Source: a virus
Lineage: Duplodnaviria > Caudoviricetes
DNA: 37,313 bases
Reading direction: 5' to 3' (one strand)
Virus record (IMG/VR): IMGVR_UViG_3300037479_000484
Coordinates: 1-37,313 of that record
In this document: positions 1 through 37,313 of the stretch, piece after piece
Layout of the letters: every line of letters starts with the position of its first letter
Position numbering within the stretch: position 1 is the first letter of the stretch
Notes under the pieces: generated by a model
The model's input: the letters and a program-made list of their open reading frames with translations, nothing else
What the model was told of the DNA's origin: nothing
The model's database searches: none
Translations under genes and position numbers: made by a program

Positions 1-127
1 CACGTTTGACTGCATTAATGGCTTTGCGTCGTAGATCGTAATCGTAAGGGGCTGGCATAATAAATGTTTGTGTCTTTGGCGAAACTACTTTTACTATTAT
101 GTCTTAATATGCCCTCGTAGGGCTATA
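1..127 (-). mobile_element. Left end of an IS630-family insertion sequence (element continues beyond the window start)
   Basis: Minus strand from ATG at 58 reads MPAPYDYDLRRKAINAVKR, like the N-terminus of cyanobacterial IS630 transposases (MPAPYSYDLR). A candidate terminal sequence TATAGCCCTACGAGGGCATATTAAGACAT begins at the TA at 126-127. Confidence 0.75.
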
Positions 128-279
128 TCGCTCAAAAAAAAGAGAAGGACGAGCGATGGATTAGATATTATTTCACAATGGAATTTGGTCAATTGCAATC
201 GTAGTTTTTAGCTATTTTTATTCTTCTCTTGCCACTTTTGTAGACAAACGATATAATAGAGAAGTAATTTACAAAGGAG

Positions 280-483
280 GTGTGTATTACTCAAGCCAAT
301 AACGGTAACGGCAACGGTCATAACGACGAATACCGTCCTACCAAAACCCATGAAATTCTTTCTCCAGAGAACGATCAATGGGCAGAGATGGATGAGGAAG
401 GCGAAGTGATTGACTATTTCGTCGATAGCCAAGAAGTCAAAGACAATCTTGAACTAAACGACGAAACCGAAACCGACAACTAA
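280..483 (+). CDS. Small acidic hypothetical protein (start uncertain)
   Basis: 67-aa ORF. AAGGAGG at 274-280 overlaps the called GTG, so the true start may be just downstream. Followed by a hairpin. Confidence 0.45.
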   Translation: MCITQANNGNGNGHNDEYRPTKTHEILSPENDQWAEMDEEGEVIDYFVDSQEVKDNLELNDETETDN

Positions 484-489
484 ACCACC

Positions 490-530
490 GATGTCCCTAG
501 TTCATCTCTAGGGGCATCTTCCTTGCTTTT
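490..530 (+). terminator. Putative intrinsic terminator
   Basis: GATGTCCCTAG (490-500) pairs with CTAGGGGCATC (508-518): 11-bp stem with one G-U pair, followed by a T-rich run. Confidence 0.55.
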
Positions 531-542
531 TCCCATACTATC

Positions 543-866
543 ATGACCACTAAAATCTACTACCCAAGTTATATTCGTATCGTCGAGCGATGCCCCGGAG
601 CATGGGGATTTCGTTCGGGGAAACCTTTTTATAAACCGCCTCAATCGTCTGTAGACATTCGCAATCCAGAGAAAGCCTATGGGTTGACCAAAAAAGAAGT
701 AACCATTGAGCTATTTAGGATTAATGGCGGCAGACTTGGTTATTACCTCGCGAACTTGCGCGATCGCAAGTATTACTACTGTGGAACCAAATGGCAGGAT
801 GTCAAAACTACGCTGCGCCAATTAGGGATCGGTAGAGACGATCCAATGGAGAAAGACAATGCCTAG
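543..866 (+). CDS. Hypothetical protein, cyanobacterial mobile-element type
   Basis: 107-aa ORF with FRINGGRLGYYLANLRDRKYYYCG segment; overlaps the next gene. Confidence 0.7.
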   Translation: MTTKIYYPSYIRIVERCPGAWGFRSGKPFYKPPQSSVDIRNPEKAYGLTKKEVTIELFRINGGRLGYYLANLRDRKYYYCGTKWQDVKTTLRQLGIGRDDPMEKDNA

Positions 867-1086
867 ACCCAGAAAATACAAAGACTCAGGCGAACGCTAC
901 GATGCTTTTATCGAACGTCATCCCGACTATCAAAAGCGCGATCGCGTCAAGAAAACTAAGCGCGAATGGGCGAGGGCAAATAGCCCTGAATGCCCAACTT
1001 GTACTCTATGTGGCGCGAGGCTCAAAAGCTCTCAAACGAGAGCCTCTGGCATTTGTCGCGCCTGTAGGCGAAAAGGATTGAAATAG
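859..1086 (+). CDS. Small basic Zn-finger protein
   Basis: 75 aa, Arg/Lys-rich, CPTCTLC and CRAC cysteine pairs. Confidence 0.65.
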   Translation: MPRPRKYKDSGERYDAFIERHPDYQKRDRVKKTKREWARANSPECPTCTLCGARLKSSQTRASGICRACRRKGLK

Positions 1087-1113
1087 TTCAAAGTGCCCAG
1101 ACGCACTTTGAAC
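1086..1113. terminator. Hairpin between convergent genes (probable bidirectional terminator)
   Basis: Perfect 11-bp inverted repeat GTTCAAAGTGC / GCACTTTGAAC with a 6-nt loop, between stop codons at 1086 and 1115. Confidence 0.65.
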
Positions 1114-1114
1114 T

Positions 1115-4100
1115 TTAGAACTTCAGAGGAGCGATCGCGTTCACCGCTCCCTTGACAATTCCCGTCACGTCTTCTGCCACTTGACTTCGCACCTTCCTCA
1201 ACAATTCTTTCTGATTCGCGTCGGCAAACTGATTGATAAATTGATTGCTCTGCGTTAGCTGTGGCGGCTTCTGCGCGTTAACAGCCGCAATCAAACTATC
1301 CAACTTTGCCACTACAGACCGATTGCTCTGTTCGACGGCTCTACTAAGATCCGACATTGGCGGAACGGGAATGCTCGCCGGATATTTTTGCATCAAATCG
1401 CCAATCGTTTGAGGGCGACCGTATTGGGCATTATAATCTCGTCTCGGCACTAGATCGGTAGCACGACCGCCCTTACCGATATATTCTTGCCGTTCTTTTG
1501 CTCTGGCTAAATTCTGTTCGTTTTGCAGTTGTTGGTTAGCCGTTTCCTGTTCGATTCTGAGTTGCTGCTGTTTGAGATCCAGAATGGCTTGTTCTTGCAG
1601 GTATTCTTCATTGAGCAACGAGAGTCTCTCAGTCGTTGCCGCAAGTTCTTGGTCGATTAGCCTAATACTCTCCTGTATCGCCGCTCTTTCTTCGGAGCTT
1701 GCCGCACTTCTTAGATTCTTTTGCTCCTCAATCTTGCTGCGTCGCAGTTCGGCTAGTTCCTTCTCGGTCTCCAATTGCGATCGCTTTTGAGAGATTTCTA
1801 GTTTTTTGCGTTCTATTTGCAGATTTGCCAGCGCTAAAGTCTGCTCTTGTTTTTGGGCTTCTAACTTCAGTTGGCGCGATCGCTCCTCTAGGGCTATGCG
1901 CTCTCTGGCTATCCTCAACTCAAATTGTGCCAGCGTCTCGCGTTGCGGGTTATATCCTTGCGCTCTCAATTCAAGAGCCGCCGCCCTCTTCTGTCTGGCA
2001 GCGATCGCTTTTTGTTGTACGTCAGAAAGTTCCGGTCTTACCGCGTCGATTAGTTCCCCGATGCGATCTAACCTGGCGAGTTGAGAATCAATTTGGGCGC
2101 TAGCGGCAGCGTTGTATGCCTTGGCTAAATCGGCTCCCGCTTGAGCGAGTTGGTTAATGCGCTCTATTGCTTCCTCTTGACGCGATAACGCCTCAGTTTG
2201 GAGATCGATTTGCTTGAGGCGATTTGCGCTCGCCTTTTCTTGCATCTCGCTAACTTTTTGCGTCGCTTCCTGTTCGCTTTGTAGCAGTTGTAAAGTTAAC
2301 TCAGCAAGTTTTTGTTTACTTTGTCCTAGAAGCTGGTCTTTTTCGGTTGGATCGATATCTTTATCCGTTAACTTTTCTATTTCGGCAGCTCTTATCTTCT
2401 CAATTTGAATCTGTCTCTTCAGTAACTCCTGAGACGACTCTAGTCGCAATTTATCGGCTTGTTCTTGAGAAATTGTTCCTTTTTGTAATCCCTTTTCAAT
2501 TTCAATTTGACGGAGGGTTTCTGCTTCTTCTTGTTTAGTCAAAGCCATCGCATTGTAGCGGTCTAATTCGCTGAGCGCGTCGCTGTAATTTTTGCGAGTT
2601 CTCTTGACAATTTTAACGCCGTTTTCTTCTTGTATATCTAAGGAATCTTCAGCAATTTGTTTTTCTAATTCCGCTCGTTCTTTTCTCAGTTTGTTATAAG
2701 CTTTTCTTTCTTCATCCGTAAAGGTTGGAAGTTTAATATCTTTTGAACGATTTGTTATTCCTTCTTTTAAAGCTTCTATCTCTCGTTTTTTTAACTCAGC
2801 ATCATAACCAGCGATGACTTTTTCTATTTCTTTTAGTCGTTCTTGTGCCCGTTTAACTTTATCTTGGGCTTTCTGTGCTTCTGCCTCTTCTTGTGTAATT
2901 TCGCCTTTTAATACTCGCTTAGCAATCTCGGCTTCGGCTTCGGCGGCTGCTATTTCTTGATTGGTAATAAATTCTTCTAATTGTACGTTTAACTCGGCAT
3001 AAGTCGAACTTAGTTCTGCTCCTGCCCCCCTTAATCTTTTAAGTCCAGGTAATAATCGCTCAATGTTTTTTAATAAATCTTCTTTTAAGCCAACTGCATA
3101 ATCTTCTTGAAAATTAGTATTTTCTAAGACATTTCTCAGATTTTCTAACTCAGCAACTTGTCCTGCTATAGCTCTTCCCGAAACATCTGCACCGTTGGCA
3201 ATATCGGATTGTAATTGAATGGCTCGACTCAAGGCAGCGTTAGCATCATCAATTAGTTCGCCTTCGCTAACAACTTGACGAGAACGAATGGCTTCTAATA
3301 AGTCAAAGCCATTAATCGCCTCATTTAGTCCGAAATCGAGTTTATCAAAAAATTGAACAATCCAACCTTGTTCTTCTCTCCATTGCTGGATTCTTGCTTT
3401 GGATTGAGATACTAAATCTCTAGTTAACTGTTCGGGATTGAGCGCCCTTTGCGTTACCTCGGCAGCACGGGCAATTGATTCTCGTGCGTCCTTAGTGGCG
3501 TTGTCGGCTGCGCTTACTGCCCCTCCTATTTCAAACCAGGCAGCAGCAGCACCCGCCAAGACGAACGAAATAGCTCCCAATCCAACTTGAGATTTAAGGA
3601 AGCTAACAACGGATAATCTTGCTGTATTAATGGCTCCTGTCAGCCGTGCAAACGCCCCTACGCTGGCTGCGCTTGTTGTAGATGAAGCAGCCCCCACTCC
3701 TAAAATAGATCTTGTCAGATTTTGTACTTGAGTAAGAATTACTCGCAGTGCAAACTCAATAACATTTTTACCAACAAAAAGAGAGATTACGCCGACAATA
3801 CTTTTAACATTCCCCTCAAGAATTTTCAGAGAACCCGACAAAGCATCAATGACGGGAATTGCATAAGGTTTAATCGCTTCTCCAATGGAAGCTGCTAAAA
3901 TTTGGGATTGATTTTTTAGATTCTCAAGAGCAAATCCCAATCCTCGCTCGATTTGGGTAAATCCATAACTGGTTTCAGTTTCTAAACCAGTAAAGAAAGC
4001 TCGCAATACGGTAATATAATCGAGCGTTCCTTTTTCTACTCGCCCTAACAACTCGGCACTAGAAATATTTAATTGTCTAGCAATTATATCCAGAGTACCT

Positions 4101-5521
4101 GGAATATTCTGTGCCAATTGAGTTTGAAGCTCTTCGGCTTGAACTTTTTGTTTGCTAGCTATTTGCCCAATAGCTGATAACGCAGAATCAAATTGTTGTG
4201 GATCTAATCCATAAAGAGTTGCCGCTTTTGATAAAGTTTCGATATCTTTGACCGCAGTTTTGGCTAAAGGGCTATCCTTAACTACGGCTAAATACTTGCT
4301 GTAATTTCGAGATAAAGTATCAAAACTTTGTCCGGTATCTTGAGCGACTTGCCTTAACTGAGTTAAAGTATCTTTTGCCCCCGTCTCTCCTTGAATAGCT
4401 GTTAAGGAATTTCTAAGATTTTCTAATTTAATGGTGGCTTGGGGAATCGAACGAATAAAGTTTCCAACTGCATTGGTAATTGCTTGAAAAGCTTGTTGAA
4501 TTAAAAAGATCGTTGCTCTAAAAGTGACAAAGCCAACGACGACTTGAGTTAAAGACAATCCAATTTTTTTAAGTGCCCCATCTACGGCTCTGGCACTAGA
4601 AACGATCAGGTTAAAGGCAGGCGGGATTAAGCCAAAAATATTCCCTTTAAATTTAGCAGCAAAAGTATCACTTTTTAATAAATTTGCTATAGCTTTGTCA
4701 AACTTTTCTAAGCCAGATAAATCTGGAGTATCTATCTTTAATCCTTTGCCTCGCAGATTATCAAAAATACTTTGAACTTTTGCCTTTAATCCGTCAATCG
4801 GCTTGGTATCGACTTTTAGATCGACTTTAACCGGAGAGACTTTACTAACCCGATTTTTAAGGGCATCGACATTTTCGAGAAGCGATCGCTTAAAAATGTT
4901 GGAGAAACCCGTTACTAATCCTTTGCCTAGTTTGCTAAAGCTAAAGCCAAATTCATCATTAATTCCGGCAAAAATCCCTTTAACAAATTCTCCAAAAGTT
5001 TGATTGAGAAGGATTTTTAAGCTTTCTGCATAGAGAATTAAGCCAGTCGTGGGCGGCAAAGCTAATCGAATGCGTTGAATCCCTGCATTAATTGTTCGCA
5101 CGGCTGCCGCCGCAAACCCGACCCCTAACGTTACCCCCAACGGAACCAAAGCAGCCGTTAAGCCAGCCTTGAGCAGTCCGATAATGGTTGGAATAGCAGC
5201 GATGACCGCAGTACTAGCCAAACCCGTCACCAATAAAGGCGTACTTCGTCCGATTAACTGAAAGGCAGATTGCAGCCCTAGAGGAAGTCGAGCAAATATG
5301 CCTGAAAAGGTTTGACTAACCGTGGCGAGTGCAGGGGCTAGAACGGTGGGAAGTTGAGCGACATATTTGGTAATGCCACCCATTATGCCCGGAATCTGTT
5401 GCCCAATTGATGTAATGGCTGGCAGTACCAGTTTGGGGATTTGAGCGGCAAATGCAGATACTGCCTTTAATGCACTTTGTAAATTCAGCCCTAGATCGGC
5501 AGCGATCGCGATTCCTTGCAT
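1115..5521 (-). CDS. Phage tail tape measure protein
   Basis: 1468 aa, Ala/Gly/Leu-rich helical N-half with a tape-measure core motif (IGQIASKQKVQAEELQTQLAQNIPG) and a long coiled-coil C-half; TAATG coupling to the upstream gene. Confidence 0.9.
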   Translation of the reverse strand: MQGIAIAADLGLNLQSALKAVSAFAAQIPKLVLPAITSIGQQIPGIMGGITKYVAQLPTVLAPALATVSQTFSGIFARLPLGLQSAFQLIGRSTPLLVTGLASTAVIAAIPTIIGLLKAGLTAALVPLGVTLGVGFAAAAVRTINAGIQRIRLALPPTTGLILYAESLKILLNQTFGEFVKGIFAGINDEFGFSFSKLGKGLVTGFSNIFKRSLLENVDALKNRVSKVSPVKVDLKVDTKPIDGLKAKVQSIFDNLRGKGLKIDTPDLSGLEKFDKAIANLLKSDTFAAKFKGNIFGLIPPAFNLIVSSARAVDGALKKIGLSLTQVVVGFVTFRATIFLIQQAFQAITNAVGNFIRSIPQATIKLENLRNSLTAIQGETGAKDTLTQLRQVAQDTGQSFDTLSRNYSKYLAVVKDSPLAKTAVKDIETLSKAATLYGLDPQQFDSALSAIGQIASKQKVQAEELQTQLAQNIPGTLDIIARQLNISSAELLGRVEKGTLDYITVLRAFFTGLETETSYGFTQIERGLGFALENLKNQSQILAASIGEAIKPYAIPVIDALSGSLKILEGNVKSIVGVISLFVGKNVIEFALRVILTQVQNLTRSILGVGAASSTTSAASVGAFARLTGAINTARLSVVSFLKSQVGLGAISFVLAGAAAAWFEIGGAVSAADNATKDARESIARAAEVTQRALNPEQLTRDLVSQSKARIQQWREEQGWIVQFFDKLDFGLNEAINGFDLLEAIRSRQVVSEGELIDDANAALSRAIQLQSDIANGADVSGRAIAGQVAELENLRNVLENTNFQEDYAVGLKEDLLKNIERLLPGLKRLRGAGAELSSTYAELNVQLEEFITNQEIAAAEAEAEIAKRVLKGEITQEEAEAQKAQDKVKRAQERLKEIEKVIAGYDAELKKREIEALKEGITNRSKDIKLPTFTDEERKAYNKLRKERAELEKQIAEDSLDIQEENGVKIVKRTRKNYSDALSELDRYNAMALTKQEEAETLRQIEIEKGLQKGTISQEQADKLRLESSQELLKRQIQIEKIRAAEIEKLTDKDIDPTEKDQLLGQSKQKLAELTLQLLQSEQEATQKVSEMQEKASANRLKQIDLQTEALSRQEEAIERINQLAQAGADLAKAYNAAASAQIDSQLARLDRIGELIDAVRPELSDVQQKAIAARQKRAAALELRAQGYNPQRETLAQFELRIARERIALEERSRQLKLEAQKQEQTLALANLQIERKKLEISQKRSQLETEKELAELRRSKIEEQKNLRSAASSEERAAIQESIRLIDQELAATTERLSLLNEEYLQEQAILDLKQQQLRIEQETANQQLQNEQNLARAKERQEYIGKGGRATDLVPRRDYNAQYGRPQTIGDLMQKYPASIPVPPMSDLSRAVEQSNRSVVAKLDSLIAAVNAQKPPQLTQSNQFINQFADANQKELLRKVRSQVAEDVTGIVKGAVNAIAPLKF

Positions 5522-5886
5522 TAGCTATTTTCTAGTTGTTGTAACTGCATTTTTAGACTGGCTATTTGTTGGCTTTTAATCGATGAAATCCCACTATTAT
5601 TCCCCATTGGTTGCAGAGGCACTGGAATTTCAGAAAATAGATCGACAATCAAGTCATTCATTCCCTCAACATCCAAGCCTTCCAAGCCTTCAGGAGTTGC
5701 GATCGCCGGATCGATGTCGGGAATGATGCGTTTGAGGGCTGATGCTGCTGCTTGTGCGATTTCATCCGTTAGCCCTAAAGGGCTAGTTAAATCCAATGCC
5801 ATCAAATATTTTGCTAGGGGAAGCAAAGTGATTTTGCTGGGCGATTGAAATTCATAAGTTTTGCCTTTAATGGTGATTTTTGGCAT
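5521..5886 (-). CDS. Probable tail assembly chaperone
   Basis: 121 aa, begins MPKITIKGKTYEF, lies directly upstream of and coupled to the tape measure gene. Confidence 0.65.
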   Translation of the reverse strand: MPKITIKGKTYEFQSPSKITLLPLAKYLMALDLTSPLGLTDEIAQAAASALKRIIPDIDPAIATPEGLEGLDVEGMNDLIVDLFSEIPVPLQPMGNNSGISSIKSQQIASLKMQLQQLENS

Positions 5887-5891
5887 AAATA

Positions 5892-5924
5892 GATTTCAGT
5901 AGCAATACTGAAATCAATTATACA
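5892..5924 (-). promoter_or_regulatory. Minus-strand -10 box and leader palindrome for the chaperone-tape measure unit
   Basis: TATAAT on the minus strand at 5917-5922; perfect 10-bp inverted repeat GATTTCAGTA-gcaa-TACTGAAATC at 5892-5915. Confidence 0.45.
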
Positions 5925-6001
5925 AAAATCTAAAAGAAGTATTTTCACTAATTACATCGTTAAAAACTTGCTAGATAATTTAATTAAGGAAGCAACTAGC
6001 A

Positions 6002-6658
6002 ATGATGAATACTAATCGAATTCCAGTCAATCTTTATTTAAACGATTCAAACGGACAATTTGACCCAACCAAGGCTTTAATTGGGGCGGCGGTTGGCACC
6101 ATTCTTTTAGGAGGTTGGGGGGCTTTATTTGGGGCTGCTTTAGGAGGAAAGCATAATCAGTACACCTTTACTATTGTTTTTGAGGACGATAGTAGAGAGG
6201 ATTTTTCTTATTTAGACAAATCTTCTTTTTTAACCCAATTATTAATCTGGAAATGGAGAATTACCAATCAAGCAACCGTCAAAGATTTCGTGACATTTGA
6301 TTTACCATTTTCTAACTTTGCTAATATTTCTAATACCACCATTGCCAAACATACGGGACTAGATGAAATTCCTTCAATTGATGCTAATACTAGAAAAGCA
6401 ACCGTCAAAAAACTAGCAGAATTTTTAGTTAAAGAAATTACCCGATTTATTAATGCTCAACCGCAGACGATTAGAAAAACCCCTAGCAGCGATAATCTAG
6501 GAAATATTACCTTTGCATCAGATTTAGAACTTTTGATAGCAGGAGTCATCGTTATCGGACTTTTTGTCGGTGGGGTAACGGCTTATAATGCAGTGACGAG
6601 TTCCCAAGAATTCAAAGCCGTTGAATTCGCCGTACAATCCTCTCCTCTGCTCTTCTAA
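6002..6658 (+). CDS. Accessory membrane protein (moron)
   Basis: 218 aa, AT-rich, opposite strand to the tail genes; Gly-zipper-like hydrophobic segment ALIGAAVGTILLGGWGALFGAALGG and a C-terminal hydrophobic helix; AAGGA RBS. Confidence 0.7.
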   Translation: MMNTNRIPVNLYLNDSNGQFDPTKALIGAAVGTILLGGWGALFGAALGGKHNQYTFTIVFEDDSREDFSYLDKSSFLTQLLIWKWRITNQATVKDFVTFDLPFSNFANISNTTIAKHTGLDEIPSIDANTRKATVKKLAEFLVKEITRFINAQPQTIRKTPSSDNLGNITFASDLELLIAGVIVIGLFVGGVTAYNAVTSSQEFKAVEFAVQSSPLLF

Positions 6659-7136
6659 TCGGAGAATTCGGCTGTAGCGTACCGTCTCTATTTATTCCTG
6701 CCACGTTGATCCGATCTCTATATCTTTGAGTCCCGACGGTAGCTATCTTTCGAGCAATTAAGAAAGCAATGCGTCTAGATAGTAATGGATCGGATTCAAT
6801 TTTTGTTTCAACCCATTGCTGAATCGGAGCTAGAGGGGGGAATAATCCCGGTCCACGTCCGGCAATCCTGAAAATAGCATTGTCAGACGTATTGTAAATA
6901 CTTGCACTGATAGTAAATCCTGATGGCTCCCTTCGAGGAATCGTGACTTGCCATGACGAGGCTAATTGTCCTGTCGCGCCTCTAGGTGATTCTCTTTCAA
7001 GCTCGGCTGCACAATTTAACAATTCGTCTTCAAAGATTTTTTGGATTCCAGCTCTATAGGCAACATCAGCGATTACCCCTGGGTTAGCTGAAATTTTAAG
7101 ACGTACATTACCTTGAGTGATTTCAAATCTAGCCAT
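6612..7136 (-). CDS. Tail completion/neck protein, HK97 gp10-like
   Basis: 174 aa, basic; ESPRGATGQLASSWQV resembles the gp10-like P.xTG.L.xS motif; sits in the tail module. Confidence 0.6.
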   Translation of the reverse strand: MARFEITQGNVRLKISANPGVIADVAYRAGIQKIFEDELLNCAAELERESPRGATGQLASSWQVTIPRREPSGFTISASIYNTSDNAIFRIAGRGPGLFPPLAPIQQWVETKIESDPLLSRRIAFLIARKIATVGTQRYRDRINVAGINRDGTLQPNSPIRRAEERIVRRIQRL

Positions 7137-7144
7137 TTTATTAG

Positions 7145-7333
7145 TTAAAACATTCTTCCCGTTCGAGTAGCTGAAAACTGACTCGAAGGCAAAGCAATTC
7201 TCGCAATCCGTCCGCCTCTAGCTACACTCAAATAAGGAACTCCCGTTCTCCCATTGGGTTGCAATAACCTCGTTTTAGGAACGATTTTTTTGAGTTCTGA
7301 CTCTACAATTTTTTGTGCTTGTTTGAGATCCAT
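7145..7333 (-). CDS. Small hypothetical protein
   Basis: Likely start is ATG 7333 (MDLKQAQKIV); the longer ORF call runs into the CAATTCG repeat. Confidence 0.5.
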   Translation of the reverse strand: MDLKQAQKIVESELKKIVPKTRLLQPNGRTGVPYLSVARGGRIARIALPSSQFSATRTGRMF

Positions 7334-7340
7334 ATACTTG

Positions 7341-7479
7341 CAATTCGCAATTCGCAATTCGCAATTAAGATAATACAATGAATTTTAGCGACAAGACATA
7401 AGTACTACACCGAAGCAGCCTGCGGCTGCCGGACGCGCAGCGTCCTCCGGTAATTTTGAATTTTGAATTTTGAATTTTG
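7341..7479. repeat. Heptamer tandem repeats flanking a GC-rich branched palindrome
   Basis: CAATTCG about 3.7 copies (7341-7366); AATTTTG x4 (7452-7479); hairpins GCAGCC-tgc-GGCTGC (7415-7429) and GGACGC-gca-GCGTCC (7431-7445). Confidence 0.85.
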
Positions 7480-7490
7480 AATGATTTTTT

Positions 7491-8219
7491 ATGCCTAACG
7501 TACAGTTTAAAGACGCAATTTCTGTCAATGATATCGCCGCACTCAAAGCAGTCGCCCCAGCCGATCGCGCCGACAAATCCCTACGTATTGTCGTCGCCCC
7601 TGGAAACAACCTGCCACCAACATGGTATCAGTTCGACGGCGATTCAACTTTCAGCGAAATGCTACCAGGAATTGTTGCTCCTACAACCGGGACAGGACGA
7701 TGGATTATGGTAGGAACGCCCATTTATTTTGCTAGTGACATTCCCAACGCCGTTCCTCCTTTAGCTGGGATGCGATGGGTTTTTGGTTTTAGAGTTTGGG
7801 AGTCCATCGGAACACAATTTTCTTCGCAATGGATAGAATTAAGTCCTTCTTCTGTCGATGGGTTAAACCATGCTGGAATAACGTTCACTTCTGAACAGGT
7901 GGATGATGGTCAAACCTTCAATATCACTACGTCTAGCGCTTCCATTCCGATTCGATTTATATCTACTGGTAGCTATCGTGCTGTTTATACCATTCCCGAC
8001 ACTGGAGTCCCTTCTGCAAGGCGTTATACCTTTATCAATACGGGATCTGAAGAGATCGTATTGCAATTAGGGGAAGGTTCGACAACTGGATATATACTTC
8101 AATCTAGCGCAAGTATGACTATCATCTGGGATAGCGACAACCAGCTTTGGGTAATTGAAAGTAAATTTCCCTCTCCACTAACAACTACTACCATTAGCGG
8201 CGGTGGAGGCGGATATTAA
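7491..8219 (+). CDS. Putative virion appendage (tail fiber/spike-like) protein
   Basis: 242 aa, beta-rich. The N-terminal DIAALKA...WYQFD...PTTGTGRW resembles tailspike attachment domains and aligns by eye with the C-terminus of the 14945-16483 protein. Confidence 0.55.
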   Translation: MPNVQFKDAISVNDIAALKAVAPADRADKSLRIVVAPGNNLPPTWYQFDGDSTFSEMLPGIVAPTTGTGRWIMVGTPIYFASDIPNAVPPLAGMRWVFGFRVWESIGTQFSSQWIELSPSSVDGLNHAGITFTSEQVDDGQTFNITTSSASIPIRFISTGSYRAVYTIPDTGVPSARRYTFINTGSEEIVLQLGEGSTTGYILQSSASMTIIWDSDNQLWVIESKFPSPLTTTTISGGGGGY

Positions 8220-8220
8220 T

Positions 8221-8970
8221 ATGAAGGTTGCATTGGTAATCCCTGTTTATAACCGTGCCAACTATTTAGCCCAAACTATTGAAAGCGCCTTATCTCAAAC
8301 CTGGAAAGATTTTAATTTGACTATTTGGGATGATGGTTCTACCGATAATTCTTCATTAATTGCCACTCGTTATGCGAGATCGGATTCACGCCTAAGTGTA
8401 ATAGACGCTCCTCATTCAGGAGTAGGAGCAGCCTTAAAAAAGGCGATTGCCGGCACGATGGGCGAATATGTCGGCACCCTTGACAGCGACGATTTGCTTG
8501 CCCCGACTGCACTCGAAGAAACCGTTCGCATCTTAAACGCCAACCCCAATACCGGGATGGTTTATACCAATTACCATGAAATAGATGATGCGGGCAAAGT
8601 TCTTGGATTGGGAAAGCGCTGTAAAATTCCCTATTCAAAAGATAATATCCTACTTGATTTTATGACCTTTCATTTTCGGTTGATGCGACGAACGGTGTAT
8701 GATGCAGTAGGGGGATTCGATTCTGAATTTAGGATGGCTCCAGATTACGATCTATGCTTAAAACTTTCTGAAGCAACCAATATTTATCATTTAAAATGTC
8801 CCTTATATTTTTATCGGATTCACAACGACAGGATTTCGTCTTTGTATCGAATTGAGCAAATTAAATACGCTTATCTTGCCATGACAAATGCACTCGCTCG
8901 CCGTGGAATGTCTCAAGATTGGAAGATTGAATTTCAGCCAAGGTTTGAATTAAAAAAACTGAATTGTTAA
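8221..8970 (+). CDS. Family 2 (GT-A) glycosyltransferase
   Basis: VIPVYN, WDDGSTD, LDSDD and GGFD...DYDL motifs; ATG 8221 follows GGAGG. Confidence 0.92.
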   Translation: MKVALVIPVYNRANYLAQTIESALSQTWKDFNLTIWDDGSTDNSSLIATRYARSDSRLSVIDAPHSGVGAALKKAIAGTMGEYVGTLDSDDLLAPTALEETVRILNANPNTGMVYTNYHEIDDAGKVLGLGKRCKIPYSKDNILLDFMTFHFRLMRRTVYDAVGGFDSEFRMAPDYDLCLKLSEATNIYHLKCPLYFYRIHNDRISSLYRIEQIKYAYLAMTNALARRGMSQDWKIEFQPRFELKKLNC

Positions 8971-8977
8971 AACAGCG

Positions 8978-10774
8978 ATGCAAAACGGAATCGCATTAAC
9001 GCAAGGAAACTTAGGCAACCGGATTAGAATCAGATTACCCAATGGACGGATAATTTATGCGATCGCACAAACGAATATTATTGGCGGTCAAGTTGGCGTA
9101 TTTCAGGATACGGTAACGAAACAATGGTTTTGCTTTTCTGCTTCGCCCCCTGTTTTTCAATTAACCAGGTCGCAGAAGCTATTTAAATCTCGCCCGATAA
9201 AACAAAAACCTGTTATAAACGATGTTTACATTCTCTACACCATAATTCGTTTTAAAGAAAATAGAACAATGCCATTAGGCGGTACATGGACATGGTATGA
9301 CTTAGATTATTACTTAAGATTGCCAGAAGGCAAGCCTAAACTTTTAGTTTCAGTTCCTTTTAGTTTTGCCAGGGATTTCCCCAATCTATTTAGTTTTGGG
9401 GGAGGGTTTATTAATTATGGGGTTTTAAGTTTTGACAAAAATGGAAATTGGATGGTTACAGTCGTTAATTATTGGGCTGAGCAAATCCGAAATGAAACAA
9501 TCCCTCTAGTGTTCTCAGGAAATCGCACTACCTATGTAGATTATCATCATTATTTCAACATGTATTTTATCAAAGATAATGATGTTCAGGAAATTAATCA
9601 TTCAACAATTGAAAGAACTATTAATAAAACCACCTATATTTCTTATACTAGGTATCCCTTCTCTCAAAGTACCGATGACTTTATCCAAAGAGAATGGACT
9701 ACCACTTTAGAGAATAATAATTTTTGCGTACTCGTTCCAATTAAACAAGATTATTTTATTAATTTCCCGACTAATCATTACAAGCAAACTAACAAAACTT
9801 TAAAAGAAATTGCTCCTACTAATAATTGGGGTGATATTCGGAATGAAGCATTAGCTAACTACGATTATATTTATTCCAGAGTTCATCAATATGCTTTATT
9901 AAATGAAGATAGGGAATTAACTTTATCTCAACCTGTCGCCCTACCAGATGCGATTTATCATGCGGAAGAAGTTGTAGAAAGTTACCCCAATGGTAATAGT
10001 GGGGTTAGTCAAAATAATCCTGCTACCGTGAGCGATTTACAAGGTTCTAGGTCTTGGAATAGGTCTTATTTGCTTCCGAATAAATTAGAAATAACAGAAA
10101 CTTATATTCCCGATGGGGCTGGATATATGCCAGCTACAGATGCATGGGCTATTATTAATTCTTCCGATCTTTCGCCTATTTTAATAAATGTTGATAAGAC
10201 TGAATGTTTTTATATAGACGAGGTTATATCGCCTTTTAATATTAATGTAGAATTACCAGATGGTAGCATCGTCCAGAGATATATAGAGTTATATAATAGA
10301 TACAAATTATTCCATTATGATGGAACAGTAAAAAGAGAGGTAAATAAGATTCCAATTGAGTTATTCGAGTACATAAATCAATATGAAGGTTTATCTCTTA
10401 TGGGTTGGGCAGTTGATGATTTAGAAGATACTTTTTATTCAGATCGGGCGATTTCCTATCATTGGGATAAAAACAAAATTACTTTTCCGTTTTATAAAGC
10501 TGGAATTGACTATAGATTTGATTGGAGAGAGTTGTTTAGAAATAACTCCAATTTTAAACAAAAAACAGTCAAAATTGATTTTTTAGAATGCTCGGTATCA
10601 ATTGATGAAGATAGCAATACCGTTCAGATACTAAGAGGTAAAATATTTAAAGCAAAAACTACTCCATTTGTTAAATCAAATGGTGCTTTAGTAGATCGTC
10701 CTAGTTTTAATTTAAACGATGGAGATAATAGGTATGGGTTTAGGATTATGTCAATCGCCCTAAAGTCAACTTAA
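8978..10774 (+). CDS. AT-rich hypothetical protein, possibly a minor tail or receptor-binding protein
   Basis: 598-aa ORF rich in Tyr/Asn/Ile, co-directional with the glycosyltransferase; function inferred from context only. Confidence 0.6.
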   Translation: MQNGIALTQGNLGNRIRIRLPNGRIIYAIAQTNIIGGQVGVFQDTVTKQWFCFSASPPVFQLTRSQKLFKSRPIKQKPVINDVYILYTIIRFKENRTMPLGGTWTWYDLDYYLRLPEGKPKLLVSVPFSFARDFPNLFSFGGGFINYGVLSFDKNGNWMVTVVNYWAEQIRNETIPLVFSGNRTTYVDYHHYFNMYFIKDNDVQEINHSTIERTINKTTYISYTRYPFSQSTDDFIQREWTTTLENNNFCVLVPIKQDYFINFPTNHYKQTNKTLKEIAPTNNWGDIRNEALANYDYIYSRVHQYALLNEDRELTLSQPVALPDAIYHAEEVVESYPNGNSGVSQNNPATVSDLQGSRSWNRSYLLPNKLEITETYIPDGAGYMPATDAWAIINSSDLSPILINVDKTECFYIDEVISPFNINVELPDGSIVQRYIELYNRYKLFHYDGTVKREVNKIPIELFEYINQYEGLSLMGWAVDDLEDTFYSDRAISYHWDKNKITFPFYKAGIDYRFDWRELFRNNSNFKQKTVKIDFLECSVSIDEDSNTVQILRGKIFKAKTTPFVKSNGALVDRPSFNLNDGDNRYGFRIMSIALKST

Positions 10775-12920
10775 AATCCTCACAATTGACTCTCCCCATC
10801 TGACAAATAAACTCAGCACTAATATCTAAAATTACCCAATATCGCCCATCAAAATAAACCTTATCTCCTTCATTAAATTCAGGGCGATACAACATCGAGA
10901 AAGAGAGCGTTTCATCCCTAGTGGCAGCGATAGTTTGCTCGAAAATTTCTTTCGCTTTCTCTTCTTTCTCTTCCCTCTCTTGCTCGGTTTTCTCGTCTTC
11001 GGACTCCTTGGGTAAATCGATTAAATCCTGCCAAAAAATTTGTTTTTGAGGAAGGTTGGTATGAGTAGAAGGTCTACCTAAATTCTCCTGATTGGAAATA
11101 ACGACGATGCGATTTTTCCCGCCAGTCCCTTCGGCGGCGTTGGAATATTGAATGACACAAAATCGTTCGGGAGTGCATTTGGTATTGGTAATAACGGTCT
11201 TAGTTTCTTCGATTAATTCCTGAACCAGAATAATCGGAGGCAGTTTTACCGTATCATCCGAACGCGGATTGGGAGCGAGAGCGCGATCTACCTGTTTTCT
11301 AGTAGCGACGGCAGCAAACTTGGGTTCTATCCAGAAAGGATCGCCAGTAGGCTTGATGATATCTCGATAGTAATCGAGCATCGACGAGAGCGAGTAAGTC
11401 GTCACATCGTACAAAGGCAGCTTGCGATCGAATTGATAGCTTTCTATCTCAGTAAGATTTCTCTGCCCGTCTTCGGTGTCGAGTCCGTAGATTAGCGCCT
11501 CTAGATACAAAGAAGCTGTCTCCAATTCGCTCTCTTGCTGAAATCTGGCGAGTTTATACCCACTGACCTCGGTTTTGACCAAATATCCCAACTCGTCAAA
11601 ATAATTCCTTGTCGTCGTCTCCTGTACCTTCTGCCACCCCATATTGACCAAAGAGGGGAGAAATTCAATATCGGGTGGATTGCGATCGGGATAATAAGCA
11701 TGAACGTCTTTAGAGATAAAAGCATAGCCCCATACCTGTTCGGTTGTTTCCAGCATCACGCCGCCTTTTTCTTCGATAATCCGCTTCTTCTTAGTGGGAC
11801 CACCAGCGTCGTAGCAAATATTTGCCGTTCTCACTGCATCGTCATAATCGTAGTAAGGAAGAGTTAGTTCGACATCGTTGAGGCAATTCTCAAACTCAAA
11901 ACGTTCGGTTTCGACAATTTCCTCCTTATCGCGGTCTGGCGGCGGCGACTTTTCTTCCTCTTCATCTTCCTCTTCTTCGTCTGACGAAGAGGAATCCTTA
12001 ATGTCGCCATCTGATGATTGCAAGACAAACGTTAAATCCGTAGTAATCTCAGCCGGAGAAATAAAGTGCGTTGGCACTTGCCCCCATTGCCGAGTCGCGA
12101 TCGCTTCTCCCGATCTGTAGAGGAAGCTGCCATTTTTGGCAGCACCATCGGCTAATGCCTCTCCTACACTCGAATAGTTCGCGGTATCAACGACAGCAGG
12201 TTTTCCAGAGGTAGGAACTTCTCTTGCTACCACTGCTGAACCTACTACCTTTAATTGTCCTGGTTGTCGCGCTACAACAGTAAAAACATCAACCCTTTTG
12301 GTTTTACTCGGTGCCTCTACCTTCCCTTTTGCGGTCGAGACGGAGGAGGGCACAGCAGGAGGTTTATTGAGCGGAGAATCTTTAAAAGTCTCGCTCAAAT
12401 ACCATTCGAGAGAAACAGTAACGGATATTTTATGATTCGGATAAACATGAGAAAGCGATCGCACTATCTGCAACTGCGTAACCCGAAAAGGAATTCCAAA
12501 CAGATTGACGCTAGACCCCAATCTAAATCGTTCTCGAACCGCTCCCTCCGAACCCGTTAACGGGATTACAGCATTTACTGTTTCGCTTGTCACCGGACTG
12601 GTTACAAGTTCGTAATACTGACCGCCGACATTAATCTGCGTGACGGCAACGATATCGTCAGGAACGGGAATTTGAATGGCAACCAATACCGAAATAGGCG
12701 GCGCAATGGAGCCTTCTTCAGTAACCGGATTGCTCGCAATGGGAATAAGATCGACTACCGTTCCTGTCGCATTGCCATTGCGATCGAATACCGTCTCTCG
12801 CGACTGTTCCCAACTTAAGACAGGTGCAAACGGCGATATGACACCACCGACAAAAAACGCTGGCGCAACTGGTCTAACACCTGTTAGCTTTAGCGGAAAA
12901 GTGCTACTAGCGACGAACAT
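10746..12920 (-). CDS. Putative tail tip/hub protein
   Basis: 724 aa; C-terminal FSMLYRPEFNEGDKVYFDGRYWVILDI resembles phage hub proteins; acidic linker; tail context. Confidence 0.6.
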   Translation of the reverse strand: MFVASSTFPLKLTGVRPVAPAFFVGGVISPFAPVLSWEQSRETVFDRNGNATGTVVDLIPIASNPVTEEGSIAPPISVLVAIQIPVPDDIVAVTQINVGGQYYELVTSPVTSETVNAVIPLTGSEGAVRERFRLGSSVNLFGIPFRVTQLQIVRSLSHVYPNHKISVTVSLEWYLSETFKDSPLNKPPAVPSSVSTAKGKVEAPSKTKRVDVFTVVARQPGQLKVVGSAVVAREVPTSGKPAVVDTANYSSVGEALADGAAKNGSFLYRSGEAIATRQWGQVPTHFISPAEITTDLTFVLQSSDGDIKDSSSSDEEEEDEEEEKSPPPDRDKEEIVETERFEFENCLNDVELTLPYYDYDDAVRTANICYDAGGPTKKKRIIEEKGGVMLETTEQVWGYAFISKDVHAYYPDRNPPDIEFLPSLVNMGWQKVQETTTRNYFDELGYLVKTEVSGYKLARFQQESELETASLYLEALIYGLDTEDGQRNLTEIESYQFDRKLPLYDVTTYSLSSMLDYYRDIIKPTGDPFWIEPKFAAVATRKQVDRALAPNPRSDDTVKLPPIILVQELIEETKTVITNTKCTPERFCVIQYSNAAEGTGGKNRIVVISNQENLGRPSTHTNLPQKQIFWQDLIDLPKESEDEKTEQEREEKEEKAKEIFEQTIAATRDETLSFSMLYRPEFNEGDKVYFDGRYWVILDISAEFICQMGRVNCEDFKLTLGRLT

Positions 12921-12923
12921 TTA

Positions 12924-12951
12924 AAAATTCAAAATTCAAAATTCAAAATTC
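12924..12951. repeat. AAAATTC x4 heptamer repeat
   Basis: Four exact copies, overlapping the stop codon of the 12936-13421 gene. Confidence 0.85.
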
Positions 12952-13421
12952 TGCCATTGAGTAAATAATATTCTAATTCCGCCAGAGTGCGCGTTCGTAT
13001 TGTTGCGACTTCTAAAACTACCGCCAACGAATTCGTAATTGAGAACGCCCGATCTAATCGTATAACCTCGCGCGATATCTGCATCCTCATCAAGCAAACA
13101 ATAATCGTGCATAATAACGCCTTGATACTTGCACCTGTCCGCCGTCGCTATCTTAATCAAATCTCTAAAAATATACGCGATCGCTTCTCTACCATCTTTA
13201 CAAGTCGCCTCAATCTCAAAAGGAACTTTAGTTAAAGTAACAAAAGGTGAGGTATAACCGTATTTCGTCTCGACATTGCTCCTTGTTGGCGACTTATAAT
13301 CCTCTGAAAAAATCGGCAATACTAAGCCAATATTATTAAGAATTCCTCGATTGACTGGCGTATTGTACTTAGCAATTAACTCGGCAGTAAGTGGAAAGAC
13401 TAGCTTATTGAGTTTGCCCAT
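12936..13421 (-). CDS. Hypothetical tail-region protein (distal-tail position)
   Basis: 161-aa ORF directly upstream of the hub-like gene. Confidence 0.6.
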   Translation of the reverse strand: MGKLNKLVFPLTAELIAKYNTPVNRGILNNIGLVLPIFSEDYKSPTRSNVETKYGYTSPFVTLTKVPFEIEATCKDGREAIAYIFRDLIKIATADRCKYQGVIMHDYCLLDEDADIARGYTIRSGVLNYEFVGGSFRSRNNTNAHSGGIRILFTQWQNFEF

Positions 13422-13495
13422 AAAAAGGAGGTAGTACTCAGCCTACCTCTTATTTATAATACGAGTACATACATATCCGATCCAACAATAACACA

Positions 13496-13777
13496 ATGAG
13501 CCAAACGCCGATTACAGTTACCTACTCGCTCGAAGAAATTCTAGGGCAAATCAGTCAAAAATTAGATCGCCTACAAAACGATGTCACGGAAATTAACGTA
13601 AGACTGGCAAAAGTAGAAACCAAACTAGATACAGAAATCGGAGTCCTTAAAGCTGACATTAAAGAGATTAAAGGCTCTCAAAAAGCCCAAATATGGACGC
13701 TAATTGGAATTCTTATTACAGCCGTTGGCGGGTTTTTGGTCGCGGTAGGTCGATTCGTTTTAACTCCCATCACCTAA
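13496..13777 (+). CDS. Coiled-coil protein with C-terminal membrane anchor (XhlA/DUF1640-like cyanobacterial family)
   Basis: 93 aa with heptad pattern ending in QIWTLIGILITAVGGFLVAV; paralogous to 16927-17343. Confidence 0.75.
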   Translation: MSQTPITVTYSLEEILGQISQKLDRLQNDVTEINVRLAKVETKLDTEIGVLKADIKEIKGSQKAQIWTLIGILITAVGGFLVAVGRFVLTPIT

Positions 13778-13966
13778 CACTTCATCAAAAATATCCACGC
13801 CCAACCGCCCATCACTCGCTTCTCTCTCTTAATAAATTTCACTGGAATTTTTGTTACCCCTTCATCTTCTGAAATCCACCAACTTGCATTTGCATCTGGT
13901 ACTTCGTCATTAGCTAGCGTCACTCGCTGCGCCTCAGTAGACACCTGATATTCGGGAAGCGATCGT
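13774..13966 (-). pseudogene. Possible 3' fragment of a head-closure-type gene
   Basis: Protein-like frame (RSLPEYQVST...GGWAWIFLMKC) overlaps the tube gene out of frame, starting near a 7/8 HIP1 site. Confidence 0.35.
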
Positions 13967-14491
13967 TTCTCTCGAATAAATGGCAATTCGCTTACCAGCT
14001 TGGGCGGCATTGAGGACAATCTTATCCGCGTCGGGGGCAAATTCTCCCGCGTCAGGAGTAGCATCGGCGGAACGCATCAAGGGAACCTTCCCTGGTGCAA
14101 TCGAATCGATAATCGTCACCTCGACATGAATTGTCGCCGCCGTCATCCCCGTCAGAGCAACCTCATAAGGCGCAGCAGACGGAACGGTGGCAAACGCCAG
14201 TCTAGGAACGGCAAGATTGGAATTAGCGCCAGCCGTCTGCCACTTCTGCCCCCAGATTAACCAGGCTGCATCTTGGTCATCTACCGACGATGTCGCCAGA
14301 GTAACGTTTGTCGTTCGCGATCGCGTTACCGTATCGTAATCGACTAACGGACCGCAGTCTTCTAGCGGCGAACACTGAGCCGTTTCTGTCTCCACTTCCT
14401 CTGCAATGGTAAAGGTCGTCGCCGCGACGGGATGTAACTCGCCCTCGATTCTCTGAAAGGCGGCTCCAACACCTACAAGTGAATTTGGCAT
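13934..14491 (-). CDS. Major tail tube protein (possibly 3'-truncated)
   Basis: 185 aa, acidic, Thr/Ala-rich, with an Ig-like-looking segment (VPSAAPYEV...GEF...LNAAQAG); lies downstream of the terminator-like gene. Confidence 0.6.
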   Translation of the reverse strand: MPNSLVGVGAAFQRIEGELHPVAATTFTIAEEVETETAQCSPLEDCGPLVDYDTVTRSRTTNVTLATSSVDDQDAAWLIWGQKWQTAGANSNLAVPRLAFATVPSAAPYEVALTGMTAATIHVEVTIIDSIAPGKVPLMRSADATPDAGEFAPDADKIVLNAAQAGKRIAIYSRETIASRISGVY

Positions 14492-14494
14492 CTT

Positions 14495-14944
14495 TTAATC
14501 CTCCATTTGAGCCAACATAAAATCCCCCGCCATCATACTATCGTCGCTCCAATCGTAAAGAAACTCGATCGCAACCGTACTGCCATTGTCTTGATTGGTA
14601 CGAACGAATACATTTGATTCGACAAAATTAATCCCTTCAAATAAATTATTGTATCCCGTTATAAAAAGCGATCGCATCGTTTCATTGATAATTTTTTCTT
14701 GCCATTCAAACGCCTCTTGCATCGCCGTCCAAGTGTCGGCATTACCGACGAGCAATCGCAACTTAAATCGATAATTCTTAGCAAGGCGATCGAGGAATTT
14801 TTGATTAGAAACGGGAGCTGTGCTAACAATTAACACAGCCCCCTTTGGTTGGTTGCTATTACTGTGAATGTCACTATAATAGCGCCAATCTATCTCGGTT
14901 TGCTGCTGGAGATATTCAGTCAAACTTCCCAATAAATCTACCAT
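14495..14944 (-). CDS. Probable tail terminator protein
   Basis: 149 aa, acidic, immediately upstream of the tube gene. Confidence 0.5.
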   Translation of the reverse strand: MVDLLGSLTEYLQQQTEIDWRYYSDIHSNSNQPKGAVLIVSTAPVSNQKFLDRLAKNYRFKLRLLVGNADTWTAMQEAFEWQEKIINETMRSLFITGYNNLFEGINFVESNVFVRTNQDNGSTVAIEFLYDWSDDSMMAGDFMLAQMED

Positions 14945-16539
14945 TTACAATTCAAATGTTAATAAATTTCCTTGTTCGTCAGTCAATATATTTCCCAGTT
15001 CGTCGGTTAGATAAGTATTATTATCCACAGCAGAAGAATCGCCGCTGCTAAGAGCAACCAAGGAACCACTTCCATTCGTGACATTAATAACATTGTCATC
15101 ATCTCCTGGTTCGGTGTTCAAAGAATCATAAAAATATAGTTTTTTCTTCTCTCGAATTAGGCGTACAGAACCATCAATTAATTCCGATATTGGGAGAGAT
15201 TTAGCGATCGCAACCGTAGAGAGGGGCGCTCTCCAATAATAATAATCTGCTTCTCTAAGAACAGGGATACATCCCAAACTAGGGTCATGAGAGATTTTAG
15301 TAATGATGTAGTTAGGGGAAGGATATTCGTAAGCGATTAGGATTTGATAGGTTCCGCTAGAAATAGAACCAGGTATTTTGGCACTAGCCGTTACAGAAGC
15401 TGGAGCGAATAAGCAAAAATCATCTCCAAGAGAAACAATCGTCTGTATGGGAGTAAAAACTGATAGTTCGCTAATCAAAATCGTTGTCGATTCCGTTCCT
15501 ACGGGAATTGGATCGTTACGGCGCAGAATCCCCGTAGATGTCACTACAAAAACGCGAAGGTAGGGAACATTAACTTGACACTCAACTCCCGCCACTTCAT
15601 CGAGGTAATCGTTACGAATAGCAGTAGGATGAGTAACGATTATCTCGATCGCTCCCGCGCTAGTTAGCGTTACTGAGACGGGAGCCGTTGTTTTACTCAA
15701 CCCTGGTTCGGTAGAGACAATCGCCCTAACTGCCTCGGTCGGGAACACGATATCTCTAACAAAAATCTCCCCATTTAAAGCGCCATTGATAACGCATTTC
15801 TGATTGGGTGTATCGGCAGCCAAACCAACGATTATTTGTTCGCCCTCCGATGCCGCTTGATAGCCGCCGACGATGGCAGCACCTTTTTTCCGACGATTGG
15901 GGACGATATAGAAAAAATCGGAACGATTGAGGATGATATTGCCATAAATAGCCCCTAAAGGAGTTGGCAATCCCGCCTCTGGAACTTCTACTAAGTCCAC
16001 CTCAATCTGGCTGCCTGCCTTGAGATAGCCACCGATTTGGTCGGGACTAAAAGACATAACGATATCCCAAGCCACTGCGTATCCTGGCGGCAAATCGGCT
16101 AGTAGGGTCAAAGGAGTCAGAGAACCGCTCCAAGGAAACTGAGATTGTGCTGTCGTCGGATCTAATTCTCCTGTCGAACGACGCACGTATCCTGGAGAAG
16201 AAACCTTTACCAAAGCGCTAAAGATTTCTGAATAGGATAATCCATTACTAGCGACGATAGCCCCATCAACGGCAATGCGGAGATTAAAACGCTTGCCTTT
16301 GGGCATTGGCGTTCCTGTCTCCGAATAGCCATTGAGCCACCAAAGGCGGACAGGCGTACTATCTCCCCCACCGACTAACGGCGGCGCTCTTAATGCGCCC
16401 TGTATTTCGTTGAGCGGGCGATCGCAGCCACCGACATCGGTTGTCGATTCGAGATAGGTATTAAATCCTTGCGGGTATTGCACCCATTCGTTTAACTCCC
16501 CGTCGTAAAGAAAAAAGGATTGAGGACGGACGCGATCGC
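14945..16539 (-). CDS. Virion structural (fiber/baseplate-like) protein, apparently 5'-truncated
   Basis: 512-aa ORF called from GTG 16483, but the frame stays open and protein-like (GDRVRPQSFFLYDGELNEW) back to HIP1 at 16532-16539; C-terminal YLTDELGNILTDEQGNLLT motif. Confidence 0.6.
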
Positions 16540-16666
16540 CTTGTTATTTATCTCTCTATATTTACACACGCTGCATGTGTAGTCAATAGTCTAGGTATAG
16601 TTTTTTTTATTATAAATGTGATATATTGACAGTACGAGAAAAACACGCGCAAGAGATAAAATATAG

Positions 16667-16930
16667 ATGTCAATAGTTAAAAGTCCCCGGTTGGCTATTA
16701 AATGGAAATTAAATCAGTTAATGTTTGAGCGTGGCATCAAGAACGCCGAGTTATGTCGGCTGACAGGACTGCACTCAAACACAATCAGCAAGTTGAAAAA
16801 TTCTAGAGAAATGCCTGAACGCCTAGAGAAAAATACGCTTGACAAATTGTGTCAAGCGCTAAAAGTTCAACCTGGAGATTTGCTGGTGTACGAAAACGAC
16901 ACCGACAAGTCGGAGGAAAAAATTAGATGA
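16667..16930 (+). CDS. Xre/Cro-family HTH transcriptional regulator
   Basis: 87 aa: LNQLMFERGIKNAELCRLTGLHSNTISKL...TLDKLCQALKVQPGDLL. Confidence 0.9.
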   Translation: MSIVKSPRLAIKWKLNQLMFERGIKNAELCRLTGLHSNTISKLKNSREMPERLEKNTLDKLCQALKVQPGDLLVYENDTDKSEEKIR

Positions 16931-17343
16931 GCGTAACAATCGAGCAGGATTTAAAAGAAGTCTTAGGACAAATTACTCAGAAGCTAGACAAGCTAGATAC
17001 AAAAATCGATAGTGTAGCCAAGGATGTCACCGATATCAAAATCGAGTTAACTGAGTTGAAAGGCGAGATAACTGCGACTAAAACCGAATTAAAAGGCGAG
17101 ATAGTAGCGGTTAGGACTGAATTAAAAGGCGAGATCAAAACCTTAGATGAGAGACTATCGGGACAGATTAAATCGGTTGACGAGAGGTTATCGGGACAAA
17201 TCAAGGCACTTGACGAAAAAGTTATTGGCTTGAGCAAGCGAACCGATAGCGTTGACTTCGTGAATCGTGGTGTGTTTGTTGCCTTAATTATCGCGATTTT
17301 GGGCGGATTTGCCAAACTGTTTGGATTAGTAGGAAATCCTTAG
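16927..17343 (+). CDS. Coiled-coil repeat protein with C-terminal membrane anchor (DUF1640/Bdr-like)
   Basis: 138 aa; 11-aa periodic repeats (ELKGEI x3, DERLSGQIK x2) and a C-terminal TM segment; its ATG overlaps the HTH stop (ATGA). Confidence 0.8.
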   Translation: MSVTIEQDLKEVLGQITQKLDKLDTKIDSVAKDVTDIKIELTELKGEITATKTELKGEIVAVRTELKGEIKTLDERLSGQIKSVDERLSGQIKALDEKVIGLSKRTDSVDFVNRGVFVALIIAILGGFAKLFGLVGNP

Positions 17344-17753
17344 ACGGGAGGGGGTGTATCGCCAGATGGCAGCTCGTAATCAACCCAGTTTTCGTATTCC
17401 GGTTCGCCCCAAATCGCTTGAAAGAAAGGCAGAAGATCTGGTCTTACGATTTCGGTGTCATACATAATCGGATCGTTGGGATAGGAAAAAGCAAAGCGAT
17501 AGTTTTTATTGTTTCTGATTTCTCTAACTTGTATAGCGGCATTTTGTAATAAGCCAATTTCCGCTAGAGAGAAACCACTAAAAACGCCTTGATTTTGAAT
17601 CCATTGCTGATAGGGTTCCAGGCTCCAAATTGCTTCGAGCAACGGGGAGATTTCTAAGGAAAAATCTCCGGTTGTTTGAGCAGAACTATCATTATCTTTT
17701 CGGATTTTAACGGTTCCATCTTGGAAAAAGATGATTTCTGTAACATTTGGCAT
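17340..17753 (-). CDS. Hypothetical protein downstream of the fiber domain
   Basis: 137-aa ORF with AAGGAG RBS on the minus strand. Confidence 0.65.
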   Translation of the reverse strand: MPNVTEIIFFQDGTVKIRKDNDSSAQTTGDFSLEISPLLEAIWSLEPYQQWIQNQGVFSGFSLAEIGLLQNAAIQVREIRNNKNYRFAFSYPNDPIMYDTEIVRPDLLPFFQAIWGEPEYENWVDYELPSGDTPPPV

Positions 17754-17765
17754 AGTTAGCTCCTT

Positions 17766-18054
17766 TTAAACAAAATATTGCCCGCTAGCTGAAAGCGAAC
17801 AATTTGAAAAGTTAAAATCGTTGGGAACGAGAAAAGTGCTGCCGTTTCTAACTAAAGCAAATTGAGTTGTCCCTGCTAGGAGATATCCCGTCGTATTGTT
17901 GGGAGCGCCAGATATGAAGCCAAAGTGGATTGAGCCTCTCGTCCCTGAAAACGGAAAACCCCCAATGCGAATATTACCCGTTGGTGCTGAAGTTGCACTA
18001 TTGATAGTCATGCTTAAGGCAAAAGAAACCCGATTGCCTGATAAGCGCGATCGC
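17766..18054 (-). pseudogene. C-terminal tail-fiber domain lacking a convincing 5' end
   Basis: RLSGNRVSFALSM...TGNIRIGGFPF...SGQYFV resembles the fiber C-terminal 'GnrV...I.GLPF' motif, which begins at HIP1 18047-18054. Confidence 0.5.
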
Positions 18055-18361
18055 GCAAAATTAACGACGATTCTACTCTCGCGATCGCCCAAGTTGCATC
18101 GCTAGGAACCGTCAGCACCGATGGGATTGTTTCACTTAAAACGATAGTTTCGGGACTAATAAAGATAGGAATGGCGGGGGTTATTGTCGTGCCGCCGCCA
18201 GTGCCGCCGCCCGACGCGCCAGAGGTGGCTCCCTCGTTATTAATCAGTGCCAAGTAAGCCCCGTATCGCAATCTTTGCAAATCTGGCTTAATCCCTTGCA
18301 CGAGATCGCTATCGATATTCGCCTTAAAAGAATTTAAGTAGTTTAGTAAATTAGATAGCAC
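18014..18361 (-). CDS. Hypothetical virion protein, possibly 3'-truncated
   Basis: 115 aa with a Gly-rich linker; overlaps the fiber fragment out of frame across HIP1 sites. Confidence 0.5.
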   Translation of the reverse strand: MLSNLLNYLNSFKANIDSDLVQGIKPDLQRLRYGAYLALINNEGATSGASGGGTGGGTTITPAIPIFISPETIVLSETIPSVLTVPSDATWAIARVESSLILRDRAYQAIGFLLP

Positions 18362-18364
18362 TTC

Positions 18365-18604
18365 CTATCGTTTTTTATCTATTATTCCCGCTGCAAATCC
18401 ACCCACACTAAATAAAGTTCCGCCAAAATTTCTTAAATACGCTTTATCCTCCGCTCTATGATGAAAATAAGGCAGAAAACTAAGACCGACTAAGAGAATT
18501 CCCGACAGTAGGACAATGACTGGTAACCATAATTTTAACAAAAAAGCCTGATTTTCTAAGCGATCGTTAATCACATTTTTATTGCGGTCTCCTTCGTCAT
18601 TCAT
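18365..18604 (-). CDS. Small two-TM membrane protein (holin-like candidate)
   Basis: 79 aa, two hydrophobic segments, charged C-terminus DKKR. Confidence 0.55.
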   Translation of the reverse strand: MNDEGDRNKNVINDRLENQAFLLKLWLPVIVLLSGILLVGLSFLPYFHHRAEDKAYLRNFGGTLFSVGGFAAGIIDKKR

Positions 18605-18926
18605 TGCATAACTTTTCGTAAAGTTCGTTTAATAATTTATGAACTTTCTCGACAGAATTAACAATAAATATTTTGCCTTGCCAGTGATAATGAAATTCGC
18701 TCTCATCTGGCGTTAATCTTTGCTTGCTTGGTGGCTGACTGCTATCTTTCACTTCAACTAAAAAAGTGATACTACCCTTTTCTCCCACAATCGAGCATAA
18801 AAGATCGGGGCAACCTTTCCCAATATTATGCAACTGCAATACCGACGCACCGCGATCGCGCAATGCTTGAACAATTTCTTGTTGATTGCGATCGACCCGC
18901 GATCGCCTGATAATTCTTTTCTTCAA
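18597..18926 (-). CDS. VRR-NUC-like PD-(D/E)xK nuclease
   Basis: DRNQQEIVQALR...GCPDLL...LVEVKD...LTPDE...WQG; the TTG start overlaps the end of an AATTTTG repeat. Confidence 0.75.
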   Translation of the reverse strand: MKKRIIRRSRVDRNQQEIVQALRDRGASVLQLHNIGKGCPDLLCSIVGEKGSITFLVEVKDSSQPPSKQRLTPDESEFHYHWQGKIFIVNSVEKVHKLLNELYEKLCNE

Positions 18927-18952
18927 TTTTGAATTTTGAATTTTGAATTTTG
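18925..18952. repeat. AATTTTG x4 heptamer repeat
   Basis: Four exact copies at a gene junction. Confidence 0.85.
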
Positions 18953-18958
18953 AACTGT

Positions 18959-19573
18959 TTATCTCGGTCTATATTTCCAAAAAGGTATCGTTAGAAAACC
19001 CGGGAGATCGCCAATATAATTGACGCTATATTCACTGCTATAACTTTCGCTTGATATCCCCTTAAAAACGCCGCTTTTGACGACAAACATCAACAATTGT
19101 CCGGCTGCTGCTTTAAGGCGGTTGACTTCCGGCGTATCCTGCGTAAAATCCAGCCCTGCCGTATAAGTTACCTCGGCTTCGCTAGAAGCAACACTATTGA
19201 GTGAAGTCGTCCATCCCCTCATTGCATTTCTCAAAATTATCTGTCCGTCGCGATCGATTTGATACTGTTCGGGCGTTAAAGTCGTCCAATCTTGAGCGAG
19301 CATAACGCGCCGAAATCTATCTTGAACGTGGGCAAGCCTGACTTTAATAATTGGTTCGGGAGGATTGACGAGAGGAGAGTTAGATAACCAAACAGTTTGC
19401 GTCTTTAGATGCACTCGCGACTTTTCAGTATATTGCTGCATCTCTAGCGAGCGACCCGCACAGCGATCGCTCTCGATTAACGCCTGCAAATAAATTAATG
19501 CTCCCGTCAGTGCGTCGCCTGTCAGCGTCACTAGCGGGGCATACTTGGCGATATCCGCTTCTGTGAGAATCAT
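18959..19573 (-). CDS. Head-tail adaptor/connector protein
   Basis: Likely start is ATG 19573; EVTYTAG motif and SESYSSEYSVNY near the C-terminus; lies two genes after the capsid. Confidence 0.75.
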   Translation of the reverse strand: MILTEADIAKYAPLVTLTGDALTGALIYLQALIESDRCAGRSLEMQQYTEKSRVHLKTQTVWLSNSPLVNPPEPIIKVRLAHVQDRFRRVMLAQDWTTLTPEQYQIDRDGQIILRNAMRGWTTSLNSVASSEAEVTYTAGLDFTQDTPEVNRLKAAAGQLLMFVVKSGVFKGISSESYSSEYSVNYIGDLPGFLTIPFWKYRPR

Positions 19574-19610
19574 TTCGCTTCGCTCAAGTTCAAACACTTT
19601 GAACTTTGAA

Positions 19611-19808
19611 CTATTTCAGTAAAGGACAGCTTGTATCGCCAAGCGGACAGAATAAATTCCCCTCTGAATTGGTTCGCTTGCCAGAACCACATTTAGAACA
19701 GACGGGAATCCCCATCGACTTAAGCAATTCGCTATCGGCTTGACTGACACCAGTCGCCGCTTGGGATTTTGTTTCTGTTTTGGTTTCCGTTTTAGTCGTT
19801 TCAGTCAT
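19611..19808 (-). CDS. Small Cys-containing hypothetical protein
   Basis: 65 aa; TETK repeats; CSKC and CPLGDTSC. Confidence 0.6.
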   Translation of the reverse strand: MTETTKTETKTETKSQAATGVSQADSELLKSMGIPVCSKCGSGKRTNSEGNLFCPLGDTSCPLLK

Positions 19809-19817
19809 ATTTTGAAC

Positions 19818-21629
19818 TTAAATTGCTAGATCGGTAGTGCGAACTTTAATGACTCGTAACTGCTGGGGAACAGCAGAGGTATCGTTGTAACCAACGGGGT
19901 CGATATCGAGTGCGCCAAATCCTTCTTGGGATAACCAAGTCATTCTTGTCTCGCGATCGAAGTTGGTTACTGAATCCTGTCTCAACTCCATCGGCATTCC
20001 TATGCCGCGTCCTTCCACGCCAGCACCGAAAGCGTAAGAGGTACGAGTCAGGGTAGAACCAACGCCGAGGGGGTCGTCTTGCACGCCCTCGGTTCCTGCC
20101 GCACCGACAGAAAAAGAATTAGACGAGAAGAAATGGAAGTTGTAATACTTGCCCAAATAGCCGCTAATTCTGCCCGAATCTTCTGGGGGAATCAAGGCAG
20201 GGTTGAGAACGTTGGTTAAGTCTCTCAATGCCGACTCATTAGGCGCTTCCCATTTATCCTCTAAATCCGCCTTCAGTTGCGCCTCACCAGTGCTATTGAG
20301 CGCCCAGATATAGCACCCATCTGCCAACGGCTCGATCTGTAGCAACTTCATGTAGGCGTGTAGATTAATTGCGAACAATCGCGTTACCGTTCCGTTATCG
20401 CCCGCGCCGAGATCGCCAGGGGTTGTTGTCACTCGCCCGCGATCGTTATAGACGACGCGCGAACTAACGTTGAAATAGCTGCGAATCTTTTTGTCTTCCC
20501 AGGTCGCATAATCGAACCCAAGCAAGCGATCTAACTGCGCGACGAGATCGTACATCGAATAGAAAGAAACAAAAGAAGGAATCGAAATCGGCGATAACGC
20601 CACGCTAGCACCTGGCTTGCCGCGTCCCCATTCCTCTACTGTTAGAGGAACCACACCAGTCTGTATGTTGTCAGACGAGGCAACAATCGGCGCAAACGTG
20701 CCGCCGCCAGAGAGCTTGTAATCGTCGGGATTGGGCGAACTGACGAGATAGCGAAATCGGGGTACTGAAATCGTATCTCCCATCCCCGCCGCGAAATCAA
20801 ATTGCGTGAGCGGAAATTGCCAGAATATATATCCAGGACGATGAGTAGTACGAACGATCGCGCTCAACGTCGGCAAGAAGCCGCCGGGGAGGTCGGCAAT
20901 TGTCGTCGATGCTTCCGTAACGGGAATGACGCTGCCGCCTGCGAACCAACCGCGCTTTTTCCCCCATTCAGTCAAGTCGTCTAGCAATTGGCGACGATTT
21001 TGGCGAACGAATTTATTTAATTGCCATTTATCGAAATCAATTGCTGACTGCCCCTGTTCGGTAATCTTTCGTACCTTGGGGGCACTGTCGTAAATCTGTA
21101 GTGCTTCGGCAAACGTGCCAAATACTTTATCGCGATCGCTGGCAATATGAGTATTGAAATTTACACCTTTCTCTTGTAAAGGATTTTTACTGCCAGTCAA
21201 TTTAAATAAATCCTCGAATTTATCGATCGTTTCCTTCGACTGTTTAAGTTGTTCCTGCGCCTCGTTCAATGTTTGTCGAACGGCTTCTAATTCCCGATCG
21301 CGTTCTTTTTCCTTTTCCGTCGCCTGCTCTTGGAATTGCTGCAAGAGCGATTGTTTTAGACTGTCGATTTCTTTTTGTTTTTGCTCGGCTTCTAACTGTC
21401 GTTGATCGGCTGCCTTACTATTAGCCGCCGCGATCGCATTTTGCACGATTTCGTTTAATTTACTCTCGTCAACAAAAGGAACGCTCCCTTGAGTTGAACT
21501 CGATTCTTTTGCCGCGATTTTCTGTTTAGTTATTTCGACCAGTGCCTCTTTTTCTTCTTGATTGCCTTCGCCGCTATCAGTTATCCTGACTTGCTTATAT
21601 TCCTTTTTCCCAAATCCTTTTCCGCTCAT
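19818..21629 (-). CDS. Major capsid protein with N-terminal coiled-coil scaffold domain
   Basis: 603 aa; Gln/Glu-rich coiled coil followed by capsid-like motifs (GDTISVPR, GYLGKYYNFHFFSS); downstream of the protease. Confidence 0.85.
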   Translation of the reverse strand: MSGKGFGKKEYKQVRITDSGEGNQEEKEALVEITKQKIAAKESSSTQGSVPFVDESKLNEIVQNAIAAANSKAADQRQLEAEQKQKEIDSLKQSLLQQFQEQATEKEKERDRELEAVRQTLNEAQEQLKQSKETIDKFEDLFKLTGSKNPLQEKGVNFNTHIASDRDKVFGTFAEALQIYDSAPKVRKITEQGQSAIDFDKWQLNKFVRQNRRQLLDDLTEWGKKRGWFAGGSVIPVTEASTTIADLPGGFLPTLSAIVRTTHRPGYIFWQFPLTQFDFAAGMGDTISVPRFRYLVSSPNPDDYKLSGGGTFAPIVASSDNIQTGVVPLTVEEWGRGKPGASVALSPISIPSFVSFYSMYDLVAQLDRLLGFDYATWEDKKIRSYFNVSSRVVYNDRGRVTTTPGDLGAGDNGTVTRLFAINLHAYMKLLQIEPLADGCYIWALNSTGEAQLKADLEDKWEAPNESALRDLTNVLNPALIPPEDSGRISGYLGKYYNFHFFSSNSFSVGAAGTEGVQDDPLGVGSTLTRTSYAFGAGVEGRGIGMPMELRQDSVTNFDRETRMTWLSQEGFGALDIDPVGYNDTSAVPQQLRVIKVRTTDLAI

Positions 21630-21704
21630 AATTAACTATTACAAAACACCTTGATTTATCTATGGTATATCGAATTATTTTCTGATGCAGGATAAAATAT
21701 CTAC

Positions 21705-21781
21705 ATCGACGCTTTTTTACTCATCGCTGCGCTTCTCGTCTCGACTCAACGCTATTAATTTACAAATATTAATAGTTTTTT
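21705..21781 (+). ncRNA. Candidate guide RNA 1: C(T/G)C-NN pentamer array with terminator
   Basis: ATC-GA CGC-TT TTT-TA CTC-AT CGC-TG CGC-TT CTC-GT CTC-GA CTC-AA CGC-TA (21705-21754); TAAAAT at 21693-21698; hairpin 21752-21775 then TTTTTT. Transcription is inferred. Confidence 0.65.
21752..21781 (+). terminator. Hairpin plus U-tract after the upstream array
   Basis: CTATTAAT (21752-21759) pairs with ATTAATAG (21768-21775), followed by six T; the stem is AT-rich. Confidence 0.5.
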
Positions 21782-21794
21782 GTTCGAGGATTTA

Positions 21795-21819
21795 TATACT
21801 TATAAATATGATTAGTGAA
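21795..21819 (+). promoter_or_regulatory. Promoter region of the RAMP-like gene and predicted gapped target of array 1
   Basis: TATACT -10-like box at 21795-21800; 21800-21816 reads TTaTAaATaTGaTTaGT, matching array dinucleotides TT,TA,AT,TG,TT,GT. Confidence 0.6.
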
Positions 21820-21827
21820 AGCAAAAT

Positions 21828-22421
21828 ATGACGAAAATCGCAATTGCAACCATCAGAGGAGAAGCCGCTTATTCTCAATCAAAATATCATTCGATTCCCA
21901 AGTTAAATAAAGAATTGCCACAGGATTACGAACGTCGAACTTGGAGAAAAAGAATACACCAAAACGAAGACGGAAACGTAATAATCCCTCCCATGTGTTG
22001 GAAAAATTGCTTGTCAGAAGCAGCCAAGTTTCTATCGATACAAATCCCAGGCAAGGGGAAGTCAACCTATACCAAACACTTTGAAAGTGGCGTTTTAGTT
22101 GTCGAGCCGTCTGTATTGCCAATTAAGGCTTCTGACGTGCGAGGCGATTGGGTATTCGTTCCCGCCGATGGCATTAGAGGGTCGGGCAAGCGCGTTGAAA
22201 AATGTTACCCAATTATCGATCCAGGTTGGCAATGTCAAGCTGAATTCTTTATTTTCGATGACGTAATTACCAAGGATGTGTTCTTAATGCACTTAAAACA
22301 AGCAGGACAGTTAATCGGGATCGGTAGATTTCGTCCTAGAAATAATGGCTACTACGGTCGGTTTAAGGTTCTAGACCTTGAGTGGAAAGATGCGGAGTAT
22401 GACGAATTAGTGTCGGCTTAG
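21828..22421 (+). CDS. Stand-alone RAMP/Cas7-like protein (Vipr-like)
   Basis: 197 aa with RAMP-like layout: N-terminal strand, IIPPMCWKNCL (cf. IP.s.lKg.l), central thumb-like region, C-terminal Gly-rich loop AGQLIGIGRFRPRNNGYYGRFKV. No other cas genes or CRISPR array in the window. Confidence 0.8.
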   Translation: MTKIAIATIRGEAAYSQSKYHSIPKLNKELPQDYERRTWRKRIHQNEDGNVIIPPMCWKNCLSEAAKFLSIQIPGKGKSTYTKHFESGVLVVEPSVLPIKASDVRGDWVFVPADGIRGSGKRVEKCYPIIDPGWQCQAEFFIFDDVITKDVFLMHLKQAGQLIGIGRFRPRNNGYYGRFKVLDLEWKDAEYDELVSA

Positions 22422-22491
22422 GTCGTCTCATCTCATCTCGTCTCGCCTCTGCTCTCCTCAACTCTACTCAACTCTACTCATCTCATCGCTA
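22422..22491 (+). ncRNA. Candidate guide RNA 2: CTC-NN pentamer array
   Basis: Twelve exact CTC at 5-nt spacing (22427-22484), bracketed by GTC and CGC; dinucleotides GT,AT,AT,GT,GC,TG,TC,AA,TA,AA,TA,AT,AT. Begins right after the RAMP stop codon. Confidence 0.75.
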
Positions 22492-23208
22492 TAGCAAAAC
22501 AATATTATTTAAATTCTCGCTAATAATCCCCGCTTGTACGCAATTACCGGAAAAGACAAAAGACAATTCCAAACTAACAACTTCACCAGCGCGGATATAA
22601 TATGGAGCTAAATCCTCTGGGTCGGCGAACCAAGTGAACGGAAACACAGGCGGGTAATGCGGGCAATCCTCATCGCTAAAACTCGACTCGCACAAAGGAC
22701 AAATATAGTCGCCCCTAAAATGTCCGCCAATCGATACATCGGCTTTTCGTCTATATTTAATTTCAGAAACAAGCGGATGGCTTGCTTCAATTGCGGCATA
22801 ACAAACAACTTGATATAAGCCGTCGCGATCGATAATCTCTTTATCGATATCAGGACTAGGCGATTCGACTAAAATCCGACTAATTGATTCGTTACTCGGT
22901 TTAGGAATATGCCACAATTCTGCATCGTAAACGAAGCCAAAATCTTTGAGCGAATCATCCCAAGAATGATCCATCATCAAATCTTTCCCCAAATAAGAAG
23001 CGACCATCGTTTCTAGGGCAGTTTTATCCCATACTGCTAGAGAACTATGCATTAAATTATTACTAGCAAGAAGCGGGACTGTATAAACTTCTTGTTGCAC
23101 GTATGGTTCCGTTCCTCTGGGACGATATTGATTGATTTGTGTCAATTCTTCTTCAGTAGGATAACGAAATTCGAGGCGTTTTTTTAATTGAAAAATGGTG
23201 GCTCGCAT
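22489..23208 (-). CDS. Prohead protease
   Basis: 239 aa; MDHSWD, DVSIGG, CPLC...CPH insert and LELSFV motifs; upstream of the capsid. Confidence 0.8.
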   Translation of the reverse strand: MRATIFQLKKRLEFRYPTEEELTQINQYRPRGTEPYVQQEVYTVPLLASNNLMHSSLAVWDKTALETMVASYLGKDLMMDHSWDDSLKDFGFVYDAELWHIPKPSNESISRILVESPSPDIDKEIIDRDGLYQVVCYAAIEASHPLVSEIKYRRKADVSIGGHFRGDYICPLCESSFSDEDCPHYPPVFPFTWFADPEDLAPYYIRAGEVVSLELSFVFSGNCVQAGIISENLNNIVLL

Positions 23209-23266
23209 AGATAAATAGAAGAATACTTCAATCTATTATCGTTTGCCAGGAGTCACAAGTCATTTG

Positions 23267-23704
23267 TCAATCGGGCAAATAATCACGAGTAAGCGTTTCT
23301 TGAACAGAAAAAGGACACTGTTGAGGGAAAGTCTGTTCGCTTAATCCGGTTTCGGCAACAGCTTTTAAAATAGCTCCTTCATAGCAATCAATTAAAATCT
23401 CACCGATTTTATTCTTTAGAGAAGGACTATCTAAAAGAAGCCATTCAATTTGTTTTCGTTGCTCAATGATAGTAGCTTTCCAGCTATTAGAACGCATTTG
23501 GGGCTGATACTTCCACTTGAGTAAATGCATTAACAAAACAGTCAACCGATTGCGTAGCTCTCGTTTTTCACTCCTGCCCATGCTTTCTATTTCTTCAATT
23601 AGATTATCGATATCTAGCTCGCTAAATTTCTTCTCTCGCAATAATTTAGCGGTAGTTTCTATCCATAGATAAAAGTCTTTTTCGTAAAGAGAATTAACCA
23701 TCAT
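23267..23704 (-). CDS. DUF29-family protein
   Basis: LYEKDFYLW...LIEEIESMGRSEKRELRNRLTVLLMHLLKWKYQ...FPQQCPF, typical of this cyanobacterial family. Confidence 0.92.
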   Translation of the reverse strand: MMVNSLYEKDFYLWIETTAKLLREKKFSELDIDNLIEEIESMGRSEKRELRNRLTVLLMHLLKWKYQPQMRSNSWKATIIEQRKQIEWLLLDSPSLKNKIGEILIDCYEGAILKAVAETGLSEQTFPQQCPFSVQETLTRDYLPD

Positions 23705-23720
23705 TCAACCTCCCCATAAA

Positions 23721-24197
23721 TTACGCGATCGCTAGTTCCGACAACGGCACAAGTCGTTCGATCAATTCCAAGTCTGCCAGATCCCCACGAATAGCTAACA
23801 CTTGCAACGCTCCCCAGGACTCGATATAAGCAGGAGCATTTTTCCAGAAAACGCGATCGCCTACTTTGATGGGGCAAGCTTTTTTTTCTTCTGAAAAATC
23901 TTCGATATCCAATCGTTTTTCTGCCAACGCTAATAAATCGTTCTGCAATTCCCAGACAATCGCAATCCAAGCCGATGTTAATCTCAAATCTAATTTTACT
24001 CCCAGAATTTTTAGCCGTCGCTTCATCTCGGCAGTATCCGCGCACTTACATTCGCGCAGGGCAATCGCTTTTATGTCGGCTCGACGAACGCGATACTTGT
24101 CGTTATATCTAGCTTTCTGTTGTCTGGTTTGGAGGATTCGACGATCGCAATTAGACTTGCTTGTTGCGATCGGTAGAGTTGATAGGCTAGTATTCAT
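23721..24197 (-). CDS. Hypothetical protein with C-terminal SH3/KOW-like segment
   Basis: 158 aa; IKVGDRVFW...VPLSEL; divergent from the RHH gene. Confidence 0.6.
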   Translation of the reverse strand: MNTSLSTLPIATSKSNCDRRILQTRQQKARYNDKYRVRRADIKAIALRECKCADTAEMKRRLKILGVKLDLRLTSAWIAIVWELQNDLLALAEKRLDIEDFSEEKKACPIKVGDRVFWKNAPAYIESWGALQVLAIRGDLADLELIERLVPLSELAIA

Positions 24198-24230
24198 GTT
24201 GTGTGCGTTTTATGCGTATATATTTTTCAG

Positions 24231-24339
24231 AAAGGCGATCGCATAGTTTTCCAGGCTGCTGCGATCGCCTTTGATTTATTGCCTCTATAGTATCATGATT
24301 TCAATCATGATAGCAATGCGTGATAAAATTGTGATAAAA
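24231..24339. promoter_or_regulatory. Divergent control region: HIP1-armed leader hairpin and TGATA operator repeats
   Basis: 13-bp inverted repeat 24231-24243 / 24260-24272; perfect palindrome TATCATGATT-tc-AATCATGATA (24291-24312); GTGATAAAA at 24320 and 24331. Confidence 0.7.
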
Positions 24340-24369
24340 ACAGGATAGATACTAGGGGCAAACAATTAT

Positions 24370-24585
24370 ATGCCTAGAAAAAAGCTTTATAAAGAAAGCG
24401 ATTACATCCAAATAGTTCTCCCCAAAAAAGACAAGATTGCTTTTGACGCTTGGTGCGAAGCCAACAACGTGACAATGAGCGAGGTAATCCGCGCTCAAAT
24501 CGCTGGCTATGTAATTCAAGGAGAAAAGTTGATTCTTGCCAAAAATGAGGTCAGCGATGCTCAATCCATCCAAAGCCAACAGTAA
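24370..24585 (+). CDS. Ribbon-helix-helix (CopG-like) regulator
   Basis: 71 aa; YIQIVLP strand followed by two helices (...CEANNVTMSEVIRAQI). Confidence 0.75.
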   Translation: MPRKKLYKESDYIQIVLPKKDKIAFDAWCEANNVTMSEVIRAQIAGYVIQGEKLILAKNEVSDAQSIQSQQ

Positions 24586-25204
24586 GTAACGATTCTTTTG
24601 GCTTCTCTCTAGACCAAGACAACTCGAATATACAGCCACATCGACTGCGACAGGAACATCGTTCCGTTGGCGCTGGCAATCTACCAATTGGCTCCCAACC
24701 CATCGCTTCGTAAACAATACACTCAGAACAACTTTCCGACTTAGTTCGCTTCCTTCTCTCCCAAGTCGCCCCCGCTTCCTTGTGCGATTCTCGCCTAAAC
24801 TTCTCAAATGTCCCTGTCGCTTTATCGACATACATATTGACGCGATTCTTTATCTGTGCCGCCGATTGACTACCAGAAAGAATTTCGTAGCTAAATTTCC
24901 GCAGATGGCTATATTCCTTTTTTAACTGATTGCCAATTACCCCGTAATCGGATAGCGTCAATTCTGGCTTACCTAGCTTGCCAATCTGAATCGTTTGTTT
25001 TTTAATTAACTCGGCAATCCCTCTTTCCCAAGTGCCGACAGAAATCTTTTTATCTAATAATTCTTGCGTTATCTCTTGTGATGAACGCTGGTTCTGCTCG
25101 ATAGATTTATTTACCAGCGATCGCAGTTCCGATACGCCAACAAACGTATTATTAGACTTGTAATGATATCTCTGGGTGCGCTTATCAAAATAAAATTCAG
25201 TCAT
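24551..25204 (-). CDS. Minor head morphogenesis protein (gpF-like)
   Basis: 217 aa; C-terminal CSEC...GWEPIGRLPAP...CSCRSRCGC; lies between portal and protease. Confidence 0.7.
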   Translation of the reverse strand: MTEFYFDKRTQRYHYKSNNTFVGVSELRSLVNKSIEQNQRSSQEITQELLDKKISVGTWERGIAELIKKQTIQIGKLGKPELTLSDYGVIGNQLKKEYSHLRKFSYEILSGSQSAAQIKNRVNMYVDKATGTFEKFRRESHKEAGATWERRKRTKSESCSECIVYEAMGWEPIGRLPAPTERCSCRSRCGCIFELSWSREKPKESLLTVGFGWIEHR

Positions 25205-25478
25205 CTAATGGCAACAATAACCATCTTCCTTCCCCTAAATTATCAGAGATGACGAGCTTTTTTAACGCGCCAGAACTACCAAATATCAATCCTCGATCCA
25301 AAACCAAAGAAACTCTATGAACCTCAAAAAACACCTTTTTATCTAATTCGTTTCTACGATTGCTCTCAATTCTTGCCATCTGTCTGTTTAGATAAGCTTT
25401 AGCCGCCACACAAGACATATCTAACGCCCTAGTAACGACATAAATATCAATTTTTGGATCGTCTACTCGTTCGCTCAT
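25197..25478 (-). CDS. Hypothetical protein
   Basis: Likely start is ATG 25478 (MSERVDDPK); the stop overlaps the next gene's start. Confidence 0.4.
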   Translation of the reverse strand: MSERVDDPKIDIYVVTRALDMSCVAAKAYLNRQMARIESNRRNELDKKVFFEVHRVSLVLDRGLIFGSSGALKKLVISDNLGEGRWLLLPLDD

Positions 25479-25494
25479 ACCCAGATTATAGAAC

Positions 25495-26016
25495 ATGGAA
25501 GAATGGAACGTTATCCTCCCCATCATTGTCGCTACGGCTGGCGCTGTTGCTTATTTTCACGTACAGATAGATAGCTTAAAAAAGGAATTATTAAAAGCAA
25601 TCGAAGATAGTCAAAAAGAAACTTTTTCCAAATTCTTAGAAGAAAAGCAAGAACTTGAAAAAGAGCATAACGAATTAGCGCGATCGCATAAAAATCTGTT
25701 CTCTCGCTACATAAAACGTGGAGAAAAAATCAAGACAACATTTCAGAGATTCAAAGATAGATACGTCAGGATGACCACAGAAATTGAAGATTTGTATCGT
25801 CGCAATTACGATCTTCGCTGCGATGTTGATGACATTTACAAACAGGCGAAACTACAAAAGCGCGAACGCAATATCGGCAACTACGAATCCTTTAGAGAAA
25901 GTACTGTTAAACCCAATTTCGATACGCTTAATGAAATCAGTAAGCTAGACGTGCCGGAAATGGGAGAGGTTAACATAGCAATCCCTCAAGGAGACGATAC
26001 CGATTTATTTGCTTAA
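25495..26016 (+). CDS. N-terminally membrane-anchored coiled-coil protein
   Basis: 173 aa; hydrophobic VILPIIVATAGAVAYF followed by a charged coiled coil. Confidence 0.7.
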   Translation: MEEWNVILPIIVATAGAVAYFHVQIDSLKKELLKAIEDSQKETFSKFLEEKQELEKEHNELARSHKNLFSRYIKRGEKIKTTFQRFKDRYVRMTTEIEDLYRRNYDLRCDVDDIYKQAKLQKRERNIGNYESFRESTVKPNFDTLNEISKLDVPEMGEVNIAIPQGDDTDLFA

Positions 26017-26022
26017 GTCTAT

Positions 26023-26491
26023 TGTCATCAGTGTCATCATTGATTTTATTTAATGGTGACAGTTGTCATCATTGATATATAAGGGTTTCAGCTAACTGTC
26101 ATCATTGTCATCATTTTTGAGGAGGTTTTTGTGAAAGCCAGATTAGAGGTGAATCTACAAGATATCTGGATCGGGTTGCGCTGGCAGCGAAAGCGATGTT
26201 ATGCCGCTCAATGTTGGGCATGTTGGGAGTACCACGTTTATCTTTCTCTACTGCCGTGTTTCCCAGTACATATTTGGTGGCGGATTTATCAAAGAAGGGA
26301 CTTTGACTTGTAGTATGTAATACAACATAAATTGTATTAACTACAAAGCTCAAAACGCGCTTAGAGCATTCATTGTGAGATCTGAAAAATACAAAGAAAA
26401 AAGATGACAGTGATGACAAACGCTCAAACTCTTGTGTATCAATGATGACAGCGATGACAGCATCTGATGACAGTTGATGACGATGATGACA
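26023..26491. repeat. Two oppositely oriented clusters of TGTCATCA iterons (origin-like)
   Basis: Five TGTCATCA at 26023, 26032, 26064, 26097 and 26106; seven (T)GATGAC(A) between 26403 and 26491; 26064-26112 and 26403-26450 form an imperfect inverted repeat of about 48 bp. Confidence 0.85.
26131..26313 (+). CDS. Small Trp/Cys-rich hypothetical phage protein
   Basis: 60 aa, GTG start after GAGGAGG; QDIWIG...YLSLLPCFP. Confidence 0.55.
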   Translation: MKARLEVNLQDIWIGLRWQRKRCYAAQCWACWEYHVYLSLLPCFPVHIWWRIYQRRDFDL

Positions 26492-26511
26492 GAGATTTAA
26501 CTTTGAACTCT

Positions 26512-27234
26512 TTAAGGAGCTAGCTTGTTTTTCCCCAACCGTGTTTTTTCGTAGTGTTCTGCTACAGCGGGCATCCATTTTTTAAAATGCTGCCAAAATT
26601 GCTCTGCTAGCCATCGGGTTTCTAGCTGGGCATCGGCAGGCATTCTCAAGTCAAGGAAATGCAGCAGCGATCGCGCGTTGAAGCTAACGACAAAATTCTG
26701 TCGAATATTCTGTGGCAGTAGCCCCCTGGCGTGTTCGGGAGCATGTCCTAAATCGAGATTCTTTTTATACCACTGCACCAATTTAGAACACTCGAAAATA
26801 TCCCACTCCCGCATCGATTCAGTATATTCGTACTTATTTCCTTCGCGATCGCAGTAGTCGCCGGGGGCGCGAAAGTAAAAGACTGATTCGATATGTCTTT
26901 TCCCGATTGCTACATCGATAACTCTTTGAGAGGTATACCTTTGAGACTGAACATCAAAACTGACTCCTACTCTGTGAGTCCTTGCTTGTCCCATAACCTC
27001 GTGAGGAAAGCCACCAACGGCAAAAGTAATCGATGGATGCTCCAATATTCCCCAGTGTCCAAACTTGAGGCAGTTTTCGACTATTTTTCTGCCCGCTCCT
27101 TCTTCAGACAAATTTATCCAATATGATTCGTCGCAGACAAACTCCTCACTATAATCGTTATGCATGGCTAATGCACACAGCCATTGAGGGCGAGAAGATT
27201 GAGAGAGAGTTTGAGTCTGAAAATACTTATCCAT
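26512..27234 (-). CDS. thyX: Flavin-dependent thymidylate synthase
   Basis: GHWGILEH, RTHRVGVSFDVQSQRY (ThyX motif), EHARGLLPQ, HFLDLR...AQLE; likely start is ATG 27234. Confidence 0.95.
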   Translation of the reverse strand: MDKYFQTQTLSQSSRPQWLCALAMHNDYSEEFVCDESYWINLSEEGAGRKIVENCLKFGHWGILEHPSITFAVGGFPHEVMGQARTHRVGVSFDVQSQRYTSQRVIDVAIGKRHIESVFYFRAPGDYCDREGNKYEYTESMREWDIFECSKLVQWYKKNLDLGHAPEHARGLLPQNIRQNFVVSFNARSLLHFLDLRMPADAQLETRWLAEQFWQHFKKWMPAVAEHYEKTRLGKNKLAP

Positions 27235-27415
27235 AGTCCTCAATGGAGGCATTTAAAATCGTCTCAAACTTTTTGTCAGGCGGGTCATCTTCCCAATCGG
27301 CGATCGCATTTTCTATATCTTGTTTAGTCGTTACAGTCAAAGCGATTAACTGACCGATAGATGGCAATTGTTCTGGCTCTGGCTGGAATTTGTTGTTTGT
27401 CGCCTCTCCAGTCAT
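27227..27415 (-). CDS. Small acidic hypothetical protein
   Basis: 62 aa; overlaps the thyX start. Confidence 0.55.
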   Translation of the reverse strand: MTGEATNNKFQPEPEQLPSIGQLIALTVTTKQDIENAIADWEDDPPDKKFETILNASIEDYG

Positions 27416-27448
27416 ATACGTATTTTGACCTTTGCATGTTTGCCCGTT

Positions 27449-27568
27449 TCAACTTTTAAATGCAGCGGATAAAAATTCCAGTCGGCTGATATCCGTCTTC
27501 GCGATCGCCAGCAATTTTTGATAATTTGCTTTGTTTCTGTATCTATTTCGCCGTTTTGCTCGTTTCAT
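27449..27568 (-). CDS. Possible 39-aa basic peptide
   Basis: MKRAKRRNRYRNK...AAFKS*; its ATG overlaps the portal stop (TGATG); not in the ORF track. Confidence 0.3.
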   Translation of the reverse strand: MKRAKRRNRYRNKANYQKLLAIAKTDISRLEFLSAAFKS

Positions 27569-28803
27569 CAATCCAAATCCTCAATCCCTTCCGTATCACT
27601 CTCATCATCTTCTGATTCCATCCCGGTGCTACCTACCGTCCATTTTGCCCAAATAATACGATACCGACCGTTTTCAATAAACCAATCCCATCCTTTTTTT
27701 AAAACAATTTCTGTATCGATCGCTTGTTTGATTCCTTTAGTCAATAAAGCGCACCAACTATTACGCATTCTCGAATATCTTTTAGCTGGTTCGGCGCTAA
27801 TTTCTCTCGCCCCTGTTGTCACCAATCCGGGGAAGAAATAGACCGGAAATCCAGGTGGAATAATCCGGTATCGCCATTCGAGTAGATTATCGATCAAAGG
27901 TTGCAGATTGGGATTGACCCCGCTTAATTTTTTAATCTCTTGTTCGCTATATAAATAGAAATCGGTAATCGTTCCCTGTAACTTTAATTGTTCGTGTTTT
28001 TGACGATATTCTTCTTTGCTGGCTGCCGTCGCCCCAGGCGGCATGACATGCAAGTTAGGATTAATCCCGACATCGCGAGCGGCATTTGCCAAATTCTCGG
28101 TTGCTTCTTTTAACTTTTCCCAAGACTCTCTAGACTGGTCAAAAATAGAAGTCCCGTAAAGAAAACTTTCCTCGTAACGAAAATGGCAAATCTGCGGCGG
28201 GTAGAAAAAATATTCTGGATCTTTTGAAGACAAATGTCGTCGCTGTTCAAATCCTTCTAGATAACCTTGGTCATTTTCTTTTCTAAATAACTCCCAAGTT
28301 GGCAAATATAACGTTTTGCTAATCCCGTAATCGTTGCGTCCGACCCCTTCTTTTTCTATTCCCAATTCCAGAAAACAATCGCCATAACCTAACGCCCAAC
28401 GGAGTGCTTTCTGTAACTTGTCGCCGCCAATAACCGAATCTTCATGCGATTCTCTGCGATTGATTAAATCAATTGCGATCGCATAGGTATCGGGATGAAT
28501 TTTCGTCTCGTTATCGTCTAAAGTATCGGCAACCGTCCAACCTTGGTCGTCGCCATCAGAACTAGCAAAAGCATCGCCACAGGCGATAGAAAGGCAATGA
28601 CGAGCTTCGTAACACCATTGCATCATTTCGATTAAATCCCTCGCCTTAGCAGGCTCTCTAATGGGATTTTCTAATATTTCTAAATCGTATCTGCGACGAA
28701 TCGAACCATCTAAGCCAAGAGATAGCGATCGCTGACTGCCTTGTGTAGAAGGTTGAGAGTTAGGGAATAATCTTTTAAATACGTTTTGGAGTTGTTTTAA
28801 CAC
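27568..28803 (-). CDS. Portal protein
   Basis: 411 aa; LGYGDCFLE, QICHFR...LYGTSIF, acidic tail; downstream of the terminase. Confidence 0.85.
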   Translation of the reverse strand: MLKQLQNVFKRLFPNSQPSTQGSQRSLSLGLDGSIRRRYDLEILENPIREPAKARDLIEMMQWCYEARHCLSIACGDAFASSDGDDQGWTVADTLDDNETKIHPDTYAIAIDLINRRESHEDSVIGGDKLQKALRWALGYGDCFLELGIEKEGVGRNDYGISKTLYLPTWELFRKENDQGYLEGFEQRRHLSSKDPEYFFYPPQICHFRYEESFLYGTSIFDQSRESWEKLKEATENLANAARDVGINPNLHVMPPGATAASKEEYRQKHEQLKLQGTITDFYLYSEQEIKKLSGVNPNLQPLIDNLLEWRYRIIPPGFPVYFFPGLVTTGAREISAEPAKRYSRMRNSWCALLTKGIKQAIDTEIVLKKGWDWFIENGRYRIIWAKWTVGSTGMESEDDESDTEGIEDLD

Positions 28804-29095
28804 AATTTATCTAGCCTGATTTCTCCTATGCTTCTCAATTTAAAAGTATATTTAATATTTTTTATTTCCACAGAATAAGCCCCTGAATTTATTATCTCCT
28901 TGGCTTTGCGGTATTCTCCCCAACGAGTTCCGCCAGTACCGTGCGGCAACAAAAACAAACGCTGATTTTCAGCAAGAAGAAAACAAACATACTCCTTGTG
29001 AATCGTGCCAGATAAAAGATAAAGTTGCTCGCCATTGTAAGCATGACGTTGAACGGCGATTCTTGTATAAGAATCAAACAAATTTTCGTTTATTG

Positions 29096-29434
29096 ATGGC
29101 AACCCAACAGGACTATTACGGCAACCCATTTTTAATCTATTTTAAAGAAGCGGTAGAATTTAAAGCTAAGTACGCGATCGCGAATAGCAGCCAAGTGAGC
29201 GAGTTATTTGAGAAATTACGCACGGGACATTATTCCCAAGTATTAGAAGATCCAGAACTTGAAGCATTTTTATACCCGACAGAAAAGACATTTAAAAAAG
29301 CCGAGGAAATTTTTCAGGTGCTAACAGAAATTGTTACTATTTTAGCTTTCCACAGGGGCGGAATTACAATGTTCGGGCATCATTATGAGTATAAAAATAA
29401 TGAATTCAATGTTGCCAAAGTTTCGATATGGTAA
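29096..29434 (+). CDS. Hypothetical protein
   Basis: Likely start is ATG 29096 (MATQQDYY); GGITMFGHHY near the C-terminus; overlaps the next gene. Confidence 0.6.
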   Translation: MATQQDYYGNPFLIYFKEAVEFKAKYAIANSSQVSELFEKLRTGHYSQVLEDPELEAFLYPTEKTFKKAEEIFQVLTEIVTILAFHRGGITMFGHHYEYKNNEFNVAKVSIW

Positions 29435-30141
29435 GACCAAAACCAGATTGCATCGGTCAAACTTTTGGGTTTTTAACCGTTATTGATAAAGAAACTCCTT
29501 TAAAAGGAGAGACCTTATGGATTTTGCAGTGTAAATGTGGCAAGCAAATCAAAAAAAGGCGCGGAGACTTTGATTCAAATCCCCCAAGGCAAAAATCCTG
29601 CGGATGCTTGCGAAAATCGCCGGACGGATGGAAACGCAAACCACGCGATATAACTGGACAAAGATTTGGCTCTTTGACAATAGTAAAACTTTCAAATAAG
29701 AGAATATATAATAGACCTGCTTGGCTAGCAAAATGCGATTGCGGGAATTATCGCGAAATTGGATCTAGACAACTAAGCGCGGGATGGAAATTGAATTGTG
29801 GGGCAAAAATTCATTCGCCCGGATCTTGGTATCCGCCAACGCCATCGCCACTTCCACAGTTAGTCTGGGAAACTGTTATTAAATATTTGCCACTAACAGA
29901 GCATAAAGGAAAATTTAATAATTTAGCCGTTCGAGATTATAAAATAGAGCGTTTGATTCGTCATTGCTGGATTCTCCATTACAGAGAAATTCAAAGGGAA
30001 AACATGACTCAACAATACAAAGATAATTATATTAAACGCTGTTTATCTTTTGCATCAATCGATGTTTTTTGGCAGCAAAAACTAGAGCAACATGGCGGTT
30101 TATTGTATACTGTTGATGGAATCAAAAAACAAATTAAATAG
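29428..30141 (+). CDS. Protein with two homing-endonuclease-associated Cys repeats
   Basis: Two copies of D(C/I)xGQxFGxLT...W..xCxCG...(S/N)CG; no recognizable HNH or AP2 domain follows. Confidence 0.7.
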   Translation: MVRPKPDCIGQTFGFLTVIDKETPLKGETLWILQCKCGKQIKKRRGDFDSNPPRQKSCGCLRKSPDGWKRKPRDITGQRFGSLTIVKLSNKRIYNRPAWLAKCDCGNYREIGSRQLSAGWKLNCGAKIHSPGSWYPPTPSPLPQLVWETVIKYLPLTEHKGKFNNLAVRDYKIERLIRHCWILHYREIQRENMTQQYKDNYIKRCLSFASIDVFWQQKLEQHGGLLYTVDGIKKQIK

Positions 30142-30221
30142 GTGGGGCAAATGACCGAATTAACATTTCCAACTTACCCAATAAAAGAGACATTGGGGAA
30201 TAATATGTTGTCGGTAAATAG

Positions 30222-31718
30222 TTAATGTCGCGATCGCATCTTTTTAACACTTCCTACAGGATCGCTAAAAACGATTTCGACCTCAATCGTTAATAAGTTA
30301 TAAGCGCCTGATAGAGAATCAACGATATCGTTAATAGGCGGTTCTGTCTTGCTGCTCCCATCAAAGGATTCTACTGCATTGAGAAAGCGATTGTTCCAAC
30401 TGCCTCTGACGAGATACACCCTGCCTGCCGCTGCCGCTTGGGCGACGGGCAAAGCACGAGTTAATTTGTCCCCTTGAGGGGAAACGGCTGCTAAATCGAA
30501 GCTAGGGTGGTCGGCGTGAATTAAACTTTTCAGACTATTTTCAACCATTACGCCGGACGAACCGCCTTCTTTTTCCCACCTTACTTTAACTCGTTGTCCG
30601 TCCATATTGGCAACGCTTTTAACGAGAATTTCCACGTCCCCCGCCTTACGTTGGTCTACGATATTGTCAAAGACATAATAATCTTCGCCGATTTCTGCCA
30701 TTCCTAGACCAGAAGTGTAGCAGCTAGTATTGGTAGCAACTTCTTTAGCAGTAGCGGCAAAATCCCAAAATCTGACCTTGCGAGCGGGTTTATCGGGCAG
30801 AGTATCGACAATTTTGAACCAGGTGCGATCGAATACCGTTCCGCGTTCGTATTTAATCTTCCAGTTCCCTTTGAGTAACCTTTCTTGTTCTACAGGATGT
30901 AATGCTTTTAAATTGGCAATATACTGAGGATTTATACTTAATAACGCTTGATTTTCTTGAATATTGCCAGGGATAAAGGTAACGCTTAACGGCTCGGTTT
31001 CAGAGCCAAATTGCTCTATAAGCGCATCCGGGGTATCTGCCCAGGCGATCGCGTCATTGATATTGACGAACCATCTAATCGCCCCAGAACGTTCTTTAAT
31101 TGCGTATCCCGTTTCGGGATCGATCCACCAGGATATAAAATCAGCTAACCACGATTCGGCTTCTGGGTTGCAAGTCAGTTTGACTTTGGGAACGATCCCA
31201 GAAGTCGATCGCAAACGAGACAGTAAATATAAAAATTGCTCTCTTGAGAACTGCGTCCCTTCTTCAAATAATATCCTCGCGTATTCAGCTCCCTGATGGT
31301 CGTAAACCGTATCCTCGTACTGTAGATGGCGCAATCCTATCTTTGCCCCCGATGGGAATGTCCAATCGAGCGGATTCTTGGTAAGCTTGCCGCCGATATT
31401 GTAATAAAGGCGTTTTGACGCATCGAGCAAGCCGCCAGGATTAGAAATTTGTGGGAACGACCGTCTTAGTACAATTGCTCTATAGTGAGGATTTTTGAGC
31501 AATTCCGGTTTAGCCAAGTCGAGCAAAGCAGCTAGCGTTTTTCCGCTACCTGCCGCGCCGCCACCGATGGTAATTGTCGCCTCACTTTCTAGAAACTGTT
31601 CTTGAAAACCAATTTGAGGCGCTGGTAAGGACGCGATCGCAGTATCGTTAAACGGTTGATTGTACCGATAGCTCTTTGCTGCTTTTCTATAACCAATTTG
31701 AGCTAAATTAAGGGACAT
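30222..31718 (-). CDS. Terminase large subunit
   Basis: Walker A GGGAAGSGKT, Walker B ILFEE, coupling motif TCNP, nuclease motifs FWDFA and NDIVDSLSGA. Confidence 0.95.
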   Translation of the reverse strand: MSLNLAQIGYRKAAKSYRYNQPFNDTAIASLPAPQIGFQEQFLESEATITIGGGAAGSGKTLAALLDLAKPELLKNPHYRAIVLRRSFPQISNPGGLLDASKRLYYNIGGKLTKNPLDWTFPSGAKIGLRHLQYEDTVYDHQGAEYARILFEEGTQFSREQFLYLLSRLRSTSGIVPKVKLTCNPEAESWLADFISWWIDPETGYAIKERSGAIRWFVNINDAIAWADTPDALIEQFGSETEPLSVTFIPGNIQENQALLSINPQYIANLKALHPVEQERLLKGNWKIKYERGTVFDRTWFKIVDTLPDKPARKVRFWDFAATAKEVATNTSCYTSGLGMAEIGEDYYVFDNIVDQRKAGDVEILVKSVANMDGQRVKVRWEKEGGSSGVMVENSLKSLIHADHPSFDLAAVSPQGDKLTRALPVAQAAAAGRVYLVRGSWNNRFLNAVESFDGSSKTEPPINDIVDSLSGAYNLLTIEVEIVFSDPVGSVKKMRSRH

Positions 31719-31935
31719 TTATTTTAAAAATTGTTTCCCTTTTTTTATTTCTTAGTGCGAAACAACTTCGCCAAGTGCCTGTTTTGTGTCTTGCAAATCG
31801 CAATTGTAATCTTTCAGAATCTTTCCAATTCCAGTATTGCGTCAAAGTATTTTCCGATTTTTGATATCCATCGAGTCCCCATAATGGCAGACTAGAAACG
31901 CTAAAACTGCCGATTTGAAGAATAAAATAAGGCAT
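31708..31935 (-). CDS. Hypothetical protein
   Basis: 75 aa; TAATG-coupled to the upstream gene and overlapping the terL start. Confidence 0.45.
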   Translation of the reverse strand: MPYFILQIGSFSVSSLPLWGLDGYQKSENTLTQYWNWKDSERLQLRFARHKTGTWRSCFALRNKKRETIFKINVP

Positions 31936-32243
31936 TACTCAACATCAGGTAATTCTACTGTTTTCCCAGTTAGATTGTGAGTACAATCAGGCAAGTATTT
32001 AATCTCTCCATCGGTGACGAAACTGTGACAGATTTGAGTAGGACGATCGGTAAATTCAATCTTGCTTAAAATACTTGGGGAAAAGGTTGGCTTATCCTCC
32101 GAGCCATTAAACGTCCAGCTTGCACCTTTGCTGTTTTTATTCGGCGCGATCGCAACCTCATGATAATTCTTGCAGCCGGGGCAGTAAAAAACATAGCCAA
32201 TAATTTCGTTGTTTGAATTGCCAATTCGTTCTAGTTTAGGCAT
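31935..32243 (-). CDS. DUF6527-like Cys/His protein
   Basis: FYCPGC...WTFNG...PTFSPSI...CHSFVTDG...DCTH. Confidence 0.75.
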   Translation of the reverse strand: MPKLERIGNSNNEIIGYVFYCPGCKNYHEVAIAPNKNSKGASWTFNGSEDKPTFSPSILSKIEFTDRPTQICHSFVTDGEIKYLPDCTHNLTGKTVELPDVE

Positions 32244-32249
32244 TATTTC

Positions 32250-32824
32250 TCATTTCTCTTCTTGCTGAAACTGCGATTCAAATAATTCCTGAACGCCTAA
32301 TGCTTTTGCCCATAAAGTATGCGCTCTATCCATCGATTCTATGTTATTTTTTAGCGCGTTACTCAACCGATGATGGTCGCTAATTGAAATACGATTATCG
32401 CCTCTATTTTCTTCTAGATGGCGTTGCATTGTCGTCGCGAGCATTTGCTGTGCGGATTGAAAAGCTAAGATTGCACCTTGGATTCCCGAACTTTTAAATT
32501 GTTCTAAGCAATCAATTTCATTGTGCTTGATTAACTCCATTTTCCAACGGTCGTATGCATCCGCTCTTTTCGACCACTGGAATACTTTTGATGCCTGCTT
32601 CCAATAAATCGGCGCGTCCGTTGCTTTTTTAAACGAGGTTTGATTAATCCTGGATTTTTCCAGTAACTCTCCGTTATAAGCACCAAGAATGCTTCTAACA
32701 CCAACCTGACTGGTTAAATAGTAAAAAAAAACCGTCTATGCCACTCGCTCGGTTCGTCCGGCTGTTGCTCCCAGATTGGTTGATGCAATAATTTAATTAG
32801 TTCTTCTGGTAAATTAACCGCCAC
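32250..32824 (-). pseudogene. Probable terminase small subunit, frameshifted at a T9 run
   Basis: The frame from GTG 32824 (…IWEQQPDEPSEWHRRFFF) stops after T9 at 32723-32731; the -1 frame continues YYLTSQVGVRSILGAY…WSKRADAYD into the 96-aa ORF. Confidence 0.7.
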
Positions 32825-32911
32825 AAAATTAACGATATTTTGTCTATATTTTAATCATCTCGTCAAAGCGATCGCAACTATGATAATTCTAGGAGGGCTA
32901 CAATTAATCTC

Positions 32912-33526
32912 ATGGGATCTTTTCCGATTCAAGAAATATTCAATAGCGTACAAGGTGAAGGAGAGCAAGCGGGAAAGTGGAGCGGTTTTATTCGATTGTA
33001 CGGCTGTCCTCTTGCTTGTCCGTTTTGCGATACGGGATATGGAGACATTAAACCGAAAAACCCTCCTTCTTACAAACGATTAACATTTGCAGAAATTCTC
33101 GAACAATTGCAATCATCCCATGTAGTCATTACAGGAGGCGAGCCATTCATCCATCGCGATAAGTTGCAAGAATTAATCTCCGAATTGTACAAAAACAATA
33201 AACAAATACAGATAGAAACATCCGGCGCATTTTGGGTAGATTTACCCAACGATGTTTGGATAACGCTATCACCAAAAGAGCATTGCACCAAATATCCGGT
33301 TGTGTCACAAGTGTGGCAACGAGCGTCAGAAATTAAGTTAGTAATCTCAAGCGGACTAGAGTTAGATTTTTATCGAGGTCAATTAAAACAAGCCACCGTG
33401 CCAATCCATTTACAACCTGAATGGTATGGAATGCCAAAAACGTTAGAGATAACTTTAGACTGTCTCAAACAATTACCGACTGCTAAATTATCAATCCAAA
33501 TGCACAAATATTTAGAATTGCCTTAA
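32912..33526 (+). CDS. queE: 7-carboxy-7-deazaguanine synthase (radical SAM)
   Basis: EIFNSVQGEG, CPLACPFCDT, VVITGGEP, IET, TLSPK, QMHKY. Confidence 0.93.
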   Translation: MGSFPIQEIFNSVQGEGEQAGKWSGFIRLYGCPLACPFCDTGYGDIKPKNPPSYKRLTFAEILEQLQSSHVVITGGEPFIHRDKLQELISELYKNNKQIQIETSGAFWVDLPNDVWITLSPKEHCTKYPVVSQVWQRASEIKLVISSGLELDFYRGQLKQATVPIHLQPEWYGMPKTLEITLDCLKQLPTAKLSIQMHKYLELP

Positions 33527-33546
33527 CGAATTACGAATTACGAATT
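33526..33546. repeat. ACGAATT x3 heptamer repeat
   Basis: Three exact copies filling the queE-queD gap. Confidence 0.8.
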
Positions 33547-33550
33547 ATTA

Positions 33551-33979
33551 ATGTGGGTACTATCAAAAGAATTCACCTTTGAGGCATCGCATCAATTGCC
33601 CCATCACGACGGAAAATGCGCTCGATTACACGGTCATTCTTGGAAAGGCGTGGTTTATGTAGCGGGAGATAAATTGATTGAAAATGGCGTAAAACAGGGA
33701 ATGTTAATCGATTACGCTACTATCAAAGAATACCTCAATCCTTTGATAGAAAATTATTTAGATCATTGGCATTTAAATGACACAACCAGACTGGAGAACC
33801 CCACTAGCGAACGATTGGCAGCATGGATCTACTACGAACTACTTTCAGCCGGATTGCCAGGACTTATTGCCGTCGAAATCAAAGAAACCTGCACCTCTCG
33901 ATGTCTCTACTATCCAAGAAGCCACTCGACTGCTGAGGCAATCGATGTCGCTGATTTGGGGGGATTTATTCTTAAGTGA
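33551..33979 (+). CDS. queD: 6-carboxytetrahydropterin synthase
   Basis: FEASHQL, CARLHGHS, LDH, NPTSE, ET motifs. Confidence 0.95.
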   Translation: MWVLSKEFTFEASHQLPHHDGKCARLHGHSWKGVVYVAGDKLIENGVKQGMLIDYATIKEYLNPLIENYLDHWHLNDTTRLENPTSERLAAWIYYELLSAGLPGLIAVEIKETCTSRCLYYPRSHSTAEAIDVADLGGFILK

Positions 33980-34460
33980 GGGAATGCAAGAAACCCCGGA
34001 GCGAATTGTTAGATTCTGGCTAGAAGCGACAGAGGGATTAAACGACGATCCCAGTCTCCCTTTACAAAAGCAGTTTAGTTGTCCTCACGACGAAATTGTA
34101 TTAATTAAAGACATTTCTTTTCAAAGTTTGTGCGAACATCATTTCTTACCTTTTGTAGGGAAAGCACATATTGCTTATATCCCAAACGGTAAGGTAGTGG
34201 GACTGTCAAAAATGCCGAGATGTTTAGATATATTAGCCGCTCGTCCGCAGATACAAGAACGATTGACAGTTGAATTAGGGCAAATAATAGAGAGAGAATT
34301 ATCGCCTTTAGGGACGATGATTGTGTTAGAAGCCGAACATATTTGCATGAATTGCCGAGGGGTACTCAAACACGACTCGGTAACGAAAACGAGTTATATA
34401 TCGGGTTTATTTAAAGAGAACGCTAGTGCCAAGTTAGAAGTTTTGGAGATGTTGAGATAA
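33867..34460 (+). CDS. folE: GTP cyclohydrolase I
   Basis: ETPER, SLCEHHFLPF, VGLSK, QIQERLT, HICMNCRG; start uncertain (TTG 33867 after AGGA, or ATG 33777). Confidence 0.93.
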   Translation: MPSKSKKPAPLDVSTIQEATRLLRQSMSLIWGDLFLSEGMQETPERIVRFWLEATEGLNDDPSLPLQKQFSCPHDEIVLIKDISFQSLCEHHFLPFVGKAHIAYIPNGKVVGLSKMPRCLDILAARPQIQERLTVELGQIIERELSPLGTMIVLEAEHICMNCRGVLKHDSVTKTSYISGLFKENASAKLEVLEMLR

Positions 34461-34538
34461 TTCGTAATTCGTAATTCTAGGAGGGCGACTTTCCAGACGG
34501 AGGGAACCTCCGCCTGGATTCGCCCTCAATTCGTAATT
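34459..34538. repeat. AATTCGT repeats enclosing a long GC-rich hairpin
   Basis: Repeats at 34459-34477 and 34528-34538; stems GAGGGCGA/TCGCCCTC, TCCAG/CTGGA and CGGAGG/CCTCCG across 34481-34527. Confidence 0.8.
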
Positions 34539-34547
34539 GAGAAACAG

Positions 34548-35276
34548 ATGAGAAAAGCTTATAGAAACGGATTAGTAATTTTAAGTGGCGGACAAGATTC
34601 GACCACTTGCGCGGTTCAAGCCCAACTTGAATGCGAACGAGTATGCGGAGTAACGTTTAACTACGGACAACGCCACCAGTTAGAGCTAGAGGCGGCAATT
34701 GCGATCGCGTCGGAGTTAAAGCTAGACCAATACGAGGTCATTAACCTGCCAAAAGGTATATTGCAAAGCGTATCCCCATTAGTCAGTCAGAATACAGTAG
34801 AAACTTACGGGAGCGCCGAACAGTTACCTTCAGGGATAGCTAATACCTTTATTCCTTGTCGCAATCTACTATTTCTAACTATCGCTGCCAATCGCGCCGC
34901 ACAATGGGACTGCGAAATTATTTATACCGGAGTCAATCAAACCGATTATTCAGGTTATCCCGATTGTAGAAAACCGTTTATCGATCGCGCTATGGCGGCA
35001 ATCAATCAAGCAATAAGGGGCGAGGATTTTGGGTTAGATATCGCCGCACCTTTATTGTTTTACTCAAAAGCGCAAACCGTTCGTTTAGCCTACGATATTT
35101 TAGGGGCTGAACGATTCGATGAGGTTTTCTCTCAAACCCATACTTGTTACAATAACGTGCGCGGCGGCTGCGGAAAATGTGCCGCTTGTTTGTTGAGAGA
35201 TAAAGGATTCAAGGAAGCAGGAATAGACGATCCGATTTGGCAATATCGTATTGATTCGCCTTCTTTAGTATCGTGA
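34548..35276 (+). CDS. queC: 7-cyano-7-deazaguanine (preQ0) synthase
   Basis: SGGQDS, YGQRH, PCRN, YPDCR, TCY...CGKCAAC. Confidence 0.95.
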   Translation: MRKAYRNGLVILSGGQDSTTCAVQAQLECERVCGVTFNYGQRHQLELEAAIAIASELKLDQYEVINLPKGILQSVSPLVSQNTVETYGSAEQLPSGIANTFIPCRNLLFLTIAANRAAQWDCEIIYTGVNQTDYSGYPDCRKPFIDRAMAAINQAIRGEDFGLDIAAPLLFYSKAQTVRLAYDILGAERFDEVFSQTHTCYNNVRGGCGKCAACLLRDKGFKEAGIDDPIWQYRIDSPSLVS

Positions 35277-36223
35277 AAATTTATTTAACTGATACAAGCG
35301 GCGATCGAGGGCAGTCCTACCTGTTATTCGAGCAAGTGACATTCAACCATTTAATTAGTTTTGCCTACTATCAAAAACAAGAAAAAAGCTTCGCGAAAAT
35401 CTGGCATAAAATCGATGAAATGAGGTTGTATTTTACTCATTCAGGTAGCGATAAATTACCGAACGGAGACAGTATTAGAACGTTGCTACCTCCTAATAAC
35501 TTAATGAGTTACGCTCACAATTCGTCAAGTAACGAGGGGTTATGGGCGCAATTATGGAGTCAAAAAATCCCTAATGTTATTGTCGATTCTGGCGCATTTA
35601 CTGCTTATACAACTGGGAAAATCATCAATCCTAAAGATTATGCTCGTTGGGCATTAGATTTTAAGAAGCGATGGGAACATAAAATGGCATCTTTGCACTT
35701 TATGAACTTAGATGTCATCGGCGATCAAGATGCGTCTTGGAAGAATCAGAAAGTCTTAGAAGCGATGGGGTTAAATCCGATTCCTATCGTTACGTTTGGT
35801 GCGGACAAAAGTCATTTAATTCGAGCGATAGAAAATTACGATTACGCAGCGTTGGGCGGATTAGTTCCTTATGTTTTTCAACCTAAAAAACTCGATACTT
35901 GGTTGGGATACTGCTTTAGTATTATCGTTTCTCATTATCAAAAAACGGGGATAATGCCAAAGATTCATCTACTCGGCATTACAACCGAACAATATTTATT
36001 AAAATACCCTTGTTACAGTTCGGACTCGTCTAGCTGGGTGCAGTGTTTGAGGTTTGGCAGGGCGAATAATGCGGGGATAAAAAAGATACCGAGTTATACA
36101 GTTTCGGATAGTGCTAAAGCGGCGACAGTTCACGCACTAAAAAAGAACATTCAAGCACTGCAAACGATAGAAGAAAAAGCAACTAAGCTTTGGAAGAATA
36201 GGGGGATAGTTTGGGATGAGTAG
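35273..36223 (+). CDS. TGT-fold (DpdA-like) guanine transglycosylase candidate
   Basis: VDSGAF, NLDVIG, ALGGLV, IHLLG and SSDSSSW motifs; coupled to queC. Confidence 0.75.
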   Translation: MKIYLTDTSGDRGQSYLLFEQVTFNHLISFAYYQKQEKSFAKIWHKIDEMRLYFTHSGSDKLPNGDSIRTLLPPNNLMSYAHNSSSNEGLWAQLWSQKIPNVIVDSGAFTAYTTGKIINPKDYARWALDFKKRWEHKMASLHFMNLDVIGDQDASWKNQKVLEAMGLNPIPIVTFGADKSHLIRAIENYDYAALGGLVPYVFQPKKLDTWLGYCFSIIVSHYQKTGIMPKIHLLGITTEQYLLKYPCYSSDSSSWVQCLRFGRANNAGIKKIPSYTVSDSAKAATVHALKKNIQALQTIEEKATKLWKNRGIVWDE

Positions 36224-36635
36224 ACCTGTAGCTGCGTTAGTCGCTTGCTGCAAACAAAAGAAGAATTATCCGACGGAAGCAATAGAGTTATATTGCTCTC
36301 CCTTGTTTAAAAAGTCTGTAGAGTATGCCAAATCGTTCGGGTTGCCGATTTATATTTTGTCTGCCAAGTATGGGTTAATTTCGGCATCGAGAACGATCGC
36401 GCCTTACGATTTGACGTTAAACAAAATGACGGCATCCGAAAAGAAAGACTGGGCAGTTAAGGTCGCCAGTCAGATTAAAGAGCAATTCGGAAATAACACT
36501 TTATTATGCTTGGCAGGAGAAAATTATTTAAAAGCATTTGATTATTGTGAAAACGATATTATTAATCCGTTAGCATCGAAAGGTTTAGGAGAGCGGCTGC
36601 AATGGCTAGAACGACGGTTGAAAAGTACCAAGTAG
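36216..36635 (+). CDS. DUF6884-like protein
   Basis: LVACCKQK...AIELYCSPLF...YILSAKYGL...PYDLTL. Confidence 0.7.
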   Translation: MSRPVAALVACCKQKKNYPTEAIELYCSPLFKKSVEYAKSFGLPIYILSAKYGLISASRTIAPYDLTLNKMTASEKKDWAVKVASQIKEQFGNNTLLCLAGENYLKAFDYCENDIINPLASKGLGERLQWLERRLKSTK

Positions 36636-37192
36636 AAAGAGGGGTCAAAGTAGAGCGGGGCAAGTTGCATCCGAACCAGTGGAATCCCAATAAGACGACG
36701 CAAAGACAACAAGAAGCGATCGCAGAATCTCTATCAACCTTCGGACAGCTAATCGAAATTGTTGTTAGACCCCATCCGACCATTAAGGAGGAATACGAGG
36801 TCATCGACGGGGAGCATAGGTTACAGGAACTTTCCGAGACTGTTTATGTTAACGTCATACACGGGTTATCCGATGCAGAAGCAAAAAAATTAACGATTAT
36901 CTTTAACGAAACGAGAGGGGAAGCAGACAAGATAGAACTGGCGGGGTTGCTTGCCGATATCGCGACTGAATTTGAGTCTCTAGATACCCTTCAAGTAGGG
37001 TTGCCTTACGATTTACCCGAACTAGAAGAACTAATTAAACTATCCGAGTTCGACTGGAGCAACTTTAACACAGACGTTCCGCCGTCGTCTGACGACGAAG
37101 AACGAGACGACGGATATATTACAATCGTTGCCAAAATTCCACCCGATGTTAACGAAAAGTTGCGTCAAGCACACAACTTGGTTAAAGTGTAA
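36602..37192 (+). CDS. ParB/Srx N-terminal domain protein
   Basis: PNQWNPN...FG..EIVVR...VIDGEHR. Confidence 0.8.
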   Translation: MARTTVEKYQVERGVKVERGKLHPNQWNPNKTTQRQQEAIAESLSTFGQLIEIVVRPHPTIKEEYEVIDGEHRLQELSETVYVNVIHGLSDAEAKKLTIIFNETRGEADKIELAGLLADIATEFESLDTLQVGLPYDLPELEELIKLSEFDWSNFNTDVPPSSDDEERDDGYITIVAKIPPDVNEKLRQAHNLVKV

Positions 37193-37221
37193 TGGATCAG
37201 ACTTAAGCTGACAAATAAGAG

Positions 37222-37311
37222 TTAACTGACAGTAAAAAGTTGTCGGATTGTGGTTGTTTTTGTTTCCTCCTTTTCTTCCTGCTCAAATTGTAGTTCAATT
37301 ATTTTTTCGAG
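37222..37311 (-). CDS. Possible 3' end of a gene entering from the right edge
   Basis: Open frame LEKIIELQFEQEEKEE...VS* reaching the window edge. Confidence 0.3.
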   Translation of the reverse strand, partial: LEKIIELQFEQEEKEETKTTTIRQLFTVS

Positions 37312-37313
37312 AG

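Follow-up and report, generated by a model that had tools for sequence, protein, structure and literature searches.

The locus analysed here raises the question of whether a phage-encoded, RNA-guided system can carry a guide that is directed at the promoter region of its own effector gene. It lies in a virus record of 37,313 nt (IMGVR_UViG_3300037479_000484), which was analysed over its full length and is referred to below as the window. An original prediction had proposed that a short array upstream of a RAMP gene spells out the promoter of this gene in a code in which two bases are read and one is skipped, and that the array is a partial-match guide for self-repression. VIPR systems were described in 2026 as weapons against other mobile elements and were proposed to predate CRISPR (bioRxiv 10.64898/2026.04.26.720920, 10.64898/2026.04.26.720927; a discovery and a structure preprint, cited as far as their accessible text goes). 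A rule of one skipped nucleotide was demonstrated in vitro and with reporters in the discovery preprint, and the predicted code was borne out, being the same as this published rule.

Genomic context and layout of the cassette

The window carries genes for terminase, tape measure protein, ThyX and the queuosine pathway. A queuosine/7-deazaguanine cluster at 32912-36223, comprising a radical SAM gene, QueD, GTP cyclohydrolase I, QueC and a TGT-like gene, presumably serves in DNA base modification. The 7-nt tandem repeat AATTTTG, of about four copies, occurs at 7452-7495 and at 18911-18968, 11.4 kb apart, and a DUF29 gene is located at 23267-23704 among head genes and near the VIPR cassette.

The product of 19818-21629 (minus strand, divergent from vipr), considered here as context only, shared 41.5% identity with the protein annotated as major capsid protein in Cylindrospermopsis phage Cr-LKS4. 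The HIP1 octamer, a motif linked to cyanobacteria, occurs 31 times in the 20 kb surrounding the locus. Because of the capsid similarity and the abundance of HIP1, the host of the phage is likely a cyanobacterium.

The VIPR cassette is located on the plus strand between the capsid gene and a convergent gene of 239 aa. Its order is array 1, a hairpin with U-run, a short A+T-rich stretch, the 197-aa vipr gene and array 2. Array 1 (21705-21754, plus strand) consists of ten 5-nt units, each with a scaffold triplet, mostly CTC or CGC, and a variable dinucleotide (NN), and is predicted to give a self-directed vrRNA. TAAAAT at 21693-21698 (plus strand) is a candidate -10 box for this RNA on consensus resemblance only, with a start that would lie near 21705, and was not called by a sigma-70 scan. 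The hairpin, with 9 bp rich in A and U (21751-21759 with 21768-21776), and the U-run together occupy 21751-21781 (plus strand). The vipr gene (21828-22421, plus strand) encodes a protein with a RAMP/Cas7-like fold and a glycine-rich C-terminal loop, and its stop codon is immediately followed by array 2 (22422-22491, plus strand), which has fourteen CTC/NN units. TATACT at 21795-21800 (plus strand), at -33 from the ATG, would by its sequence be the likely -10 box of vipr, and TATGAT at 21807-21812 (plus strand) is an alternative candidate. The sigma-70 scan of the window called no vipr promoter; for the capsid gene it called a separate candidate promoter at 21703-21674 on the minus strand. The stretch 21500-22700 was identical in two DNA runs that are possibly the source of the record (variant look-up).

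Assignment to VIPR

The predicted structure of the RAMP gene product (pLDDT 83) matched Cas7/Csm3-type RAMP subunits, in agreement with the original prediction; the best PDB matches were subunits of this type (E 2e-9, TM about 0.58). When an alignment of 22 close homologs was compared with the Vipr protein of the Escherichia phage SUSP1, HHalign gave 96.3% and E 1.5e-9; a family profile gave E 1.4e-9 against the same protein, and phrog_4652 was hit by both the window protein and SUSP1 Vipr. A search of the ESM Atlas with Vipr returned matches to unnamed viral clusters only, and plasmids gave no match to the window system. Cyanobacterial genomes were positive in 1 of 401 and 1 of 52 cases with a single-protein query, and in 2 of 401 and 2 of 90 with the profile. 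The protein of locus L078, used as single query, found nothing in viral contigs.

The locus is minimal in that none of the ten repeat families detected in the window was CRISPR-like (0/10); no cas family was hit among the scanned window ORFs (overlapping sets of 25, 15 and 21, out of 95 ORFs). With its CTC/CGC scaffold, the window departs from strict GGY/NN pentamers. The published wording "GGY/NN or a related consensus" covers its two arrays of 10 and 14 units, and the arrays of relatives contain a mixture of GGC, GAC, CGC, CAC, GTC and CTC scaffolds. Self-matches were confined to a skip of 1 nt. Searches of the window with the proteins of two relatives as queries found no vap1 homolog. Such a homolog was present in eight loci of the first homolog set (see below) besides L001, in which the gene after vipr hits phrog_5926, the same family as SUSP1 vap1. 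A vap accessory gene is typical of VIPR, without being universal (bioRxiv 10.64898/2026.04.26.720920, 10.64898/2026.04.26.720927). Judged by protein homology, array architecture and code, the window system is a VIPR system.

Its closest known counterpart is the VIPR of SUSP1 (type II, with vap1), with which it shares a homologous RAMP protein, arrays of 5-nt period flanking the gene, the 1-nt skip code and the phage setting. It differs from the latter by a CTC/CGC instead of a GGY scaffold, by the negative search for a vap1 homolog, and by a guide that matches its own promoter region, whereas SUSP1 vrRNA1 has no self-match (run of 3). Non-canonical VIPR arrays (GAC/NN, CAC/NN and others) also combine a non-GGY scaffold with a Vipr-like fold; the accessible part of the preprint describing them (bioRxiv 10.64898/2026.10.21.760802) does not name CTC/CGC among these scaffolds.

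Self-match of array 1 in the window

By coordinate, the units of array 1 are atcGA (21705-21709), cgcTT, tttTA, ctcAT, cgcTG, cgcTT, ctcGT (21735-21739), ctcGA, ctcAA and cgcTA (21750-21754), and the NN order is GA TT TA AT TG TT GT GA AA TA. The array itself had been recognized correctly, but its start had been placed at 21713, which misses the first unit with its dinucleotide GA at 21708-21709. Re-reading from the coordinates reproduced the proposed match: the six units TT TA AT TG TT GT (21710-21739, plus strand) agree in 12 of 12 read positions with 21800-21816 (plus strand), each third base being skipped, and each of the flanking units matches in one of two positions. A guide of this kind would pair with the template (minus) strand. 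As had been noted, the block ends 11 nt upstream of the vipr ATG (21828) and abuts TATACT, its first base being the last base of this hexamer; the alternative box TATGAT is located inside it. The six units are followed by three more and then by the 3' hairpin, and one of them carries an atypical TTT scaffold. The match between array 1 and the vipr promoter region is confirmed as real.

This site is the sole run of six at skip 1 on both strands of the window; the best runs of array 1 at other skips were 5 (skip 0) and 4 (skip 2). The shuffle control that had been suggested gave a divided result. A run of at least six within the 75 nt before vipr appeared in 11 of 20000 shuffles of the guide order and in 4 of 20000 shuffles of the region, and the local match is rare by this measure; a run of six anywhere in the 37-kb window appeared in 56 of 1000 guide shuffles, and is not rare. 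Over the whole guide, identity at the site is 15/20 (75%), tied with window sites at 5012 (plus strand), 34391 (plus strand) and 4098 (minus strand). Taken from the window alone, the match is only suggestive and may be due to chance.

Self-matches in homologous loci

The homolog collection comprised 280 loci, the window and duplicates included, and leaves out the DNA around relatives of 70-80% identity (P0002-P0016). Those loci that had a start codon and 150 nt of upstream sequence (270 of 280) were grouped into 136 clusters at 85% protein identity. The earliest scans covered arrays within 400-500 nt only and missed distal self-guides; the first array detector had been trained on GGC-rich loci and missed the arrays of L001, and a generic detector did not pick up the AGC arrays of L446. 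Among 155 upstream arrays near the gene (window included), seven matches of at least five units to the promoter zone were found at skip 1; skips 0 and 2 gave no such match.

The window was placed by a protein tree in a clade of 26 tips (support 0.96), which gave a first set of eight other locus groups; a second tree did not recover this clade as a whole. All arrays within 3 kb were compared with the 60 nt before the ATG of their own vipr gene. With the window left out, a self run of at least five units was found in six of the eight groups, as compared to an expectation of 0.10 loci (5000 guide shuffles each). The runs were 5 in the L001 group, 6 in L078, 5 in the L082 group, 7 (and 5) in L192, 5 in L195 and 6 in L201; L148, on a contig of 1081 nt, reached 4, and L177 reached 3. 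When guides were compared with the promoters of other groups, one of 72 pairs reached 5 (L195 guide, L201 promoter). Self runs in this set never exceeded 4 at skips 0 and 2, the best ones in the promoter window at skip 0 being 3-4. Other skip lengths were rejected as the code, as skips 0 and 2 gave no signal.

Four later groups, from cyanobacterial genomes or HIP1-rich contigs, were tested after the self-match prediction had been noted. L398/L400 showed a self run of 6 at -40, and L446 a run of 5 at -16, the latter with a detector that was adapted after the AGC scaffold had been seen and that had no background of its own. L353 had a self run of only 4, and L447/L448, of a distant GGY type, had no run of 4. 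In total, 8 of 12 other groups, mostly cyanobacterial, contained one guide with a match of 5-7 units in a row to the 60 nt that precede its own vipr gene, and matches occurred in 5 of 967 other 60-nt windows used as position control (11 of these loci, window included). Formal p-values of the homolog and covariation tests are overstated because the groups are related, and L192, L195 and L201 share one ancestral guide. The seven distinct guide/target sequence types, with the window counted, are therefore the safer count than the group totals. The remaining 125 clusters with arrays gave a weak signal (6 at skip 1, and 1 each at skips 0 and 2), and none of ten further non-HIP1 loci reached a run of 5.

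Several further arrays were recorded in these loci. An array of L192 that starts 2112 nt downstream of the vipr ATG makes a second self-match of 7 units on the minus strand, from 5 nt before the ATG, the first being that of 5 units at -36; two CTC arrays, divergent from vipr, are located 82-240 nt upstream of the gene on the minus strand of the same locus. The array L353:5365-5399 and two other arrays of this locus have a common 3' block with the 4-unit match at -42; by eye, two more units match in one of them if one guide unit is bulged out. L446:5642-5681 and the arrays after vipr in this locus (G523, a cyanobacterial genome) have an AGC/NN scaffold, a non-GGY variant. An array of L019, about 174-119 nt upstream of vipr, matches the codons for QIPGKGK on the minus strand, with a run of 7 in its own gene. 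This guide has a run of at least 6 on vipr in 113 of the 136 cluster representatives and is possibly a broad anti-vipr guide or a self-limiting one. Upstream arrays of L003 and L005 make 6-unit matches to their own neighbouring, apparently coding sequence at -275 and -133.

Covariation and placement of the target

The covariation between array dinucleotides and promoter that had been called for in homologous loci was found. L192, L195 and L201 have an orthologous five-unit block. Of its ten read columns, two are variable, each with matching changes in guide and target; of its five skipped columns, every one is variable (5/5). L001 and L074 differ in none of ten read bases and in two of five skipped bases, and L001, L002 and L074 differ in their unmatched 3' units and scaffold triplets.

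The target is located between -16 and -43 in coding-strand sense, for guides just upstream as well as for those 1.3-3.3 kb downstream. In most loci it overlaps a TAnnnT box, and most relatives have these boxes at -29 to -40; no overlap is seen in L398, which lacks a TAnnnT box, or in L201, whose boxes are located immediately 5' of the block. The matched block ends 2-3 units before the 3' end of the guide in every match. According to the structure preprint (bioRxiv 10.64898/2026.04.26.720920 / 10.64898/2026.04.26.720927), DNA engagement by SUSP1 VIPR begins at the 3'-proximal subunits 8-12, and the position of the block near the guide 3' end fits this first engagement.

Guide strand and array 2

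The original prediction had also taken the match as an indication that the plus strand is the guide. This argument fails on logic: the match carries no strand information, because reverse-complementing guide and target together preserves a gapped match in the same orientation. Other features bear on the strand. Canonical GGC units stand in frame with CTC units in the arrays of relatives, these arrays end in AA-type units as does the window array, and array 1 is followed on the plus strand by a hairpin and U-run (z -4.2; 1 of 200 shuffles as good). For these reasons, the guide is likely the plus strand of the array.

The array-1 hairpin was not called by a scan for G+C-rich terminators, and Rfam gave no match for the vrRNA 3' structure; array 2 has no such structure (z +0.5). 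Stronger hairpins were found at the equivalent place in L001 and L074. The hairpin is likely a terminator or 3' cap that keeps guide and vipr promoter apart.

Viral contigs were scanned with two exact patterns for an external target of array 2. The scans yielded 5 and 58 hits (63 in all), of which the best extended to 22/28; these were ascribed to chance and rejected as targets. No target with at most three mismatches was found in 401 genomes of the order of G001 (0/401). Array 2 was also rejected as a guide for the vipr promoter, since its run of 4, on the minus strand, is at background level. It is predicted to be an outward-directed guide.

Discussion

The reading that array 1 is a partial-match, self-directed guide is supported by the window match, its repetition in homologs and the covariation, and has good comparative support at the sequence level. 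Four other explanations have to be weighed against it. The guide might be aimed at the vipr promoter of closely related sister phages or prophages, in anti-VIPR warfare or superinfection control, with a self-match that reflects common descent and has been tolerated, not selected. Guides of this general kind exist: vrRNAs against the vipr of other phages have been published (competition preprint, bioRxiv 10.64898/2026.10.15.759431; discovery preprint), the guide of L019 fits conserved codons of vipr in its own locus and in most relatives, and the L195 guide also reaches 5 on the L201 promoter. As far as the accessible text of the competition preprint goes, such anti-vipr or solo vrRNAs resemble window-type guides in being directed against a vipr locus; however, they target the vipr coding sequence or vrRNAs of rivals, avoid self and match self less than rivals, whereas window-type guides match their own promoter region best and those of others almost never. 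Moreover, the self-matches are limited to 5-7 units, as opposed to the near-full matches of reported attack guides. We therefore consider this explanation unlikely. It is also conceivable that the complex binds the site and that the selected effect is something other than lower initiation at vipr, for example a timer, or a block of opposite-strand transcription through the cassette toward the capsid gene. The window cassette is antisense between two minus-strand genes, one of them the major capsid gene, and VIPR silences from either strand according to the discovery preprint (bioRxiv 10.64898/2026.04.26.720920 / 10.64898/2026.04.26.720927). The site, however, keeps its place relative to the vipr start despite quite different neighbours among the loci, and the capsid gene has its own candidate promoter, which makes an effect of this type quite improbable.

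The match might further be a by-product of guide writing, in which a nearby stretch was copied into the guide and persisted without function. The accessible text of the VIPR preprints gives no account of guide acquisition, and the upstream guides of two non-cyanobacterial loci (L003, L005) do match neighbouring coding sequence. A by-product would nevertheless hardly keep its target at -16 to -43 when the guide is kilobases away, nor show conservation or covariation at the read positions alongside drift of the skipped ones and of the scaffold triplets, and this account is very unlikely. Chance similarity of two A+T-rich sequences could be argued from the window-wide shuffles and from the 15/20 identity shared with three other sites; the match recurs, at skip 1 only, in 8 of 12 other groups as opposed to 5 of 967 control windows, which renders chance extremely improbable.

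The self-directed guide is thus retained as the preferred reading, and array 1 is probably a self-repressing guide RNA that would keep the amount of Vipr at a set level. It is established that the gene encodes a Vipr homolog and has an array of 5-nt period on either side, and that the match exists. Array 1 would be transcribed on the plus strand as an RNA of about 75 nt that ends in its own hairpin, separate from vipr. By analogy with the SUSP1 structures, Vipr subunits would coat this RNA in such a way that the CTC/CGC triplets are held and the NN pairs presented. Five to six units near the 3' end would then pair with the template strand over the -10 box and start site, and the paired complex would compete with RNA polymerase. 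The short match would make binding weaker and reversible, so that transcription of vipr would fall as Vipr accumulates and would be freed from this brake if Vipr were lost or titrated away. The outward-directed guide would be array 2. Repression by VIPR of a reporter with the target upstream of the gene has been reported in the discovery preprint (bioRxiv 10.64898/2026.04.26.720920 / 10.64898/2026.04.26.720927); the accessible text of the VIPR preprints does not state whether 5-6 units suffice for repression.

A comparable logic is known from CreR RNAs of type I and V-A CRISPR-Cas systems and from the long-form tracrRNA of type II-A (bioRxiv 10.1101/2024.10.29.618823, as far as accessible), where a short, guide-like RNA encoded upstream, with its own terminator and partial complementarity to the effector promoter, exerts negative feedback. 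These CreR RNAs use CRISPR repeats, contiguous pairing, a PAM and Cas effectors, whereas the window system has Vipr as effector and gapped pairing. A partial match to the promoter of its own effector is present in array 1, in the gapped code; a CRISPR repeat and a contiguous match are absent. Array 1 would work like a CreR RNA without being one.

In the discovery preprint, no self-targeting hit was found with an NN match of at least 80% in the P. fulva clade, types III and V (bioRxiv 10.64898/2026.04.26.720920 / 10.64898/2026.04.26.720927; accessible part). Since the self-site of the window has a 75% NN match and those of most relatives have less, this cut-off misses such self-guides by design. 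The string "autoregulat" is absent from the main texts of the discovery, competition (10.64898/2026.10.15.759431) and language-model (10.64898/2026.10.21.760802) preprints, and no paper on VIPR self-repression was found in a literature search that covered sources other than subscription journals. The skip code is already published; a self-limiting role is not reported in the accessible text of the VIPR preprints.

A further, more doubtful possibility is that the feedback loop of cyanobacterial VIPR acts as a sensor of counter-defence, in which decoy guides or inhibitors that tie up Vipr would raise Vipr output, that the block of 5-6 units beside the 3' end is a sufficient seed, and that the long guides of L192, L195, L398 and L353 may join a 3' self block with unrelated 5' units. 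If the sensor reading is true, RNA-guided self-repression would be common to VIPR and CRISPR (CreR), whether because it is an ancient RAMP trait or because the two systems converged on it. The self-directed guide, if true, would itself parallel the CreR feedback of CRISPR; it would point to a minimal pairing for silencing, namely 5-6 units close to the guide 3' end, a point of relevance to the off-target rules of VIPR tools. A conserved and co-varying self-guide would add a regulatory role to VIPR.
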